Shown piece by piece: positions 1 to 64,000 of a stretch of DNA of 64,000 bases. The position numbers and the translations under genes were made by a program. The stretch's first letter is position 1. Each line of letters begins with the position of its first letter. The DNA comes from an uncultured Chloroflexia bacterium. GTDB taxonomy: Bacteria > Chloroflexota > Limnocylindria > Limnocylindrales > CSP1-4. Where the stretch lies: NCBI GenBank assembly GCA_963700555.1, contig CAVOXZ010000019.1, positions 210,408 to 274,407 of the forward strand. The letters are read 5' to 3'. Under the pieces are notes generated by a model. That model did not search any database. It was not told where the DNA came from and saw nothing but the letters and a program-made list of their open reading frames with translations.

Positions 1-475
1 GCCCTCGAGTACATGGACCTCACCCCGGGGCAGCCGATCGCCGGCCAGCCGGTGGACGTCGTCTTCATCGGCTCGCTGCACGAACAGCCGGATCAGCGAC
101 CTCCGCCTCGCGGCGAGCGTGCTCAAGGACCGCCACGCCGCCGACGGCGTGCGGGTGATGATCGTGCCCGGCTCGCAGCAGGTGAAGGCCCAGGCCGAAC
201 GCGAGGGGCTCCACGAGATCTTCCGCGCCGCCGGCGCCGAGTGGCGCGAGGCCGGCTGCTCGATGTGCATCGCGATGAACGGCGACCAGCTCTCGCCCGG
301 CCAGTACGCGGTCAGCACGTCCAACCGCAACTTCGAGGGCCGCCAGGGCAAGGGCGGCCGCACGTTCCTCGCCAGCCCGCTCACCGCTGCTGCCTCCGCG
401 ATCACCGGGGTCGTCACCGATCCGCGCACCCTGCCGGGGGTCGAGGACCTGGTCACCGTCGGCGGAGGGTACTGA
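1..475 (+). CDS. leuC: 3-isopropylmalate dehydratase large subunit, C-terminal part (5' end outside window); frame broken once as sequenced (frame 1 -> 2 near nt 85)
   Basis: Frame 1 from nt 1 reads [25 protein letters not shown]. Frame 2 continues [20 protein letters not shown]...[22 protein letters not shown]. The aconitase-family IGSCTN and NRNFEGRQG motifs are split by one extra base. leuD follows 4 nt after the stop. Confidence 0.9.
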
Positions 476-478
476 GCC

Positions 479-1111
479 ATGGCCGAACCCATCCGCGCGT
501 TCAGCAGCCGGATCGTCCCGCTCCAGGCCGAGAACGTGGACACGGACCAGATCGTCCCCGCGCGCTATCTCAAGGTCACCGACAAGGAAGGCCTCGCCGA
601 CGCGCTGTTCCGCGATTACCGCTTCAACGAGGACGGGACGAAGAAGGATCCGCCCTGGGTCCTGGACCGGCCGGAGATGCAGGGCCGCCGGATCCTGCTC
701 GTGGGCGACAACTTCGGGACCGGCAGCTCCCGCGAGCACGCCCCGTGGGCGCTCCGCAGCTGGGGCATCGGGGCGATCCTGTCGACGAGCTTCGCCGACA
801 TCTTCCAGAACAACGCCCTGAAGAACGGCGTGCTGCCGATCGTCGTGGATCCCGCCACGCACCAGGCGCTGTTCGACATGATCGAGGCGGATCCGGACGC
901 CGAGATCCGGGTAGACCTCGCGGAGCAGGGGATCCTGCTGCCCGACGGTTCCACGCTCGACTTCGAGATCGACCCGTTCAACAAGATGATGCTCATGGCG
1001 GGCACCGACGAGATCGGCTACGTGATGGGCAAGGATGCCGAGATCAGCGCATGGGAGGCCGCCCACGAGCCTCGCGTCGACACGCGCCTCGGGACCGCGC
1101 TCGCCGGCTGA
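479..1111 (+). CDS. leuD: 3-isopropylmalate dehydratase small subunit
   Basis: Intact 210-aa ORF with VDTDQIVPARYL and GDNFGTGSSREHAPWAL motifs, directly downstream of leuC. Confidence 0.95.
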   Translation: MAEPIRAFSSRIVPLQAENVDTDQIVPARYLKVTDKEGLADALFRDYRFNEDGTKKDPPWVLDRPEMQGRRILLVGDNFGTGSSREHAPWALRSWGIGAILSTSFADIFQNNALKNGVLPIVVDPATHQALFDMIEADPDAEIRVDLAEQGILLPDGSTLDFEIDPFNKMMLMAGTDEIGYVMGKDAEISAWEAAHEPRVDTRLGTALAG

Positions 1112-1497
1112 CGACCGGGTGACGGCGGGCCGGCCGACGGTCGCCGGCCTGGATGCAGCCGACAGCTCCATTACCAGGGCCGGGTCCCCATGGGTGATCG
1201 ACGGCCGCCTGATCAGCGTGTCGCCGCCTGCCGCAAGTCGCTTCTGACTGGGACAGGCGACCACTGTGCGGAGCTCGTCGCGCGCCCGTGCATGGCCGTG
1301 GTGCGAGCCCCTCGTGGTGGTCGAGCGGTTGAGTCGCTGGAGACTTGTCGCTGCCCGGTCGCACCGTGGGGCGGTCGTGGCCAGGTTCATGGTTCGAGGC
1401 ACGACCCTGCCTTGCCCCAGGAGGGACAACGACAGGCGCAGGATAGGCCCTGGAGGGAGTCCGGGCGGGATCGGCGAACCTCGCCGATACTCGCCAC

Positions 1498-2679
1498 GTG
1501 GATCTCAACCTGCTCGACCTCATCGCCGTCCTGGTGCTGGTCCTCGCCGTCCTGGCCGGCACGCGAACGGGCGCGCTGCCCCAGGTCGGCGGCATCGGCG
1601 GCGCCGTGGCCGGCCTCGTGGCGATCCTCAACCTCACCCCCTGGCTGATCGACCTCACCACCGGCTTCGAGCCGATCCCCCGGGCACTCGCGGTGCTGGG
1701 CGCGATCCTGCTGGCGGTGATCGCCGGTGAGGCCCTCGGCTCCGCGATCGGTCGGGCCGTGGCGGATCGCCTGGGCGAGGGCGTCCTCTCCGGCATGGAC
1801 CGGCTCGCCGGCGGCGTGGTGGGAGCCGCCCAGGCGGTGCTGATCATCTGGCTGGCCGGGGGGCTGATGATCCTGAGCCCGTTCCCGCGCCTCGCGCAGA
1901 CGGCCTCGGCCTCGGTGGCGGTCCGCACCCTGGACCTGGTGCTCCCGGCACCCACCGAGGTCATCGGCGACATCGCGAAGGCGCTCGACGACTCCGGCCT
2001 GCCGGACGTCTTCGTGGGCCTCGAGCCGATCCCGCTCCAGGCGGTGGACACGCCAAGCGATCCCCGGGCCCAACGGATCGCCGGCACGGCCGTGGACGCG
2101 ACGGCCCGCGTCGTGACCCGTGCGTGCGAGCGGCAGGTCACCGGGACCGCGTTCCTGGTGGCGCCCGGGTACCTCCTCACCAACGCCCACGTGGTCGCCG
2201 GCGGCAGCACGATCCGCGTCTCCACCGGCGACGGCGTCGCCGACGCAACCGTCGTCATGTTCGACCCCGACCTCGACCTGGCGCTCCTGCTCGCTCCGCA
2301 GATCGACGGGCCGGTCCTCCGCCTGGCGACGGAGACGCCGGACCGCGGCACCCAGGGCGCAGCCCTCGGCTATGCGGGCGGCGGCCCGCTCACGGTGATC
2401 GCCGCCGGCGTGTCCGGTGCCTACGCGGCCACGGGTCGCGACATCTATGGCTCGGAGCGCGTGACCCGCGACATCATCGAGCTGCGTGCGGCCATCGAGC
2501 CGGGAGACTCGGGCGGACCGCTCGTGCTCCCGGACGGGACAGTGGGCGGGGTCGTGTTCGCCGAGTCGAGGACGGACGAGACGGTGGGCTATGCGCTTGC
2601 TCCCGCCCCGGTCTGGAAGCTGGTCGAGCCGGCCATCGGTCGTTCGGCAGGCGTCAAGCTGGGGCCGTGCCTCCGCTGA
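1498..2679 (+). CDS. membrane-anchored trypsin-like serine protease (CvpA-type multi-TM N-domain fused to an S1 protease; MarP/Rv3671c-like architecture)
   Basis: 393-aa ORF with a GTG start. The N-terminal ~130 aa are hydrophobic helices. The C-domain carries His (LLTNAHVV), Asp (DLDLALL) and Ser (GDSGGPLV) in S1 order. Confidence 0.85.
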   Translation: MDLNLLDLIAVLVLVLAVLAGTRTGALPQVGGIGGAVAGLVAILNLTPWLIDLTTGFEPIPRALAVLGAILLAVIAGEALGSAIGRAVADRLGEGVLSGMDRLAGGVVGAAQAVLIIWLAGGLMILSPFPRLAQTASASVAVRTLDLVLPAPTEVIGDIAKALDDSGLPDVFVGLEPIPLQAVDTPSDPRAQRIAGTAVDATARVVTRACERQVTGTAFLVAPGYLLTNAHVVAGGSTIRVSTGDGVADATVVMFDPDLDLALLLAPQIDGPVLRLATETPDRGTQGAALGYAGGGPLTVIAAGVSGAYAATGRDIYGSERVTRDIIELRAAIEPGDSGGPLVLPDGTVGGVVFAESRTDETVGYALAPAPVWKLVEPAIGRSAGVKLGPCLR

Positions 2680-2720
2680 CGGGGCGCCGACCGGTCCGTG
2701 GCCGACTACGATGGAACGTG

Positions 2721-4393
2721 ATGACGAACGGCGTTTCCGCCGCCGCCCTCGACTCGCTGGCGGCCGACTTCTGGCAGGCCTACCTCGAGATGGATCCGCA
2801 GTACGCGACCATGCTCGGAGAGCCCGGGTTCGACGGCCGGCTTCCGGATCGCTCGGCCGGAGGCCTGGCGGCGGCGCGAGCCACCTACGCCCGGCTCCTC
2901 GCCAGGCTCGACGCCCTCCCGGCGGCCGGTGGCGGAGCGGCCGCGACCGGTGCGGCGATCACGCGATCCGCGCTCCGGGACGCGATCGAGGAGCAGCTCA
3001 CGCTGATCGACAGCGGGGTCGCTGGCCTGGAACGTGGACGCGCTCGACGGCATCCCGGTCCAGCTCCTCAACACCGCCGACTACCAGCCGACGAGCACGC
3101 CGGACGACCGCGCCGCCCTTCTCGAGCGGTGGCGGGCGATGGGCCGGTTCGTGGACGACCACATCGCAGAACCTGCGGCACAGCCTCGCCGATGGCGTCG
3201 TCGCGTGCAGCGCGCCCGTGGACCGGGTGATCGACATCCTGGCGGAGCAGCTGGCCAGACCGGACGCGGAGCTGCCGCTCATGGTCCCGGTGGCCGGCGT
3301 CGAGGAGGCGATCCGCGACGAGATCCGCCCGGCGTTCGCCCGCCTGCACGACGTGCTCGTGAACGAGATCCGGCCCGCCGCCCGTCCGGACGATCGCCCG
3401 GGCCTGTGCCATCTACCCAACGGCGACTCGGCGTACCGGCGGCTGGTGCAGATGCACACTTCGCTCGAGGTCGCGCCCGAGGAGTTCCACCGCATCGGCC
3501 TGGCTGAGATCGAGCGCATCGACGCCGAGATCGAGGCCCTGACCGGGCGGGTCCTCGGCAGCAGGGACCGACGGGCGGCTGCGGCCGCCCTGCGCAACGA
3601 CCCGGCGCTGCACTTCACGACCCGGGAAGAGGTCTTTGCCAAGGCCGCCGCCTCCCTCGATCGGGCCACGGAGGCGATCCCGGGCTGGTTCGGGCGGCTC
3701 CCGCAGGCGCGGTGCGAGGTCGTGCGCATGGGGGCGCACGAGGAGGAGCACTCGACGATCGCCTACTACCGGATGCCGGCGCAGGACGGCTCGAGGCCCG
3801 GCCAGTACTACATCAACACGTCCCACCCTGAGACCCGGCCCCGGTACGAGGCCGAGGCGCTCGCCTATCACGAGTCCATCCCGGGCCACCACCTCCAGCT
3901 CGCGATCGCCCAGGAGCTCGAGGGCCTGCCGGCGTTCCGTCGCCACCTGGCACCCAACGCGTTCGCCGAGGGCTGGGGCCTGTACGTCGAGCGGCTGGCC
4001 GACGAGATGGGGCTCTACTCCAGCGACGTCGATCGCATCGGGGTCCTCTCGTTCGACGCCTGGCGGGCGTCGCGGCTGGTGGTGGACACCGGGATGCATG
4101 CGCTGGGCTGGACCCGGAGCCAGGCGATCGAGTACATGGTCGACCACACCGCGCTTGCCGAGAACAACATCGTCAACGAGGTCGATCGCTACATCGTCCT
4201 GCCGGGCCAGGCCCTCTCCTACAAGGCCGGCCAGCTGGAGCTCCTCCGCCTCCGCGCCGAGGCCAGGAACCGGCTTGGTTCCGCGTTCGACATCCGGGCG
4301 TTCCACGACACGGTGCTGGGCAACGGCGCCGTCCCGCTGCCGACCCTGCGCGCGATCGTCGAGGCGTGGGTGGCGCTGCCCGCCGTACCCTAG
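2721..4393 (+). CDS. DUF885-family protein; frame broken twice as sequenced (near nt 3030 and 3165)
   Basis: Three consecutive frames (0->1->2) join into one protein: [30 protein letters not shown]... / [21 protein letters not shown]... / [11 protein letters not shown]...[17 protein letters not shown]...[14 protein letters not shown]. The YHExIPGHHxQ block is typical of DUF885 (COG4805). The length becomes divisible by 3 after removing 2 nt. Confidence 0.8.
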
Positions 4394-4438
4394 TCGGGCG
4401 CAGATTCCAGACCCGCCGCCACGCCCTCCGAGGATCCC

Positions 4439-6193
4439 ATGGCCGACCGTCCGCTCCCCTACTCGCGCCCCACCGACCCCGGCAAGCGCCACAGCCACGC
4501 CCTCACCGACGGCCCCGACCGGGCGGCGGCGCGCGCCATGCTCAAGGCCGTCGGCTTCACCGACGACGACCTGGCCCAGCCGATCATCGGCGTCGCCACG
4601 ACCTGGATCGAGACGATGCCCTGCAACCTCAACCAGCGGCGGCTGGCCGAGTTCGTCAAGGAGGGGATCCGGACCGCCGGCGGCACGCCCATGGAGTTCG
4701 GGACCATCTCCATCAGCGACGGCGTGTCGATGGGCACCGAGGGCATGAAGGCCAGCCTCATCTCCCGCGAGGTCATCGCCGATTCGATCGAGCTCGTCGC
4801 GCGCGGCCACCTGTTCGACGGCCTCGTGGTCCTCGTCGGCTGCGACAAGACGATCCCCGCCGGCGCCATGGCGCTGGGCCGCCTCGATATCCCGGGCCTC
4901 GTCCTCTACAACGGCACGATCATGCCGGGCACCTACAAGGGCAAGCCCGCCGACGTGGTGACCGTGTTCGAGGCGATCGGCGCGTATCGGGCGGGCAAGA
5001 TCACGCTCGACGAGCTGTACGAGGCGGAGAACGGTGCCTGCCCGGGCGCCGGCGCCTGCGGCGGCCAGTTCACGGCCAACACGATGTCCACCGTCATGGA
5101 GTTCCTGGGCCTGTCCCCGGCGGGCCTGAACGGGATCCCGGCCGAGGCTCCCGAGAAGGATGCGGCGGCGCGGCGGGCCGGGCGAGCTGGTCATGACGCT
5201 CGTCCACCACGACATCCGGCCGTCGTCCATCGTGACCCGCGAATCGCTCGAGAACGCGATCGCCTCCGTCTCGGCAACGGGCGGCAGCACCAACGCCGCC
5301 CTCCACCTGCCCGCGATCGCCGCCGACTTCGGCATCCCGCTCACGCTCGACGACTTCGCGGCAGTGGTCGACCGGACACCGCTCATCGCGGACATGCGAC
5401 CGGGCGGCCGGTACGCGGCGGCGGACATGTACGACGCGGGAGGCGTCGCGCTGGTCATGCGCGAGCTGCTCAAGCGGGACCTGCTCCACGGCGGGCAGCG
5501 GACGGTCGACGGGCGCACGATCGCGAAGATCGCCGCCGACGTCGTCGAGACGCCCGGCCAGCAGGTGGTCCACTCCGATCGAGACGCCGATCAAGGAGAG
5601 CGGCGGCCACGCGATCCTGCGGGGCAGCCTCGCGCCCGAGGGCTCGATCGTGAAGCTCGCCGGCCACGAGCGACGCCATCACCGCGGCCCGGCTCGCGTG
5701 TTCGACTCCGAGGTCGCGTGCTTCGCCGCCGTCCGAGAACGCAGGATCAAGGAGGGCGACGTGGTCGTCATCCGCTACGAGGGACCGGTCGGGGGACCCG
5801 GCATGCAGGAGATGCTCTCGGTGACCGGGGCGCTCGTCGGCGAGGGGCTGGGCGAGCACGTCGCGCTGCTCACCGACGGGCGGTTCTCCGGCGGCACGCA
5901 TGGACTGATGCTGGGGCATGTCGCGCCGGAGGCCGCCGTGGGCGGTCCGATCGCCCTGGTCGAGGAGGGCGACATGATCACGGTGGACGTGGAGGCCCGA
6001 CGAGCTCAACCTCGAGGTCGATGCGGCGGTGCTGGCCGAGCGGCGCGCGCGCTGGAGCCCGCCGCCGCCGCGGTACACCTCCGGCGCCTTCGCCAAGTAC
6101 GCCGCGCTGGTCTCATCCGCATCCGAGGGTGCGGTGACGTCCGGTGCCGAGCTCCGGCGCGCGCTGGCGGCCCGATCCGGCGACGACCGCTAG
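4439..6193 (+). CDS. ilvD: dihydroxy-acid dehydratase; frame broken three times as sequenced (near nt 5165, 5572, 5997)
   Basis: Four frame segments (2->0->1->2) join into a full-length IlvD. Segment ends read [23 protein letters not shown] / [42 protein letters not shown] / [30 protein letters not shown]...[13 protein letters not shown] / [18 protein letters not shown]. The length is 1755 nt, which is 3n+3 extra bases. Confidence 0.9.
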
Positions 6194-6216
6194 CGCCCCG
6201 GAAGCGCCGCCGACCG

Positions 6217-7098
6217 ATGCACCTCTCGTTCAAGACGTCGCCCCAGCGGGTGGACTGGGCGACCCTCAACGCCACGTGGCGCCTCGCCGGGGACCTCGGC
6301 GGCTGGGACGGCGCGTGGATGAACGACCACCTCACGGATCTGAACCCCGACTCGCCCGGGCCGTCGCTCGAGGCGGTCACCGTGCTCGCGACGCTCGTCC
6401 ACCACGTGCCGGGCCTGCGCGTGGGACACGGCGTGCTCTCGAACACGTTTCGGCACCCGGTGCTGCTGGCCAAGGCGGCCACCGTCCTCGACCACGCGAC
6501 CGGCGGCCGATTCGTGCTGGGTCTCGGTGCCGGCTGGTTCGAGGGGGAGCACGAGCCGTTCGGCATCCCGCTGCCCCCGATCGGCGAACGGATCGACCGG
6601 CTGACCAGCGCGGTCGGCGTCCTGCAGGCGCTGTTCTCGCCCGAGGCGGCCGCCGCGCCGGGCGTCACGCGGCCCGACCGCGTTCTACCCGCTCGCCGGG
6701 GCGGTCAACGCACCTCCGCCGCTCACGCCCGGCGGGCCGCCGATCTACCTCGGTGGCCAGAAGCCGCGCGGGATCCGGCTGGCGGCGGAGCGCGCAGCCG
6801 GCTGGCTGCTCACGGGCACGGAAGCGGGCGATATCCCGTACTTCACGGGGCGTCGCGAGGCCATCCTGCGGGCGCTCGACGAGGCGGGCCGCGATCCGGC
6901 CACGTTCGCAGATCGTCGGCCAGGTCCACACCGGTCCCGACGCGGCCGACCGCGTGCGCGCCCGGCGCCAGGCCGTCGAGATGGCGGCCGCCGGGGCGAC
7001 CGAGATGATCATCGGGATCCCGGCGGCGCTTGGGCCGCAGGGTCTCGAGGACGCGCACCGGGACGTGCTCGGCCCGCTGCGCGCGGAGCTCGGGATAG
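6217..7098 (+). CDS. LLM-class (luciferase-like, probably F420-dependent) oxidoreductase; frame broken near nt 6675 and 6908, with a third inferred insertion at 7092-7094 masking the TAG at 7096-7098
   Basis: The first segment reads [21 protein letters not shown]...[22 protein letters not shown], the typical LLM block. It continues in the next frame ([41 protein letters not shown]) and the frame after that ([15 protein letters not shown]...EMIIGIP). The end point is an inference. Confidence 0.7.
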
Positions 7099-7103
7099 GC
7101 GGC

Positions 7104-8069
7104 ATGGGCGAGCCCGCAGCCGCCTCGGTGCGGCGCATCGATCCTGGGGACGAGGCCTCCCTCGCCGCCTACGTCCGGATCCGGAATGCCGTCGCGCCCG
7201 AGAACACCGATTCGCTCGATCACGTCCGCTGGGAGATCTCGACCTTTCCCGGCGAGACCAGCCATTTCCTGGCCGAGGCGGCCGATGGCGCGCCCGTCGG
7301 GACCGCCAGCACCGGCCGGATCTGGATGCACGAGCGCGACTACCCCCGGTTCTGGCTGGGGATCTGGGTGCTGCCCGAGGCGCGCAACCGCGGCATCGGG
7401 TCGGCGCTGTATGCCGCGATCAGCGACGCCGCCCGGGCCGCCGGCAAGACCGGCTTCGATACCGAGGTCTCCGTCGTCCACGAGACCGGGCAGCGGTTCC
7501 TCGCCAACCGCGGCTTTGTCGAGACCGACCGGGCGAAGATGGTCCGGCTCGACCTCGCCGGCCTCACGGCGCCCGAGGTTCGAGCACCCGACGGGATCCG
7601 GCTCACGACCCTGGCGGCGCGCCCGGATCTCGTCGCCGGGGTCCACGCGACGGCCCTCGAGGCGTTCCCCGACATCCCGTCCGAGGACGAGCCGGTCGAT
7701 GTCGGCACGCTGCACGAGTTCACCGCGCGCGACGTGGATCGCGTCGGGATCCCGCGCGAGGCGTTCTTCGTTGCCCTCGACGACGCGTCCGGCGAGGTCG
7801 TCGGATACGCGAGCCTGAGCTACGCAGCCGGCAGCACGACCATCGCCTACCACGACATGACCGCGGTCCGGCGCTCGTACCGGGGTCGCGGGATCGCGGC
7901 CGCCCTCAAGCGGGCCACGATCGCCTGGGCCGTGGAGCACGACCTCGAGGCGCTCGACACCGGCAACGACGAGCACAACGCCCCGATGCGGGCGGTGAAC
8001 CTGGCCCTCGGCTACCAGCCGCTGCCGGACTGGGTCGGCCTCCGCGGACCGCTCGCGCCGGAGCGCTGA
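7104..8069 (+). CDS. tandem-GNAT N-acetyltransferase (two acetyltransferase domains; MshD/Eis-like architecture)
   Basis: Two GNAT cores are present: WVLPEARNRGIGSALYAA...ANRGF and TAVRRSYRGRGIAAALKRA...ALGY. ATG at 7104 is the first plausible start. The frame is open upstream into the LLM gene as sequenced. Confidence 0.75.
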   Translation: MGEPAAASVRRIDPGDEASLAAYVRIRNAVAPENTDSLDHVRWEISTFPGETSHFLAEAADGAPVGTASTGRIWMHERDYPRFWLGIWVLPEARNRGIGSALYAAISDAARAAGKTGFDTEVSVVHETGQRFLANRGFVETDRAKMVRLDLAGLTAPEVRAPDGIRLTTLAARPDLVAGVHATALEAFPDIPSEDEPVDVGTLHEFTARDVDRVGIPREAFFVALDDASGEVVGYASLSYAAGSTTIAYHDMTAVRRSYRGRGIAAALKRATIAWAVEHDLEALDTGNDEHNAPMRAVNLALGYQPLPDWVGLRGPLAPER

Positions 8070-8299
8070 CCTGGGAGTCGGAGCGCCTTGCACCGGATGC
8101 CTGACGGCGAGTCAAGGTTTCCGGGCTGAACCCGCCCCCAGGACCCGCCTCGGCACCGGTTCTTGACCCTGCGTCACGTTCGCGGCCCCAGCGCGCCCAT
8201 CCGACAGCTCTGCCGCCCGAAATCGTGACTGCGCGTCAGGTACGCACAGTGACGAGACTGCCAACTCGACGCCCCCGGCAACACCGGCATACTTCGCCC

Positions 8300-9314
8300 G
8301 TGGCGACCATCGACCTCAACGGGATCCGGCTCCGGAACCGGCTGCTGACCAGCGCCAGCCTGCTGGGCTACGGCGCCGGCAAGAACCGGCTCATCCTGTA
8401 CGGCCTGTCGCCGATCGCGCAGTGGGTGCCGCTGGAGCGCTTCGGCGCCGTGACCACCCGGACCGTGACCCTGGAGCCGCGCGAAGGCCACTTCACCCTC
8501 CGGGAGGACTGGTCCCTGCGCGACTTCCCGGAGATGCTGCGGCTGTACGGGCGCGCGCTGCACCGCGTGGATGGCGGCTGGCTCAACGCGTTCGGCTGGT
8601 CGAACATCGGCATCGAGCGCTACTTCGACGAGTACTTCCCGCGGACGGCGAAGCTCAACCGGATCGTGAGCGTGGGCGGCTTTTCCGCCGACGAGATCGA
8701 GCAGCTGATCGAGACCTGCAACGAGCGCGCGAAGCCGGGCGAGATCGCGGCCGTCGAGCTCAACGCGAGCTGCCACAACGTCAACTTCCCGTTCGGCACG
8801 ATCCTCGAGGAGGCGCTCCGGCGAGCGGTGCCGAAGAGCCGCCACCCGGTCATCCTCAAGGTCAGCCCGGACGAGGACTACCACTGGCAGGCGAACCTGG
8901 CGGCGACCCATGGCTGTGCCGCGATCACGGCGATCAACACGGTGAAGGGCCTGCGGCTCAACCCGGCGACCGGGCGAGCCCTACCTCAAGAACCGCTACG
9001 GGGCGATCAGCGGACGCGCGATCAAGCCGATCGGCCTGCGGGTCGTGGCAGAGCTGCGCGACGCCGGCTTCCGGCTGCCGATCATCGCCAACGGCGGGAT
9101 CGCGGACTACGACGACTGCCGCGAGTACTTCTGGGCCGGCGCCGACGCCGTGTCGCTGGGCTCCGCGGTGTGGCTCAAGCCGATGCCGTTGTACGTGCTG
9201 GGGCCGATGGAGGGCATCCGGATCCGGCGGCTGATCGACCGCGTGGCGCGGTACACGCCCCCGGCCGCGGCACCGCACTGGCAACCCGCCCCCGACCCGG
9301 TTCCGGCAGCATGA
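8300..9314 (+). CDS. dihydroorotate dehydrogenase-family (class 1 / PreA-like) flavoprotein; frame broken once near nt 8975
   Basis: GTG start gives VATIDLNGIRLRNRLLTSASLLGYG...VELNASCHNV...ILKVSPD...AITAINT. It continues in the next frame as GRAIKPIGLRVVAELRDAGFRLPIIANGGIADYDDCREYFWAGADAVSLGSAVW, the DHOD TIM-barrel FMN motifs. Confidence 0.75.
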
Positions 9315-10315
9315 CTCGACCCCGGGTCGCGATCGTCACCACCGGCGGGACCATGGATTCCGTCGGGGTCGATCGCCTCGACCTCGCCGCCTACCTGGAA
9401 ACCGGGGTTCGCCTGGAGCCCGGTGAGCTCGTGAGCTCCATGTCGGCGGAGCTCGCCACCGTGGCCGACGTCCACGAGGATCCGTTCCGGCGGGTCCGCG
9501 CCCACGCGCTGACGGACACCGATCTCGCCGACATGGTGGACGTGGTGCGCGGGTCACTCGAGCGCGACGAGGCCGACGGCATCGTGATCACCCACGGCAC
9601 CAACACGCTCGAGGAGACCGCCTGGCTCCTCCACCTCGTCGTCAACGACGATGCGCCCGTGGTGCTGACCGGGGCCATGCGACCCGCCTCCGCGCTGTCG
9701 GGGGACGGGCCGCTCAACCTCGTGAATGCCGTGCGGGTGGCGGCGGCTCCGGCCGCCCGCGGTCTCGGGGCGCTCGTCGTGCTCGACGACACGATCCACG
9801 GCGCGCGCGACGCGACCAAGTCCGACACGATGCGGGTCTCGGCGTTCCGGGACGGCGCCTCGGGTCCGCTGGGCTGGGTCGATGGCGACGGGGTCGTGGT
9901 GATCAACCATGCGCCCATACGCGGCTCATCGCTCCGTGGCCGCTTCGCCGGCGTGGACCTGCGGACGCTCCCGCGCGTGGATGTCGTCGTGAGCTACCAG
10001 GGTTCCGACGGCGTGGCCATCGACGCGCTCGTCGAGGCCGGCGCCCGCGGGATCGTGAGCGCCGGCACCGGCGTCGGCTACCCCACGCCCGAGGAGGTCG
10101 AGGCACTGGAGCGAGCGGCGGCCGCCGGCGTCGCCGTCGTCCAGTCGTCCAGGGTCGGGGCCGGTCGCGTGCCGCCGGTTCCGGCGCTCGTGGCCCGCGG
10201 CTGGATTGCCGCCGACGACCTCGCGCCGTGGAAGGCACGGATCCTCCTGCGCCTGTCGCTTGCGGACGGGATGGCGGCACGCGTGGACCTGCAGGCGCTG
10301 TTCGCGGCAGGCTGA
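9311..10315 (+). CDS. L-asparaginase/glutaminase family protein
   Basis: VAIVTTGGTMDS (catalytic Thr motif), ITHGTNTLEETAWLL and VLTGAMRPAS are present. The ATG overlaps the upstream stop (ATGA). Confidence 0.85.
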   Translation: MTRPRVAIVTTGGTMDSVGVDRLDLAAYLETGVRLEPGELVSSMSAELATVADVHEDPFRRVRAHALTDTDLADMVDVVRGSLERDEADGIVITHGTNTLEETAWLLHLVVNDDAPVVLTGAMRPASALSGDGPLNLVNAVRVAAAPAARGLGALVVLDDTIHGARDATKSDTMRVSAFRDGASGPLGWVDGDGVVVINHAPIRGSSLRGRFAGVDLRTLPRVDVVVSYQGSDGVAIDALVEAGARGIVSAGTGVGYPTPEEVEALERAAAAGVAVVQSSRVGAGRVPPVPALVARGWIAADDLAPWKARILLRLSLADGMAARVDLQALFAAG

Positions 10316-10381
10316 TGCCAGGCGGCGTGCGGGACCGGTGACGTCCAACCCTCGCTTCGCAACCTGCGGCATGATTGACCC

Positions 10382-10630
10382 GTGACCGACAGCAATCCCG
10401 AACCGCTCCCGCCCGATCCGGCCAAGTACGACGAGGTCCGCAACGAGCACGCCCGGCGCCGCGGCCTCGACGCCCCCTACATCGCGGGTGGCGACGACCC
10501 CGAGCTCGACGAGGCGCTGGCCCGGGAGCGACCCTACATCCGGATCCTGCTGATCATGGTGGCCCTGATCGTCTTCCTCGCCTTCTTCCTCGGCTTCCTC
10601 GGCGCCATCCTGGCCAACCCGCGGACATGA
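10382..10630 (+). CDS. small hypothetical tail-anchored membrane protein
   Basis: 82-aa ORF with a GTG start, an acidic N-half and one C-terminal TM helix (ILLIMVALIVFLAFFLGFLGAIL). No family was recognised. Confidence 0.45.
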   Translation: MTDSNPEPLPPDPAKYDEVRNEHARRRGLDAPYIAGGDDPELDEALARERPYIRILLIMVALIVFLAFFLGFLGAILANPRT

Positions 10631-10649
10631 CCCGTCGCCCGGCCTGCTG

Positions 10650-12079
10650 ATGACCCTGCCGCTGCCATCCGCCACGCTCGACGCCGCGACCTGGGCCGCC
10701 GCCCATGACGAGCTCGTGGCGCTCCTGCGGGACCTGATCCGGATCCCCTCGATCAACCCGCCCGACCCGCCCGGCCCGGAGCTGGACGCCGCGGTGTTCA
10801 TCGCGGACCGGCTTCGCGCAGAGGGCCTCGATCCGGAGGTGCTGGAGCCCTTCCCGGGCCGCGGCAGCGTGGTGGCTCGCCTCCACGGCGACGGCACCGG
10901 CGGCGAGCCGCTGCTCCTGCTCAGCCACCTGGACGTGGTCCCCGCCCGGGTCGAGGACGGCTGGTCCCATGACCCGTTCGCCGCCGACATCGCCGACGGC
11001 TACCTCTGGGGGCGGGGCGCCGTGGACATGAAGCAGATGGTCGCGATGGAGATGATCGTCGTGGCGCTCCTCGCGCGGCGCGCCCGTTCCGCGGGCCTCG
11101 ACCCGGCCCGTGACCCGATCCCCGGCCTCCGTCGCGACATCCTCTTCGCCTGCACCGCGGACGAAGAGGCGGGCGGCCGGCAGGGCGCCAAGTGGCTCGC
11201 CGACCACCGGCCGGAGACGCTGCGGGCGGCGGGCGCCCTCAACGAGTGCGGCGGGGTCTCGATGGACCTCGGCGGGCGCCGCTTCTACCCGATCCAGGTC
11301 GCCGAGAAGGGCTTCGAGGTGTTCAAGATCCACGTCCACGGGACGTGGGGCCACGGCTCGATGCCGCGGGAGGACAACGCGGCAGTGATGGCCGCGGAGG
11401 TCGTCCGGCGGATGGCCGTCCCGGGCGAGCCGCGGCTGACCGACGTGATGCGCCGGTTCCTCGATGCCGTCGCGGCCGCGCTCCCGCCCGAGCAGGCGGA
11501 ACTGGTCGCAGCCATCGGCGGCGACGATCCCCGGCGGAGCGAGGCGGCGATCCGCTCCCTGTGCGACCCGATGTACGCGAGGGCCCTCGGGCGCCCTGCT
11601 CCGCGATTCGATCAGCCCCGACGTGATCCACGCCGGCATCAAGTACAACGTGATCCCGGGCGAGGGCGTGATCGAGATCGACGTCCGCACGCTCCCGGGC
11701 ACGACCCCCGAGGACGTCCGCGAGGAGGTCCTGGCCCGGCTCGGCGACCTCGCGCCCCACTGCGAGCTGGAGCACGTCATCGGCCGACCGCCGGTCACCG
11801 CCCCCGCCGACGGCGAGCTCTACGAGCTCATGGCGTCAGACGCTCCGTGCCCACGACCCCGACGGCATCCCGGTCCCGGTGATGGCCCCGTTCGCCACCG
11901 ACGCGAAGTCGACCAGCGTCATCCTGGGCGTCCCCACCTACGGGTTCGCACCGCTCCGCCTTGAGCCCGGTGAACGGTTCCTCGAGCGGTTCCACGGCGT
12001 CGACGAGCGGGTCGGCATCGACGCGCTCCGGTTCGGGCTCCCGGTCCTGTACGACGTGGTCGCCGCGTACTGCGGCTGA
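10650..12079 (+). CDS. M20/M25/M40-family metallopeptidase; frame broken twice (near nt 11590 and 11836)
   Basis: LLLLSHLDVVP, GRGAVDMKQM and CTADEEAGG metal-ligand blocks are present. It continues as ALLRDSISPDVIHAGIKYNVIPGEG in frame +1 and TLRAHDPDGIPVPVMAPFATDAK in frame +2. The length is 3n+2. Confidence 0.85.
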
Positions 12080-12172
12080 TCCCCGGGATGCCCTGTTCGT
12101 GCTCCCGATCCGGGCGCGGGCCGGGCCACGGTTGACACGCGCGCGTAGCCTTGCTCCAGAGGGAGGTTCCAG

Positions 12173-12689
12173 ATGTCTGATCAGCAGCAGGATCCCGTCG
12201 TTCCCCCGGCCTGGGGCGCAGAGCCAGCGAAGCCACCGGAGCAGCCGGCGTCCGATGCGACGGCCGCTGCCAACGCGGCCGCGGCGGGCGCCGCTGCGGC
12301 AGCCAGCGCGGCAACGGCAGCCTTCCGCAGTCGCCTGAGCATGGCCGAGCAGCTGGCGGTCGCGGGCGCGGGCCTGATCGTCCTGGTCGAGGTCGTGTTC
12401 GGCCTCGTGATCGAGGAGTACTGGGCCGGTGATCCGGCATTCCTGCTGGCCCTCGCGGTCCTCGGAGCGGCCGTATGTCCGCCACCTGCGGAAGGTCGAG
12501 CTCCCGATCTCCTACAGCCTGGTCGTCCGGGCCGCCGGGTTCGGGATCCTGGCCCTGGCGGTGATCGACCTGCCCTACGAGCTGCGGAACGGGATCTTCG
12601 ACAACATCGCCGACATCCTGGGCGGCGCCGGCTACTACCTCGGGGCAGCCCTGATGGCATTCGGCGCCTGGACGATGAAGGACGCCTGA
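12173..12689 (+). CDS. hypothetical membrane protein; frame broken once near nt 12475
   Basis: A strong SD (AGAGGGAGG) lies 6 nt before the ATG. The N-terminus is Ala/Pro-rich, followed by TM helices that continue in the next frame (VRHLRKVELPISYSLVVRAAGFGILALAVIDLPYEL...). Confidence 0.55.
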
Positions 12690-12725
12690 CCGCGGCCCTG
12701 CGCCTCAACCGACCGGGCGAACCGC

Positions 12726-13151
12726 CTAACCGTCCGAGCGGACCAGCCGGCCGCGACGGCTGATCCCGTGCGTGGCGAGGGCCGCCACGCCCATCGCGAT
12801 CAGCGCGCGCTCACTGCGAGGCAAGGGCCGGACGGCGGACAGGAACTGCTCCGCGCGAGCGCGGTCCACCATCCGGAGGACGGCGCGGCCCCGGGCCGTC
12901 AGCCACACGGACCGCTGTCGGCCGTCGTCGTCCTCGCGCCGTCGCTCGACCAGGCGACGCCGGACGAGGCCCTCGACCAGCCGCGAGGTGGCTGACGGCG
13001 ACCGGCCGATCGCGTCGGCCAGGTCGGCGATGGTCGTCGTCGCCCCTTCGGCGAGCACGTAGAGCGCGGCCAGCTGCGTGAAGCCCAGGTTGAGCTCGCC
13101 CAGCTGGGAGGCGAACCCGACGACGAGCTCGCGCCACAGCGCCCTGCCCAT
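12726..13151 (-). CDS. MarR-family transcriptional regulator (start uncertain; the ORF is open to 13358)
   Basis: Winged-HTH core: FTQLAALYVLAEGATTTIADLADAIGRSPSATSRLVEGLVRRRLVERRREDDDGRQRSVWLTARG. It is divergent from fabD. Confidence 0.85.
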   Translation of the reverse strand: MGRALWRELVVGFASQLGELNLGFTQLAALYVLAEGATTTIADLADAIGRSPSATSRLVEGLVRRRLVERRREDDDGRQRSVWLTARGRAVLRMVDRARAEQFLSAVRPLPRSERALIAMGVAALATHGISRRGRLVRSDG

Positions 13152-13579
13152 CGCCACGCGTTCGGTGATCTGGCGCACGTTCTGGATCCGGGTCCCGGCG
13201 GCAACGACCGGCGCGGACAGGTCCGCCTCGAAGACCCGTGCGATCACCCGCGACGGCGCCCCCCTGCGCCGGGTCCTGATGAGCGCCTCGGGCAGGGCCG
13301 GCCCGGCCGCAGGATCCGACGTCCGGATCCGGTGGCGCCTGGGTCGCCTGATCGCCATGGCCGAACCCGGCGCAGGAGCAGCCGCGCCAGGCCCGCCGGG
13401 GGCAGCTGGATCAGGGGATTCAAGGGGTTGTTCACCACTCGGTCAGCCTGTCCCGGGTCGAGCAGGTCGGTCACAGGGGCATCCTCACGACCCGAGCGTA
13501 GGCCGACGGGCGAGGTTTCCTGCAAGTCTGCACGGACTTTCGCGGAATCTGACGCTGCACTCGCCTACCCTGACGGGCG

Positions 13580-14555
13580 ATGAGTCAGATCGCGTTCGTC
13601 TTCCCCGGCCAGGGCAGCCAGTCGGTTGGCATGGGCCGGGCTCTCGCCGAGTCCTCGCCCGCCGCCGCGGCCGTCTTCGCTGCGGCCGACGCCGCGCTCG
13701 GCGAACCGCTGACGCGCCTGGCGTGGGACGGCCCGGAGGATGAGCTCAACCGGACGGAGAACAGCCAGCCGGCCCTCCTCGCCACCTCGATCGCCTACCT
13801 GGAGGCCGTCCGGGAGCGCTGGTACGAGCTCGACGTGGACATTCCCGGACCCCGCGTTCGCGGCCGGTCACTCGATGGGCCAGTACACGGCCCTGGTGGC
13901 GGCCGGCGCCCTGGACCTGGCGGATGCCGTGCGCCTGGTCCGGATCCGGGGTCAGCAGATGCAGGCCAGCGGGGCGGGACGCGACGGGCGGATGGCCGCC
14001 ATCATCGGCCTCGACGACGCCCAGATCCCCGCCCTCGTGGAACGGGCCTCGGCCCACGGGATCTTCGGCGTCGCCAACCGCAACTCGCCGGGCCAGGTCG
14101 TCGTCAGCGGCGAGCGCGCGGCCGTCGAAGCTGGGCTGGTCATCGCGAAGGAGCTGGGCGCGAGACGGGCGATCGAGCTGCCGGTCTCGGTCGCCGCCCA
14201 CTCACCCCTGATGGCCGAGGCGGCCGAGGGCATGCGCGCCGTCCTGGCCGGCATCGACTTCCGTGACCCCACGCCACCGCTGCTCGCCAACGCCGATGCC
14301 CACCTGATCACGACCGCCGACGGATGCCGGACGGAGCTCGTGGACCACCTCACCACCGGCGTCGACTGGGTGGGTGCCGTCCAGGCGATGCATGCAGCCG
14401 AGGTCGACACCTTCATCGAGATCGGGCCCGGGCAGGTCCTGACCGGTCTCATCAAGCGGATCGTTCCAGACGCCCTCGTCCTTGCCCTCGACGATCGGGC
14501 CGCCCCCGATCGCCTGGCCATCCCCTTCGCCGAGAGTGCCGCCGGCGACGGCTAG
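13580..14555 (+). CDS. fabD: malonyl-CoA:ACP transacylase; frame broken once near nt 13848
   Basis: FVFPGQGSQSVGMG lies at the N-terminus and GHSMGQYTALVAAGAL (active-site Ser) after the shift. The length is 3n+1. Confidence 0.9.
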
Positions 14556-14611
14556 AACCGGCTGCAGTCCCCGGACCGCAGCCTTGACCACGACCCCGAG
14601 AGGAACCACCC

Positions 14612-15885
14612 TTGCGTCAACCCGACTACACCCGCCGCGTCGTCGTGACCGGCCTCGGCGTCGTCAGCCCGGTGGGCAACGACAAGACCACCGCCTGGAG
14701 CAACCTCGTCAACGGCGTGTCCGGCCTCAGGGAGATCACGAGGTTCGACACGTCCCGGTACAGCCACAAGGCGGCCGGCGAGGTCGTCGACTTCGACGCC
14801 AACCTCTGGATGGATCCGAAGGCCGTTCGCCGGAGCGAGCCGGCCATGTGGTACGGCGTCGCGTCCGCCAAGCAGGCGATCGCGGACGCCGGACTGGAGA
14901 TCACGGACGCCAACCGCGAGGACATCGGCGTGGTCTACGGCACCGGTGCCGGCGGCCAGTCGCTGATGATGGACAACTGGGTCACCCTCAGCGAGAAGGG
15001 CCCCAATCGGGTCGCACCCACGTTCATCGCCAACGGCCTGGTGGACTCGACCAGCGGCATGATCGCGATCGAGACCGGGGCGCTCGGTCACAACATGTGC
15101 GTGGTCACCGCCTGCTCCACGGGCACCAACTGCGTGGGCGAGGCGGCGGAGCTGATCCGCCGGGGCGACGTCCACACCGTGATCGCCGGGTCGTCCGAGA
15201 TGCCGCTGCTCGAGGTCGCCCATGCCGGGTTCGGCAACATGCGCGGACTCGGCTCGCCCCGCGATGGGCAGCCGCTGGCCGACGTGTCCCGGCCGTTCGA
15301 CCGCACGCGTGACGGCTTCGTCCTGGGCGAGGGCGGCGCCGGGCTGATCCTCGAGGACCTCGAGATGGCGACGGCCCGCGGCGCCCGGATCTACGCCGAG
15401 GTCGTGGGCTACGGCTCGGCTGCCGATGGCTTCGACATGATCCAGCCCATCGAGCGCGGCTCCGGCTCGGCCCGAGCGATGAAGATCGCGCTCGAGCGTC
15501 GCGGCGTCCCGGCGGACGAGGTGGACCTGATCAACCCGCACGGCACGTCGACCCCGGTCGGCGACAAGCGGGAGGCGGAGGCGATCTGGACCGCGTTCGG
15601 CGACCGCGCCGCGCGTCCCGTCGGAGCCTCGTGATCAGCGCGACCAAGTCGATGACCGGCCACATGATGGGTGCGGCCGGCGGCTTCGAGGCCTTCGCCA
15701 CCGTGATGACCGTCGCCGAGCAATGTGCGCCCGGCACGATCAACTACCGCGAATTCGACCCGGAGTGCGACCTGTGGGTGGTCCCGGAGACGATGGAGAT
15801 GCCGATCCGCTACGCCCTGTCCAACAACATCGGCCTGGGCGGCCACAACGGCGCGGTCATCTTCAAGCGCTGGGACGGCCGCTAG
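14612..15885 (+). CDS. fabF: beta-ketoacyl-ACP synthase II (KAS II, KasA/FabF-like), copy 1; frame broken once near nt 15625 (net -1)
   Basis: TTG start with the SD GAGAGGAA. Motifs: VVTGLGVVSPVGN, VVTACSTG (Cys), NPHGTSTPVGD (His), and after the shift SATKSMTGHMMGAAG (Lys/His). Confidence 0.9.
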
Positions 15886-16015
15886 CCGGCTGACGGCCGA
15901 CATCGTGCCCCGCCCCGTCCCTGCGCCCCGCCCCGGCGAGGCCCGGGTGCGGGCCTTCGCTACAATCCCGACGACCCTCGACTGCGCCATCGCCAGATCC
16001 AGGAAGGTGTGACCC

Positions 16016-17282
16016 GTGCCCTCGTCCGACCCCGCACGCCGCGCCGTCATCACGGGCCTCGGCGCGGTGATGCCGATCGGCAACGACTTCGAGACCTACT
16101 GGGGCAACCTCCAGCGCGGGGTCACCGGCACGCGGCGGATCACGTCGTTCGACGCGTCCGAGTTCGAGGTCCAGATCGCGGCGGAGGTCCTCGACTTCCA
16201 GCCCGGCACGGTCATGGACGCCAAGATGGCGCGGCGGATGAGCCGGTTCATCCACCTCGCGATGGGCGCCGGCAAGGAGGCGGTCGCCGACTCCGGGCAT
16301 CGACTTCGCGGCCATGACCCCCGAGCAGCGGGACCGCGTCGGGGTCGTGGTCAACACCGGGGGCGGCGGGATCGAGTCGATCATCGAGGGCACCCACGTC
16401 CACGACAGCAAGGGGCCGCGGTTCGTGTCGGCGTTCGCGGTGCCGGCGCTCTCGGGGTCGATGGCGAGCTGCATGCTGTCGATGGAATGGGGCCTGACGG
16501 GGCCGGTCATGACCCAGGTCGCCGCCTGCGCCACGTCCGTCATCGCCTTCCACGACGCGCTCCGGCTGATCGACACCGGCGAGGCCGACGTGGTGATCAC
16601 CGGCGGGTCCGAGGCACCGATCGTGCCCATGGGGGTCGCGGCGCTGTCGAACATGACGGCACTGTCCAAGCGGAACGACTCCCCCGAGACCGCCTCGCGC
16701 CCGTTCGACGCGACCCGTGACGGGTTCGTCCTGGGCGAAGGCGCCGGGGTGGTCGTGGTCGAGTCCCTCGAGCACGCCCTGGGCCGGGGGGCGACGCCCA
16801 TCGCCGAGATCCTGGGCGGCGCACTGACCGCGGACGCGTTCCACATCTCGGCGCCGGATCCCACCGGCCGCGGCCAGGCGAGGGCCATGACCAACGCCAT
16901 GCGCAACGCGGGCGTCGCCCCCGACGAGATCGACTGGATCGTCGCGCACGGGACGTCCACATCGCTCAACGACGTCACCGAGACGCGCGCGATCAAGGCC
17001 GCCTACGGGTCCGCCGCCGCGACGCGCGCGATCAGCTCCCCGAAGTCGATGATCGGGCACCTCGTGGGTGCCGCCGGGATCGCGTCGGCGCTGGCCGCCC
17101 TGGGCGGGATCCGCGACCAGGTGATCTCGCCCACCGCGAACCTCCACACGCCGGACCCCGAGTGCGACCTGGACTATGTGCCGCTCGTGGCGCGCCAGGC
17201 GAAGCTGGACACCGTGGCCATCAACGGCTTCGGCTTCGGCGGCCAGAACGCGGTCGCGATCTTCCGCCGCTTCGAGGGCTAG
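16016..17282 (+). CDS. fabF: beta-ketoacyl-ACP synthase II, copy 2; frame broken once near nt 16296 (extra G in a GGG run)
   Basis: GTG start with the SD AGGAAGG. Motifs: VITGLGAVMPIGN, VAACATS (Cys), AHGTSTSLND (His), SPKSMIGHLVGAAG (His), GFGFGGQNA. Confidence 0.9.
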
Positions 17283-17588
17283 GGTCCAGGCCAGGCCGCG
17301 GCCGCAACGCGGGGCGCGGGCGTGCGGGGCGCGGGCGTCCGCCGCGGGTGACGGGTGCCGGCGAAGGGGGTGACGGGCGAAGCCGGGCGCCGGGCGCCTC
17401 AACGGTCGCACGCTGGAACGCATCAGGCGTCCCGCGACCGGTCCGTCCGGCAAGGCATCCGTTCCGCGCGACGAGCGGGGCGTCGGACGCCCGATCCGTC
17501 ATGGCACGCAACCGTTCGAGCGCCGGGCGCCCACCGGCTGGCATGGCGCGTGGCTCGACGCCGAGGCCGCGACCCCAGCGGTGTCGGA

Positions 17589-18104
17589 TCAGCCCCGGAG
17601 GGACGTGCCCTCGTAGGCCGCCAGGCGGGCGACGAGCTCATCGGGGATCACCCGGGGGCGCGACGTCGCGTAGTCGTACAGGACCAGCACGTCCTCCGCG
17701 GTGGCCACGAGCCGCGCGCCGCCGCGCGCTGATGGCTGGGCGGTGACCCGGTGCTGGAGCGTGAACGACGTCCGGCCGAGGCGTCCCAGCCGCGATTCCA
17801 CGACCAGCGGCTCGCCGAAGTACGACGGGCTGCGGTACGTGACGCGGATCTCCGCCAGGATCAGCGACTCCTGCGCGCCGTGGGTGACCAGCGCGAACGG
17901 GCCGCCGGTCGCGGCCTCCCAGTAGTCGATCCGCGCCGACTCGCAGAACGTGAGGAACCGCGAGTTGTTGGTGTGGCCCATGGCGTCCGTGTCGCCGAAG
18001 CGGATCGTGACCGCAAACCGATGCGGGAAGTCACCCTCCAGGTCACGGGGGTCGGGTGGAACCTCGATCCGGGATCGGATGGGCACGGCCTGCTCGTCGG
18101 TCAT
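17589..18104 (-). CDS. acyl-CoA thioesterase, 4HBT/hotdog fold (YbgC/FadM-like)
   Basis: Intact 171-aa ORF. RFGDTDAMGHTNNSRFLTF is the catalytic Asp region of 4HBT thioesterases. Confidence 0.8.
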   Translation of the reverse strand: MTDEQAVPIRSRIEVPPDPRDLEGDFPHRFAVTIRFGDTDAMGHTNNSRFLTFCESARIDYWEAATGGPFALVTHGAQESLILAEIRVTYRSPSYFGEPLVVESRLGRLGRTSFTLQHRVTAQPSARGGARLVATAEDVLVLYDYATSRPRVIPDELVARLAAYEGTSLRG

Positions 18105-18129
18105 GGATGCGAGTCTAGGACGGGGATGG

Positions 18130-20823
18130 CTACGGCGCCCGGACCACCAGCGTGCCAGCCATGCCTCCCTGACCGTGACCCGCAGCCGAGTCCATGACCG
18201 GGTACTCGCCCGGCGTGTCCAGCACGAACCGCAGCTTCGCCGTCTGGCCCGGACGGGCGATCACCTCGAGGTTCGCGACGCCGTCGACCATCCAGTCGTG
18301 GATCACGGCGTCCTCGTTGCGAAGCTCGATCACCGTCCACTGGCCGGCCGTCACCGTCCAGGTGTCGGGCTCGAACCCCATGCCGCGCGCGACGACCTCG
18401 ACCTTCGGCAGGGCGGCGTCCACCGCCCGGTCGGCGGCGAGCACGCCGCCCGCGAGTGCCAGGCCGATGGCCGCGATCACCACCAGGAACGCCCCGTCGC
18501 GCACCAGCCCGATCGGGCCGTGGCGGAGCCGGGTCACGTGACCCGGCCGGACATCCACTCCGCGCAGGCGCAGCGAGTTGGTCACGACGCTGACGCTCGA
18601 GAGCGCCATCGCGGCCGCGGCGAGTGCCGGGTTGAGCGTGATGCCCAACGTCGGGTAGAGCGCGCCCATCGCGATCGGGATGAGCAGCACGTTGTAGGCA
18701 AACGCCCAGAACAGGTTCTGCCGGATGACCCGGATCGTGGCCCTGGAGAGGGCGATCGCGGAGCCCACGAGACGCGGATCGCCGCCGACGAGCGTGATGT
18801 CGGAGGCCTCGATCGCGACGTCGGCGCCGGTGCCGATGGCCACCCCCAGGTCGGCCCGAGCCAGGGCCGGCGCGTCGTTGATCCCGTCCCCCACCATGGC
18901 CACCCGGTGGCCCTCCGCCTGGAGCCGCTCGATGACGGCGTCCTTCTCGCCCGGCAGCACCTCGGCGATGACGTGCGCCGGGGGGATCCCAACCTGGCGG
19001 GCGACCGCTTCGGCCGTTGCCCGGGCGTCGCCGGTGAGGAGCCAGACCACCAGGCCCGCCTCGTGGAGCTCCCGGACCGCCTGCGCCGACTCGGCCTTCA
19101 CCGGGTCCGTGATGGCCATGAGGCCGGCGGCCACGCCACCGCTCGAGACGTACACGACGGTCCCGCCATCGGCCGCAATCGCGTCCGCGTGACCTTCCAG
19201 CAGTGCCAGGTCCACTCCGCGCTCCACGAGCAGCCGCCGGCTGCCCACGAGGACCTCGACCCCGTCGATCGACCCGTGCACGCCCCGGCCGACCACCGCC
19301 TCGAACCCGTCGACCTTCGCGAACCCCAGCTCCGTCTCGCGCGCCCTGCGGACGATCGCTTCCCCAAGCGGATGCTCCGACCCGGTCTCCAGTGACGCGG
19401 CCAGGTCCAGCACCCGCGCCTCGTCGAAGCCGGTGGCCGCGACGACGCGGGTCACGACGGGCCGGCCGAGGGTGAGGGTGCCCGTCTTGTCCATGACCAC
19501 GGTATCGATCCGCCCCGCGGCCTCGAGCGCCTCGCCGCCCCGGACCAGGATGCCGGCCTCGGCGCCCTTGCCGGTCCCGACCATGATCGCGGTCGGGGTG
19601 GCCAGGCCCATCGCGCACGGGCAGGCAATGATCACGACCCCGATGAAGGCCGTGAGCGCGAGCGTGACCCGCGGCTCGGGCCCGAACACGAACCAGATCA
19701 CGAACGTGGCGGCCGCGATGACCAGCACGGCCGGCACGAAGACCTCGCTGATCCGGTCGGCCATGCGCTGGATCGGGGCCTTGGAACCCTGGGCGCGCTG
19801 GACGAGCTCCACGATCCGGGCGAGAGCCGTGTCCCGCCCGACACGAGTCGCGCGCATCACGAACGACCCGGTGGTGTTGATGGTCGCACCGATGACCTCG
19901 TCACCGGTGCTCTTGGTGGCAGGAATCGGCTCGCCGGTGAGCATCGACTCGTCCACGGCGGAGCTCCCCTCGGTCACGACGCCGTCGACCGGGACCTTGT
20001 CGCCGGGGCGGACGCGCAGCAGGTCGCCGGGCACGACGATCGCGAGCTCCACGTCCTCCTCGATCCCGTCGCGGATGCGGCGCGCCGTGGTGGCCTGGAG
20101 GCCGACGAGGCGGCGGATGGCGCCTGTCGTGCGGCCCTTGGCCCGGGCCTCGAGCCACTTCCCCAGCAGGATCAGGCCCAGGATGATCGTGGCCGAGTCG
20201 AAGTACGTCTCCGGGTGCAGGCCGGCGGCGTGGATGATCTCGGGCCACATCGTCACGAACACCGAGTAGCCCCAGGCGGCGCTGGTCCCCACGGCGACCA
20301 GCGTGTCCATCGTGGCGCCGCCGTGGCGGCCGGCCCGCCAGGCGGCGCGGTAGAAGCGGGCACCCGCCCAGAACTGGATGAACGTCGCGGGCCACAGGAT
20401 CAGCTTGTTGATGTCCACCATGGCGATCGCGGTCTGGGGCGTGAACATCGCGACCATGAACACCGCGGCGGCGGCGATCGCCACGGCGGCCTGGAACAGG
20501 GTCTGGCGCTGGGCCCTCTCACGCTCGAGGTCCTCGGCGGAGAGCTCGTCATCGAGCGTGTTGACGGTGGCGGAATCAGCGGCCGCCTCGGCGCGCACCT
20601 CGTAGCCGGCGGCCTCGACGGCCTTCACCAGCTCCTCGCGTCCGGTGAGCGCGGGGTCGACGATCACCGTCGCCTTCTCCGTCGCAAGATTGACCGCGGC
20701 CTCGCTGACGCCGGGCGTCTTGGTGAGGAACCGCTCGATGCGGTTCACGCAGGAGGCGCAGGTCATCCCCTCGATGGGCAGGATGATCTCGATCGGGTGG
20801 GAGTCGGCGGGGCGCGTTGTCAT
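18130..20823 (-). CDS. copA: copper-translocating P1B-type ATPase with an extra C-terminal TM helix and cupredoxin-like domain
   Basis: Intact 897 aa with an N-terminal HMA motif ([12 protein letters not shown]), then [11 protein letters not shown] (CPC), DKTGTLT, TGD and GDGINDAP. The last ~150 aa add one TM helix ([19 protein letters not shown]) and a beta-rich domain ending [21 protein letters not shown]. Confidence 0.95.
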
Positions 20824-20838
20824 ACTCGGGGGGAGTAT
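20822..20838. promoter_or_regulatory. perfect inverted repeat ATACTC-N5-GAGTAT overlapping the copA -10-like hexamer and start codon; candidate metal-responsive operator
   Basis: The minus strand reads TATACT-CCCCCCGAGT-ATG(copA). The repeat arms are 20822-20827 and 20833-20838. Its G/C-run core flanked by TAC/GTA resembles CsoR-type operators, but no regulator gene lies in the window. Confidence 0.35.
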
Positions 20839-20930
20839 ACCAGCACCCTGGATCGAATCGCCTCTTGACGATGGGTCCGGGACCGATGAGAGTTCGCCGT
20901 GCGGCCCACAGGGATACGAGGAGGATGGCG

Positions 20931-21392
20931 ATGAGCGTTGTGACCATGGCCCGGCTTGCGGAGGGAGATTCGGTCCAGCCCAATTCGACCCTGCAGAGCT
21001 CGCTCCGGCTGATTGCCGCTTATCTCCCGTCGGAGGCGGTCGCGGTCTACATCCTCCTCCTCGGCCTGCTCAACCCGGTCACCGAGACCACCTCGGGCGA
21101 CGTGACGATCATCCGGTTGGTCGTGTTCGTGATCGGGGTCCTCGTCGCGTTCGCCCTCGCGTTCGTGACCTTCCAGGGCGGCGGGCTCACCCGGCGCGAG
21201 CAGCAGCGCCGCCAGATCGTCGTGGGCGTCCTGGCCTCGGTCTCGTTCGCGGTCTTCGCGGCTGCGATGCCGTCGTTCTTCTTCCGGGGTGCGATCCTGT
21301 CGATCGGCTTCTCGCAGTGGGCGGCGGTGGTGGTCGTGATCGTCGTGGTCCTGATGCCGACCATCGCCAAGGCGCTCAAGGTCCGCAAGTAG
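20931..21392 (+). CDS. hypothetical integral membrane protein (about 4 TM)
   Basis: The SD GAGGAGGA lies at 20917-20924. ATG is at 20931, with an alternative ATG at 20925. Helices include [32 protein letters not shown] and [13 protein letters not shown]. No family was recognised. Confidence 0.6.
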
Positions 21393-21476
21393 CACCAGTC
21401 CCCCGCTGGGATCGATCAGCCGAGCGGAGGGGCCTGGCGGCCTCTGGGCGAGGCCTCGCACCCGATGCGCGCCGGT

Positions 21477-24410
21477 CTACTTGTGGATCGTGACCTGGCC
21501 CTGGACCGTTCCGGAGGCGATGTAGAGAGGGCTCTCGTGATCGGGGTCGGCGCCTGGGGACCAGACCTTGATCACGAACCGATCCTCCGCCGACTTGCCG
21601 TCACGGGCATCCACCCGGAACGGGTACTCGCCGGTCGAGCCCTTGATCATCGCCAGGCCGCGGAACTTGGCCCAGTTCTGGTTGGTGACCACGAGCCAGT
21701 CGAGGCCGGTGCTCGACAGGTCCAGGTCCCCGGTCTTGTAGTGGAACGTCAGGCTGCCGCCCGGGGTGGTTGAGGCACCGTTCCGGTACTTGATCGTGAA
21801 CCCGAAGTTGGCCTTCGAAGCGCCGTCCAGGCCGGGGAGGATGTCGCCCGGGTCGGACGACGCGCCACCCGGCACGATCCAGCCACCGCCGGTCGCGAAC
21901 GACCCGTTCGGGTCGTACACGACGACGTACAGGTAGCTCGTGGTGGCGGACTGGCCGCTGGGGTCGGCAACGCCAAGGGTCAGCGTGTACACGCCGGGTT
22001 CGGTGTACGCGTGGTTGCCCGTGATCGTGGCGCTGCCCGTCGCAGAAGCAGGGATCGCGCCCGTGGAGCTTGTGCCGTCACCCCAGTCCCAGCTGGCAAC
22101 GTGGCCGCCAAGCTCACCGGGATCGGTGAGGCCCGCGGTTGCCGAGGCCGTCGATCCGATCGGGGTGACCGATGATGGGATCTGGATCGGCGCCAGCTCC
22201 GGCGCCGCTACGCCCAGCGACCACAGGCTGGCCGCCGAGGTGAGGACCGTCAGCTGGATGTCGCCATCGGCCAGCGTCTCGCGGAGGTCGACGCACGGGT
22301 CAGGGTCTGCAACCCCCGGTGACCCGGTGCAGTCCGCGACCGGGACCGAGTTGCGGAACACCTGGATGGTCGCGGCCGTGTCACCGCTCGGAATGGCCGT
22401 GGAGTCCAGCCGGAATACGAACATCAGCGGGCTGGCGGCCGATGCCGCTGGTGCGGTGATATCGAAGGCCTGCCCGACGAGACCGTAGCCCGCGGCGGGA
22501 GGGTCTGTGGACAGGTTCGTGACGATCTGGACGAGCCCGCCGTCCGGGGCCATGACGGACGCCACGACGGGTTCACCCGCGTCAGGCCCATCGCCGCCGA
22601 CGTCACTGCTCAGGCTCCCGCCGGGATCAAGGACGGCCGGCCCGCCCGGCGGCGGGGTGGGTGTGGGCGACGGACTGGGGGTGGGTGTGGGCGACGGACC
22701 AGGGGTCGAGGTGGGCGATGGTGTCGGAGGCAGGCCAGCATTCACGGCGATGTCACCGGACAGGAGCCCGACAACCGGATGCTCCCGGGCGGCAAGGCAC
22801 GGGGCCGGCGCGATCGAGCTATACGCGTTGACCGCGATGGTGTCTCCGACACCGGCCGGGCCACCGTCATCCACGAAGATCGTCGCATACAGGGTCCCGG
22901 CGCCTGCGGATGACCCGTGACCGATGAGCATGGCCTGCGTGCCCCGGATATCCAGGCAGTCCACGGTCCCGCTCAGGCTGAACCCCTGCGACTCGGAGAT
23001 GGAGAACGTCCCGGAGACGTCGCCGCTCTCATTGAGCAGGGCATCGAAATCGAACGTCCGCGTGTACCCGCCCCCAAGGTCGCTCGTGCCACTGCCGACG
23101 GCGGTTCCCGGCTCCGGCGATCCGTCGAGGATCGTGACCTGACCGTAGTAGAGGGTCTGCTGGGGCGGGCCCGCGGACGAGCAGTCGGGCGGCGCCATGT
23201 TGGTGGGGCCATCGAGGGCTGCGGTGTCCAGGAACCCGTCAGGGCCGTTGTCGGTGAGATACAGCGTGAACCACAGGGGGCCACCGCCGGGTCCGGCATT
23301 GGGGCTCACCCCGCCCGCCACGACCTGGTTGCCGGTGACGGACAGGCAGATGACCGTCCCGCTCACCGCGGACCCATATCGGGTCATCTGGATCGTGCCG
23401 TCCAGCCCCCCGGCGCCGTCCGAGATGGCAGCAAGGTGGAAGCTGTCGGCTTGGGACGGACCCGTCTGCAGGGCGCCCGTTGCGACCACCGTCGCGGCGG
23501 GTGCGGGCGGTCCTCCGCTGCCGTTGACGTCGATGTCGCCGCCAGTGAGCGGGTCGCCGGGATTCTCCTGCGCGGCGAGGCAGCCGTTGGGGCTCGCCTG
23601 GTCGTAGGCGTTGAAGGAGATCAGGTCTCCCGAGCCGTTTGGCCCGAGGTCATCGACGAAGAAGGTCGCGTACAGGTAAGGGCCGCCGCCTCCGGTCGGA
23701 TTGGATCCCTGTCCGATCACGGTGGCGTGGCTGCCTCGGATATCCAGGCAGATGATCGTCCCAGACGTGGCGAAACCGCTCGACTCGGTGATCGAGTACG
23801 TTCCGGTCACGATGCCGCTCGCGTCCCGCTCCCCGTTGAAGTCGAATGTCCGGGTCGCGAACCCGCCGATGGAGCTCGTGCCCTGGCCGCTTACGGTGCC
23901 TGCGTCTGGGGCTCCGGTGAGGATGGTGACCTGACCGTAGTAGAGCGCCTGCTGGGACGGGCTCGGGGTGCTGCAATCCGGCGATGCCATGCTGGTCGGA
24001 CCGTCGACCGCCGCCGTATCCGTGGCGCCGTCCGGGCCGTTGTCGGTGAGAAACACCGTGAACCAGAGTGATCCGCCGCCGGGTCCGCCATTGGGGCTCT
24101 CCCCGCCCGCCACAACCTGGTTGCCGGTGATCGAAAGGCAGGTGACAGGGCCGCTCGCGATCGAGCCACCGGTGCCGACCTCCAGCCAGCCACTGACGCT
24201 GCCGGCGCCATCGTCGGAGACGGTGAGGTCGAAGGTGCTCGTGGATCCGAAGCCGGTCTGGATCGCGCCTGAGGCGACGACGCTGACGGGGGTCGCGGCG
24301 CGCGCCGCCGGCAGGATGACCGTCGTGGCGAGGAGGAGTGTCGACAGGGCGACAGTGAGGGCGACGGAATAGGGTGAGCGTCGGCCCGGAGACCAGCGTG
24401 GGACGCGCAT
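21477..24410 (-). CDS. large secreted multi-domain protein: signal peptide, 2 x ~260-aa duplicated module, Pro/Thr linker, PKD domain, C-terminal beta-sandwich domain
   Basis: GGAGG lies 4 nt before the ATG at 24410. The signal peptide is MRVPRWSPGRRSPYSVALTVALSTLLLATTVILPAARA|A. The duplicated modules are shown under the repeat feature. The linker is PPTPSPTSTPGPSPTPTPSPSPTPTPPP. PKD signature: WDWGDGTSSTG...GNHAYTEPGVYTLTLGVAD. The 2.9-kb frame is intact. Confidence 0.85.
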   Translation of the reverse strand: MRVPRWSPGRRSPYSVALTVALSTLLLATTVILPAARAATPVSVVASGAIQTGFGSTSTFDLTVSDDGAGSVSGWLEVGTGGSIASGPVTCLSITGNQVVAGGESPNGGPGGGSLWFTVFLTDNGPDGATDTAAVDGPTSMASPDCSTPSPSQQALYYGQVTILTGAPDAGTVSGQGTSSIGGFATRTFDFNGERDASGIVTGTYSITESSGFATSGTIICLDIRGSHATVIGQGSNPTGGGGPYLYATFFVDDLGPNGSGDLISFNAYDQASPNGCLAAQENPGDPLTGGDIDVNGSGGPPAPAATVVATGALQTGPSQADSFHLAAISDGAGGLDGTIQMTRYGSAVSGTVICLSVTGNQVVAGGVSPNAGPGGGPLWFTLYLTDNGPDGFLDTAALDGPTNMAPPDCSSAGPPQQTLYYGQVTILDGSPEPGTAVGSGTSDLGGGYTRTFDFDALLNESGDVSGTFSISESQGFSLSGTVDCLDIRGTQAMLIGHGSSAGAGTLYATIFVDDGGPAGVGDTIAVNAYSSIAPAPCLAAREHPVVGLLSGDIAVNAGLPPTPSPTSTPGPSPTPTPSPSPTPTPPPGGPAVLDPGGSLSSDVGGDGPDAGEPVVASVMAPDGGLVQIVTNLSTDPPAAGYGLVGQAFDITAPAASAASPLMFVFRLDSTAIPSGDTAATIQVFRNSVPVADCTGSPGVADPDPCVDLRETLADGDIQLTVLTSAASLWSLGVAAPELAPIQIPSSVTPIGSTASATAGLTDPGELGGHVASWDWGDGTSSTGAIPASATGSATITGNHAYTEPGVYTLTLGVADPSGQSATTSYLYVVVYDPNGSFATGGGWIVPGGASSDPGDILPGLDGASKANFGFTIKYRNGASTTPGGSLTFHYKTGDLDLSSTGLDWLVVTNQNWAKFRGLAMIKGSTGEYPFRVDARDGKSAEDRFVIKVWSPGADPDHESPLYIASGTVQGQVTIHK
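22719..24296 (-). repeat. intragenic tandem duplication (two ~0.8-kb units, 23496-24296 and 22719-23495) inside the secreted protein gene
   Basis: Unit 1 reads ATPVSVVASGAIQTG...CLSITGNQVVAGGESPNGGPGGGSLWFTVFLTDNGPDG...QALYYGQVTILTG...CLDIRGSHATVIGQGS...YATFFVDDLGPNG. Unit 2 reads ATVVATGALQTG...CLSVTGNQVVAGGVSPNAGPGGGPLWFTLYLTDNGPDG...QTLYYGQVTILDG...CLDIRGTQAMLIGHGS...YATIFVDDGGPAG. Confidence 0.85.
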
Positions 24411-24548
24411 GGAGACCTCCCGACGCGTCTGGGCAGGACGACCAAGGGCGACGCGCCGTGGCCGAACCCTAGCCCGCGTGGTGTCCGGATGCAACCCCTG
24501 GATGCAACGATTGGTGCGCGATGACACCATGGCGCTGCCGGCCACTGA

Positions 24549-25860
24549 TCAGGTGGCAGGCGGTCCAGCGGTCTGCCAGCCGAACCACGCCTCGGCCTCC
24601 ACGCGGGGCCGTGCGAGCCATGCCTCCCCACCGCGCAGCACCACCTCCGGCGGGAGGGGGTGCGAGAGGAAGAAAGGCATCGACTCGGTGGCCCCATAGG
24701 CACCGGCGTCCAGCACCCCGACGAGGTCGCCGACGTCGGGCGCGGCCATGTCTGCCGCGCGGGCGAACACGTCGAGGGCCGTGCACAGGGGCCCGGCGAG
24801 CATCACGGGCTCGGCGCCGGGTGGCAGCGCCCCGGTGACGGCGGCTGCCCGTCCCGTGAGGGCGACGACACGTTGATCGCGGCCCACCAGCACCGGCCGC
24901 AGCAGGTGATGGATGCCACCATCGACGATGACCACCGGCCGGCCGTCCATCAGCTTGCGGTCCACGACGCGGGTCACGTACGCCCCTGAGGCACCCACCA
25001 GGAACCGGCCGGGTTCCAGGATCACCCGCACGCCGCGGGTCGCGGGCGAGGCGGCCATCCGGCGCGCCAGCAAGGCAAGACGCGTCCCCAGCGCCACGAG
25101 ATCCAGCTCCGCGTCGCCGTCGGCGTAGGCGATCCCCAGGCCGCCGCCGGCGTCCACCAGCCGCAGCTCGAAGCCAGCCGATGCCGCCACTGCGATCGCC
25201 GTCTCGACCGTTGCTTCCACGTGGGTGGCCAGGGTGCCGGCATCGGTGACGTTGGACGCCCCGAACGCGTGCAGGCCCAGCGGCTCCAGCCACGGGGACG
25301 CGACGGCCTCGGCTGCCGCGGTCCGCAGCTCACGGTGGTCCATGCCGAACTTGCCGGTGATGTCCACGCCGGCTTCGCCACGGGGCCCGGTCGCGTCCAC
25401 GCCGGCCACGGCGGCCCGGAGCAGGACCGGCTGGCGACGGCCGAGGGCCTCCCCGATGGCCGCGAGGCGCCGCAGCTCGCCCGGCGACTCCACCGTCACG
25501 ACGTGCACGCCGGCCTCGACCGCTGCCCGGAGCTCCTCGTCGCGCTTGCCCGGACCGGTGAACACGACGCGGTCCCGCGCGAACCCTGCCCGAAGCACGT
25601 GCCGCAGCTCGCCACCCGAGGCGACGTCCGCGCCGAGGCCCAGGCCCGCGATGTGCGTCAGCACCGCGAGGTTCGGGTTGGCCTTGACCGCGTACGAGAG
25701 GTCGAAGGCGTCCGGCAGGGCGGCCCGCAGCGCCTGCGACCTGGCGCGTGACCAGGTCCAGGTCATACACGTAGAAGGGCGTCCCGAATCGCGCCGCGAG
25801 GTCTGCCGGCGCGAGCCCCCCAAGGCGACCCTCGTGCAGGATCCCGCGGCCGAGGCTCAT
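24549..25860 (-). CDS. lysA: diaminopimelate decarboxylase; frame broken once near nt 25745
   Basis: The N-terminal frame reads MSLGRGILHEGRLGGLAPADLAARFGTPFYVYDLDLV. It then continues RSQALRAALPDAFDLSYAVKANPN (PLP Lys), DAGGGLGI, ILEPGRF and GPLCTALD. The length is 3n+1. Confidence 0.9.
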
Positions 25861-26642
25861 CGGAGCGCATCCTCGAGCGCGATCCTCGCATCCGTCCCCT
25901 CGTCGCGATCCTTGACCAGCAGCGCCACCGTCATCGACAGCCCGTGCTCCGCCGCGAACCCGCCCGCGAGGACCCGGGACCCGGGCACGACCACGGCGCC
26001 TGACGGGATCGCGAGAGGCACGTCGGGTGTGCCGGTCAGGACGCGCCCACGGACGAGGTCGTACACGCGCGACGTCCCGGTGAGGACGACCCCGGCGCCG
26101 ATGACTGCACCGGCACCCACGAGCACGCCCTCGAGCAGCGAAGACCCGGCCCCCACGAAGGCGTCATCCTCGACGATGACCGGCCTGGCGCCGGCCGGCT
26201 CGAGCACACCGCCGATCGTCACCCCGGCGGACAGGTGGACCCGGGCACCGACCTGGGCGCAGGACCCGACGAGCACGTGCGAGTCGACCATGGTGCCCTC
26301 GCCGATCCACGCACCCACGTTCACGAACGAGGGCGGCATGATGACGACGCCGGGCGCGAGGTACACGCCAGCCCGCACGGAGGTGCCTCCCGGCACGATG
26401 CGCCAGGGACCCGCGAGCAGGTCCTTGGTCGGCATGCCGGCCCGATCACGGAACCGCAGCACGCCGCCGAGGTCCCATTCGACGGACGTACGGTCACGGA
26501 AGCAGGCAAGGATCGCGGTCTTGACCTCGGCGTCGACGCGCCACCCACCCGGGGAGCCGGGGTCCGGGACGGCGGCGCGCCGGACGCCGGCGTCGAGATC
26601 AGCGAGGATCGGGGCCACGGGGCCCACCGAGACAGCGATCAC
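25857..26642 (-). CDS. dapD: 2,3,4,5-tetrahydropyridine-2,6-dicarboxylate N-succinyltransferase
   Basis: Hexapeptide-repeat core: VRAGVYLAPGVVIMPPSFVNVGAWIGEGTMVDSHVLVGSCAQVGARVHLSAGVTIGGVLEP. The GTG start overlaps the dapA stop (GTGA), and the stop overlaps the lysA start. Confidence 0.85.
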   Translation of the reverse strand: MIAVSVGPVAPILADLDAGVRRAAVPDPGSPGGWRVDAEVKTAILACFRDRTSVEWDLGGVLRFRDRAGMPTKDLLAGPWRIVPGGTSVRAGVYLAPGVVIMPPSFVNVGAWIGEGTMVDSHVLVGSCAQVGARVHLSAGVTIGGVLEPAGARPVIVEDDAFVGAGSSLLEGVLVGAGAVIGAGVVLTGTSRVYDLVRGRVLTGTPDVPLAIPSGAVVVPGSRVLAGGFAAEHGLSMTVALLVKDRDEGTDARIALEDALR

Positions 26643-27619
26643 GCGGCGACCTCCTCGGTGGGCCACGCCTGTCGTCCGCCGCCGTCCACCAGCCCGAGCG
26701 CCCGGAGCAGGGCGACCAGGCGCTCCCTGGGCGCGTCGGACAGCGGGAGCAGCGGTGCGCGGGCAGCGTCGCCGTCGAGCAGGCCCATCGCCAGCAGCGC
26801 CGCCTTGGCGGGGACAGGGTTCGGGGCCCCCTGGAAGTTGGCCCGGAACAGGGGCAGGAACCGGTCGTGGATCCTGCGCGTGACCGCCAGGTCACCGGCG
26901 TGCCAGGCCCGGACCATGGCCGAGAGCTCGCCCGGGACCTGGTTGCTGGCGACCGAGATCACGCCGTCGCCGCCCATGGCGAGGATCGCCAGCGTGGCCG
27001 CGTCGTCGCCCGAGAGCACGGCCACGTCGCGAGGGCGGTCGCGGCAGATCACGGCGATCTGCTCGATGTTGGCGCTCGCCTCCTTGACGGCGATCACCCG
27101 CGGGTGCTCCGCGAGCCGCAGGAACGTGTCCGCCTCGACGTTGGCCCCCGTCCGACCGGGCACGTTGTAGACGACGATCGGGAGTCCGCCCTCATCGGCG
27201 ATCGCTCGGAAGTGGGCATCGAGCATCCGCTGGTCGGGCTTGTTGTAGTAGGGCGTGACGATGAGGGCGGCGTCCGCGCCGAGCGCTGCCGCGCGGCGTG
27301 TCGCCTCGATCGAGGCGCGGGTGTCGTTGGAGCCGGTGCCGGCGATCACCGGGACGAACCGGTCGCCCGAGCGCTCGCCGGCCGTCTGCACGGCGATCTC
27401 GATACAGCGGTCGCGCTCGGCGGCCGACAGTGTGGGCGACTCGCCGGTCGTGCCGACGGGGACCAGGCCGTCGATGCCGGCCATCACCTGCCAGGCGACC
27501 AGGCGGCGGTACGCCGCCTCGTCGAGGGCTCCGTCCGTGCTGAACGGTGTCACCAGGGCGGTGAAGGCGCCACGGAGCCGGGGCGCGCTGTCGGCAGCGG
27601 TTCGGGAAAGGCGGGTCAT
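26639..27619 (-). CDS. dapA: 4-hydroxy-tetrahydrodipicolinate synthase
   Basis: Intact 326 aa with GLVPVGTTGESPTLS, VVYNVPGRTG and VIAVKEASAN (Schiff-base Lys). Confidence 0.95.
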   Translation of the reverse strand: MTRLSRTAADSAPRLRGAFTALVTPFSTDGALDEAAYRRLVAWQVMAGIDGLVPVGTTGESPTLSAAERDRCIEIAVQTAGERSGDRFVPVIAGTGSNDTRASIEATRRAAALGADAALIVTPYYNKPDQRMLDAHFRAIADEGGLPIVVYNVPGRTGANVEADTFLRLAEHPRVIAVKEASANIEQIAVICRDRPRDVAVLSGDDAATLAILAMGGDGVISVASNQVPGELSAMVRAWHAGDLAVTRRIHDRFLPLFRANFQGAPNPVPAKAALLAMGLLDGDAARAPLLPLSDAPRERLVALLRALGLVDGGGRQAWPTEEVAA

Positions 27620-27655
27620 CTCGGAAACTCCTTGAGGTAGGTAGGGACTGGATCG

Positions 27656-28427
27656 TCAGAGCGGCCAGGCCGTGGCCATGGCGGTGGCACGGAGCGGGGG
27701 TGCGGCGAGCAGGTCGTCCACCACCGCGTCGAACGGGTGGAGCCCCGGGCCCCGGTCCTCGCGGGCGAGCCAGCGCGCGGCCGCGAGCGCCCCGTCCGCA
27801 TAGGCCTGGCGGTCCCGGGCCGTGAGGCGCAGCTCGACGTTCTCGCCCGGGCCGTCGAAGGTCACGAGGTGGGTCCCCGGAGCCGAGCCGGCCCGTACCC
27901 CGACCACCTCGAGGGCGGGGCGTGGATCGTCGGGAGCGTCCGGACTGGCCCAGCGCGGGTCCACGGCCGTGATCCGGCGCGCCATGGTCCGTGCCGTTCC
28001 CGACGGGCGGTCCGCCTTGCCGCGGCGGTGCCACTCCACCACGGACGGTTCGAAGCCGGCGCGGGCGTACATCGCGGCCGCCTGCTCCACCAGGCGCAGG
28101 AACAGCGCGGCGCCCAGGGCGAGGTTGGGGGCGACCACGGCGGCGGCTCCGTGCTCCAGGAGCATGGCCCGTACTGCGGGCGACATCCCCATCCCAGCCG
28201 CTGGCGGCGAGGACGAAGCGCCTGTTGCCGGCGTCGAGCGCACTGGCCAGGTTGCCGGCGACCTCGGGGCCGACCGATGCCTCGACCACGACATCCGCCC
28301 GGGTCGCGGCCGCCCGGGTCCCATCGGAGCCCGGGCGGCCCACGAGCGTCGGCGTCCAGCCGGCATCCGCGGCGGCACGTGCGATCGCCCCACCCAGGCG
28401 ACCGGGCCCGTAGATCAGGAGCTGCAT
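27656..28427 (-). CDS. dapB: 4-hydroxy-tetrahydrodipicolinate reductase; frame broken once near nt 28187
   Basis: The N-terminal frame reads MQLLIYGPGRLGGAIARAA...FVLAASGWDGD. It continues AVVAPNLALGAALF and VEWHRRGKADRPSGTA (the E-x-H-x-x-K-x-D-x-PSGTA motif). The length is 3n+1. Confidence 0.9.
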
Positions 28428-28477
28428 GGTGATGACATCCTTTCCGCGGATGGGAGCCGCGGTTCCGGAGGTCCGAG

Positions 28478-28517
28478 AATCACAAAGGCCGCGATCACCG
28501 TCGTGGTGCTCGCGGCC
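28478..28517 (-). terminator. intrinsic-terminator-shaped hairpin in the dapB 5' leader
   Basis: The minus strand reads GGCCGCGA-G-CACC-ACGAC-GGTG-A-TCGCGGCC followed by TTTGTGATT. It lies ~50 nt upstream of the dapB ATG and 52 nt downstream of the leader-ORF stop. Confidence 0.5.
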
Positions 28518-28568
28518 CCTTCGGCGCCTCCGGTCCCGGAGGCTCCGTTCGTCGTCGCTCGCGCGCCG

Positions 28569-28652
28569 TCAGAGCCCCTGGGCCCGAGCCTTCCAGCTGG
28601 GCCGCCAAGGCTTCTTCTTGGTGTCGAAGCTGACGATGATGAGGTGCGACAT
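28569..28652 (-). promoter_or_regulatory. candidate leader peptide ORF (27 codons) with three consecutive Lys codons, upstream of dapB-dapA-dapD-lysA
   Basis: The ATG at 28652 opens MSHLIIVSFDTKKKPWRPSWKARAQGL, ending with TGA at 28571-28569. AAG-AAG-AAG lies at 28619-28611. The ATG sits 9 nt after a -10-like CATACT, the geometry of a leaderless mRNA. Confidence 0.45.
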
Positions 28653-28661
28653 GGCGAGCGC

Positions 28662-28690
28662 AGTATGCCGTCCGGCGCAGCCATATGCAA
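28662..28690 (-). promoter_or_regulatory. candidate sigma-70-type promoter of the dap operon leader (-35 TTGCAT, 17-nt spacer, -10 CATACT)
   Basis: On the minus strand TTGCAT lies at 28690-28685 and CATACT at 28667-28662. They sit in the only AT-rich patch between dapB and ogt. Confidence 0.4.
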
Positions 28691-28706
28691 CTATTGCATC
28701 GTGAAT

Positions 28707-29297
28707 ATGTTCTATGCATTCAGCGCTGTGCTCCGCGTGCCCTCGGAGCGGGGTCCGGTGCATCTCGCGGCGACCCAGCGGGGCGTTGCGGCCGTGGAGC
28801 TCCTGGGGTCGACGGACTCGTTCGAGGCCGGGCTCGCCCGGCGGGGGCTCGTCGTGGATCCGGAGCGGGCGGGGCCGGATGCCGCTCGCCTGGCTGCCGA
28901 GGGCGCCGACGGCGTGCTCGCGGTGCTGGCCGGCGATCCGGTCGACCTGGCCGGGCTGCCCATCGACATCGACGATCGCCCGGACTGGGACCGGCTCGTG
29001 CTGGGCGCCGTCCGCGGGATCCGGCGCGGGGCGACCGCGAGCTACGGCGAGATCGCGCGACGGATCGGGCGGCCGGGGGCGGCCCGGGCCGTGGGCGGTG
29101 CCGTTGGCCGGAACCCGGTCGGCCTCCTGGTCCCCTGCCACCGGGTGATCGCCGGCGACGGGACCCTGGGCGGCTACGGCGTCGCCTCGTGGGGTGGACG
29201 CGAGGCCGCCCTCGAGCTCAAGCGGGAGCTCCTGGCGCTGGAGGGGGTTCGGCTGCGCCCGGCGCCGGGTGTCAGGGATCCGACACCCGGGCTGTGA
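28707..29297 (+). CDS. ogt: methylated-DNA--protein-cysteine methyltransferase
   Basis: The C-terminal domain reads SYGEIARRIGRPGAARAVGGAVGRNPVGLLVPCHRVI and contains the PCHRV active site. ATG is at 28707, with an alternative GTG at 28701. Confidence 0.9.
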   Translation: MFYAFSAVLRVPSERGPVHLAATQRGVAAVELLGSTDSFEAGLARRGLVVDPERAGPDAARLAAEGADGVLAVLAGDPVDLAGLPIDIDDRPDWDRLVLGAVRGIRRGATASYGEIARRIGRPGAARAVGGAVGRNPVGLLVPCHRVIAGDGTLGGYGVASWGGREAALELKRELLALEGVRLRPAPGVRDPTPGL

Positions 29298-29398
29298 AAC
29301 GGCGGATCGCTCGCGCGGGGCCCGACCGCCTAGGGTCGTTCCAGGACGGCCGATCACCACACCGGTGGCACCACCGGCGGCTGGAAGGGAGCACCACG

Positions 29399-29611
29399 AT
29401 GGGCACCAGGCGAGACGACGACAGCCTGCGGCGCGATGGCGAGAGCCTGCGGCGCGACGGCGGGGACTTCATCGACGAGACCGACGTCGAGGGCCACGTG
29501 CGCGGTCCCAGGAACTCGCCCGACGCCGAGGAGCTCTACCGCAACCTGCCGACCACCCAGGGCGAGGTCGTCCGGCGAGGATCCGGGGACAACCCGCACG
29601 GCGATCGCTAG
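29399..29611 (+). CDS. small highly charged hypothetical protein (70 aa)
   Basis: The SD GGAAGGGAG lies 7 nt before the ATG. The sequence is MGTRRDDDSLRRDGESLRRDGGDFIDETDVEGHVRGPRNSPDAEELYRNLPTTQGEVVRRGSGDNPHGDR, which contains the internal repeat (D/E)SLRRDG x2. Confidence 0.55.
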   Translation: MGTRRDDDSLRRDGESLRRDGGDFIDETDVEGHVRGPRNSPDAEELYRNLPTTQGEVVRRGSGDNPHGDR

Positions 29612-29747
29612 GGTCCCGTTCCGTCGATCCCCGGCTGCTTGACCCGCGGAGCCCGGTAGGTCACGGGCCGGGCGCAGGAGCGGCGGCATCAGCATCACGA
29701 GCGGCCACGGCCGGCCCCCGGGGGGGTCGGCCGTCTCGATTCGTCCC

Positions 29748-30560
29748 CTAGCGAGCACTGTCGGCGGTGGCGGCCAGCAGGGTCTTGACCTCGAACGGGG
29801 AGATCCCGGGATGGGCCGACCGGATCCGGGTCGCGTACCCGGCGATGTGCGGCGCGGCAAAGCTGTTGCCGGTGACGGTCATCCGGGTGCCGCCACGCCA
29901 CGCGACGTCGACGTTGAGGCCGTGCGCTCCGAACTCGACCGGCGGCTCCGGGTTGTAGAACCAGGTCCCCGGGTCCGGGACGTCGTGGGCCGCGACCGAG
30001 ACCACCGACGCGTACAGCGACGGGTAGCTGGCGGCGGACACGTTGTTGGCAGCCGCGACGAGCAGGATGTTGTGGAAGTACGCCGCGTCCGCGAGCTCGT
30101 GGAGCGGACCGAACATCTGCTCGCTGCGCGACGAGAGCGAGAGGTTGACGACCGACGCCCCGGACTCCTCGATCGCCCACCGCAGTCCGCGCGCGAAGGC
30201 CCCGCCGTTGCCGCGGTTGTCGGCGCCCAGCACCCGGATCGAGACGAGGTCCGACTCGGGTGCGAGCGCGTGGATGATCCCGGCGCACGCGGTGCCGTGG
30301 CCCACGACGTCGAGCGCCGGAGCGTCCACCACCATCCAGTCCTCACCCTCGCGCTCCACCGACACGCTCCGGACCAGCCGCCCGCCGACGGCCGGGTGCG
30401 TGGCCTCCACCCCGGAGTCCACGATCGCGACCCGCACGCCCCGCCCCGACCCGTCACCGAACGCCCAGGCCCGGTCCACCCGGCCCCACGGTCCGTGCCG
30501 GTCCAGCGTATCGCGGTGGCCGACCGCGAACGGCTCGCCCCAGGCCGGGAGGTCGCTCAT
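29748..30560 (-). CDS. S8-family (subtilisin-like) serine peptidase, short form without signal peptide
   Basis: 270 aa with Asp (VAIVDSGV), His (VVGHGTACAG), Asn (LVAAANN) and Ser (TGNSFAAPHIAG). The ATG overlaps the stop of the upstream GAF gene (ATGA). Confidence 0.9.
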   Translation of the reverse strand: MSDLPAWGEPFAVGHRDTLDRHGPWGRVDRAWAFGDGSGRGVRVAIVDSGVEATHPAVGGRLVRSVSVEREGEDWMVVDAPALDVVGHGTACAGIIHALAPESDLVSIRVLGADNRGNGGAFARGLRWAIEESGASVVNLSLSSRSEQMFGPLHELADAAYFHNILLVAAANNVSAASYPSLYASVVSVAAHDVPDPGTWFYNPEPPVEFGAHGLNVDVAWRGGTRMTVTGNSFAAPHIAGYATRIRSAHPGISPFEVKTLLAATADSAR

Positions 30561-31434
30561 CCGCGGAACGACCGCTGCCCGTGCCGCGGCGCCCGGCGGG
30601 CGAGGGCGTCGAGGATCTCGATCACCAGCGCCACCTGGTCGGGTGCGGCCTGTCGGGCACGAGCCACGGCATCGGCAAGCGCCCACAGCCGGTCGTCCGT
30701 GTCGCCATCCAGGTCGGCGACGGCCTCGGCGATAGCTCCGGTGAGCCCCTCCTCGCTCGCCTCGGATCCAGCCGCCAGGCGCAGGAGCGCAAGGCGCAGC
30801 AGCTCGGCGACGTCCCGTTCGACGCGGCTGGCGCGGATGGCCACGGTCGCCTGCCGGGCGAAGATCGACGCCAGGTCGAGGTCGCGGAGGCCGAACCCGG
30901 CCTCGTCGCGCTTGTCGAGGACCTCCAGCACGCCGATCGTGCCGTCGTCGTCGAGCATCGGGACCGCGAGGATCGAGCGCGGGACATAGCCGGTGATCTC
31001 GGCCGTGGACCGGTCGAACCTCGGATCCGCCGACGTGTCGCTCACGGCAAGTGGCTGGCCGGTCGTGAACACGTAGCCGGCGACGCCCTCCGTTGCCGGG
31101 AACGACAGCCCGACGGCGCCCGCCCCCGCGCTGCCGGCCGCCTCGCGGATGACGAGCCTGTCGGTCAGCGGATCGTGCAGCGCGATCGACGCGGCCTCGG
31201 CGTCGAAGAGGGCTGCGGTCGCCTCGATCACGGAGCGGAGCACGGCCGCTCCCCGGGGGGCTCGATCCGGGAGGCGGCGGCCGCGCGCGCGGCCACCGCC
31301 TCGAGGACCTCCCGGATGGCGGCATCGCGTGGCTGGGTCAAGCAGGGGCCTCCGCTGCGGAATGGGGGGCAATCGTACAGACCGCCGTCGTACACTTCGC
31401 GCCACTCCCAGCGTCCGGGACCGCGAACGTCCAT
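30557..31434 (-). CDS. GAF-domain protein; frame broken once near nt 31255 (C6/G4 run; net -1); start uncertain
   Basis: ...AAIREVLEAVAARAAAASRIEPP / AAVLRSVIEATAALFDAEAASIALHD...GVAGYVFTTGQPLAVSDTSADPRFDRSTAEITGYVPRSILAVPMLDDDGTIGVLEVLDK is a typical GAF core. It is followed by a helical C-tail. Confidence 0.75.
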
Positions 31435-31513
31435 GACGCCGGGCTGGTTCGATGGTCAGGGCGGGAGGATCGACGGTGCGGCGGACAACCCAGGGACGGC
31501 GGGGCTACCGGGC

Positions 31514-33346
31514 ATGAGCGAGCAGACGGCCGCCACGCCCGCAGCGATCTCCTCGACGGCGGTCTTCAAGCGCCGCGACTTCGTGCTCATGTGGATGGCA
31601 CAGCTGGTGTCCACCGCCGGCTCGTCGCTGACGGACCTCGCCGCCGCGATCTACGTCTACCAGCAGACCGGGTCGGCCCTGCTGGTGGGCCTGACGCTCA
31701 TGGCCACCGCCGTCCCCAGCCTCATCGTCGGCCTCATCGCGGGCGTGTTCGTGGATCGCGTGGACCGGCGCAAGGTCATGATGGCCAGCAACCTGCTCCA
31801 GGGCATCGTCGTGGCGCTGATCCCGTTCCTGCTGGGGCTGGACATCTCGCTGCTGTTCGTGGCCATCCTGGTCAACGCCGGGGTGAAGCAGTTCTTCGAC
31901 CCCGCGTACGAGGCGCTCATCCCGGAGATCGCGAGCGACGAGGAGCTGACGGCGGCCAACGCGTTCCTCCAGATCGCCTCGTTCGGCTCCACGGCCATCG
32001 GGTTCGCGGGCGCCGGCCTCCTCGCGGCCATCGACATCCGGCTGGCCTTCTGGCTCGACTCGCTGACGTTCGTGTTCTCGGCGGCCTGCATCTACCTGAT
32101 GCGGGTGCGGATCAAGATGGACAAGCCCGAGGAGGACGCGACCGTCGGGGTCGTGGTCACGAACCTCAAGATCGGGATCCGGACCATCGCCGAGATCCCC
32201 ATGCTCCGCTCGCTGTTCCTGCTCGGCGCGCCGGTGTTCTTCGCCTTCGGCCTGTGGAACGTGCTGCTGCTGCCGATGGCGATCAAGGTCCTGGGCGCAT
32301 CAGAGTTCGAGTACGGCATCCAGGAGGGCCTGACGTCGGTCGGCTTCGTCATCGGCAGCCTGTTCATGGCCAGGTATGCCGGCCGCCTGCAGATCGGGCT
32401 GTGGGTGTTCGTGGGCACCATGGGCATGGGTCTCGCGGGGGTGTTCTACGCGTTCTCGCCCAGCATCGCGGTCGCGATCGTGTGGGTGACCATCAGCGGC
32501 TTCTTCAACTCGCCCGCGGGGGTCGCCCGCCAGACGCTCCTCCAGCGGCACACCCCGCGAGAGCTGCGAGGCCGCGTGTTCTCCGCCCTGTTCGTCATGC
32601 GCGACGTCATCTTCCTCGCCGGCATGGCGGGCGCCGGGCTCGCGGACATCATCGACGTGCGGCTCATGCTCCTGCTGTCGTCCCTGATCCTGGTGGTCGT
32701 CGCCCTGGCCTCACTCATCGCCCCCGGTGTCGGTCGTCCGGCGGCCGAGTGGCGACGGGCCCTCACGACGCTCCGATCCGCCCCGGCCGAGGCCGCGGTC
32801 CCGGCCCTGCTGCGGCCGGCGACCATGGGCGACTTCGGGCTGCTCGTCGGGCGGCTGGCCACCTTCACCCGTCTCACGGATCCGCAGCGCGCCGCGTTCG
32901 TGAGCCAGGCGCAGGTCCGCGACGTCACGGCGGGCACCCGGATCGTCACCCAGGGCGAGAAGGCGACCGCGGCCTACTTCATCCTCGACGGCGAGGCGGC
33001 CGCGGGCATCCCGGACGCCGATGGCGGCTATCGAGGCCTGTCGACGATGGGTGCCGGCGACTTCTTCGGCGAGATCGCCGCCCTCACCGGGTCGGCGCGC
33101 ACGGCCGACGTGGTCACGACCCGCGACAGCACGCTCATGGAGGTGCCGGCGGATGCGCTCCGGGCCGTGATGGAGATCCCGGAGGTCAGCAAGCTGCTGC
33201 TGTCCACGCTGACCGAGCGGCTCCTGCGGAGCAACCAGCCGGACCTGCCGCGGCTCGCGAGCATGGACCAGGCGGCCCTGCGCGACCTGCGGACGAAGGC
33301 GCCCACCGTGGAGGCCCTCCCCAAGGCATACGACGCCTCGGCGTAA
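31514..33346 (+). CDS. MFS transporter (EntS/MFS_3-like, 12 TM) fused to a C-terminal cyclic-nucleotide-binding (CAP_ED) domain
   Basis: Intact 610 aa. The MFS loop motif reads GVFVDRVDRRKVM. The C-terminal ~150 aa read VTAGTRIVTQGEKATAAYFILDGEA...GAGDFFGEIAALTGSARTADVVT, the FGE...R(S/T)A cNMP-binding signature. Confidence 0.85.
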   Translation: MSEQTAATPAAISSTAVFKRRDFVLMWMAQLVSTAGSSLTDLAAAIYVYQQTGSALLVGLTLMATAVPSLIVGLIAGVFVDRVDRRKVMMASNLLQGIVVALIPFLLGLDISLLFVAILVNAGVKQFFDPAYEALIPEIASDEELTAANAFLQIASFGSTAIGFAGAGLLAAIDIRLAFWLDSLTFVFSAACIYLMRVRIKMDKPEEDATVGVVVTNLKIGIRTIAEIPMLRSLFLLGAPVFFAFGLWNVLLLPMAIKVLGASEFEYGIQEGLTSVGFVIGSLFMARYAGRLQIGLWVFVGTMGMGLAGVFYAFSPSIAVAIVWVTISGFFNSPAGVARQTLLQRHTPRELRGRVFSALFVMRDVIFLAGMAGAGLADIIDVRLMLLLSSLILVVVALASLIAPGVGRPAAEWRRALTTLRSAPAEAAVPALLRPATMGDFGLLVGRLATFTRLTDPQRAAFVSQAQVRDVTAGTRIVTQGEKATAAYFILDGEAAAGIPDADGGYRGLSTMGAGDFFGEIAALTGSARTADVVTTRDSTLMEVPADALRAVMEIPEVSKLLLSTLTERLLRSNQPDLPRLASMDQAALRDLRTKAPTVEALPKAYDASA

Positions 33347-33352
33347 CCCTCG

Positions 33353-33992
33353 TCAGCCCCTGGGCACTGGGCGCATCGGGTAGACGCCCACGACGATCGG
33401 CGCCCGGGGGTCCAGGCCCAGCTCGTAGCCCACGTCGCCCCCGGCGAGGAGCTCCGCAATGAGGCTGCTCTCGGGCGGGGGCAGGCCGATGAACAGGACG
33501 TGGTCGCCCAACGCGAATAGGGCTGACGTCGTCGTCGCCGCCATCGATGCCGAACCGGCGTCGGAGCTCGTGGAGGGGGATCCACGGGCGGCTCTTGATG
33601 AACCGGCGCAGCTGGGCGACGGTGCAGGTGGGGCGCGCGAGGTCCAGATCGCCGCGACCCTGGGCGTCACGCCCCGGGTCGGCCGGATGACCGGCGGGTG
33701 TCTGGGCGGCCGCTTCCGCAGCGGCGACGGGATGGGTGGCGGCCGGCTGAGGGTCGTCCGGCGCGACGACCTCCGGCTGCCCGACCTGCTGGGGTGGCGC
33801 ATCCGCGTAGGCGACGCGCGGCGCGGGGACCTCGCCTCGCAGCTCGGCGCGCCCCTGCGGGCGGATGTCGGTTCGCCTGTCCGAGGGCGCATCCGCGGAC
33901 GCGCCGGACCGATCGCCGGCCGGGCTCGCAGGACGGGGTCGCGGGCCCTGGGCCGCATGCTGGTGCCGGGGGTGCCGGCCGCGACGGCTCAT
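33353..33992 (-). CDS. hypothetical protein (disordered Pro/Arg-rich N-half, small folded C-domain); frame broken once near nt 33525
   Basis: ...TVAQLRRFIKSRPWIPLHELRRRFGIDGGDDDVS continues in the next frame as ALFALGDHVLFIGLPPPESSLIAELLAGGDVGYELGLDPRAPIVVGVYPMRPV. No family was recognised. Confidence 0.45.
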
Positions 33993-34115
33993 CAGCCGTG
34001 GAACCGCGGGTCGCTGACCCGCTCGGGAAGGAAGGTCATGAACAGAGGCTCTGGCGTCGGCCGGGGGCTCGGCCGATCGGCGGATGATACTCCCGGTCGC
34101 CGATCCTCGCCGTCG

Positions 34116-35279
34116 TCAGCCCCGCACGACCAGCAGGTCGCGGGGCAGCTCGTTGAGCACGATCGGGCCGTCGTCCCCGCACACGACGATGTCCTCGATC
34201 CGCGCTCCATGACGGCCCTCGAGGTAGATGCCGGGCTCCACGCTGAACGTCATGCCGGCGGCGAGCAGCTCGGCGTTGCCCGCGACCAGGTACGGGTCCT
34301 CGTGGCCCTCCAGCCCGATGCCGTGCCCGGTCCGGTGGATGAACTGCGGCCCGTAGCCCGCGTCGGCGATCCGCCGGCGGGCCTCCGCGTCGATCACCTC
34401 GCAGGGGATGCCGGGCCGGACGGCGGCCGTGGCCGCGGCCTGCGCCTCCTGGAGCACCGCGTACAGGGCCCGGAACCCCTCGTCGGGTCCGATCCCCGCC
34501 GGGCCCTCCACCCAGATCGTCCGGGTGATGTCGGACCCGTACCCGCCCAGCATGCCGCCGATGTCGATCACGATCGGCTCGCCGGCGCGGATCAGCCGGT
34601 CGCCCGCGTCGTGGTGCGGGGAGGCGCTGTTGGGCCCGGAGGCGACGATCCAGAACTCGGCGTGGTCGTGCCCCTCGGCGACCAGCCGGTCCCGCACCTC
34701 GCGGGCGACGTCCGCCTCGGCGCGGCCGACGAGGCGCCCGCCCGCGACGGCGGCCACCACGCGATCCGCCGCCTGGGCGGCGAGGCGCAGTAGCGCGATC
34801 TCGTCCCGGTCCTTGCGCATCCGGAGCGTGCGCAGGATCGTCGAGGCCAGCGAGAACCGGGCACCGGGGAGCACCCGCTGGAGTCCGAGCACGAAGGCGG
34901 CCCGCAACCCGTCCGAGACGGCGACCGACAACCCATCCGACGACCGGCCCGTCGCGCGATCCAGGCTGTCCGCGACCAGCCGCATCGGATCCTCGGTCTC
35001 CTCCCAGGTGGACACCTCCAGCGCCCCCGCCGCAGCCGCCGGGCACCCGCGCGCGGGGCTCGCCTCCAGGCGGGGGGCGACCAGGGTCGCCGGCGCGCCA
35101 TCGGCGGTCGGCAGCACGAGCAGGGTGAGCCGCTCCAGGGGCAGCGCCTCGTAGCCGGCGAGATACCGCAAGTCCGCGCCCACGCCGATCAGCAACGCGT
35201 CCAGGCCGGCCGCCGCAGCCTCGCGACGAGCCGTCTCGAGCCGATCCGGATAGCGGTCGGCGGGGATCCTGCGCGTCAC
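34116..35279 (-). CDS. M24-family Xaa-Pro aminopeptidase/dipeptidase
   Basis: Intact 387 aa with VIDIGGMLGGYGSDITRT, HRTGHGIGLEGHE, FSVEPGIY and ARIEDIVV metal ligands. The GTG overlaps the upstream stop. Confidence 0.9.
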   Translation of the reverse strand: MTRRIPADRYPDRLETARREAAAAGLDALLIGVGADLRYLAGYEALPLERLTLLVLPTADGAPATLVAPRLEASPARGCPAAAAGALEVSTWEETEDPMRLVADSLDRATGRSSDGLSVAVSDGLRAAFVLGLQRVLPGARFSLASTILRTLRMRKDRDEIALLRLAAQAADRVVAAVAGGRLVGRAEADVAREVRDRLVAEGHDHAEFWIVASGPNSASPHHDAGDRLIRAGEPIVIDIGGMLGGYGSDITRTIWVEGPAGIGPDEGFRALYAVLQEAQAAATAAVRPGIPCEVIDAEARRRIADAGYGPQFIHRTGHGIGLEGHEDPYLVAGNAELLAAGMTFSVEPGIYLEGRHGARIEDIVVCGDDGPIVLNELPRDLLVVRG

Positions 35280-35692
35280 GCCTCGCCCTGCTCGCCGGCC
35301 GTCGCCGCCTCGGGGGTCACGAGGGCCGCGATCCAGGCACCGAGCAGCCGATCACCTTGCTCGAACAGCGCGCGATACGCATGGACACGCGCGGCACCCG
35401 CCGCCAGCGCAGACCGCCGGAGGGCGGCGTCATCGTGCTGGCCGACGGCGATCGCGGGCACCCCGGCCTGCCGTGACGCCTCGAGCGCCCCCAGGCCGTC
35501 GTAGGCTCGCGCCGTGAGATCCACCAGGCACCCGTCCGCCTCTCGAAGGGCGGCCGACAGGGCTTCCTGCGAGCGCACGAGGATCGGCTCGGCGCCCGCC
35601 CGGCGCACCCCGTCCTCGAGGCGCGTGGACCAGATGAGGTCGTCCGCGAGGATCGCGATGCGGACGCGCGGCCGGAGGGGGTCCCCCGTCAC
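35276..35692 (-). CDS. receiver-like (CheY-fold) single-domain protein, atypical
   Basis: The 138-aa product reads RIAILADDLIW...CLVDLTA...VPAIAVGQHDD...AGAARV. The acidic pocket and an Asp in LVDL are present, but the conserved Lys region is not obvious. GTGA overlaps occur at both ends. Confidence 0.45.
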   Translation of the reverse strand: MTGDPLRPRVRIAILADDLIWSTRLEDGVRRAGAEPILVRSQEALSAALREADGCLVDLTARAYDGLGALEASRQAGVPAIAVGQHDDAALRRSALAAGAARVHAYRALFEQGDRLLGAWIAALVTPEAATAGEQGEA

Positions 35693-36189
35693 CCGAGCGC
35701 GGCGACCAGGTGCCGGAACAGGTCGGGCGCGTCGACCAGCCCGATCGGTCGCCCGTCCTCGACGACCGGGATGTGGCGGAACTCGCCAACGGCCATCTTG
35801 TGGATCGCGATCGCCAGCGTGTCCTCGCTGCGCAGGACCACCGGGTCCGGCGTCATGAAGTCCTGCACGTGGAACAGCTGGAGGCGCTTGTCGGCGGCCT
35901 TCGTGATCGCGTCGCGATCGGTGAAGATGCCCACGAGCTCGTCCCCATCCACCACGAGCAGGCAATCCGACCCGGAGGTGTGCATCTGGCGGATCGCCTC
36001 CGCCACGCCAAGCGTGGGGGCCACGGCCTGGAACTCGGACAGGCCGAGCTTGTCGAGGTGCTCTCCCAGCACGGTGTCCCCGTAGTCGAGCGCCGGCTCG
36101 GGGGTGTCGATCGCCGACAGGTCGGCGCCGCAGTTGTCGCAGGTGTCGTCGCCGGCGAAGTTCTCGTGCCGGCAGTTGGGGCAGATCAT
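35689..36189 (-). CDS. zinc-ribbon + CBS-pair domain protein
   Basis: MICPNCRHENFAGDDTCDNCG is a CxxC...CxxC ribbon. It is followed by two CBS motifs (LLVVDGDELVGIFTDRD; HIPVVEDGRPIGLVDAPD). Confidence 0.8.
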   Translation of the reverse strand: MICPNCRHENFAGDDTCDNCGADLSAIDTPEPALDYGDTVLGEHLDKLGLSEFQAVAPTLGVAEAIRQMHTSGSDCLLVVDGDELVGIFTDRDAITKAADKRLQLFHVQDFMTPDPVVLRSEDTLAIAIHKMAVGEFRHIPVVEDGRPIGLVDAPDLFRHLVAALG

Positions 36190-36191
36190 CG

Positions 36192-37223
36192 TCACTCCAC
36201 CGTCCATGTCTCGCCGGACAGGAGAAGCTGGGCGAGGTCTCCCTCGCCCGACTTGGCCTTCGCCTGCTCGATCTGGGCTTCGACCAGCTCCGACTGGGTT
36301 GCGCTCTGCACCTGGCGGAAGACGCCCACCGGCACCGGGAACTCCGGCCAGAACATGCGCGACAGGATCAGCGCCAGGTATGGATCCTCGGCGTACTGGT
36401 CGTGGACCGCGAGGTCCTCCTCGGTGATGCCATCCTCGCCGATCGTCACGACCTCGGGGTGCAGCCCGTTGAGCCGGATGCCCTTGTTGCGCTCCTTGCC
36501 GAACACCAGCGGCTTGCCATGCTCGAGCACGAGCATGCGATCGTCACGGACCTCCCGATCGGTGAACTCGCGCCAGGCTCCATCGTTGAAGATGTTGCAG
36601 TTCTGGAGCACTTCCAGGAAGGCCGCTCCCTTGTGGCGGCCGGCGGCCTCGAGCGACGTCTGCAGGTGCTCGGTGTGGGTGTCGACGGTCCGGGCGACGA
36701 ACGTGGCCTCGGCGGCCAGCGCGATCGTGAGCGGCATGATCGGCCGGTCGGTCGAGCCCATCGGCGTGGACTTGGTGCGCTTGCCGATCTCAGAGGTCGG
36801 TGACGCCTGACCCTTGGTCAGGCCGTAGATCCGGTTGTTGTGCATCACCATGGTGAAGTTCACGTTCCGGCGCATGGAGTGCAGGAAGTGGTTGCCACCG
36901 ATGGACAGCGCGTCACCGTCGCCGGTGATCACCCAGACCATCAGGTCGGGGCGCGCGATCCGGAGGCCCGTGGCCAGCGTGGCGGCCCGGCCGTGGATGC
37001 TGTGGAAGCCGTACGTGTTCATGTAGTACGGCAGCCGGCCCGAGCAGCCGATGCCGGAGATGAACACGATGCTCTCGCGCGGCACCCCGAAGTCCGGCAT
37101 CACCTTCTGGGTCTGGGCGAGGATCGAGTAGTCCCCGCAACCGGGGCACCACCGGACCTCCTGCTCGGCAACGAAGTCCTTGCGGGTCAGCTTGATCGGG
37201 ACGGTATCGAGAACGTCGGTCAT
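36192..37223 (-). CDS. korB: 2-oxoglutarate/2-oxoacid:ferredoxin oxidoreductase, beta subunit
   Basis: WCPGCGDYSIL, GIGCSGRLPYY and the TPP motif ITGDGDALSIGGNHFLH are present. The ATG overlaps the korA stop (ATGA). Confidence 0.9.
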   Translation of the reverse strand: MTDVLDTVPIKLTRKDFVAEQEVRWCPGCGDYSILAQTQKVMPDFGVPRESIVFISGIGCSGRLPYYMNTYGFHSIHGRAATLATGLRIARPDLMVWVITGDGDALSIGGNHFLHSMRRNVNFTMVMHNNRIYGLTKGQASPTSEIGKRTKSTPMGSTDRPIMPLTIALAAEATFVARTVDTHTEHLQTSLEAAGRHKGAAFLEVLQNCNIFNDGAWREFTDREVRDDRMLVLEHGKPLVFGKERNKGIRLNGLHPEVVTIGEDGITEEDLAVHDQYAEDPYLALILSRMFWPEFPVPVGVFRQVQSATQSELVEAQIEQAKAKSGEGDLAQLLLSGETWTVE

Positions 37224-39112
37224 CGGGATGCTCCGGGGGTCGAGGCGACGGCGCCGGCCATCGAGTCGAGGACACGGTCGGCCTCGTCCACGATCTCGGA
37301 GATCCGGAACGGCTTGCCCCGGACGCGGCCATAGCTGAGGGCGTCCACGAGGTACGTGCCGCGAAGGACGAAGCTGAGCTGCCCGAGGTTGAGCTCCGGG
37401 ACCAGCACCGTCCGGAAGCGACGAAGGACATCGCCGAGGTTGGCCGGGAACGGGAACAGGTAGCGGATGTGGGCGTGGGCGACGGACTTGCCCTCGGCCT
37501 GGAGCCGCTCGGCGGCGCTGCGCAGGGCGCCGTAGGTCGAGCCCCAGCCGACGATCAGCAGGTCGCCCGAGTCCGGCCCGAACACGTCCTGGTCGGGGAT
37601 GTCGTTCGCGATCCCGGCAACCTTGTCGCGGCGGAACACCGACATCCGGTGGTGGTTGTCGCCGTCGTAGTTGACCGTGCCCAGGCCGTCGAGCTTCTCG
37701 AGCCCGCCGATCCGGTGCTCGAGGCCCGCGGTGCCCGGGATCGCCCATGGACGGCTCAGCGTCGCGGGATCGCGACCGTACGGGAGGAACGTGGTCTCTC
37801 CCTTGACGGCGTTGGGGACGGAGATGTCGGGCAGCTCGTCCACCGAGGGCACGCGCCACGGCTCAGCCCCGTTGCCGACGAACGCGTCAGAGAGGTACAT
37901 CACCGGGGTCATGTACTTGAGGGCGATGCGCGAGGCCTCGACTGCCATCGAGAAGCATTCGCCGGGCGTCGCCGGCGCGACGACCGGCATCGGGCACTCT
38001 CCGTTGCGGCCGAAGATCGCCTGGAACAGGTCCGCCTGCTCCACCTTGGTCGGCAGGCCCGTGGACGGTCCGGCGCGCTGGACGTTGACGATGACCAGCG
38101 GCAGCTCGGTCATGACGGCGAGGCCCATCGCCTCCGTCTTGAGCGCAACCCCTGGCCCGGACGTGCCGGTCAGCGCCAGGGCGCCTCCATAGGCGGCACC
38201 GATCGTGGCGCCGATCGCCGCGATCTCGTCCTCGGCCTGGAAGGTGCGGACGCCGAAGTTCTTGTAGCTGGCCAGCTGGTGGAGGATGTCCGAGGCCGGG
38301 GTGATCGGGTAGGAGCCGTAGAACAGGTCGCGCCTGGCGGCCTGTGACGCGGCGAGGAAGCCGAGGGCCGTCGCCTCGTTGCCGGTGATGTTGCGGTAGG
38401 TGCCGGGCGGCAGCTTCGCCTTGGGGACCCGGTACGTCTGGTGGAACATCTCGGTCGTCTCGCCGAACGCGTAGCCGGCCTTGAGGGCGCGACGATTGGC
38501 CTCGGCGATGACCGGGCGGCTCGAGAACTTCTCCTCGATCCAGCTGATGGTCGGGTCCATCGACCGCTCGTACAGCCAGAACATCAGGCCCAGGGCGAAG
38601 AAGTTCTTGGTCAGGTCAACCTGCTTGCCGGTCATCTCGAGGCCGGCGAGCGCGTTCGCGTTGAGGGTGCTGATCGGGACCGGGAACACCCGGTATTCCT
38701 TGAGCGAGTCGTCGGTCAGCGGGTTGGAGCCGAAGGCCGCCTTGGACAGGTTGCCGGGCGTGAACGCGTCGCTGTTGACGATGATGGCCCCGCCGGGCGG
38801 CAGATCCCCCACGTTGGTCTTGAGCGCGGCCGGGTTCATCGCGACCAGCACGTCCGGCGCGTCACCGGGCGTGTGGATGTCCGAGGCGGAGAAGCTGATC
38901 TGGAAGCCCGACACACCCGGCAGCGAGCCGGCCGGGGCGCGAATCTCCGCGGGATAGTCCGGGAAGGTGCTGATGTCGTTGCCGAACACGGCCGCCGTCC
39001 GGGTGAACTGGGTCCCGGTGAGCTGCATCCCGTCGCCGGAGTCGCCGGCGAAGCGGATCGTGACCCGATCGAGCTCCTGGACGGTGTGTTCGAGCGGTTC
39101 CGTGCTGGTCAT
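37220..39112 (-). CDS. korA: 2-oxoglutarate/2-oxoacid:ferredoxin oxidoreductase, alpha subunit
   Basis: Intact 630 aa with RFAGDSGDGMQLTG, FPDYPAEIRAP and GYPITPASDI. Confidence 0.9.
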   Translation of the reverse strand: MTSTEPLEHTVQELDRVTIRFAGDSGDGMQLTGTQFTRTAAVFGNDISTFPDYPAEIRAPAGSLPGVSGFQISFSASDIHTPGDAPDVLVAMNPAALKTNVGDLPPGGAIIVNSDAFTPGNLSKAAFGSNPLTDDSLKEYRVFPVPISTLNANALAGLEMTGKQVDLTKNFFALGLMFWLYERSMDPTISWIEEKFSSRPVIAEANRRALKAGYAFGETTEMFHQTYRVPKAKLPPGTYRNITGNEATALGFLAASQAARRDLFYGSYPITPASDILHQLASYKNFGVRTFQAEDEIAAIGATIGAAYGGALALTGTSGPGVALKTEAMGLAVMTELPLVIVNVQRAGPSTGLPTKVEQADLFQAIFGRNGECPMPVVAPATPGECFSMAVEASRIALKYMTPVMYLSDAFVGNGAEPWRVPSVDELPDISVPNAVKGETTFLPYGRDPATLSRPWAIPGTAGLEHRIGGLEKLDGLGTVNYDGDNHHRMSVFRRDKVAGIANDIPDQDVFGPDSGDLLIVGWGSTYGALRSAAERLQAEGKSVAHAHIRYLFPFPANLGDVLRRFRTVLVPELNLGQLSFVLRGTYLVDALSYGRVRGKPFRISEIVDEADRVLDSMAGAVASTPGASR

Positions 39113-39621
39113 CCGCCTTCGGCCTGCTCGATTTGCTGGTGCGGTCGGGGTGGCAGGTTGAGCAACTCCTCCGGGAACGCTTCTGCGAGGAACTTGAGGA
39201 TGTCGACCTGGCGGACCACGCCCACCAGGCGCCGGTCCTCGTCAACCACGGGGATGTTCCGGTACCGGCCCGTCTGCATCAGCTCCAGCGCATCGCGCAC
39301 CGTGTGCTCCAGGCGCAGCGTCCGCGGGCTGGTGGTCATGAAGTCCTCGACCGGGACGTCGATATCGACGCCGGCCGCGACATCCGGGCCGACCAGGCGT
39401 CCGAAGATGTCGCGCTCGGTGAGCACGCCCGCGAGGCGCCCGTCGGCGTCGGTCACGAAGACCGAGTCGCCGGTGCCGGTGCGCTGGATCGCCAGCAGGC
39501 AGGCACCGAGCGTCGTGCCCGGGGGAACCGACACCGGTTGCCGTCGCCCGACGACGGTGAGGGGTTGGGATGCGAGAGCGGGAACGCGCGCTACAACGGC
39601 GCGCTCGGTGAGATCAGCCAC
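39109..39621 (-). CDS. CBS-pair domain protein
   Basis: 170 aa with VFVTDADGRLAGVLTERD and NIPVVDEDRRLVGVVRQVD. The stop overlaps the korA start. Confidence 0.8.
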   Translation of the reverse strand: MADLTERAVVARVPALASQPLTVVGRRQPVSVPPGTTLGACLLAIQRTGTGDSVFVTDADGRLAGVLTERDIFGRLVGPDVAAGVDIDVPVEDFMTTSPRTLRLEHTVRDALELMQTGRYRNIPVVDEDRRLVGVVRQVDILKFLAEAFPEELLNLPPRPHQQIEQAEGG

Positions 39622-39659
39622 GGCACCCAGTGTACGCGCAGCCGCGCTAGCGCGCCCCG

Positions 39660-40685
39660 ATGCGAAGGTGGGGAATCGGTACCCTCGGCCTGTTGGACCG
39701 AGCCCGCCTGACCGGCATCGCCCTCGTCATCATGTCCGCCGTCGCCTTCGGGTCCGGCGGCCTGTTCGCGCGCCCGGTGTATGCGACCGGCGTCGACTGG
39801 CTGACCCTCATGGCCTGGCGGTTCGCGATTGCCGGCGGGCTGTCGTGGCTCGTCCTGCTCGCCAACCCGACCGCCCGCCGCGCCCTGCGCGCCGTCTCCC
39901 CTCGGATGCTGCTCGCGACGATGGGCCTCGGCGTCTGGTACGTGTCGAACACCGCCACCTACTACGCGGGGATCGCGGATGTGGACCTCTCGCTCTCGGC
40001 CCTCATCGTGTACATCTATCCGCCCGTCGTGGCCGTGCTGGCCCTGAAGGTCGGCCGCCCGCTGCAGGGCCGCCGGGCGTGGACCGCGCTGGGTCTGGCC
40101 GTCGCGGGCGTCGTGCTGGCGGTCGGGGGCATCGACGCCTCGACGGCGCCTCCCCTGGGAGCCCTGCTCCTGGTCATCTCGGCGCCGCTGCTGTACTCGG
40201 GTTGGGTCGTCCTCGCCGCCCGCGTCTCCGGCGAGCGATCCGACCGCACCGGCCATGGCTCCGACGCCGGGGCGAACGCCGCCGTCGCCGGAGCGGTGAT
40301 GCTGACCACGACGGCGGCCGTGTACTGGGCGCTGTGCGCGGCGACGGCGCATCCCGTCCTGCCCACCGCGATCCCGGGTGAGGCATGGCCGGGCATCCTG
40401 GGTGTGGGCGTCGTGGCCGGCTTCCTCGCCGTCCAGGGGTTCTACGCCGGAGCGCAGCGCGTGGGGGCCGCGCAGGCGTCGCTGATCTCCACGGTGGAGC
40501 CGCTGTGGACGATCGTGGCCGCGTCGCTCCTGCTCGGCGAGCGCCTGGAGCCCATCCAGTGGGTCGGGGGCGTGCTCATCCTGGCCGGCGTCCTGCTGGC
40601 GCAGATGCCGACCCGCGGCGGCCGATCACCGCTGCCGCAGCCGGTCCCCCTGCTGCCCGATGATCCGGCGCCACCCGCTCGGTGA
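39660..40685 (+). CDS. EamA/DMT-family transporter (10 TM)
   Basis: Intact 341 aa with two EamA halves of hydrophobic helices and the C-terminal pattern EPLWTIVAASLLLGERLEPIQWVGGVLILAGVLL. Confidence 0.8.
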   Translation: MRRWGIGTLGLLDRARLTGIALVIMSAVAFGSGGLFARPVYATGVDWLTLMAWRFAIAGGLSWLVLLANPTARRALRAVSPRMLLATMGLGVWYVSNTATYYAGIADVDLSLSALIVYIYPPVVAVLALKVGRPLQGRRAWTALGLAVAGVVLAVGGIDASTAPPLGALLLVISAPLLYSGWVVLAARVSGERSDRTGHGSDAGANAAVAGAVMLTTTAAVYWALCAATAHPVLPTAIPGEAWPGILGVGVVAGFLAVQGFYAGAQRVGAAQASLISTVEPLWTIVAASLLLGERLEPIQWVGGVLILAGVLLAQMPTRGGRSPLPQPVPLLPDDPAPPAR

Positions 40686-40693
40686 CGCGGGCA

Positions 40694-41500
40694 TCAGCCC
40701 AGCGCCGCTCGCGCCTCCGCAAGCTGCCGCCGGGCGCCGCTCATGACCAGGCCCGAGTCGGACCCGATACCGATGAACCCGTAGCCGCGGGCGAGATAGG
40801 CGGATACCTCGGACGCATCGCGGACCAGCATCCCGGCGGCCTTGCCGTGCGCCCGGGCGACGGTCGCCACGCGGTCGAGCGCATCGATGAAGCGCGGGTG
40901 GGTGAACTCGCCCGGGATCCCCATCTCGTGGCTGAGGTCGGCCGGGCCCACGAACAGCACGTCGACCCCGTCGATGGCAGCCAGCTCGTCAACGGCCGCG
41001 ACCGCTGCCCGCGACTCGACCTGGAACACGCCGAGGACCCGCTCGTTGAGGGACCGGATCTGGGCGTGGGGCACCGTCGCGTAGCCGGCACCGCGCGTTC
41101 CCGCGGCCACGCCCCGGATCCCCTCGGGCGGGTACCGCATCCAGGACAGGGTCTCGCGCATCGCTTCCGCCGTCTCCAGGCGCGGGATCATCAGGCCGTC
41201 CGCCCCCAGGTCCAGGACCCGGCCCACGCGCATCCGCTCGCCCGACACGACGCGCACCACGGCCGCCGTCGGGGTCGCCTGGACGGTCATCAGCTGGGCG
41301 AGCAGGTCGGCCTCGGTGGTCATCCCGTGCTCGAGGTCGATCAGCGCCCAGTCGTAGCCGGCCCTGGCCACGATCTCGGCGGAGACGATGGATCCAAGGT
41401 TCACGAACAGCCCGATCGTGGGCTCACCGGCCAGGACCCGGCGGCGCAGGTCAGGGCGGGGCGGGACCGGCTGGGCAGGGGCGGCGGCATCGTTCGGCAT
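40694..41500 (-). CDS. HpcH/HpaI-family aldolase
   Basis: GYDWALIDLEHG, MIPRLETAEEA-like (MIPRLETAEAM), RYPPEGIRG and VFQVES...VDVLFVGPADLS are present. The start is taken at the internal ATG (MPNDAAAP). Confidence 0.8.
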   Translation of the reverse strand: MPNDAAAPAQPVPPRPDLRRRVLAGEPTIGLFVNLGSIVSAEIVARAGYDWALIDLEHGMTTEADLLAQLMTVQATPTAAVVRVVSGERMRVGRVLDLGADGLMIPRLETAEAMRETLSWMRYPPEGIRGVAAGTRGAGYATVPHAQIRSLNERVLGVFQVESRAAVAAVDELAAIDGVDVLFVGPADLSHEMGIPGEFTHPRFIDALDRVATVARAHGKAAGMLVRDASEVSAYLARGYGFIGIGSDSGLVMSGARRQLAEARAALG

Positions 41501-41586
41501 GGACGCATCATGCCCGACGGCGACCCCGCCTTGCGCGCTCGGTCCCGTTGGGGCATCGTGGGCGCCCAACCGACCGAGGAGGGTCA

Positions 41587-41967
41587 ATGGCGCGCACGAT
41601 CCTGATCGTGGATGACGAGCAGCACATCCGCCTGCTCATCGAGCAGACGCTCGAGGACCTGCTCGACGAGGGCGTCGAGCTGTTCACGGCTGCCGACGGC
41701 CTCGAGGCAGAGACCGCGATCGCGGCCCAGCGACCGGATCTCGTGTTCCTCGACCTGATGATGCCCGGGCGGAACGGGCTCGAGGTGTGCCGGGCCATCC
41801 GCGCCGATCCGGCCACGGCGGGCGCCCACGTCGTCCTCCTGACGGCGAAGGGCCAGGCGGTCGACCGGGAGGCGGGTCTCGCCGCGGGCGCCGACGACTA
41901 CCTCACCAAGCCGTTCGACCCCGACGCGCTGCTGGCGCTCGCCCGCCGCGTCCTGGACCTCGAATGA
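41587..41967 (+). CDS. single-domain response regulator (CheY-like)
   Basis: The SD GGAGGG precedes the start. Motifs: ILIVDDEQ, DLVFLDLMMPG (phospho-Asp), LLTAKG, ADDYLTKPF. Confidence 0.9.
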   Translation: MARTILIVDDEQHIRLLIEQTLEDLLDEGVELFTAADGLEAETAIAAQRPDLVFLDLMMPGRNGLEVCRAIRADPATAGAHVVLLTAKGQAVDREAGLAAGADDYLTKPFDPDALLALARRVLDLE

Positions 41968-44267
41968 GCGAGCTGCGCCGCCTGATCGTGCGGCACCGCC
42001 ACGTGGCACCGATGGTCTCCGCGCTCCTGGCATCGGTCGACGCGGCCGTGACGATCCATGACGCCGAGGGGGCGGTGATCCTCCAGCGCGGTGGCCCGGA
42101 CGGGACGGGTCCGACGGGGCCCGCGGCCGCCTCGCGGGCCGAGGTCGCCGTCGATGGCGACCTGCTGGGCTGGGTGGAGGGCGGCCGCTCGGCGCGGGGC
42201 ATCGCGGCCGTCCTGGCCTATGCCGCCGCCCGGGAGCGCGACAAGCGGTCGCTCGCGAGCGAGGCCCTGGAGCGCTACCGCGAGCTGTCGCTGATCTACG
42301 ACCTCGCAGCGGTGATCGGGGGCTCCGAGGGGGTCGAGCCGGTGGCGGCAACCGCGGTCGAGGAGCTGTCCAGGCTGCCCCATGACGCCCGGGGCTTCCT
42401 CCTGCTCGCAAACGGCAACGCGCTCCAGGCGGCCCCGGGATCGGACGGCCCGGGCGGGCCGCTGACCGGCGGGCGCATCGGGACCGGGATCGTCGGCGAG
42501 ATCGCCGCGGGAGGCGGCGCGGAGCTGGTCGAGGACGTGGCCGGGGACCCGCGCGCGACTGCCGCGGAGCGGGCTGGTGGCAGCCTCGTCGTGGCCGCCC
42601 TCCGGGCCGGCGACGTGATCCTGGGCGTGGTGGGCGCCACGGCCACGGGCGGGCCGTTCCGGTCGGCGGATCTCAAGGTCGTGACGGCGATCGCAGCGCT
42701 CGCGGGGCCGGCCATCGGGCGGGCCCTGGGCGTCGGGGCGGGCGGGGGCCCGCAGGCTGGAGCGACCGGGGCCGCTGGACCGGACTCCGGGACGGGGAGC
42801 TCCTCCTGAGCTTCCGGCCGGATCGGGCCGAATCCGTCTCCCGGGCGAGCCGCGACCCGGGGGCCGCCGGCCGCTCGGCCGTCCTCGAGAACCGGCTTCG
42901 CCGGCGACTCGCGGAGCTCGCGACCATCAATGCCCTGGGCATCGCCATCGCCTCGATCCATGACCCGGTCCGGCTCGCGGAGGAGGCGCTTCCCGCGATC
43001 ATCGAACGGCTCGAGTTCGGGCGCGGTGTCATCGGCCTCGTCGATCCCGCGACCGGCAGCCTCGGGCACTGGCAGGTGGCCGGCGGGCCGCCCGGGCTGG
43101 CGACGCTGCTCGGCGACATCACGGTGCCGATCGACCATCCGACGGCCGTGCCCGCCCTGCTGGCCCGCGCCGATGGCCCCCTCCATGTCCGCGATCTCGC
43201 CGCCGACGCCGACGAGGCCAACCGGCGGCTGGCCGCCGTGCTCGGTTCACGAGGCCTCGTCGGCACGCCGCTGGTGAGCGCCAGTGGAACGCTCGGCGTC
43301 CTGGTCGCGCCCGACCGTCGGGGCGGGGATCCCCTGGAGCCCGATGACGGCCCGCTCCTGTTCACAGTGGGCTCGCTGCTCGCGGGAGGGATCGAATTCG
43401 GCGCGACTCCAGGCCGAGCTCGAGGCTCAGAACCGGGTCCTGGAGGCCCGGGTCGCCGAGCGGACGTCCGAGCTCCTCGCCGCCACGACCGAGGCCCAGG
43501 AGGCCCGCGCCGCCGCCGAGCTCGCGAACGAGGCCAAGAGCCGATTCCTGGCCAACGTCTCCCACGAGCTGCGAACGCCCCTCACCTCCGTCGTCGGCTT
43601 CGCCCGCCTCAGTCGGAAGCGGCTCGACGAGGTCGTCTTCCCGGTCGTCGACCGGACCGAGCCACGGGTCGATCGCGCCGTGCGCCAGGTGGGCGACAAC
43701 CTCGGGATCATCGTGGAGGAGGGCGAGCGGCTCACCGGGCTGATCAACGACCTGCTCGACCTGGCCAAGATCGAGGCCGGCCGGCTCGAGTGGCGCATGG
43801 CCCCGCTGCGCATCGATGACGTCGTGCGCCGCGCGACGGCCGCGACGTCGGCGCTGTTCGAGGTCAGCGGCGTGGGTCTCGAGGTGCAGGTCGCGGACGG
43901 GCTGCCCGAGGTCAGCGGGGATGCGGAGCGCCTCGTCCAGGTCGTGATCAACCTGCTGTCCAACGCCGTGAAGTTCAGCCCCGGCGGCCGGGTCAGCGTC
44001 ACCGTCGTGCGATCGGCCGACGAGGTGCGGGTTGCGGTGACCGACACGGGCAAGGGCGTCGGGGAGGCGGATCTCGAGCGCATCTTCGAGCCGTTCCGCC
44101 AGGCCTCGGACACGATGCCCGACGGGCCCCGGGGCACGGGTCTCGGGCTGCCGATCGCCCGCCAGATCGTGCGTGCGCATGGAGGCGATCTCCGGGTCAG
44201 GTCGGCACCCGGCGAGGGCAGCACGTTCTGGTTCACGATCCCGGCGACGCCGCCCGAGCCGTCCTGA
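41964..44267 (+). CDS. GAF-GAF sensor histidine kinase; frame broken at ~42720-42880 (net -1) and near nt 43397 (+1)
   Basis: The ATG overlaps the RR stop (ATGA). Two GAF-like regions are present (...GIVGEIAAGGGAELVEDVAGDPR...; ...LATINALGIAIASIHDP...GTLGVLVAPDRR...). They are followed by a coiled coil, the H-box SHELRTPLTSVVGF, the N-box NLLSNAVKF and the G-boxes DTGKGV / GTGLGLPIA. Confidence 0.8.
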
Positions 44268-44442
44268 GGGGACTCCCTGAGCCTCCCGTCCAGCACGACG
44301 GCGCCCGGTGCGCCGCGGCAACCTGGCTCGAGGGTCAGGGGGGTACTAGTACCAGTGGGTCATCGCCCGGACACCGGAGCGCGGGCTACGTTCGTTGTCC
44401 TCGATAGGGACAGTGCCCTACCCAGCCTCGAGAGGACACCAC

Positions 44443-44538
44443 ATGCTCAAGATCAAGTACATCGCGGACCGCGCGATCCTGTTCCTCGGCTCGATGGCGG
44501 CCTTCGCGTTCATCATCAACGGCGCCAAGCGCTGGTAG
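44443..44538 (+). CDS. candidate 31-aa membrane micro-protein (GAKRW C-terminus), copy 1
   Basis: The SD GAGAGGA lies 6-7 nt before the ATG. The sequence is MLKIKYIADRAILFLGSMAAFAFIINGAKRW and ends with TAG. A 10-bp hairpin follows. A paralogous ORF lies at 54605-54706. Confidence 0.5.
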   Translation: MLKIKYIADRAILFLGSMAAFAFIINGAKRW

Positions 44539-44572
44539 CCACTTCCTGACTCGTGCCCACCGCCGAGGCCTG

Positions 44573-44606
44573 AGCCGCCAGGGGCCCACCTGGCGGCTCT
44601 TGGATT
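44573..44606 (+). terminator. 10-bp perfect hairpin after the micro-ORF, in the convergent spacer
   Basis: AGCCGCCAGG-GGCCCA-CCTGGCGGCT is followed by CTTGGATT, a weak U-tract. Confidence 0.45.
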
Positions 44607-44629
44607 CCCGGAGGCCCCTGGATTCCCGG
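44601..44629. repeat. 11-bp direct repeat TGGATTCCCGG x2 with a 7-bp spacer
   Basis: The two copies are identical, at 44601-44611 and 44619-44629. They lie just before the proline dehydrogenase stop. Confidence 0.8.
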
Positions 44630-44635
44630 CCATGG

Positions 44636-45613
44636 TCAGGCGCGACCCCGCTCGCGCCACAGGTTGCGCAGGATGAACGACACATTCGCGGGACGCTCGG
44701 CCAGCCGGCGCATGAAGTACGGGTACCACTGCGAGCCGAACGGCACGTAGGTCCGGACGCGCCAGCCGGCGCCGACGAGCTGCTCCTGGAGGTCGCGGCG
44801 CACGCCGTAGAGCATCTGGAACTCGAAGCTGTCCCGGGCGATGCCCTCGGCTTCCGCCACCTCGATCGCCCGCTTGATCAACCGGACGTCGTGGGTCGCG
44901 AGGGCTGGGTAGCGGCCCGCCCGCAGGAGCCGGAGCATGAGCCGCTCGTACGCCTCGTCCACCTCGGCCTTGTCCGCATAGGCGACGCTCGCGGGCTCGT
45001 TGTAGGCCCCCTTGCACAGGCGGATCCGGCCATCCTCCGCGATGATCGCCTCCACGTCGGCGTCGCTCCGCCGCAGGGCGGACTGGATGACGACTCCCAC
45101 GTCGGCTCCCCCGTCGCGCCAGCCGGAGGGCCGCACGTCCCGCCACAGGTCGAGCGTCCGGTCCGTGGTGGTGTGGTCCTCCATGTCGATCCGGATGAAG
45201 GCGCCATGCTCCACGGCCCTGGCCACGATGCCCCCGATCGTCTCGCGGGCGAGCCCGGGGTCGATGGCGAGGCCCATCTGGGTGGGCTTGAGCGAGACGT
45301 TGCGGTCCAGGCCGCCGGCGGCGAGCGCGTCGAGGACCGTCCGGTAGCGCTCCGCGGCGGCACGAGCGTCCGCCTCCGCGGTCACCGACTCGCCGAGGAC
45401 GTCGACGGTGGTCCCCAACCCCTCGTCCCTGAGGGCACGGATCGCGGGCAGCGCGTCCTCGAGCGTCTCGGCGCAGATGAAGCGCCGGACCATCGGCCGG
45501 GTGATCGGGACGCGGGTGGCGAGTCTGCCCAGGGCGCGGCGATGCGAGAGGGCGAGCAGGGTGGATCGCATGGCGCGCTCGGCTGCCCTGCTGACGGCGG
45601 ACTCAGGCGGCAT
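44636..45613 (-). CDS. proline dehydrogenase (monofunctional PutA-type)
   Basis: The 325-aa product contains VSLKPTQMG, IRIDMEDH, RLCKGAY, ALATHD and FEFQMLYGVR. Confidence 0.9.
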   Translation of the reverse strand: MPPESAVSRAAERAMRSTLLALSHRRALGRLATRVPITRPMVRRFICAETLEDALPAIRALRDEGLGTTVDVLGESVTAEADARAAAERYRTVLDALAAGGLDRNVSLKPTQMGLAIDPGLARETIGGIVARAVEHGAFIRIDMEDHTTTDRTLDLWRDVRPSGWRDGGADVGVVIQSALRRSDADVEAIIAEDGRIRLCKGAYNEPASVAYADKAEVDEAYERLMLRLLRAGRYPALATHDVRLIKRAIEVAEAEGIARDSFEFQMLYGVRRDLQEQLVGAGWRVRTYVPFGSQWYPYFMRRLAERPANVSFILRNLWRERGRA

Positions 45614-45642
45614 CGTGCTCTCTAGTGATGGGGTGATTGGGG

Positions 45643-46329
45643 TCAGGCGGCGGGACGATCCGGCGGACCGTAGGACCGGTCGAGCTCGGCGATGAGCTTG
45701 CTCTCGTCCCGGCGGGTGAGGAACGCGAACACGAGGTGGCCGGCGATGGCGAGCGTCCAGACCACCTGGACCGGCATCACGAGCGCCGACAGGGACACAC
45801 CCAGCCAGCTCCAGTCCCCCGCCACCGACAGGTACCAGGCGGTGCCGGCCATCCCCGTCACCCACAGCAGGGCAGCGCCCGCCGTGTAGCCGAGGGTCGC
45901 CGCGGACATCATCCCAAGCGGGTTGCCCAGGCTGAGGCCCGCGATCTTCGGCTCGTCGGGCGGGTAGAAGTAGGCCGCCTCGAGCCGGTGCGCGACCAGC
46001 ACGTCCTTCCCCAGCCGGGCGTTGATCGCCCGCTCCAGGTACTCCGCGTGCCGGCGGGCGAACACCGTGTAGTAGAAGAGGTAGCCCGTCTCCAGGAACG
46101 CGAACGGCACCAGGAACGGCACCGCAACCACAGCCGCCGGGACGATGCCCGAGCCCGCGAGCACGAGCAGGGCGAGCGTCAGCAGCAGGTAGGTGCGGAT
46201 CCGCTCGAAGAACCGCTCCGAGTAGCCGAACAGCATCCCCCGCATGCGGGACAGCTGGTCGGCGAGCAGGCGGAGCTCCTCGGGGTCAGGCGCCGCGGGA
46301 CGGCCGGCGCCGGCCAGGTTGGTATCCAT
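45643..46329 (-). CDS. hypothetical integral membrane protein
   Basis: Intact 228 aa with about 5 TM helices. TATCCT lies 8 nt upstream of the ATG, the leaderless geometry. No family was recognised. Confidence 0.55.
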   Translation of the reverse strand: MDTNLAGAGRPAAPDPEELRLLADQLSRMRGMLFGYSERFFERIRTYLLLTLALLVLAGSGIVPAAVVAVPFLVPFAFLETGYLFYYTVFARRHAEYLERAINARLGKDVLVAHRLEAAYFYPPDEPKIAGLSLGNPLGMMSAATLGYTAGAALLWVTGMAGTAWYLSVAGDWSWLGVSLSALVMPVQVVWTLAIAGHLVFAFLTRRDESKLIAELDRSYGPPDRPAA

Positions 46330-46450
46330 TGACGGCGAGGATAGCGCCGGAGGGGCGGGCGGACAGGGAGCCTCGGCCGTAGATTGGGGGCCGGCGGTCC
46401 CGACGTCGACGGGACCCGCCGTCAGGCGATGAGCGCGCCAGCTCCTGCCG

Positions 46451-47308
46451 TCAGCGCGACGTGCCGTCCTTGGTCAGCTGGGCCTCGATCTGGTCGCCCA
46501 GCTCCACGGTGCGGCGGAAGGCGGCCCAGACGGCCTCGGACAGGACGGTGCGCAGGCGACCCGACTCCAGCTCGTGGAGCGCGGCGGCGCTGGTGCCGGC
46601 CGGCGACGTGACCATGTTCCGCAGGACCGCGGGGTGGTCACCGGACTGCTTGGCGAACCGGGTGCTGCCCTCGAGGGTCTCGATCACGATGTCGTGGGCG
46701 ATGTGACGCGGGAAGCCCAGGTGCACGGCCGCGTCGATCAGGGCCTCCATCACGAGGAACACGTAGGTGGGTCCGGTGCCCGAGATGGCCGTCGCCATCG
46801 CGACCCACTTCTCGTCCTCGACCTCGAGCTCGGCGCCAAGGGCCGACAGGAGGGCCTTCGCCTGGCCGCGCTGCTCCTCGGTCGTGGCGGGCGTGGCGTA
46901 CCAGACCGTCATCCCGCTGCCGATCCGGGCAGGCGTGTTGGGCATCGCGCGCACGACCTGGTCGTGACCCATGGTGGTGACCAGCGCGTGGGTCGTCGGC
47001 CCGGCGAGAACGGAGACCACCAGCTGGCCCGTACGCAGGTGCGGGCCGATCTCGCGACCGACGCGGGCGAGCATCTGGGGCTTGACCGCGAGGATCACGA
47101 CGTCGGCGCCTTCCACGGCCTCCACGTTCGAGGCGACGACGCGGATGCCGTGGGTCGCCTCGAGCTCGACCCGTCGCTCGGCTCGCGGGTGGCTCGCGAC
47201 GACCTGCCGGGGCCCGACGAGATTGCCACGCAACAGCCCCGCGATCATGGCCTCCGCCATGACCCCGGAACCGACGGTCGCGATGGTGCGGCTGGCGAGG
47301 GGCGACAT
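46451..47308 (-). CDS. proC: pyrroline-5-carboxylate reductase
   Basis: IATVGSGVMAEAMIAGL (Rossmann), VILAVKPQ, MPNTPA and SPAGTSAAALHELE are present. The ORF is open to 47389, so the start is uncertain. Confidence 0.9.
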   Translation of the reverse strand: MSPLASRTIATVGSGVMAEAMIAGLLRGNLVGPRQVVASHPRAERRVELEATHGIRVVASNVEAVEGADVVILAVKPQMLARVGREIGPHLRTGQLVVSVLAGPTTHALVTTMGHDQVVRAMPNTPARIGSGMTVWYATPATTEEQRGQAKALLSALGAELEVEDEKWVAMATAISGTGPTYVFLVMEALIDAAVHLGFPRHIAHDIVIETLEGSTRFAKQSGDHPAVLRNMVTSPAGTSAAALHELESGRLRTVLSEAVWAAFRRTVELGDQIEAQLTKDGTSR

Positions 47309-47372
47309 CGGGCCGGAGGATACCACCGCGATCCGCTGGTCCCGGCGCGGGCCCGGGCCCGGAGAGGGTCGC

Positions 47373-48215
47373 TCAGCGGGCGATGGCATCGAGGGTCAGG
47401 AAGAACCGGCCGGTCGGGGTGATCGTGACCCGGGTGAAGCCCGCCCGCAGCGCGGAGGCCTCGAGCAGCGCCGGATCGTGCCACGACCATGGGGTGCCGG
47501 GCGGCGGACCGGCGGCTGGATCCGGACGGAGGTCGATGACCGCCAGCCGTCCGCCCGGACGCAGTCGGCCCCGGAGCGAGCCGATCGCGCCCTCCAGCCC
47601 GGCCCCACGGACCCGACCGAGCAGGAACGCCGCGACGAGCGCATCGGCCGGCGTGGGGTCCGCGGCAGGAGGGAACGGTGCCCACGGGTCGGCGACGTGG
47701 AGATGGGCCCGGAGCCGGTGTGCGACGAGCCGGTCCCGGGCCAGGGCGAGCGCCTCGCCGTCGGCGTCGAAGGCGAACAGCTCCCCTCGTTCCGCGAGGA
47801 GTGGCGAGAAGAACCCGGTTCCGGCGGCCAGCTCCACGATCCGGCCCGCCAACGGGAGGCCGTCGAGCCAGCGCGTCGCCATGTCCAGCTCGGCCGCCCA
47901 GGCGGCATCGTGGACGGCGCCACGCTCGAACGCTCCACGGCGCAGGAACCAGTCGTCGGGAAACGCGGGCTGCACGGCGCCGCGGGATGCCGCCGCGGCG
48001 GCGGCTGGACCCGTGCTGGACCGCGCGCCGTCACCCTCGGCAGCTCGCGCGGCGAGACCGCTGCGGAGCCGGTTCCGCAGGAACGCGTTGTCGCCGGCCC
48101 TGCCCAGGCAGCTCGGGCACAGCTGTGCCCAGCCCTCGAGGTCGTCCGGCCCGCGGGTCGTCCAACCGGCTCCACACCACAGGCAGTCGAACGTCGCGCG
48201 GTAGGCCACGGCCAT
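47373..48215 (-). CDS. SAM-dependent methyltransferase with an N-terminal CxxC...CxxC zinc-ribbon
   Basis: FDCLWCGAGW...LCPSCLG is followed by motif I, IVELAAGTGFFS, and motif-II-like LVAAFLLG. Confidence 0.7.
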   Translation of the reverse strand: MAVAYRATFDCLWCGAGWTTRGPDDLEGWAQLCPSCLGRAGDNAFLRNRLRSGLAARAAEGDGARSSTGPAAAAAASRGAVQPAFPDDWFLRRGAFERGAVHDAAWAAELDMATRWLDGLPLAGRIVELAAGTGFFSPLLAERGELFAFDADGEALALARDRLVAHRLRAHLHVADPWAPFPPAADPTPADALVAAFLLGRVRGAGLEGAIGSLRGRLRPGGRLAVIDLRPDPAAGPPPGTPWSWHDPALLEASALRAGFTRVTITPTGRFFLTLDAIAR

Positions 48216-48221
48216 GGAGGC

Positions 48222-49079
48222 TCAGGACGCCGGGAGCCAGGTCGCGGGCGGCGACATCCCGTCGAAGGCCGCCGGATCGATCAGCTCGGCCACGATCTCG
48301 ATGCCGTCGACGACCCGGGGGCCGGCAAGCACGAACGGACCGCCGTCGACGACGAAGGCGCGACCCGCCTGCACGGCGCGCAGGTCGTTCCACGCGGGCG
48401 GTCGCACCGTGGCCTCCCAGGCCCCCACGGCCTCGGTCAGCGGCAGGCCGCCCGGGAGCAGCACCAGGACCTCGGGGTCCATGTCGGCGACCGCCTCCCA
48501 CGTGGTGGCCTCGCCCGTGCCGCCCGCCTGCCCGAGCAGCTCCCAGCCGCCGGCCAGCCGCACCTGGTCCGGGATCCAGCGCCCCACCGTCCGCGGCGGG
48601 TCCACCGCCCCGAGCAGCACGACCCGCGGCGGGCGGAACCCGCCGTCACGGCGACCGAGCACGATGCGCTCCAGCTCCTGGAGCCGTTCGCGCAGGCCCT
48701 CCACGATCGCGAGGGCCTCGTCCTCCGTTTCGGTCATCGCCCCGATGCCGACGATGCCGTTGAGGACGCCCTCGACGGTCATCGGGGCGTGGGTCATCAC
48801 GCTCGGGACCACGTCGGCGTCCGCGAACGCCGCCTCCACCAGCCGGCCGGTCACGGACCCGTCCCGTCCGTCGCTCACGATGACGAGGTCCGGGTCCGCC
48901 TCCACCAGGGCGTCGGCGTTGAGCGCGTCGCCACCGCCCGAGCCCGCCTGCGTCAGCACCGCCGGCTCGCCGGCGACCGCGGGCACGTCGCAACGGTGGG
49001 TCACGCCCACCAGCTCATCCTCGAGACCGAGGGCGAGCAGGACCTCCGTGGCGTCGGGGAGGAGCGAGACGATGCGCAT
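48222..49079 (-). CDS. BtuF/TroA-like (cobalamin/siderophore-type) binding protein without a signal peptide
   Basis: MRIVSLLPDATEVLLALGLEDELVGVTH...PDLVIV...PRVVLL...W...EVLVLLP matches the class-III SBP pattern. No N-terminal hydrophobic segment is present. Confidence 0.65.
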   Translation of the reverse strand: MRIVSLLPDATEVLLALGLEDELVGVTHRCDVPAVAGEPAVLTQAGSGGGDALNADALVEADPDLVIVSDGRDGSVTGRLVEAAFADADVVPSVMTHAPMTVEGVLNGIVGIGAMTETEDEALAIVEGLRERLQELERIVLGRRDGGFRPPRVVLLGAVDPPRTVGRWIPDQVRLAGGWELLGQAGGTGEATTWEAVADMDPEVLVLLPGGLPLTEAVGAWEATVRPPAWNDLRAVQAGRAFVVDGGPFVLAGPRVVDGIEIVAELIDPAAFDGMSPPATWLPAS

Positions 49080-49132
49080 GGGGCCAGTCTACGAGGACCT
49101 GCCGGCGGGCCCGGCGCTGCGGACCGTGGCAC

Positions 49133-49162
49133 GCGAAACAGCCCCGCATCGCTGCGGGGCTG
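49133..49162 (-). terminator. intrinsic terminator downstream of fdxA
   Basis: The minus strand reads CAGCCCCGCA-GCGA-TGCGGGGCTG followed by TTTCGCG. This is a 10-bp perfect stem ~80 nt after the fdxA stop. Confidence 0.6.
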
Positions 49163-49241
49163 CTGGTGCGTGACGATGGCCACACGCCCGAGTCCGGGGC
49201 CGGAGCCTCCGGGTTGACGGGCGTCCGACGCAGGCGCCGCC

Positions 49242-49529
49242 TCAGGCGGGCTTGAGGGCGTCCATGGCGGCGCGGGCCGCGGCCTTGTCGGTGAACCACT
49301 GCGCCTCGATCGCGGTGTAGGCGGCCCACTCCGGAGGCAGGCTCTCCTCCGGGAAGATCGCGTTCACCGGGCACTCGGGCTCGCAGGCTCCGCAGTCGAT
49401 GCACTCGTTGGGATCGATGTAGAGCTTGCGGTCGGTTCCCTCGTCGTAGTGGATGCAGTCCACCGGACAGACGGACACGCAGGCGGTGTCCATGACGTCG
49501 ACGCAGGGCTCAGCGATGACGTACGTCAT
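49242..49529 (-). CDS. fdxA: 7Fe ferredoxin (3Fe-4S + 4Fe-4S)
   Basis: The product begins [26 protein letters not shown] and also contains [16 protein letters not shown]. The SD AGGAGAG lies upstream. Confidence 0.95.
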
Positions 49530-49668
49530 GTTTCTGAGGCTCTCCTGATGCTGTTGGTTGCGCGGCCAGGGCGCGCGGCGATCCACGCACCGGGGGCTAG
49601 CCTACACCCCCCGATCGGCATCTGGCGCGCAGCGGCGGCACGTCCGAGGCATGACCAATGGCCCGCGT

Positions 49669-50244
49669 TCAGCCCCCGGCAGGACCCGCCGGGAGGGGCG
49701 GCGTCGACGCGAGCGGCGTGCCGGCCTGGTCCACGAACCGGACGGGCACCACCATCCCCTTCGCCCAGTGCCCGGGGATGTGGCAGCCGACGAACCAGCC
49801 GCTGGGGTCGTCGGCCGCGTTGACCGGAACCGTCCAGGTGATGTCGAGCCGCTGGCCGGATTCCACGACCGCGCGGACCCCGTCGAACCCCGCCGGCTCG
49901 GGCACGGCGGGCGTCGGGCCCGGCGGCGGGTCCGCGAACGGCGCCTCGGCCGCCTCCCACGCAAGCTGCGTGTCCAGGTTGCCAAGGATGGCCTCGTGGA
50001 CCACCAGACCGCCGTTGACGACGTGGAGGATCACCGTCTCACCCGGGACGAGATCGACGATCGCGGGGGCGTAGGCGTAGTCGCGGGCGACGATGTTCAG
50101 CTCGCGCGGCGTGACGCTGGTCCCCGGGGTGATCGGCGGCGTGGCCTCGGCAGACCCGGCGTCGCAGGCGGTGCTGACCGCGGCCAGCACCCCGAGGCCG
50201 ACGAGACCGGCGACGACGGCTGCGGCGGACGTTGGACGATGCAT
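49669..50244 (-). CDS. auracyanin-like blue-copper (cupredoxin) lipoprotein
   Basis: Signal/lipobox: MHRPTSAAAVVAGLVGLGVLAAVSTAC. Type-1 Cu ligands: VVHEAIL (His) and GCHIPGHWAKGM (Cys-x4-His-x4-Met). Confidence 0.75.
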   Translation of the reverse strand: MHRPTSAAAVVAGLVGLGVLAAVSTACDAGSAEATPPITPGTSVTPRELNIVARDYAYAPAIVDLVPGETVILHVVNGGLVVHEAILGNLDTQLAWEAAEAPFADPPPGPTPAVPEPAGFDGVRAVVESGQRLDITWTVPVNAADDPSGWFVGCHIPGHWAKGMVVPVRFVDQAGTPLASTPPLPAGPAGG

Positions 50245-50422
50245 CGGCCAATGATGCGGGACATCGCGGAATCGCCTCCGCCGGCCACCGTGTGACGCAT
50301 CGCGTCTTGACATGGCCGTCGCGCGACCCTACGGTCCCCACACTCCGCGGCTGGTGGGGAGATCGCCAGCCGCGAATGCCGTCGAGCCGACCCTGCCTGC
50401 CCCAGAGGAGCCCGGACGTCGC

Positions 50423-51544
50423 GTGACCAGCGCGCCCCCTGATCCGCCCGAACTCAGGGCGTCTGCCGCCGCCTCCGAGCGTGGCGCCGAAACGGCCGTG
50501 CGGCTCGAGGGAGTCGTCAAGCGCTACGGCGACGTGACCGCCGTGGCCGGGATCGATCTCGACATCGCCGATGGCGAGTTCTTCTCGATGCTCGGGCCGT
50601 CGGGCTCGGGGAAGACGACGACGCTGCGCATGATCGCGGGCTTCGAGCTGCCGACCGCGGGCCGGATCCTGCTCCACGGCGAGGACGTCTCCCGGCTCGC
50701 TCCCTTCGAGCGCGACGTCAACACCGTGTTCCAGGACTACGCGCTGTTCCCGCACATGTCGGTCGGCGACAACGTCGCGTACGGCCTCGTCGTCCGCAAG
50801 GTGCCCCGCGACGAGCGCGGCCGTCGCGTCGCCGATGCGCTGCGCATGGTCCGCCTCGAGGGCTACGAGGCGCGCCGGCCCGGCCAGCTCTCCGGCGGCC
50901 AGCGGCAGCGGGTGGCGCTGGCCCGGGCGCTCGTCAACCGGCCACGCGTGCTGCTGCTCGACGAACCGCTGGGCGCGCTGGATCTCAAGCTCCGCCAGGA
51001 GATGCAGATCGAGCTCAAGCAGATCCAGGAGGAGGTCGGGATCACCTTCATCTACGTGACCCACGACCAGGAGGAGGCGCTCACGATGAGCGACCGGATC
51101 GCCGTGTTCCATCACGGGCTGGTCGAGCAGGTGGGTGACCCCGCGGAGGTGTACGAGCACCCGGCGACCCGGTTCGTGGCCGGGTTCGTGGGCACGTCCA
51201 ACCTGCTCACGGGCAGGGCCGCCCGGGCGCTGGTCGGCCATGACGGCACGTTCACCGTGCGCCCCGAGAAGATCCACCTCAACGCGCCGGGAACCCCGGC
51301 CGGAGAGGACGAGGTCGAGGCCGACGGCAGGATCCGCGAGGTCGTCTACATCGGACCCGACACCCGCTACCTGGTGACGCTCGACGCCGGTGCGGAGCTC
51401 ATCGTCATGCAACAGAACCTGGCGACGACCTCGACCGAGGCGCTCGCCCTGCAGGGCCGGCCCGTCCGGCTCCACTGGAAGCGGCAGCACTGCCTCCCCG
51501 TCGTGGACGGGGAGTTGCCTGCGGAGGAGGAACAGCACGCATGA
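50423..51544 (+). CDS. potA: polyamine (spermidine/putrescine)-type ABC transporter ATPase (start approximate)
   Basis: GPSGSGKTT (Walker A), LSGGQRQRVALARAL, LLLDEPLGALD and the C-terminal TOBE-like domain are present. Confidence 0.85.
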   Translation: MTSAPPDPPELRASAAASERGAETAVRLEGVVKRYGDVTAVAGIDLDIADGEFFSMLGPSGSGKTTTLRMIAGFELPTAGRILLHGEDVSRLAPFERDVNTVFQDYALFPHMSVGDNVAYGLVVRKVPRDERGRRVADALRMVRLEGYEARRPGQLSGGQRQRVALARALVNRPRVLLLDEPLGALDLKLRQEMQIELKQIQEEVGITFIYVTHDQEEALTMSDRIAVFHHGLVEQVGDPAEVYEHPATRFVAGFVGTSNLLTGRAARALVGHDGTFTVRPEKIHLNAPGTPAGEDEVEADGRIREVVYIGPDTRYLVTLDAGAELIVMQQNLATTSTEALALQGRPVRLHWKRQHCLPVVDGELPAEEEQHA

Positions 51545-52716
51545 GGAATCGGAGGATCCTGTCCCTGGTGGGGGCCGTGGCACTGGTCGCCGCGGCCTGC
51601 GGCGGGGGCGCGTCCGGCTCTCCGGCACCCAGCCTGCCCCAGTCCATCGGAGATGGGGAAGGGGAGCTGAACCTGGTCGTCTGGGCCGGCTACGCGGAGC
51701 GTGGTGAGGTTGACCCAGCGTTCGATTGGGTGACCCCGTTCGAGACGGCCACCGGCTGCAAGGTCAACGCGACGGCGATGACGGACTCCAACAACGGCGT
51801 CTCGCTGATGCAGTCCGGCGACTACGACGGCATCTCGGCCTCGGGCGACGCCACGACCCGGCTGATCGCGGGCGGCACCGTCGCCCCGGTCAACACCGCG
51901 CTGTTCAAGAACTACGCCAACGTGTTCGAGGGCCTCAAGGACCTGCCCCACAACACGGTCGACGGCGTGAACTACGGGGTGCCGCACGGTCGCGGTCCCA
52001 ACCTGCTCGCCTACAACACCGAGGCGGTGAGCACGGCGCCGACCACGTGGGACGTCGTCTGGGAGGGCGGCGCGGACTACAAGGGCAAGATCAGCGTCTA
52101 CGACTCCTCGATCTACATCGCGGACGCGGCGCTGCACCTGATGACCAAGCAGCCCGACCTGGGCATCAAGGACCCCTACCAGCTGACCACGGCGCAGCTC
52201 GACGCCGCGGTCAAGCTCCTCGAGCAGCAGCGTGACAACGGTGCCACGTACTGGGGCACTTTCAGCGACCAGGTGTCGCAGTTCGGCTCGGGTGACGTCG
52301 TGGTGGGCACCACCTGGCAGTTCCAGGTCAACCTGCTCAAGGGCGAGAGCCAGCCGATCGAGGGCATCCTCCCCGACGAGGGTTCAACGGGCTGGTCCGA
52401 CACCTGGATGATCGCCAGCAAGGCCAAGCACCCCAACTGCATGCTGCTGTGGATGGACCACATGATGTCGGCAGAGGCCAACGGCCAGGCGACCGTGTGG
52501 TTCGGCGAGGCGCCGACGAGCCCGCAGGCCTGCGAGTACGCCGAGGGCATCTCGCCCGGCCACTGCGAGCTGACCCATGCCACCGACGAGGCCTACTACG
52601 ACAAGATCTGGTACTGGAGCACGCCGCAGGCCGACTGCGCCGATGCCGACAGCGCCACCGCGTGCGTGACCCAGGACGACTGGGTGGCCGCGTGGACCAA
52701 GCTCCGCGGCTCGTGA
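51541..52716 (+). CDS. potD: PotD/PotF-family periplasmic binding lipoprotein
   Basis: Lipobox: LVGAVALVAAAC. The type-2 SBP pattern is LNLVVWAGY...PF...GCKVN...D...W. The ATG overlaps the potA stop. Confidence 0.8.
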   Translation: MRNRRILSLVGAVALVAAACGGGASGSPAPSLPQSIGDGEGELNLVVWAGYAERGEVDPAFDWVTPFETATGCKVNATAMTDSNNGVSLMQSGDYDGISASGDATTRLIAGGTVAPVNTALFKNYANVFEGLKDLPHNTVDGVNYGVPHGRGPNLLAYNTEAVSTAPTTWDVVWEGGADYKGKISVYDSSIYIADAALHLMTKQPDLGIKDPYQLTTAQLDAAVKLLEQQRDNGATYWGTFSDQVSQFGSGDVVVGTTWQFQVNLLKGESQPIEGILPDEGSTGWSDTWMIASKAKHPNCMLLWMDHMMSAEANGQATVWFGEAPTSPQACEYAEGISPGHCELTHATDEAYYDKIWYWSTPQADCADADSATACVTQDDWVAAWTKLRGS

Positions 52717-52809
52717 TCCGGGCTCGCTCCTGACACCGCACCCGCTCGAGGGGCCGACCGGCCGGATGCCGGCGGCCCCTCCATCCCCCGGACGAGCTTC
52801 CGCCACCCG

Positions 52810-53742
52810 ATGACCACCCCCACGACCCCAGCCGCCGACCCGGCCCCGAGCGACGCGCTGCCGTCGGCAAGGCGCTCTCCGCTGCGGCGGATCTCCGCCT
52901 GGCTCCACCCGCGCAAGCGGCTCAAGGTGGGCCTGCTGCTCGCCACGCCGCTGGGCTGGCTGGTCATCGCCTACCTGGGATCGCTGTTCATCCTCCTGCT
53001 CAACGCGTTCTGGGAGAAGGACACGTTCACGGGCCAGGTGATCCCGTTCGCATGGTCGCTCGACGCGTTCGTCACGCTGTTCTCCGAGGAGGTGTACCGG
53101 ACGGTCGCGATGCGGACCCTGGGCATGGCGCTCCTGGTCACGGCCACGGACATCGTCCTCGCCTTTCCCATCGCCTACTACATGGCCCGGATCGCCTCGC
53201 CCCGGACCCGCGGGCTGCTGGTGATCGCGGTGCTGATGCCGCTCTGGGCCGCATACCTGGTCAAGGTCTACGCGTGGCGCACCATCCTCCAGGGCAACGG
53301 CCTCGCGGGGTGGCTGGTCGCGCCGCTGGGGCTGCCGGCACCGGGCCTGGACGAGATCGCCAACTCGTGGCTGGTGTTCTCCTATCTCTGGCTGCCGTAC
53401 ATGATCATGCCGATCTACGCCGGTCTGGAGCGGATCCCTCGCTCGCTGCTGGAGGCCTCGTCCGACCTCGGCGGGCGGGCCGGCACCACCTTCCGCCGGG
53501 TGATCCTGCCGCTCTCATTGCCGGCCGTCGTCGCCGGGTCGCTGTTCACCTTCAGCCTCACGATGGGTGACTACATCACGCCCGACCTCGTGTCCGATGC
53601 CAAGTTCGTCGGCAACGTCATCTACGACAACTCGAGCCTGGGCAACCTCCCGCTCGCGGCCGCGTACTCGCTGCTGCCGATCGTGGTCATGACCGGCTAC
53701 CTCCTGGTGGCGCGCCGGCTGGGCGCGTTCGAGTCGCTCTGA
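52810..53742 (+). CDS. potB: ABC transporter permease (PotB-like)
   Basis: Intact 310 aa with 6 TM helices and the EAA loop LLEASSDLGGRAGTTFRRVILPL. Confidence 0.85.
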   Translation: MTTPTTPAADPAPSDALPSARRSPLRRISAWLHPRKRLKVGLLLATPLGWLVIAYLGSLFILLLNAFWEKDTFTGQVIPFAWSLDAFVTLFSEEVYRTVAMRTLGMALLVTATDIVLAFPIAYYMARIASPRTRGLLVIAVLMPLWAAYLVKVYAWRTILQGNGLAGWLVAPLGLPAPGLDEIANSWLVFSYLWLPYMIMPIYAGLERIPRSLLEASSDLGGRAGTTFRRVILPLSLPAVVAGSLFTFSLTMGDYITPDLVSDAKFVGNVIYDNSSLGNLPLAAAYSLLPIVVMTGYLLVARRLGAFESL

Positions 53743-53752
53743 GGCCGCGTCG

Positions 53753-54556
53753 ATGATCGAACCCCGTGGCGTGCGCATCCTGCTCCGGCTGGCGAGCGCG
53801 GCAGTGCTCGCCTTCCTGTACCTGCCGCTGGTCGTCCTCGCGATCTACGCCTTCAATCCCAGCCGCCTGCAGGTGTGGCCGCCGACCGGGTTCACCCTCG
53901 CCTGGTTCGGCGAGGCGCTCGCCAACGGCGCCCTGATCACCGCCGTCGTCAACTCGTTCCTGGTCGCCCTGTTCGCCACGACCGTCGCGCTCGTGATGGG
54001 CACCCTCGCGGCGCTCGCGGTCCAGCGGTACGACTTCTTCGGGCGCCAGACGATCTCCTTCTTCCTCGTGCTGCCGATCGCCCTGCCCGGCGTGGTCACC
54101 GGCATCGCGCTGCGGACCTCGTTCGTCACCCTGGAGATCGAGTTCGGGCTGCTCACGATCGTGATCGGCCACGCCACGTTCTGCGTGGTCATCGCCTACA
54201 ACAACGTCATCGCCCGCCTCCGGCGCATGCCGAGGTCTCCCGAGGAAGCCTCCGCGGATCTTGGCGCGGACACGTTCGCCACGTTCCGACGGGTCACCCT
54301 GCCGGGCATGGGCACGGCGCTGCTGTCCGGCGGCCTGCTGGCGTTCGGCCTCTCGTTCGACGAGATCATCGTCACCAACTTCACCGCGGGCGCGGGCACC
54401 CAGACGATCCCGATGTGGATCCTGGCCGCGATCCAGCGCCCGACCGAGCTCCCGGTCGTCAACGTCGTCGCGCTGGTCCTGGTGATCGCCAGCGTGATCC
54501 CGGTGTGGCTCGCGTCCCGGATCTCGTCCGACGGCGGCTCGCTGGGGCGCGGCTGA
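53753..54556 (+). CDS. potC: ABC transporter permease (PotC-like)
   Basis: Intact 267 aa with the EAA loop PEEASADLGADTFATFRRVTLP. Confidence 0.85.
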   Translation: MIEPRGVRILLRLASAAVLAFLYLPLVVLAIYAFNPSRLQVWPPTGFTLAWFGEALANGALITAVVNSFLVALFATTVALVMGTLAALAVQRYDFFGRQTISFFLVLPIALPGVVTGIALRTSFVTLEIEFGLLTIVIGHATFCVVIAYNNVIARLRRMPRSPEEASADLGADTFATFRRVTLPGMGTALLSGGLLAFGLSFDEIIVTNFTAGAGTQTIPMWILAAIQRPTELPVVNVVALVLVIASVIPVWLASRISSDGGSLGRG

Positions 54557-54604
54557 GCTACCAGCGCCGCGCGTACCCGCCGGGTCCTTCGCCGGCCGCC
54601 ACGG

Positions 54605-54706
54605 TCACCATCGCTTGGCCCCTTCCATGATCAGCGCCATCGCCGGCAACAGGGCCGACATCGCGGGCAGCGCGCGCACGACCGCGCCAGTCGCCTTCCT
54701 GAGCAC
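54605..54706 (-). CDS. candidate 33-aa membrane micro-protein (GAKRW C-terminus), copy 2
   Basis: The SD GGAGGAG (54718-54712) lies 5 nt before the GTG. The sequence is (M)LRKATGAVVRALPAMSALLPAMALIMEGAKRW and ends with TGA. It shares the ML(K/R) start, a central RA, a hydrophobic helix and the terminal GAKRW with the ORF at 44443-44538. Confidence 0.45.
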   Translation of the reverse strand: MLRKATGAVVRALPAMSALLPAMALIMEGAKRW

Positions 54707-54913
54707 TGAGACTCCTCCTTCGCTCGGCTCACGGACGGGGTTGCCCGATGAGCCAGAACCGGAGTCTGGCCGACGCCGCTTATCTGCCACTTATGTGCGG
54801 GGAGGCCGGTCCGCCCTTGGGCGCCTGGGCGCGCCTGGGCGTGTCTCGACGTGCCTCATCGCGGGACCTTTCCTTGACTGAGACACTTCGGCCTTCCAGC
54901 GCATCTACCTTGC

Positions 54914-55459
54914 GTGACAGACGTGGCCCTCCGAGACGTCCCCGCCGCATTCGAGACCGTCGGCCTGGCGGCTGGCGGGGATGAGGCCGCCTTCGCTCGC
55001 CTCGTTGCCGAGCATCACGCATCCATGATCCGGGTGGCCTACGCGATCACCGGTGACGCCGAGGCAGCCGGCGACGCGGCGCAAGGCGCATGGACGATCG
55101 CATGGCGACGCCTGCACACGCTCCGGAACCGGGACCAGGTCCGGGCCTGGCTCGTGGCGATTGCCGCCAACGAGGCCCGCCAGGCCGTGCGGAAGCGCGG
55201 CCGGTGGAGCGTCGTGGACATCAGCGAGACCCTGGACGCCGCGCCGGGGGCTGACCCCGTGGACCGGATCGGCAGCGTGGACCTCGGCCGCGCCCTAGCG
55301 CGGCTCAAGCCCGACGACCGCACGCTCCTCGCGCTCCGGTTCGTCGCCGGTCTCGACTCCACCGAGATCGCCGCCCAACTGGGCCTCTCCCCCTCCGGCG
55401 TGCGCAGTCGCCTCGCCCGACTCATCGAGCGTCTCAGAAGGGAGCTCGACCATGCCTGA
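54914..55459 (+). CDS. ECF (sigma-70 family group 4) RNA polymerase sigma factor
   Basis: Region 2 reads FARLVAEHHASMIRVAYAITGDAEAAGDAAQGAWTIAW. Region 4 reads DRTLLALRFVAGLDSTEIAAQLGLSPSGVRSRLARL. The start is GTG. Confidence 0.9.
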   Translation: MTDVALRDVPAAFETVGLAAGGDEAAFARLVAEHHASMIRVAYAITGDAEAAGDAAQGAWTIAWRRLHTLRNRDQVRAWLVAIAANEARQAVRKRGRWSVVDISETLDAAPGADPVDRIGSVDLGRALARLKPDDRTLLALRFVAGLDSTEIAAQLGLSPSGVRSRLARLIERLRRELDHA

Positions 55460-56831
55460 CCCGACGACCTTCGAAGGTCGGCTCCCCGACGCGTTCGAGC
55501 GGTACACCGCCGCTGTCCCGGTCTCGGTGGATGCGACCGCGTATGCCCACGCCATCGTCCTTGGTACCCGCCGCAGCCGGCTGGCGCTGCCGCGCCTTGC
55601 GCCCCGGTTCGGCCCTGTCCGGCTCGCGCTGGTGCTCGGCCTGTTGGCCCTCGCGACCGCCGCCGGCCTCCTGTTCGCGGGCGGACTGGTGACCTCCGAG
55701 CCGGCGCCGCTGGGCGTAGGCGGCCGGATCCTCGCGTGGGTCCCCTGGGGTACGGGTTCCGGACAGGCCGTCCTCGTGGGCGCGGACGGCGCGGTCCGTG
55801 CGTCCAGGGAGTTCGCGGGCTACCCGGCTCTCCGCGGCTGCCCCAGGCTCCTCGGCAGCGCTGATGCGATGGCCGTTCCAGGGTTTGGCTCGCTCAGCTT
55901 CGTCGGGTTCACCGGGGACCCGGTCAGCCGGGTGCTCACCGGGTACGCGGGGTTCGAGAGATGGTCGCCCGACAACCGCGCGCTGGCTGCAGTCGACGTG
56001 GAGAACGGCCCGGCGACCGTGGTCACCTTCCCCGGCGGCGACGTCGCGAACCCGGTGCGCACCGCCTATCCCGTCAAGGGCGCCCTATACGGCTCCTTCT
56101 CGCCGGATGGCTCCCGCCTGATCATCGCAGTCGGAGTGGGCACATCAGAGGTCGCGTTGCACCTGCTCGAGGACGGCACCGACACCATCCTCGCGACGAT
56201 CCCAACCCTCGACGCGCAGCAGACGGCGTCGACGATCACCTGGGCGGCGGATGGATCCGGCGTCGTCGCCGCGACGGGCAACGCCGACAGCTCGGGTCTG
56301 ACGGTGATTGGCCTCGACGGGAGCGTGCAGCAACTCGCCTTCAACGGGGCCTTCGCACCCGGGACGCATCTCCAGCCGATGACCTACGGTGGTGGCATCT
56401 ACGTCATCGCACACACGGATCAGGGCGAGGTCTGGGAGCTGGACATCATGCGCGACAGTGCGCATGACACCGGGGTCCGGCTGCCGGAGGGCGTGGTCCA
56501 GGATGCCCGCCTGTCCCGCACAGGCTACGGCGTGGCAATGATCAGCGGGACGACGGTCAGGATCCACTGGTTCGACCGGGAGTCGCAGGACCGCATCGTC
56601 GAGCTGCCGGGCGTTGCAGCCGCCTTCTCGCCTGATGGAGCGATGATCGTGAGCATCAGCGCCGACACGGACCAGCCCGGGCAGCCCGGGGCGGCCGCCA
56701 CCTTGTGGATCACGGATCCCTGGGCGGACCTCCCGGCGCAGCCGATCTCCACTGTGCCCGTGGCGTTCCTCCAGCCCGCCTGGCAGGCGTTCGACTACTG
56801 CATCCAGTGGCTCCCGGAGGTCCAGCCGTGA
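55452..56831 (+). CDS. single-pass membrane protein with an extracytoplasmic PD40/TolB-like beta-propeller; putative anti-sigma factor
   Basis: The start overlaps the sigma-gene stop. A ~55-aa cytoplasmic N-tail precedes the TM helix LALVLGLLALATAAGLLFAGG. Repeated (W/F)SPDG-type blades follow (WSPDNRALA, FSPDGSRLII, WAADGSGVVA, FSPDGAMIVS). There is no zinc-binding HxxxCxxC motif. Confidence 0.6.
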   Translation: MPDPTTFEGRLPDAFERYTAAVPVSVDATAYAHAIVLGTRRSRLALPRLAPRFGPVRLALVLGLLALATAAGLLFAGGLVTSEPAPLGVGGRILAWVPWGTGSGQAVLVGADGAVRASREFAGYPALRGCPRLLGSADAMAVPGFGSLSFVGFTGDPVSRVLTGYAGFERWSPDNRALAAVDVENGPATVVTFPGGDVANPVRTAYPVKGALYGSFSPDGSRLIIAVGVGTSEVALHLLEDGTDTILATIPTLDAQQTASTITWAADGSGVVAATGNADSSGLTVIGLDGSVQQLAFNGAFAPGTHLQPMTYGGGIYVIAHTDQGEVWELDIMRDSAHDTGVRLPEGVVQDARLSRTGYGVAMISGTTVRIHWFDRESQDRIVELPGVAAAFSPDGAMIVSISADTDQPGQPGAAATLWITDPWADLPAQPISTVPVAFLQPAWQAFDYCIQWLPEVQP

Positions 56832-57953
56832 AACGTCCTGTGCTCGTGCTCGCTACCGCGCTCGTCCTCGCCGGCTGTGCCGGGGCCTCGGGCACCACGC
56901 CCGCGCCACCCGATCCGACGCCCGTCGTCACGTCACCTTCCGCGACCCCCGCGCCCACCCCGACGGCCACCGCCGCGCCGGACCTCGAGTCCGAGATCGA
57001 CAGCCTGCTCGGGACCGAGTTCAACGGCGCGGCCCTCATCGCGAAGGACGGCAAGGTCCTCTACGCGAAGGGGATTGGCATGGCTGACAACGCCGACCGA
57101 AATCGCGAACACCCCGGAGACGCGATTCCGCATCGGCTCGATGACGAAGCAGTTCACGGCCATGGCGATCCTGATCCTGGAGTCCCGCGGGTTCGTCAAG
57201 CAGGGCGATCCAGTGTGCGACTACCTGGACCGCTGCCCCAAGGGCTGGAGGACGGTCAGGATCGAACACCTCCTCGACCACACGTCGGGGATCGCGGACT
57301 TCACCGAGCTGGCGGGCTTCGATGGCATGAAGGCGGCGACTCCAGCCCAGACCGTGGCGGGGGTTGCCGGCATCCCGCTGACGTGGGTACCCGGCGAGTC
57401 CTTCAGCTACACGAACACGGGGTACGTGCTGCTCGGGATGGTGATCGAGGGCGTGTCCGGCAAGACATACGAGGCGTTCCTCCACGACGAGATCTTCGGA
57501 CCGCTCGGCATGAAGGACTCCGGGTACGAGCACGGCGACACGGCGGGGCTCGCCGTCGGTTATGCCGACGGCTTCAACGAGGCCGAGCCCCTCGACATGT
57601 CCGTGCCGTACGCCGCGGGCGGCCTCTTCTCCACGGTCCTCGATCTCGAGAGGTGGGAGGAGGCGCTCTACACGGACAAGCTTGCACCCGCCGCGGACAT
57701 GACCCGGTTCTTCGCCCCGCTCACGGACTCCACCGACCGTATCGGCTTCGGATATGGGTATGGCCAGTACGTCGGGGACGAACGCGGTTCGCGGCTCGTC
57801 TGGCACGACGGTGGGATCAACGGCTTCTACACCCAGCTCTCGCGGTACCCGGATGACCACACGACCGTCGTCCTGTTGACGAATCGCGAGTCGTCGCCCG
57901 ACCTAGCCGTGCTCGCGCGCGGGTTGGCCCGGACCGTCCGCGAGGGCACCTGA
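56828..57953 (+). CDS. serine hydrolase of the beta-lactamase (class C/PBP-like) family, lipoprotein; frame broken once near nt 57095
   Basis: The GTG overlaps the upstream stop. Lipobox: LATALVLAGC. After the shift it reads RFRIGSMTKQFTAMAIL (the SxxK motif), then YTNTGY and WHDGGINGF. The length is 3n+1. Confidence 0.85.
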
Positions 57954-58113
57954 GCGGCCGGCGAGCCTGATCGAGCAGTTGGAAGCCTGCTCGTCCGGCG
58001 GGCGACAGACGGCAGCCGAGCGTCCAGCGGAAGCAGGCTGGGCTTCCGACAGATGCGGATCGGCCGAACGGCCCTCACGGGACGGTATCGAGGCGGGGTA
58101 CGATCGGCAGGCC

Positions 58114-58461
58114 ATGGACGCCGAGCCGAAGTTCGCCGATGCCCACGCCGCCCTCACGACCGAGCGTGAGCGCGTGCTCGCAGAGCTCAAGGACAACGAG
58201 GTCGAGGCGCCGGGGCAGATGACCTACGGCTCGCAGGCGGCGGCGGCCAGCCACGTGTTCGAGCAGCAGCGGGACCTGGCGCTCCGTGACCACAACCGCG
58301 GGCACCTCGCCGACATCGATGCGGCGCTCGCCCGGCTCGAGGCGGGCACGTACGGCGAGTGCACGTCGTGCCACAGGCAGATCCCGCCCGAGCGGCTCGA
58401 GGCGCTGCCGTGGACGGCGCTCTGCATCGACTGCTCGCGGACGACCGTCCGCCGACGCTGA
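58114..58461 (+). CDS. DksA/TraR-family C4 zinc-finger protein
   Basis: ALARLEAGTYGECTSCHRQIPPERLEALPWTALCIDC is present. TACGAT lies 9 nt upstream of the ATG, the leaderless geometry. Confidence 0.85.
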   Translation: MDAEPKFADAHAALTTERERVLAELKDNEVEAPGQMTYGSQAAAASHVFEQQRDLALRDHNRGHLADIDAALARLEAGTYGECTSCHRQIPPERLEALPWTALCIDCSRTTVRRR

Positions 58462-58514
58462 CCACCCGCTCCCGATGACCGACGAGCGTCCCGCCCCGGT
58501 CCTGGTCTCGATCG

Positions 58515-59483
58515 ATGGACATCCGGGTGGCCGCGGAGGTGCTGCGCGGGGTCACCGTGCACACGCCGCTGGTCCCGTTCGGGCGGCCCGAGCGCCACCA
58601 CTGGCTCAAGGCGGAGTCCCTCCAGCCGATCGGCGCCTTCAAGCTGCGCGGGGCGTACGTGGCGGCGGCCGCGCTCTCACCCGAGGAGCGTGTCCGGGGC
58701 CTGATCACCTACTCGTCCGGCAACCACGCCCAGGGGGTCGCCCGTGCCGCGGCGCTGCTGGGAGTGCCGGCGGTGATCGTGATGCCATCGGACGCGCCCG
58801 CGCTCAAGCGTGCCCGCGTGGAGCAGGACGGCGCCCAGGTCGTGATCGTGGGCACCGCGTCGGAGGAGCGGCGGCTGGTCGCGGAGGAGATCGCGGCGGC
58901 TCGTGGCCTCGCGATCATCCCGCCATTCGACGACCCGCGGATCGTCGCCGGGCAGGGAACGGTGGGCCTCGAGATCGCCGAGGCCATGCCCGACGTGGCG
59001 GCAGTGCTGGTGCCGGTCGGCGGCGGCGGTCTGGCGAGTGGCGTCGCGGCCGCCCTGACGGCGCTCGTACCTGGCGCCCGGGTCATCGGTGTCGAACCGG
59101 AGCTCGCCGCGGACGCGCAGGAGTCGCTGGCGGCCGGGCACATCGTCGGCTGGTCCGCCGAACGGGTCAGCCGCACGATCGCCGATGGCACCCGGACCCA
59201 GTCGATCGGGCACCTCAACTTCGCGCACCTGTCGGCACAGCTGGACGCGATCGTCACGGTCAGCGAGGCGGAGATCGCCGCGGCGGTCCGGCTCGCGGCC
59301 GAGGAGGCGCGCCTGGTGGTGGAGCCGTCGGGTGCGCTCCCGGTGGCGGCGATGCGCTTCCACGCACAGGAGGCAGGGCTGACCGGGCTCGACGGCCCGA
59401 TCGTGGGTGTCGTGTCGGGCGGCAACGTGGACCCGGACCGCTACCAGACCTACCTGGAGGCACCGATCCCGCCCGAGGGCTAG
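58515..59483 (+). CDS. PLP-dependent threonine/serine dehydratase (short, catabolic-type, no ACT domain)
   Basis: SLQPIGAFKLRGA (PLP Lys), YSSGNHAQGVA and VPVGGGGLASG are present. Intact 322 aa. Confidence 0.9.
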   Translation: MDIRVAAEVLRGVTVHTPLVPFGRPERHHWLKAESLQPIGAFKLRGAYVAAAALSPEERVRGLITYSSGNHAQGVARAAALLGVPAVIVMPSDAPALKRARVEQDGAQVVIVGTASEERRLVAEEIAAARGLAIIPPFDDPRIVAGQGTVGLEIAEAMPDVAAVLVPVGGGGLASGVAAALTALVPGARVIGVEPELAADAQESLAAGHIVGWSAERVSRTIADGTRTQSIGHLNFAHLSAQLDAIVTVSEAEIAAAVRLAAEEARLVVEPSGALPVAAMRFHAQEAGLTGLDGPIVGVVSGGNVDPDRYQTYLEAPIPPEG

Positions 59484-59505
59484 CCGCCCAACGACGGCCG
59501 CGTTA

Positions 59506-59547
59506 CCGCGCCGGGTCTGCCGCGCCGGGTCTGCCGCGCCGGGTCTG
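59506..59547. repeat. perfect tandem repeat, 14-bp unit CCGCGCCGGGTCTG x3
   Basis: The three copies lie at 59506-59519, 59520-59533 and 59534-59547. They sit in the convergent spacer between the dehydratase gene and ctaG. Confidence 0.95.
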
Positions 59548-59670
59548 CCCTGATCGCGAACTGGATCAGATCCCAGGCGCCCACACGGAGGCCGCGCCCC
59601 GAAACCCGAGGTTCAGGTGGCAGGCCCATCGTGCACGGGTGGATTCTGATGCAGATGGCGATCAGGGGGC

Positions 59671-59700
59671 CGGCGGGGGCCGGCGGGGGCCGGCGGGGGC
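59671..59700. repeat. perfect tandem repeat, 10-bp unit CGGCGGGGGC x3 (partial copies on both sides)
   Basis: The three copies lie at 59671-59680, 59681-59690 and 59691-59700. GCCGCGAC x2 follows. Confidence 0.95.
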
Positions 59701-59772
59701 CGCCGCCGCGACGCCGCGACGCCGCCGCACCGCGAGGCCCCGGAAGGTGCGGCGATCGGCGGCGCGGGCCGC

Positions 59773-60768
59773 TCAGCCCTCGGGGCGGTCCGCCGCGCCC
59801 GCCGCCCGTCGAGCTGCGAGGCTCGCCGCGCGCTCGCGGATCGCCCCCTCTTCGGCCGCCAGCCTCCGGTCCTCGCCGACGGTCCGGCGCTCGTCGTCGC
59901 GCATCCAGGCGGCCACCAGCAGGATCACCACCGCCAGGAAGGCCATGTCGCCGCCGACCCACATGATGGCGCCCGCCATCTGCTGGTCCTCGAGCGGGCT
60001 TGGCCCCCAGGTCCGCCCGGTGGTCAGGTAGTGCGCGTACAAGGGCACCGAGGACATGTAGACCGCCAGGGCGAGGAACGTGTTCTGCGGCATCTGGAGG
60101 CCGACGTACAGCACCCGCGCGGCCGGACGCAGCGGCCACGGAGAGGGATCCGGACCGATCGCGGGCCACCAGAACAGCAGCGCCGAGCCCAGGAACAGCG
60201 CGTGCTCCAGACGGTGGAGCCACTCGTCCTCCAGGGCGGCGTTGAACAGCGGTGAGAAGTGGCTGACCCACATGACCCCGGCGAACACGAGCCAGGCCAC
60301 GACGGGGAACGAGATGGCCCGGATGATCCGCGCGTGGAGCAACGGGAAGATCCAGCGCCGCCTGGTCTCCGCCGAGGAGGCCCGGAGGAGCAGCGTGATC
60401 GGGCCGGCTTGGAGCAGCAGCGGCGGCGCCACCAGCGTCAGCAGCAGGTGCTGGACCATGTGGACCCAGAACAGCGTGGTGTCGTAGCGCTCGATCCCCG
60501 AGTCGAGGGCGAACAGGATCGCGACCACGCCCAGCGTCCAGGACACGGTCCGCGACCGGGGAACCGGGTTGGCCGGATGCGCTGCGTTCACCCGCCGGAT
60601 GCCGACCCACCACAGGACGAGGGCGGTGATCGCCGGCAGCCAGACCAGCGGATCGCCGCTCCAGCCGAGCAGGAGGAACGCCAGGTCGGGCGCCGAATCC
60701 GGGACGACCCCGCCGTGGGCGAGCGCGGGACCGGCCAGCACGAGCACGGCCAGGATGGCAGCCGGCAT
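59773..60768 (-). CDS. ctaG: cytochrome c oxidase assembly factor CtaG (COG3336-type membrane protein); start approximate
   Basis: Multi-TM protein with FWVHMVQHLLLTLVAPPLLL, HRLEHALFLGSALLFWWP and MAGAIMWVGGDMAFL. It is divergent from ctaC. Confidence 0.75.
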   Translation of the reverse strand: MPAAILAVLVLAGPALAHGGVVPDSAPDLAFLLLGWSGDPLVWLPAITALVLWWVGIRRVNAAHPANPVPRSRTVSWTLGVVAILFALDSGIERYDTTLFWVHMVQHLLLTLVAPPLLLQAGPITLLLRASSAETRRRWIFPLLHARIIRAISFPVVAWLVFAGVMWVSHFSPLFNAALEDEWLHRLEHALFLGSALLFWWPAIGPDPSPWPLRPAARVLYVGLQMPQNTFLALAVYMSSVPLYAHYLTTGRTWGPSPLEDQQMAGAIMWVGGDMAFLAVVILLVAAWMRDDERRTVGEDRRLAAEEGAIRERAASLAARRAAGAADRPEG

Positions 60769-61019
60769 GGCGCGGGCGAGATGAAGCACAGGACGGCGCA
60801 CGGTCACGCGTCCATTCTCGCCCGAATCCTCCGCCGGACGGCGATGTGACATTCGGCAGGGTCGCCAACCGCAATCGGCCCCCCCGTTCCGTGACCTTCC
60901 GGTATGATGCGCGCGTCCGGCGCCCCCGATCGGGCGGCGCACGTCCCCGGACACGCCGCCCGTACCCGAACAATCCGGCTGCCAACGGCTTCCGCACGTC
61001 ACATCAACGAGGAACCTTG

Positions 61020-62153
61020 ATGTCGATGCCCTCCCGGCCCAGGACGGGGTCCGGTGCCCTCGTCGCGGTCCTGACCATCGTCGCGATCACGGTGGTCACG
61101 ATTGGGGTGCTGGCCGCCGCCGGCGTCACCCCGCAGAGCGCCTGGGACAGCTTCTTCCCGATCGACAACGGGACGCCGGTCACCGACCGGGGTGGGGCCA
61201 CCAAGCAGCTCTACGACATCGTGTTCTACATCGCCGCCGCCATCTTCGTCGTGGTCGAGGCAATGATCGTGTACACCGTCTTCCGCTACCGCCGGAAGCC
61301 CGACGATGACACGCTCCCGGCCCAGACCCACGGCAACAACCTGGTCGAGGTGATCTGGACCGCGATCCCCACCGCGATCGTGCTGTTCCTGTTCGCCCTG
61401 TCCTGGCAGACGCTCAACACGGTCGAGGCGAAGACCTCCACGGACCTCAACGTTCGAGCCGTCGCGGCCCGCTACCAGTGGCGCTTCGACTACCTCGACG
61501 GGCCCGACGGGCCCAACGCGAAGGTCCTGTTCAGCCAGCTGCTCCCCGTGGGCGAGGACGGGGGTCTCGTGCTGCCGGTCGGCAAGCCGGTCCACGTCTC
61601 GCTCTCCAGTCCCGACGTGGTCCATGCCTTCTACGTCCCCAAGTTCCTGTTCAAGAAGGACGTGGTGCCGGGCCAGACCAACGAGTTCGACTTCACGGTG
61701 AACGAGCCCGGGACGTACCGCGGCCAGTGCGCCGAGCTCTGCGGCGCCTTCCACGGCTCGATGGTGTTCGAGGTCCATGCCCTGCCAGTGGCTGACTTCG
61801 ATGCCTGGCTCGCGACGGCGATCGAGAAGGCCAGCGCCACCCCGACGCCGGCCCCGTCCGGCGAGGCCGCGGGTCCGACGATCGAGGCCGCCGCGCAGAA
61901 CGTCGAGTTCACGACGACGGCCCTCTCGGCACCGGCGGACACCCCGTTCTCGATCCACTTCGTTAACCTCGACGTGGCCGGCGTCCCGCACGACATCGAG
62001 ATCAAGGACGCCTCGGGTGCCGTTGTCTTCAAGGGCGAGGTGATCGACGGCGGCAAGGAGATCACGTACTCGGTTCCCGCACTCGCTGCGGGCACCTATC
62101 CGTTCGTATGCACGGTCCACCCGAACATGACCGGCACCCTCACGGTGCAGTAA
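61020..62153 (+). CDS. ctaC: cytochrome c oxidase subunit II fused to a C-terminal type-1 (amicyanin-like) cupredoxin domain
   Basis: The SD GAGGA precedes the start. There are two TM helices. CuA site: VVHAFYVPKF...CAELCGAFHGSM. An Ala/Pro/Thr linker is followed by VPHDIEI (His) and FVCTVHPNM (Cys-x2-His-x2-Met). Confidence 0.9.
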   Translation: MSMPSRPRTGSGALVAVLTIVAITVVTIGVLAAAGVTPQSAWDSFFPIDNGTPVTDRGGATKQLYDIVFYIAAAIFVVVEAMIVYTVFRYRRKPDDDTLPAQTHGNNLVEVIWTAIPTAIVLFLFALSWQTLNTVEAKTSTDLNVRAVAARYQWRFDYLDGPDGPNAKVLFSQLLPVGEDGGLVLPVGKPVHVSLSSPDVVHAFYVPKFLFKKDVVPGQTNEFDFTVNEPGTYRGQCAELCGAFHGSMVFEVHALPVADFDAWLATAIEKASATPTPAPSGEAAGPTIEAAAQNVEFTTTALSAPADTPFSIHFVNLDVAGVPHDIEIKDASGAVVFKGEVIDGGKEITYSVPALAAGTYPFVCTVHPNMTGTLTVQ

Positions 62154-62167
62154 GGGAGCTCGCAGGG

Positions 62168-63805
62168 ATGGCCACCACGACCCTCAATCCCGCCGCTCCC
62201 GCCGCCCGTGGCGGCCTGTACGAGTGGCTGACCACGACCGATCACAAGAAGATCGGCATCCTGTACCTGCTCAACTCGTTCGTGTTCTTCATCGCCGGCG
62301 GGATCCTCGCCCTGGTCGTCCGGCTGCAGCTGGCTGTCGCCGCCGACCCGACGACGATGGGTGGGCTCGTCAGCGCCGACTTCTACAACCAGGCGTTCAC
62401 CATGCACGCCTCGTTCATGCTGTTCCTGTTCATCATCCCGATCCTGGCCGGGTTCGGGAACTACGCCGTGCCGCTCCAGATCGGCGCGCCCGACATGGCC
62501 TTCCCGAGGATCAACGCCCTCTCGTTCTGGCTGCTGCCGCTCGGCGGCGGGCTGATGGCCTCCGGCTTCCTGGCGTCGGGTGGGGCGGCGGCGTCGGGCT
62601 GGACCGAGTACCCGCCGCTGTCGGGTGCCCAGTACAGCGGCACCGGGACGGACCTCTGGATCATGGGCCTGACCTTGATCGGGACCAGCTCCATCCTGGG
62701 CGCGATCAACTTCCTGGTCACCATCTTCAAGATGCGGGCGCCGGGCATGACCCTGTTCCGGATGCCGATCCTGGTCTGGACCGTGCTCGTGACCAGCGTC
62801 CTGGTGCTCATGGCGACGCCGGTCCTGACCAGCGCCCTGATCATGCTGTTCATCGACCGCAACTACGGCGGCCACTTCTTCGACCCCGCCAACGGCGGCA
62901 ACGCCGTCCTGTACCAGAACGTGTTCTGGTTCTACTCGCACCCGGCGGTCTACATCATGATCCTGCCCGCGATGGGGATCATCAGCGAGATCCTGCCCGT
63001 GTTCTCGCGCAAGCCCCTGTTCGGCTACAAGGCCTTCGTGTTCGCGACCGTGGGCATCGGCGCCCTGGGCTTCTCCGTGTGGGCGCACCACATGTTCACG
63101 ACCGGTGCCGTGTTCCTGCCGTTCTTCAGCCTGATGACCTTCCTGATCGCGGTTCCCACCGGGGTCAAGATGTTCAACTGGATCGCGACCCTGTGGCGCG
63201 GCCAGCTGACGTTCTCGACGCCCCTGCTGTTCGCGGTGGGCTTCCTGACCATGTTCCTGATCGGCGGCCTCAACGGCGCGTTCTCCGCGGCCGTGCCCGT
63301 GGACTTCGCGCTGCACGACACGTACTGGGTCGTGGCGCACCTCCACTACGTGCTGTTCGGCGGCTCGGTGTTCGGGGTGTTCGCCGGGATCTACTACTGG
63401 TTCCCCAAGATGACCGGCCGGATGCTCAACGAGACCCTGGGCAAGCTCCAGTTCGTGATCATGTTCATCGGGTTCAACCTGACGTTCTTCCCGATGCACC
63501 AGCTCGGCCTCGCGGGCATGCCGCGGCGGATCGCGCAGTACGCGTCGAACGCCGGCTGGAACGAGCTCAACCTGGTGGCCACGATCGGCGGCTTCGTCAT
63601 CGCGCTGAGCGTGCTGCCGTTCCTGTGGAACGTGCTGGTCTCGCTGCGCAGCGGCAAGCCCGCCGGCGAAGATCCGTGGGAGGGCAACACCCTCGAGTGG
63701 GCGACATCGTCGCCGCCGCCTGCCTACAACTTCGACCGCCTGCCCGAGATCCGCTCGGAGCGCCCGGTCTTCGACGCCCGGCACGGCCGGACGGCCTCGC
63801 ACTGA
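62168..63805 (+). CDS. ctaD: cytochrome c oxidase subunit I
   Basis: Intact 545 aa with TTDHKKIGILYL, WFYSHPAVYIMILPAMGI, WAHHMFTTG and HDTYWVVAHLHYVLFGG. Confidence 0.97.
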   Translation: MATTTLNPAAPAARGGLYEWLTTTDHKKIGILYLLNSFVFFIAGGILALVVRLQLAVAADPTTMGGLVSADFYNQAFTMHASFMLFLFIIPILAGFGNYAVPLQIGAPDMAFPRINALSFWLLPLGGGLMASGFLASGGAAASGWTEYPPLSGAQYSGTGTDLWIMGLTLIGTSSILGAINFLVTIFKMRAPGMTLFRMPILVWTVLVTSVLVLMATPVLTSALIMLFIDRNYGGHFFDPANGGNAVLYQNVFWFYSHPAVYIMILPAMGIISEILPVFSRKPLFGYKAFVFATVGIGALGFSVWAHHMFTTGAVFLPFFSLMTFLIAVPTGVKMFNWIATLWRGQLTFSTPLLFAVGFLTMFLIGGLNGAFSAAVPVDFALHDTYWVVAHLHYVLFGGSVFGVFAGIYYWFPKMTGRMLNETLGKLQFVIMFIGFNLTFFPMHQLGLAGMPRRIAQYASNAGWNELNLVATIGGFVIALSVLPFLWNVLVSLRSGKPAGEDPWEGNTLEWATSSPPPAYNFDRLPEIRSERPVFDARHGRTASH

Positions 63806-63818
63806 GCGGAGGAGGACG

Positions 63819-64000
63819 ATGACGGCCGACGCCACCACCCTCGCCGTGCACGGGGACAGCCACACCGCCGAGGCGCACGGCTCCGGGGGGATCGGGAACC
63901 CGGTCCTCGGGATGCTGCTGTTCATCACCAGCGAGGTGATGTTCTTCGCGGGCCTGTTCGCGGCCTACTTCAGCATCCGGGCGGGCTACACCGAGGTCAT
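63819..64000 (+). CDS. ctaE: cytochrome c oxidase subunit III, N-terminal part (runs off the window)
   Basis: The SD GGAGGAGGA precedes the start. The sequence MTADATTLAVHGDSHTAEAHGSGGIGNPVLGMLLFITSEVMFFAGLFAAYFSIRAGYTEV contains the typical ITSEVMFF helix. Confidence 0.85.
   Translation, partial: MTADATTLAVHGDSHTAEAHGSGGIGNPVLGMLLFITSEVMFFAGLFAAYFSIRAGYTEV

Follow-up and report, generated by a model that had tools for sequence, protein, structure and literature searches.

Leader-peptide attenuators of the classical kind have E. coli trpL as their type and also control the his, leu, thr, phe and ilv operons. The textbook regulator of lysine and DAP genes is the L-box riboswitch (RF00168), an ORF-independent element whose five-helix aptamer of about 180 nt binds lysine itself; the lysine (alpha-aminoadipate, AAA) gene cluster of Thermus thermophilus is reported to be controlled by leader-peptide attenuation responding to lysine. 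Leader peptides were still considered to be confined to few phyla in 2010 (PMC2965389), and a survey lists no RNA control of lysine operons for Actinobacteria (PMC1262725). Leaderless poly-Cys short ORFs of mycobacteria control translation by unmasking of the RBS, with no intrinsic terminator (bioRxiv 10.1101/834739). In a similar-looking leader of Streptomyces ilvB, mutation of the candidate control codons had no effect (PMC1262725); an attenuator-like appearance alone is therefore no proof of the mechanism. No report of ribosome-mediated attenuation of the DAP-lysine pathway, or of such attenuation in Chloroflexota, was found in the literature.

The locus described here lies on the minus strand of the window, the 64-kb stretch of DNA from an uncultured Chloroflexota bacterium that was analyzed as a whole. 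The element in front of its dapB-dapA-dapD-lysA operon is probably a ribosome-mediated transcription attenuator that senses the supply of lysyl-tRNA; a sequence-only reading had put it forward as a candidate lysine attenuator of this kind, and conservation, an alternative fold and the absence of an L-box match support the proposal. The layout of leader and operon is as follows.

28690-28685, minus strand: -35 box TTGCAT of the putative leader promoter, read from the sequence
28667-28662, minus strand: -10 box CATACT of the same putative promoter, after a 17-nt spacer and 9 nt before the leader ATG
28652-28569, minus strand: leader ORF of 27 codons plus TGA, MSHLIIVSFDTKKKPWRPSWKARAQGL, with its ATG at 28652 and the stop TGA at 28571-28569
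28619-28611, minus strand: control codons AAG AAG AAG (Lys1-3), leader codons 12-14
28612-28573, minus strand: hairpin H1 (segments 1:2) within the leader ORF, from RNAalifold, -23.7 kcal/mol; outer helix AGCCUU:GGGGCU, inner helix GGCCCAGCU:GGCU-GGGCC, loop GGAA
28605-28571, minus strand: 5' strand of the predicted antiterminator, which takes in the 5' arm, loop and 3' arm of H1 and ends on the first base of the leader stop codon
28568-28552, minus strand: nearly invariant post-stop box CGGCGCGCGAGCGACGA, directly 3' of the leader stop codon
28546-28512, minus strand: 3' strand of the predicted antiterminator, comprising the two arms of H2 and the linker, and also 6 nt at the start of the terminator 5' arm together with the G before them
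28605-28599 with 28518-28512, minus strand: base helix of the predicted antiterminator, GCGGCCC:GGGCCGC, from complementarity
28543-28526, minus strand: hairpin H2, GCCUCCG-GGAC-CGGAGGC, -12.8 kcal/mol, z -3.1
28517-28487, minus strand: GC-rich terminator hairpin GGCCGCGAGCACC..GGTGATCGCGGCC of 13 pairs, -25.1 kcal/mol, z -4.4
28486-28478, minus strand: T-rich terminator tail, TTTGTGATT / UUUGUGAUU
28471-28465, minus strand: conserved CCUCCGG box 3' of the terminator, anti-Shine-Dalgarno-like and with complementarity to the H2 3' arm
28462-28444, minus strand: small hairpin CCGCGG..CCGCGG, abutting the dapB Shine-Dalgarno sequence
28445-28438, minus strand: dapB Shine-Dalgarno sequence GGAAAGGA
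28427, minus strand: dapB ATG, about 50 nt 3' of the terminator
28427-27656, minus strand: dapB, with a 1-nt insertion near 28175
27619-26639, minus strand: dapA
26666-25857, minus strand: dapD
25823-24549, minus strand: lysA-type decarboxylase gene
28427-24549, minus strand: the whole regulated operon, dapB-dapA-dapD-lysA

The promoter, leader ORF, AAG run, both hairpins, tail and dapB ATG claimed in the earlier reading were recovered base for base, the complementary GCGGCCC and GGGCCGC were located at the positions it gave, and the genes downstream are dapB, dapA, dapD and a lysA-type decarboxylase gene, as it had assigned them.

Transcription of the leader would begin at, or 1-3 nt before, the leader ATG. 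Of 152 unique leaders, 149 have the motif TTGCA[TC] followed at 16-19 nt by a -10-like hexamer, and 145 of 153 have a hexamer of the form.A...T whose distance to the start codon is 6-10 nt (79 leaders at 6-7 nt, 57 at 9 nt); the variants in relatives include CATACT, CAGACT, CACACT, TATGGT and AACAAT, among others. No Shine-Dalgarno sequence precedes the leader ORF in the window or in its homologues. Since the start codon follows the -10 box by 6-10 nt and lacks such a sequence, the leader mRNA appears to be leaderless or to carry a 5' UTR of 1-3 nt, as judged from the promoter-like hexamers, and ribosomes would load without a Shine-Dalgarno interaction. Simple consensus scans of the window called neither the promoter nor the terminator, because the -35 box TTGCAT shares just 3 of 6 positions with TTGACA and T is too sparse in the tail for the rule. 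The single call of the scan, at 28599-28613 on the plus strand, was set aside; it corresponds to a portion of H1 in reverse complement and runs antisense to the leader ORF. In 144 of 148 leaders the Lys run shares the reading frame of the first ATG or GTG that follows the -10 box; the distance from start to Lys is 27, 30, 33 or 36 nt, so that length changes come in 3-nt steps, and the ORF comprises 25-28 codons in 144 of 145 leaders. This comparative evidence argues that the short upstream ORF is truly translated. The leader peptide has no match to a Pfam or NCBIfam family.

Of 54 related genome loci (anchored on DapB; Ca. Limnocylindria, Chloroflexota), 52 carry the leader in front of dapB, and its core is also present in 120 metagenome stretches; the conserved Lys-rich micro-ORF and hairpin before dapB that the sequence-only reading proposed to look for in relatives are thus present. 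About 150 distinct versions of the leader are available, all from related uncultured Chloroflexota. In every judgeable case among the genome and metagenome loci the gene downstream is dapB; no leader precedes any other gene among about 170 loci, and no second copy occurs within the 64-kb window. Nucleotide conservation is very high even where the DapB proteins of the lineages are only 50-55% identical. The arrangement is beyond chance expectation, as AAGAAGAAG occurs once in the 64-kb window with both strands searched, the 37-nt leader core has 0 chance matches in 100 shuffles, and the leader is conserved in relatives.

Within the leader ORF stand consecutive codons for lysine, the amino acid that its own operon makes. 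KKK is encoded in 124 of 153 unique leaders; the other 29 encode KQK (11), KRK (8), RKK (4), AKK (2) and KAK, KHK, KKL and EKK (one each), with two Lys kept in at least 28 of them, and AAG accounts for 427 of the 459 codons of the control triplets. Lys1 and Lys2 lie outside every predicted helix, yet are 95% and 86% conserved. Lys makes up 0.85% of residues in five proteins of the window; an amino acid at less than 1% of residues makes lysyl-tRNA plausible as a sensitive signal. Ahead of the Lys run, position -2 is D or E and position -1 is A or S, each in 143 of 153 leaders and each with four codons in use; this synonymous variation of an acidic and a small residue hints at a constraint on the peptide itself, which the attenuator model does not need. 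Strong basicity and a nearly invariant C-terminal half characterize the peptide; however, it varies freely (S/C/G, K/E/T, A/T) where the RNA covaries, and the conservation of the C-terminal half is thereby explained by the RNA.

An intrinsic terminator separates the leader ORF from dapB, the first structural gene. RNAalifold finds H1, H2 and the terminator with 97.8% of cells paired and 22 compensatory cells, a value reached by 0 of 500 shuffles. H1 is paired in 97.4% of cells and carries compensatory changes at 4 pairs, of which 69:76 changes from C-G to U-A in 11 of 49 sequences and 15 of 149; H2 is paired in 98.8% of cells in 49 homologues, and in the terminator pair 171:189 undergoes a compensatory change from G-C to A-U. 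The shape of an intrinsic terminator, noted in the earlier reading about 50 nt before dapB, holds for the window at -25.1 kcal/mol and recurs as a terminator-shaped hairpin with a T-rich tail in 145 homologues (mean -22.7 kcal/mol), where the 10-nt tail has 5.7 T on average against 13% T in the leader; the tail sequences vary, yet all are T-rich. In the window the U tract is interrupted (UUUGUGAUU) and failed a simple terminator scan.

The antiterminator is predicted to consist of 27 pairs which refold both H1 and H2, and would exclude the terminator. Mutually exclusive pairing had been proposed from GCGGCCC and GGGCCGC; a stable alternative fold does exist and has this helix as its base, and while the 7-bp pairing itself stands, the antiterminator is far larger than was proposed and engulfs both upstream hairpins. 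For the window, the calculated energies are -55.7 kcal/mol for the antiterminator, -36.5 kcal/mol for H1 with H2, and -61.6 kcal/mol for H1, H2 and the terminator together. In the alignment 95.8% of cells are compatible with the antiterminator, compared to 32-50% when the partner is slid; the base helix is 99-100% pairable in 149 sequences and the core GGGGCUCU:GGAGCCUC 91-100% pairable. The 37 columns that are paired in both states have a mean identity of 0.983 with none variable, compared to 0.82-0.92 for the other classes, and the most frequent compensatory changes, at 69:76 and 171:189, fall at positions unpaired in the antiterminator. No compensatory double change occurs at any antiterminator base pair in the homologue alignment, because its columns are almost invariant; the antiterminator is thus predicted from the pattern of conservation and from energy, and not from covariation. 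The post-stop box CGGCGCGCGAGCGACGA forms just a small apical hairpin within the antiterminator; pairings of this box with GCGCCG (between H2 and the terminator) or with the N-terminal codons are doubtful, as these partners vary without compensation. A long-range helix GGAGCC:GGCUCC, seen in the full-length minimum-energy fold of the window, was dropped; by eye, relatives lose its complementarity.

In the full transcript at equilibrium the terminator forms wherever the ribosome is placed (P about 0.98), so the switch would have to be kinetic, as in trp, and masks on the full leader cannot discriminate between states; ribosome masking was therefore modeled by equilibrium folding of transcripts of growing length, with values given as means over 49 homologues. 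As the H2 5' arm emerges, the probability of the antiterminator core is 0.22 with no ribosome, 0.91 with the ribosome at Lys1, 0.89 at Lys2 and 0.00 at the stop codon; the probability that the terminator 5' arm is held is 0.10, 0.85, 0.44 and 0.22, respectively. With the ribosome at Lys1, about 35 of 49 homologues have the antiterminator as their minimum-energy fold. When the ribosome is scanned codon by codon, the antiterminator peaks at Lys1 (also at Lys2 with a shorter footprint) and is zero from Lys3 onward; in the same equilibrium masking model, a ribosome halted before it reaches the Lys run is partly permissive as well (0.45-0.7). With no ribosome on the leader, thermodynamics favor the antiterminator until the terminator 3' arm exists.

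From these elements the following mechanism is proposed. H1 would fold directly 3' of the Lys codons, overlapping the last AAG, with its 3' strand GGGGCUCU reaching into the stop codon. When lysine is plentiful, the ribosome would reach the UGA and cover the H1 3' strand; with segment 2 unavailable, H2 would keep segment 3 closed on itself, the terminator would form, and transcription would stop. When lysyl-tRNA is scarce, the ribosome would wait with Lys1 or Lys2 in the A site, covering the outer 5' strand of H1 and leaving GCGGCCC exposed; GGGGCUCU, now free, could then pair with the emerging H2 5' arm GGAGCCUC, and the duplex would zip outward through H1 and H2 to end in GCGGCCC:GGGCCGC. 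Because this last helix would hold the 5' arm of the terminator, RNA polymerase would read on into dapB-dapA-dapD-lysA.

An RNA that chooses its fold without translation, as a riboswitch-like or protein-bound element with an incidental ORF, would account for nucleotide conservation far above that of DapB (50-55% identity) and for several nearly invariant unpaired stretches such as CGGCGCGCGAGCGACGA, and the lineage does use riboswitches, with SAM and c-di-GMP-II matches in neighboring DNA. It is nevertheless highly improbable: an incidental ORF does not predict 144 of 148 starts in the Lys frame with indels in threes, nor Lys codons conserved outside any helix, and the fold is a chain of simple hairpins without a conserved multi-helix junction. 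Rfam matches are also lacking. No L-box or other Rfam family reaches its gathering score in the window, nothing relevant appears even at E<=10 in 28200-29000, and no match to the leader was found in 12 related loci, where the same scan did detect SAM riboswitches; the L-box check (RF00168) asked for in the earlier reading is accordingly clear for the window and the 12 related loci, and the T-box model likewise had no match in the window, in 28200-29000 at E<=10 or in the 12 loci. The basic, C-terminally invariant peptide (..[DE]-[AS]-K-K-K-[PL]-W-R-P..), in which D/E at -2 and A/S at -1 with four codons each suggest selection on the amino acids, could instead act as an arrest peptide in the manner of TnaC or SpeFL and drive the same RNA switch, triggered by a small molecule (lysine, DAP or another) or by its own basic sequence. 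This is quite improbable, as the peptide changes freely where the RNA covaries and has no known family, stalls modeled at each position from Lys3 through codon +10 block the base of the antiterminator, and for an operon that makes Lys, sensing through its codons is the simpler assumption.

It is also unlikely that lysine is sensed by stalling while the main output is translational, through access to the dapB RBS, with the hairpin and U tract secondary or stabilizing. The CCUCCGG box (28471-28465) is anti-Shine-Dalgarno-like and complementary to the H2 3' arm CCGGAGG, with which it pairs in the full-length minimum-energy fold while the Shine-Dalgarno sequence is partly paired; by eye, and with no formal count, a covarying hairpin (CCGUGG/CCACGG in L001) abuts the Shine-Dalgarno sequence; and the poly-Cys leaderless short ORFs act via RBS sequestration (bioRxiv 10.1101/834739). 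However, the GC-rich hairpin with its T-rich tail is kept terminator-shaped in 145 homologues despite differing tails, the alternative structure specifically captures the 5' arm of the terminator, and pairing of the CCUCC box with the Shine-Dalgarno sequence is not evident in the window, where the latter is GGAAAGGA. RBS unmasking without a terminator, as in the mycobacterial type, does not describe a leader with a conserved terminator-shaped hairpin and T-rich tail; an additional translational layer through the CCUCCGG box may exist beside lysyl-tRNA-dependent attenuation. A second input to the attenuator, by which a nascent-peptide or RNA contact would sense free lysine, DAP or the state of the ribosome, is doubtful; if true, tRNA charging and direct metabolite sensing would be combined, and termination and dapB translation would both be controlled. 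The acidic-small-KKK-[PL]-W-R-P peptide, the post-stop box CGGCGCGCGAGCGACGA and the anti-Shine-Dalgarno-like CCUCCGG box are possible pointers to such an input.

The ribosome appears to serve as the lysine sensor throughout an uncultured class of Chloroflexota that is abundant in soil and freshwater. To our knowledge, neither kinetic RNA switching nor transcription-translation coupling has been examined in Chloroflexota; the strong conservation and clear layout of the element (an apparently leaderless ORF with three Lys codons, two decoy hairpins, a 27-pair antiterminator and a terminator) make it suitable for studies of both. It is also a compact candidate part for lysine-responsive regulation and can serve directly as a marker when dapB operons are annotated in Limnocylindria genomes.

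With the L-box the leader would share 5'-leader control of genes for lysine biosynthesis or transport, often by a choice between terminator and antiterminator; unlike the L-box, it lacks a match to RF00168 even at E<=10. The Thermus thermophilus lysine leader resembles it in having a short ORF with tandem Lys codons ahead of lysine-biosynthesis genes, and differs in pathway (AAA there, DAP here), phylum and leader length. The mycobacterial poly-Cys leaders have in common with it a biosynthetic operon in a high-GC bacterium, consecutive cognate codons, a short ORF (apparently leaderless here) as the first cistron and remodeling of downstream RNA by ribosome stalling (as proposed here); the amino acid sensed here would be Lys rather than Cys, and the conserved output is a terminator with a U tract. 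With trpL-type attenuators the element shares several features: a short translated ORF with tandem codons for the end-product amino acid, a stop codon adjoining segment 2, mutually exclusive folds 1:2, 2:3 and 3:4, a 3:4 fold that is a GC-rich hairpin with a U tract, and a terminator that is the most stable fold, so that the antiterminator would have to prevail kinetically. The sequence of the leader is unrelated to the trpL type; here the amino acid is lysine, the operon dapB-dapA-dapD-lysA, the host a member of the Chloroflexota and the ORF apparently leaderless, segment 3 contains a hairpin of its own (H2), and in the predicted antiterminator two complete hairpins and the terminator arm refold into 27 pairs. 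The element is most likely a known type of control that is apparently new for a DAP-pathway lysine operon and for the Chloroflexota.

The dapB leader is a real, deeply conserved and dapB-specific element that, at the level of sequence, has every hallmark of lysine-keyed ribosome-mediated attenuation; the sequence-only reading had proposed it as a candidate lysine attenuator, and conservation, reading frame, complementarity and predicted folds all support that proposal. Base-by-base reading of the minus strand from 28900 to 28300 places every element described in that reading where it had been located, as follows.

Leader elements and flanking genes read in the sequence of the window
28690-28685, minus strand: TTGCAT, -35 box, followed by a 17-nt spacer to CATACT
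28667-28662, minus strand: CATACT, -10 box, with an ATG nine nt further on
28652, minus strand: start ATG of the short upstream ORF (uORF)
stop TGA at 28571-28569, minus strand: uORF MSHLIIVSFDTKKKPWRPSWKARAQGL, 27 codons
28619-28611, minus strand: AAG AAG AAG, the Lys codons of the uORF (Lys1, Lys2 and Lys3)
28543-28526, minus strand: 7-bp hairpin H2, GCCUCCG/CGGAGGC
28517-28487, minus strand: 13-pair hairpin T, then the tail TTTGTGATT at 28486-28478
28427, minus strand: start ATG of dapB
start 28707, plus strand: divergent ogt-type methyltransferase gene, the 5' neighbour of the leader

The G+C content of the window is 71.7%, and the genes 3' of the leader are dapB (TIGR00036 is the best match, its score falling short of the curated cut-off), dapA and dapD (scores above their respective cut-offs) and a lysA-type PLP decarboxylase gene. 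Because the ogt-type neighbour is divergent, the 280-nt spacer contains two back-to-back promoters; an AT-rich patch at 28683-28720 with three ATGCA-type repeats (ATGCATAG, ATGCAATAG, TTGCATATG) covers the leader -35 box together with the opening codons of ogt, and may be an operator common to both promoters. The dapB gene itself (28427-27656, minus strand) carries a 1-nt insertion at about 28175 (CGC-A-GTACGG) relative to the related loci L001, L002 and L003, which divides the ORF between two frames; dapB is intact in relatives, many of which are long-read MAGs, and a sequencing error is more likely here than a pseudogene. Directly 3' of lysA lies a repeat-rich ORF of 1022 aa (21477-24545, minus strand), rich in Gly, Thr, Ser and Pro and with internal duplications.

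Searching a genome collection in which each species is represented once with the repaired DapB sequence recovered 54 loci, nearly all from MAGs of Ca. Limnocylindria/Limnocylindrales (Chloroflexota), and the leader with its Lys-rich micro-ORF and hairpins is conserved upstream of dapB in 52 of them; of the two loci lacking it, one is a truncated contig and the other belongs to an Actinomadura genome (DapB identity 32%). A degenerate 37-nt core pattern scanned against metagenome contigs adds at least 120 further stretches, and the leader is kept even where the DapB of a lineage is only 50-55% identical to that of the window. Among the matches listed, dapB is the next gene wherever the downstream DNA suffices, including eight unclear cases which, read by eye, all open with a DapB N-terminus; as the core also occurs in a single copy within the 64-kb window, the leader is specific to dapB. 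Three contigs labelled as beta proteobacterium (L028), Saccharimonadales (L039) and Gaiellaceae (L053) carry a leader and DapB of the Limnocylindria MAG type and are probably mis-binned.

Translation of the uORF is suggested by its frame. In 152 unique leaders (among the matches listed) the promoter was located by motif alone and the start called as the first ATG or GTG 4-11 nt past the -10 box, whatever its frame; in 144 of 148 leaders it shares the reading frame of the Lys run, where chance would give one third. The start-to-Lys distance in unique leaders is 27, 30, 33 or 36 nt, the N-terminal part varying in sequence and changing in length by whole codons only, and the uORF spans 25-28 codons in 144/145 leaders. 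The -10 hexamer lies 6-10 nt from the start and no Shine-Dalgarno sequence is seen before it in the leaders compared, which most naturally suggests an mRNA that is leaderless or almost leaderless. The leader of locus L049 (~3775-3860), from a long-read MAG, is alone among genome-derived leaders in having the uORF out of frame, through one extra T in the N-terminal codons (ATGTCGCACCTGCTACGTC) that is probably an error.

Of 153 unique leaders, 124 have KKK as the Lys triplet (otherwise KQK 11, KRK 8, RKK 4, AKK 2, and KAK, KHK, KKL and EKK one each), and AAG accounts for 427/459 of the triplet codons. Only 0.85% of the residues in five window proteins are lysine, which makes it a very rare amino acid in this organism, and AAGAAGAAG occurs once in 64 kb. 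RNA pairing does not explain the conservation of Lys1 and Lys2, neither of which falls within a predicted helix. The residue two before Lys1 is D/E (GAG, GAC, GAT, GAA) and the one directly before it A/S (via four codons), each in 143/153 leaders; these residues (28620-28625, minus strand) are kept despite synonymous codon changes, a pattern that suggests selection at the amino-acid level and that RNA pairing does not account for.

RNAalifold run on alignment A1 (49 genome-derived leaders) predicts three hairpins: H1, H2 (GCCUCCG/CGGAGGC) and the terminator T. H1 lies within the uORF: the final two bases of the Lys3 codon open its outer helix, and its 3' strand stops just short of the stop codon. 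Together the three are 97.8% paired with 22 compensatory cells, a level reached by 0 of 500 shuffles; chief among the changes, C-G becomes U-A at 69:76 of H1 in 11 sequences, and at 171:189 of T 6 sequences have A-U instead of G-C. Across 145 homologues T averages -22.7 kcal/mol, and the 10 nt past it hold 5.7 T on average, compared with 13% T across the leader; the tails vary in sequence and are T-rich in every case. A nearly invariant box, CGGCGCGCGAGCGACGA (28552-28568, minus strand), sits directly past the uORF stop and takes no part in the main helices of either fold; its possible roles are a pause site, a terminating-ribosome footprint or a partner of the N-terminal codons. Just 3' of the terminator tail is a conserved, anti-SD-like CCUCCGG box (28465-28471, minus strand), complementary to the H2 3' arm CCGGAGG and paired with H2 in the full-length minimum-energy fold, which may link the leader fold to dapB translation.

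With a mask over the nucleotides that a ribosome would cover while Lys1 occupies its A site, and with transcripts ending before the T 3' arm, one alternative fold has the lowest energy in about 35 of the 49 homologues. This predicted antiterminator pairs 28605-28571 (GCGGCCC to the first stop-codon base) with 28546-28512 (H2 5' arm to T 5' arm) through a core helix, GGGGCUCU:GGAGCCUC, and a base helix, GCGGCCC:GGGCCGC, which is exactly the alternative pairing the sequence-only reading had picked out. In the window its energy is -55.7 kcal/mol, compared with -23.7 for H1, -12.8 for H2 and -25.1 kcal/mol for T. By these energies the antiterminator is therefore better than H1 plus H2 until the T 3' arm is made, after which H1, H2 and T together have a slight advantage; the folds of the E. 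coli trp attenuator follow the same energy ordering. The antiterminator fits 95.8% of cells, versus 32-50% with its partners slid, and its base and core helices are 91-100% pairable in 149 sequences. No compensatory double changes were found in it because its columns barely vary, and the most frequent compensatory pairs, 69:76 and 171:189, are unpaired in this fold. Columns paired in both folds have a mean identity of 0.983 with none variable (terminator-state-only 0.89, antiterminator-only 0.92, neither 0.82); this invariance is informative as evidence in its own right.

Ensemble probabilities were averaged over the 49 homologues for transcripts of growing length, with the ribosome masked at each position.

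Ensemble probability by ribosome position
H2 5' arm just out, antiterminator core: no ribosome 0.22; Lys1 0.91; Lys2 0.89; Lys3 0.54; stop 0.00
H2 complete, H2: no ribosome 0.87; Lys1 0.32; Lys2 0.49; Lys3 0.31; stop 0.82
T 5' arm out, arm held by GCGGCCC: no ribosome 0.10; Lys1 0.85; Lys2 0.44; Lys3 0.00; stop 0.22

Scanned codon by codon, the mask gives a maximum at Lys1, to which a 3-nt shorter footprint adds Lys2, and zero at every codon from Lys3 up to and including +10. With neither a ribosome nor the 5' part of the uORF, equilibrium folding favours the antiterminator. The model is an equilibrium one: it leaves the full transcript in the terminator fold in every case and makes stalls 5' of the Lys codons partly permissive (0.45-0.7), so we infer the kinetic steps. 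In the proposed mechanism segment 1 would comprise the Lys codons and the H1 5' strand, segment 2 the H1 3' strand as far as the stop codon, segment 3 H2 and the T 5' arm, and segment 4 the T 3' arm; with segment 2 occupied, segment 3 would pair with itself to give H2. The CGGCGCGCGAGCGACGA box, the CCUCCGG box and the D/E-A/S residues allow some scope for translational control or a nascent-peptide contribution in addition.

An L-box was sought with Rfam: no family reaches its gathering score within the window, a cut-off of E≤10 brings up nothing relevant for 28200-29000, and in 12 related loci the leader is free of matches. SAM riboswitches and a c-di-GMP-II-GAG riboswitch flank the dapB leader in related loci (L077, 3141-3247; L045, 1-103; L085, 13519-13606; all plus strand), and the scan therefore works on this lineage, which uses riboswitches, though not for dapB.

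The leader peptide matches no family in Pfam or NCBIfam, and literature searches found no description of any dapB leader peptide. The aminoadipate-pathway cluster of Thermus thermophilus reportedly has a lysine-codon leader attenuator. A comparative study of Actinobacteria found no RNA element for lysine operons, and cautions that a similar-looking leader of Streptomyces ilvB did not show classical attenuator behaviour when its control codons were mutated (PMC1262725); in Sinorhizobium a short ORF with Thr/Lys codons has been suggested as a leader (PMC10117765), and leaderless poly-Cys short ORFs of mycobacteria are cysteine attenuators acting on translation (10.1101/834739). The view in 2010 was that leader peptides occur only in Proteobacteria and Actinobacteria, with Firmicutes as a new addition (PMC2965389). 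The proposed mechanism itself is known; what is new in the dapB leader is the combination of amino acid and pathway, the phylum, the apparently leaderless ORF and the unusually large predicted antiterminator.
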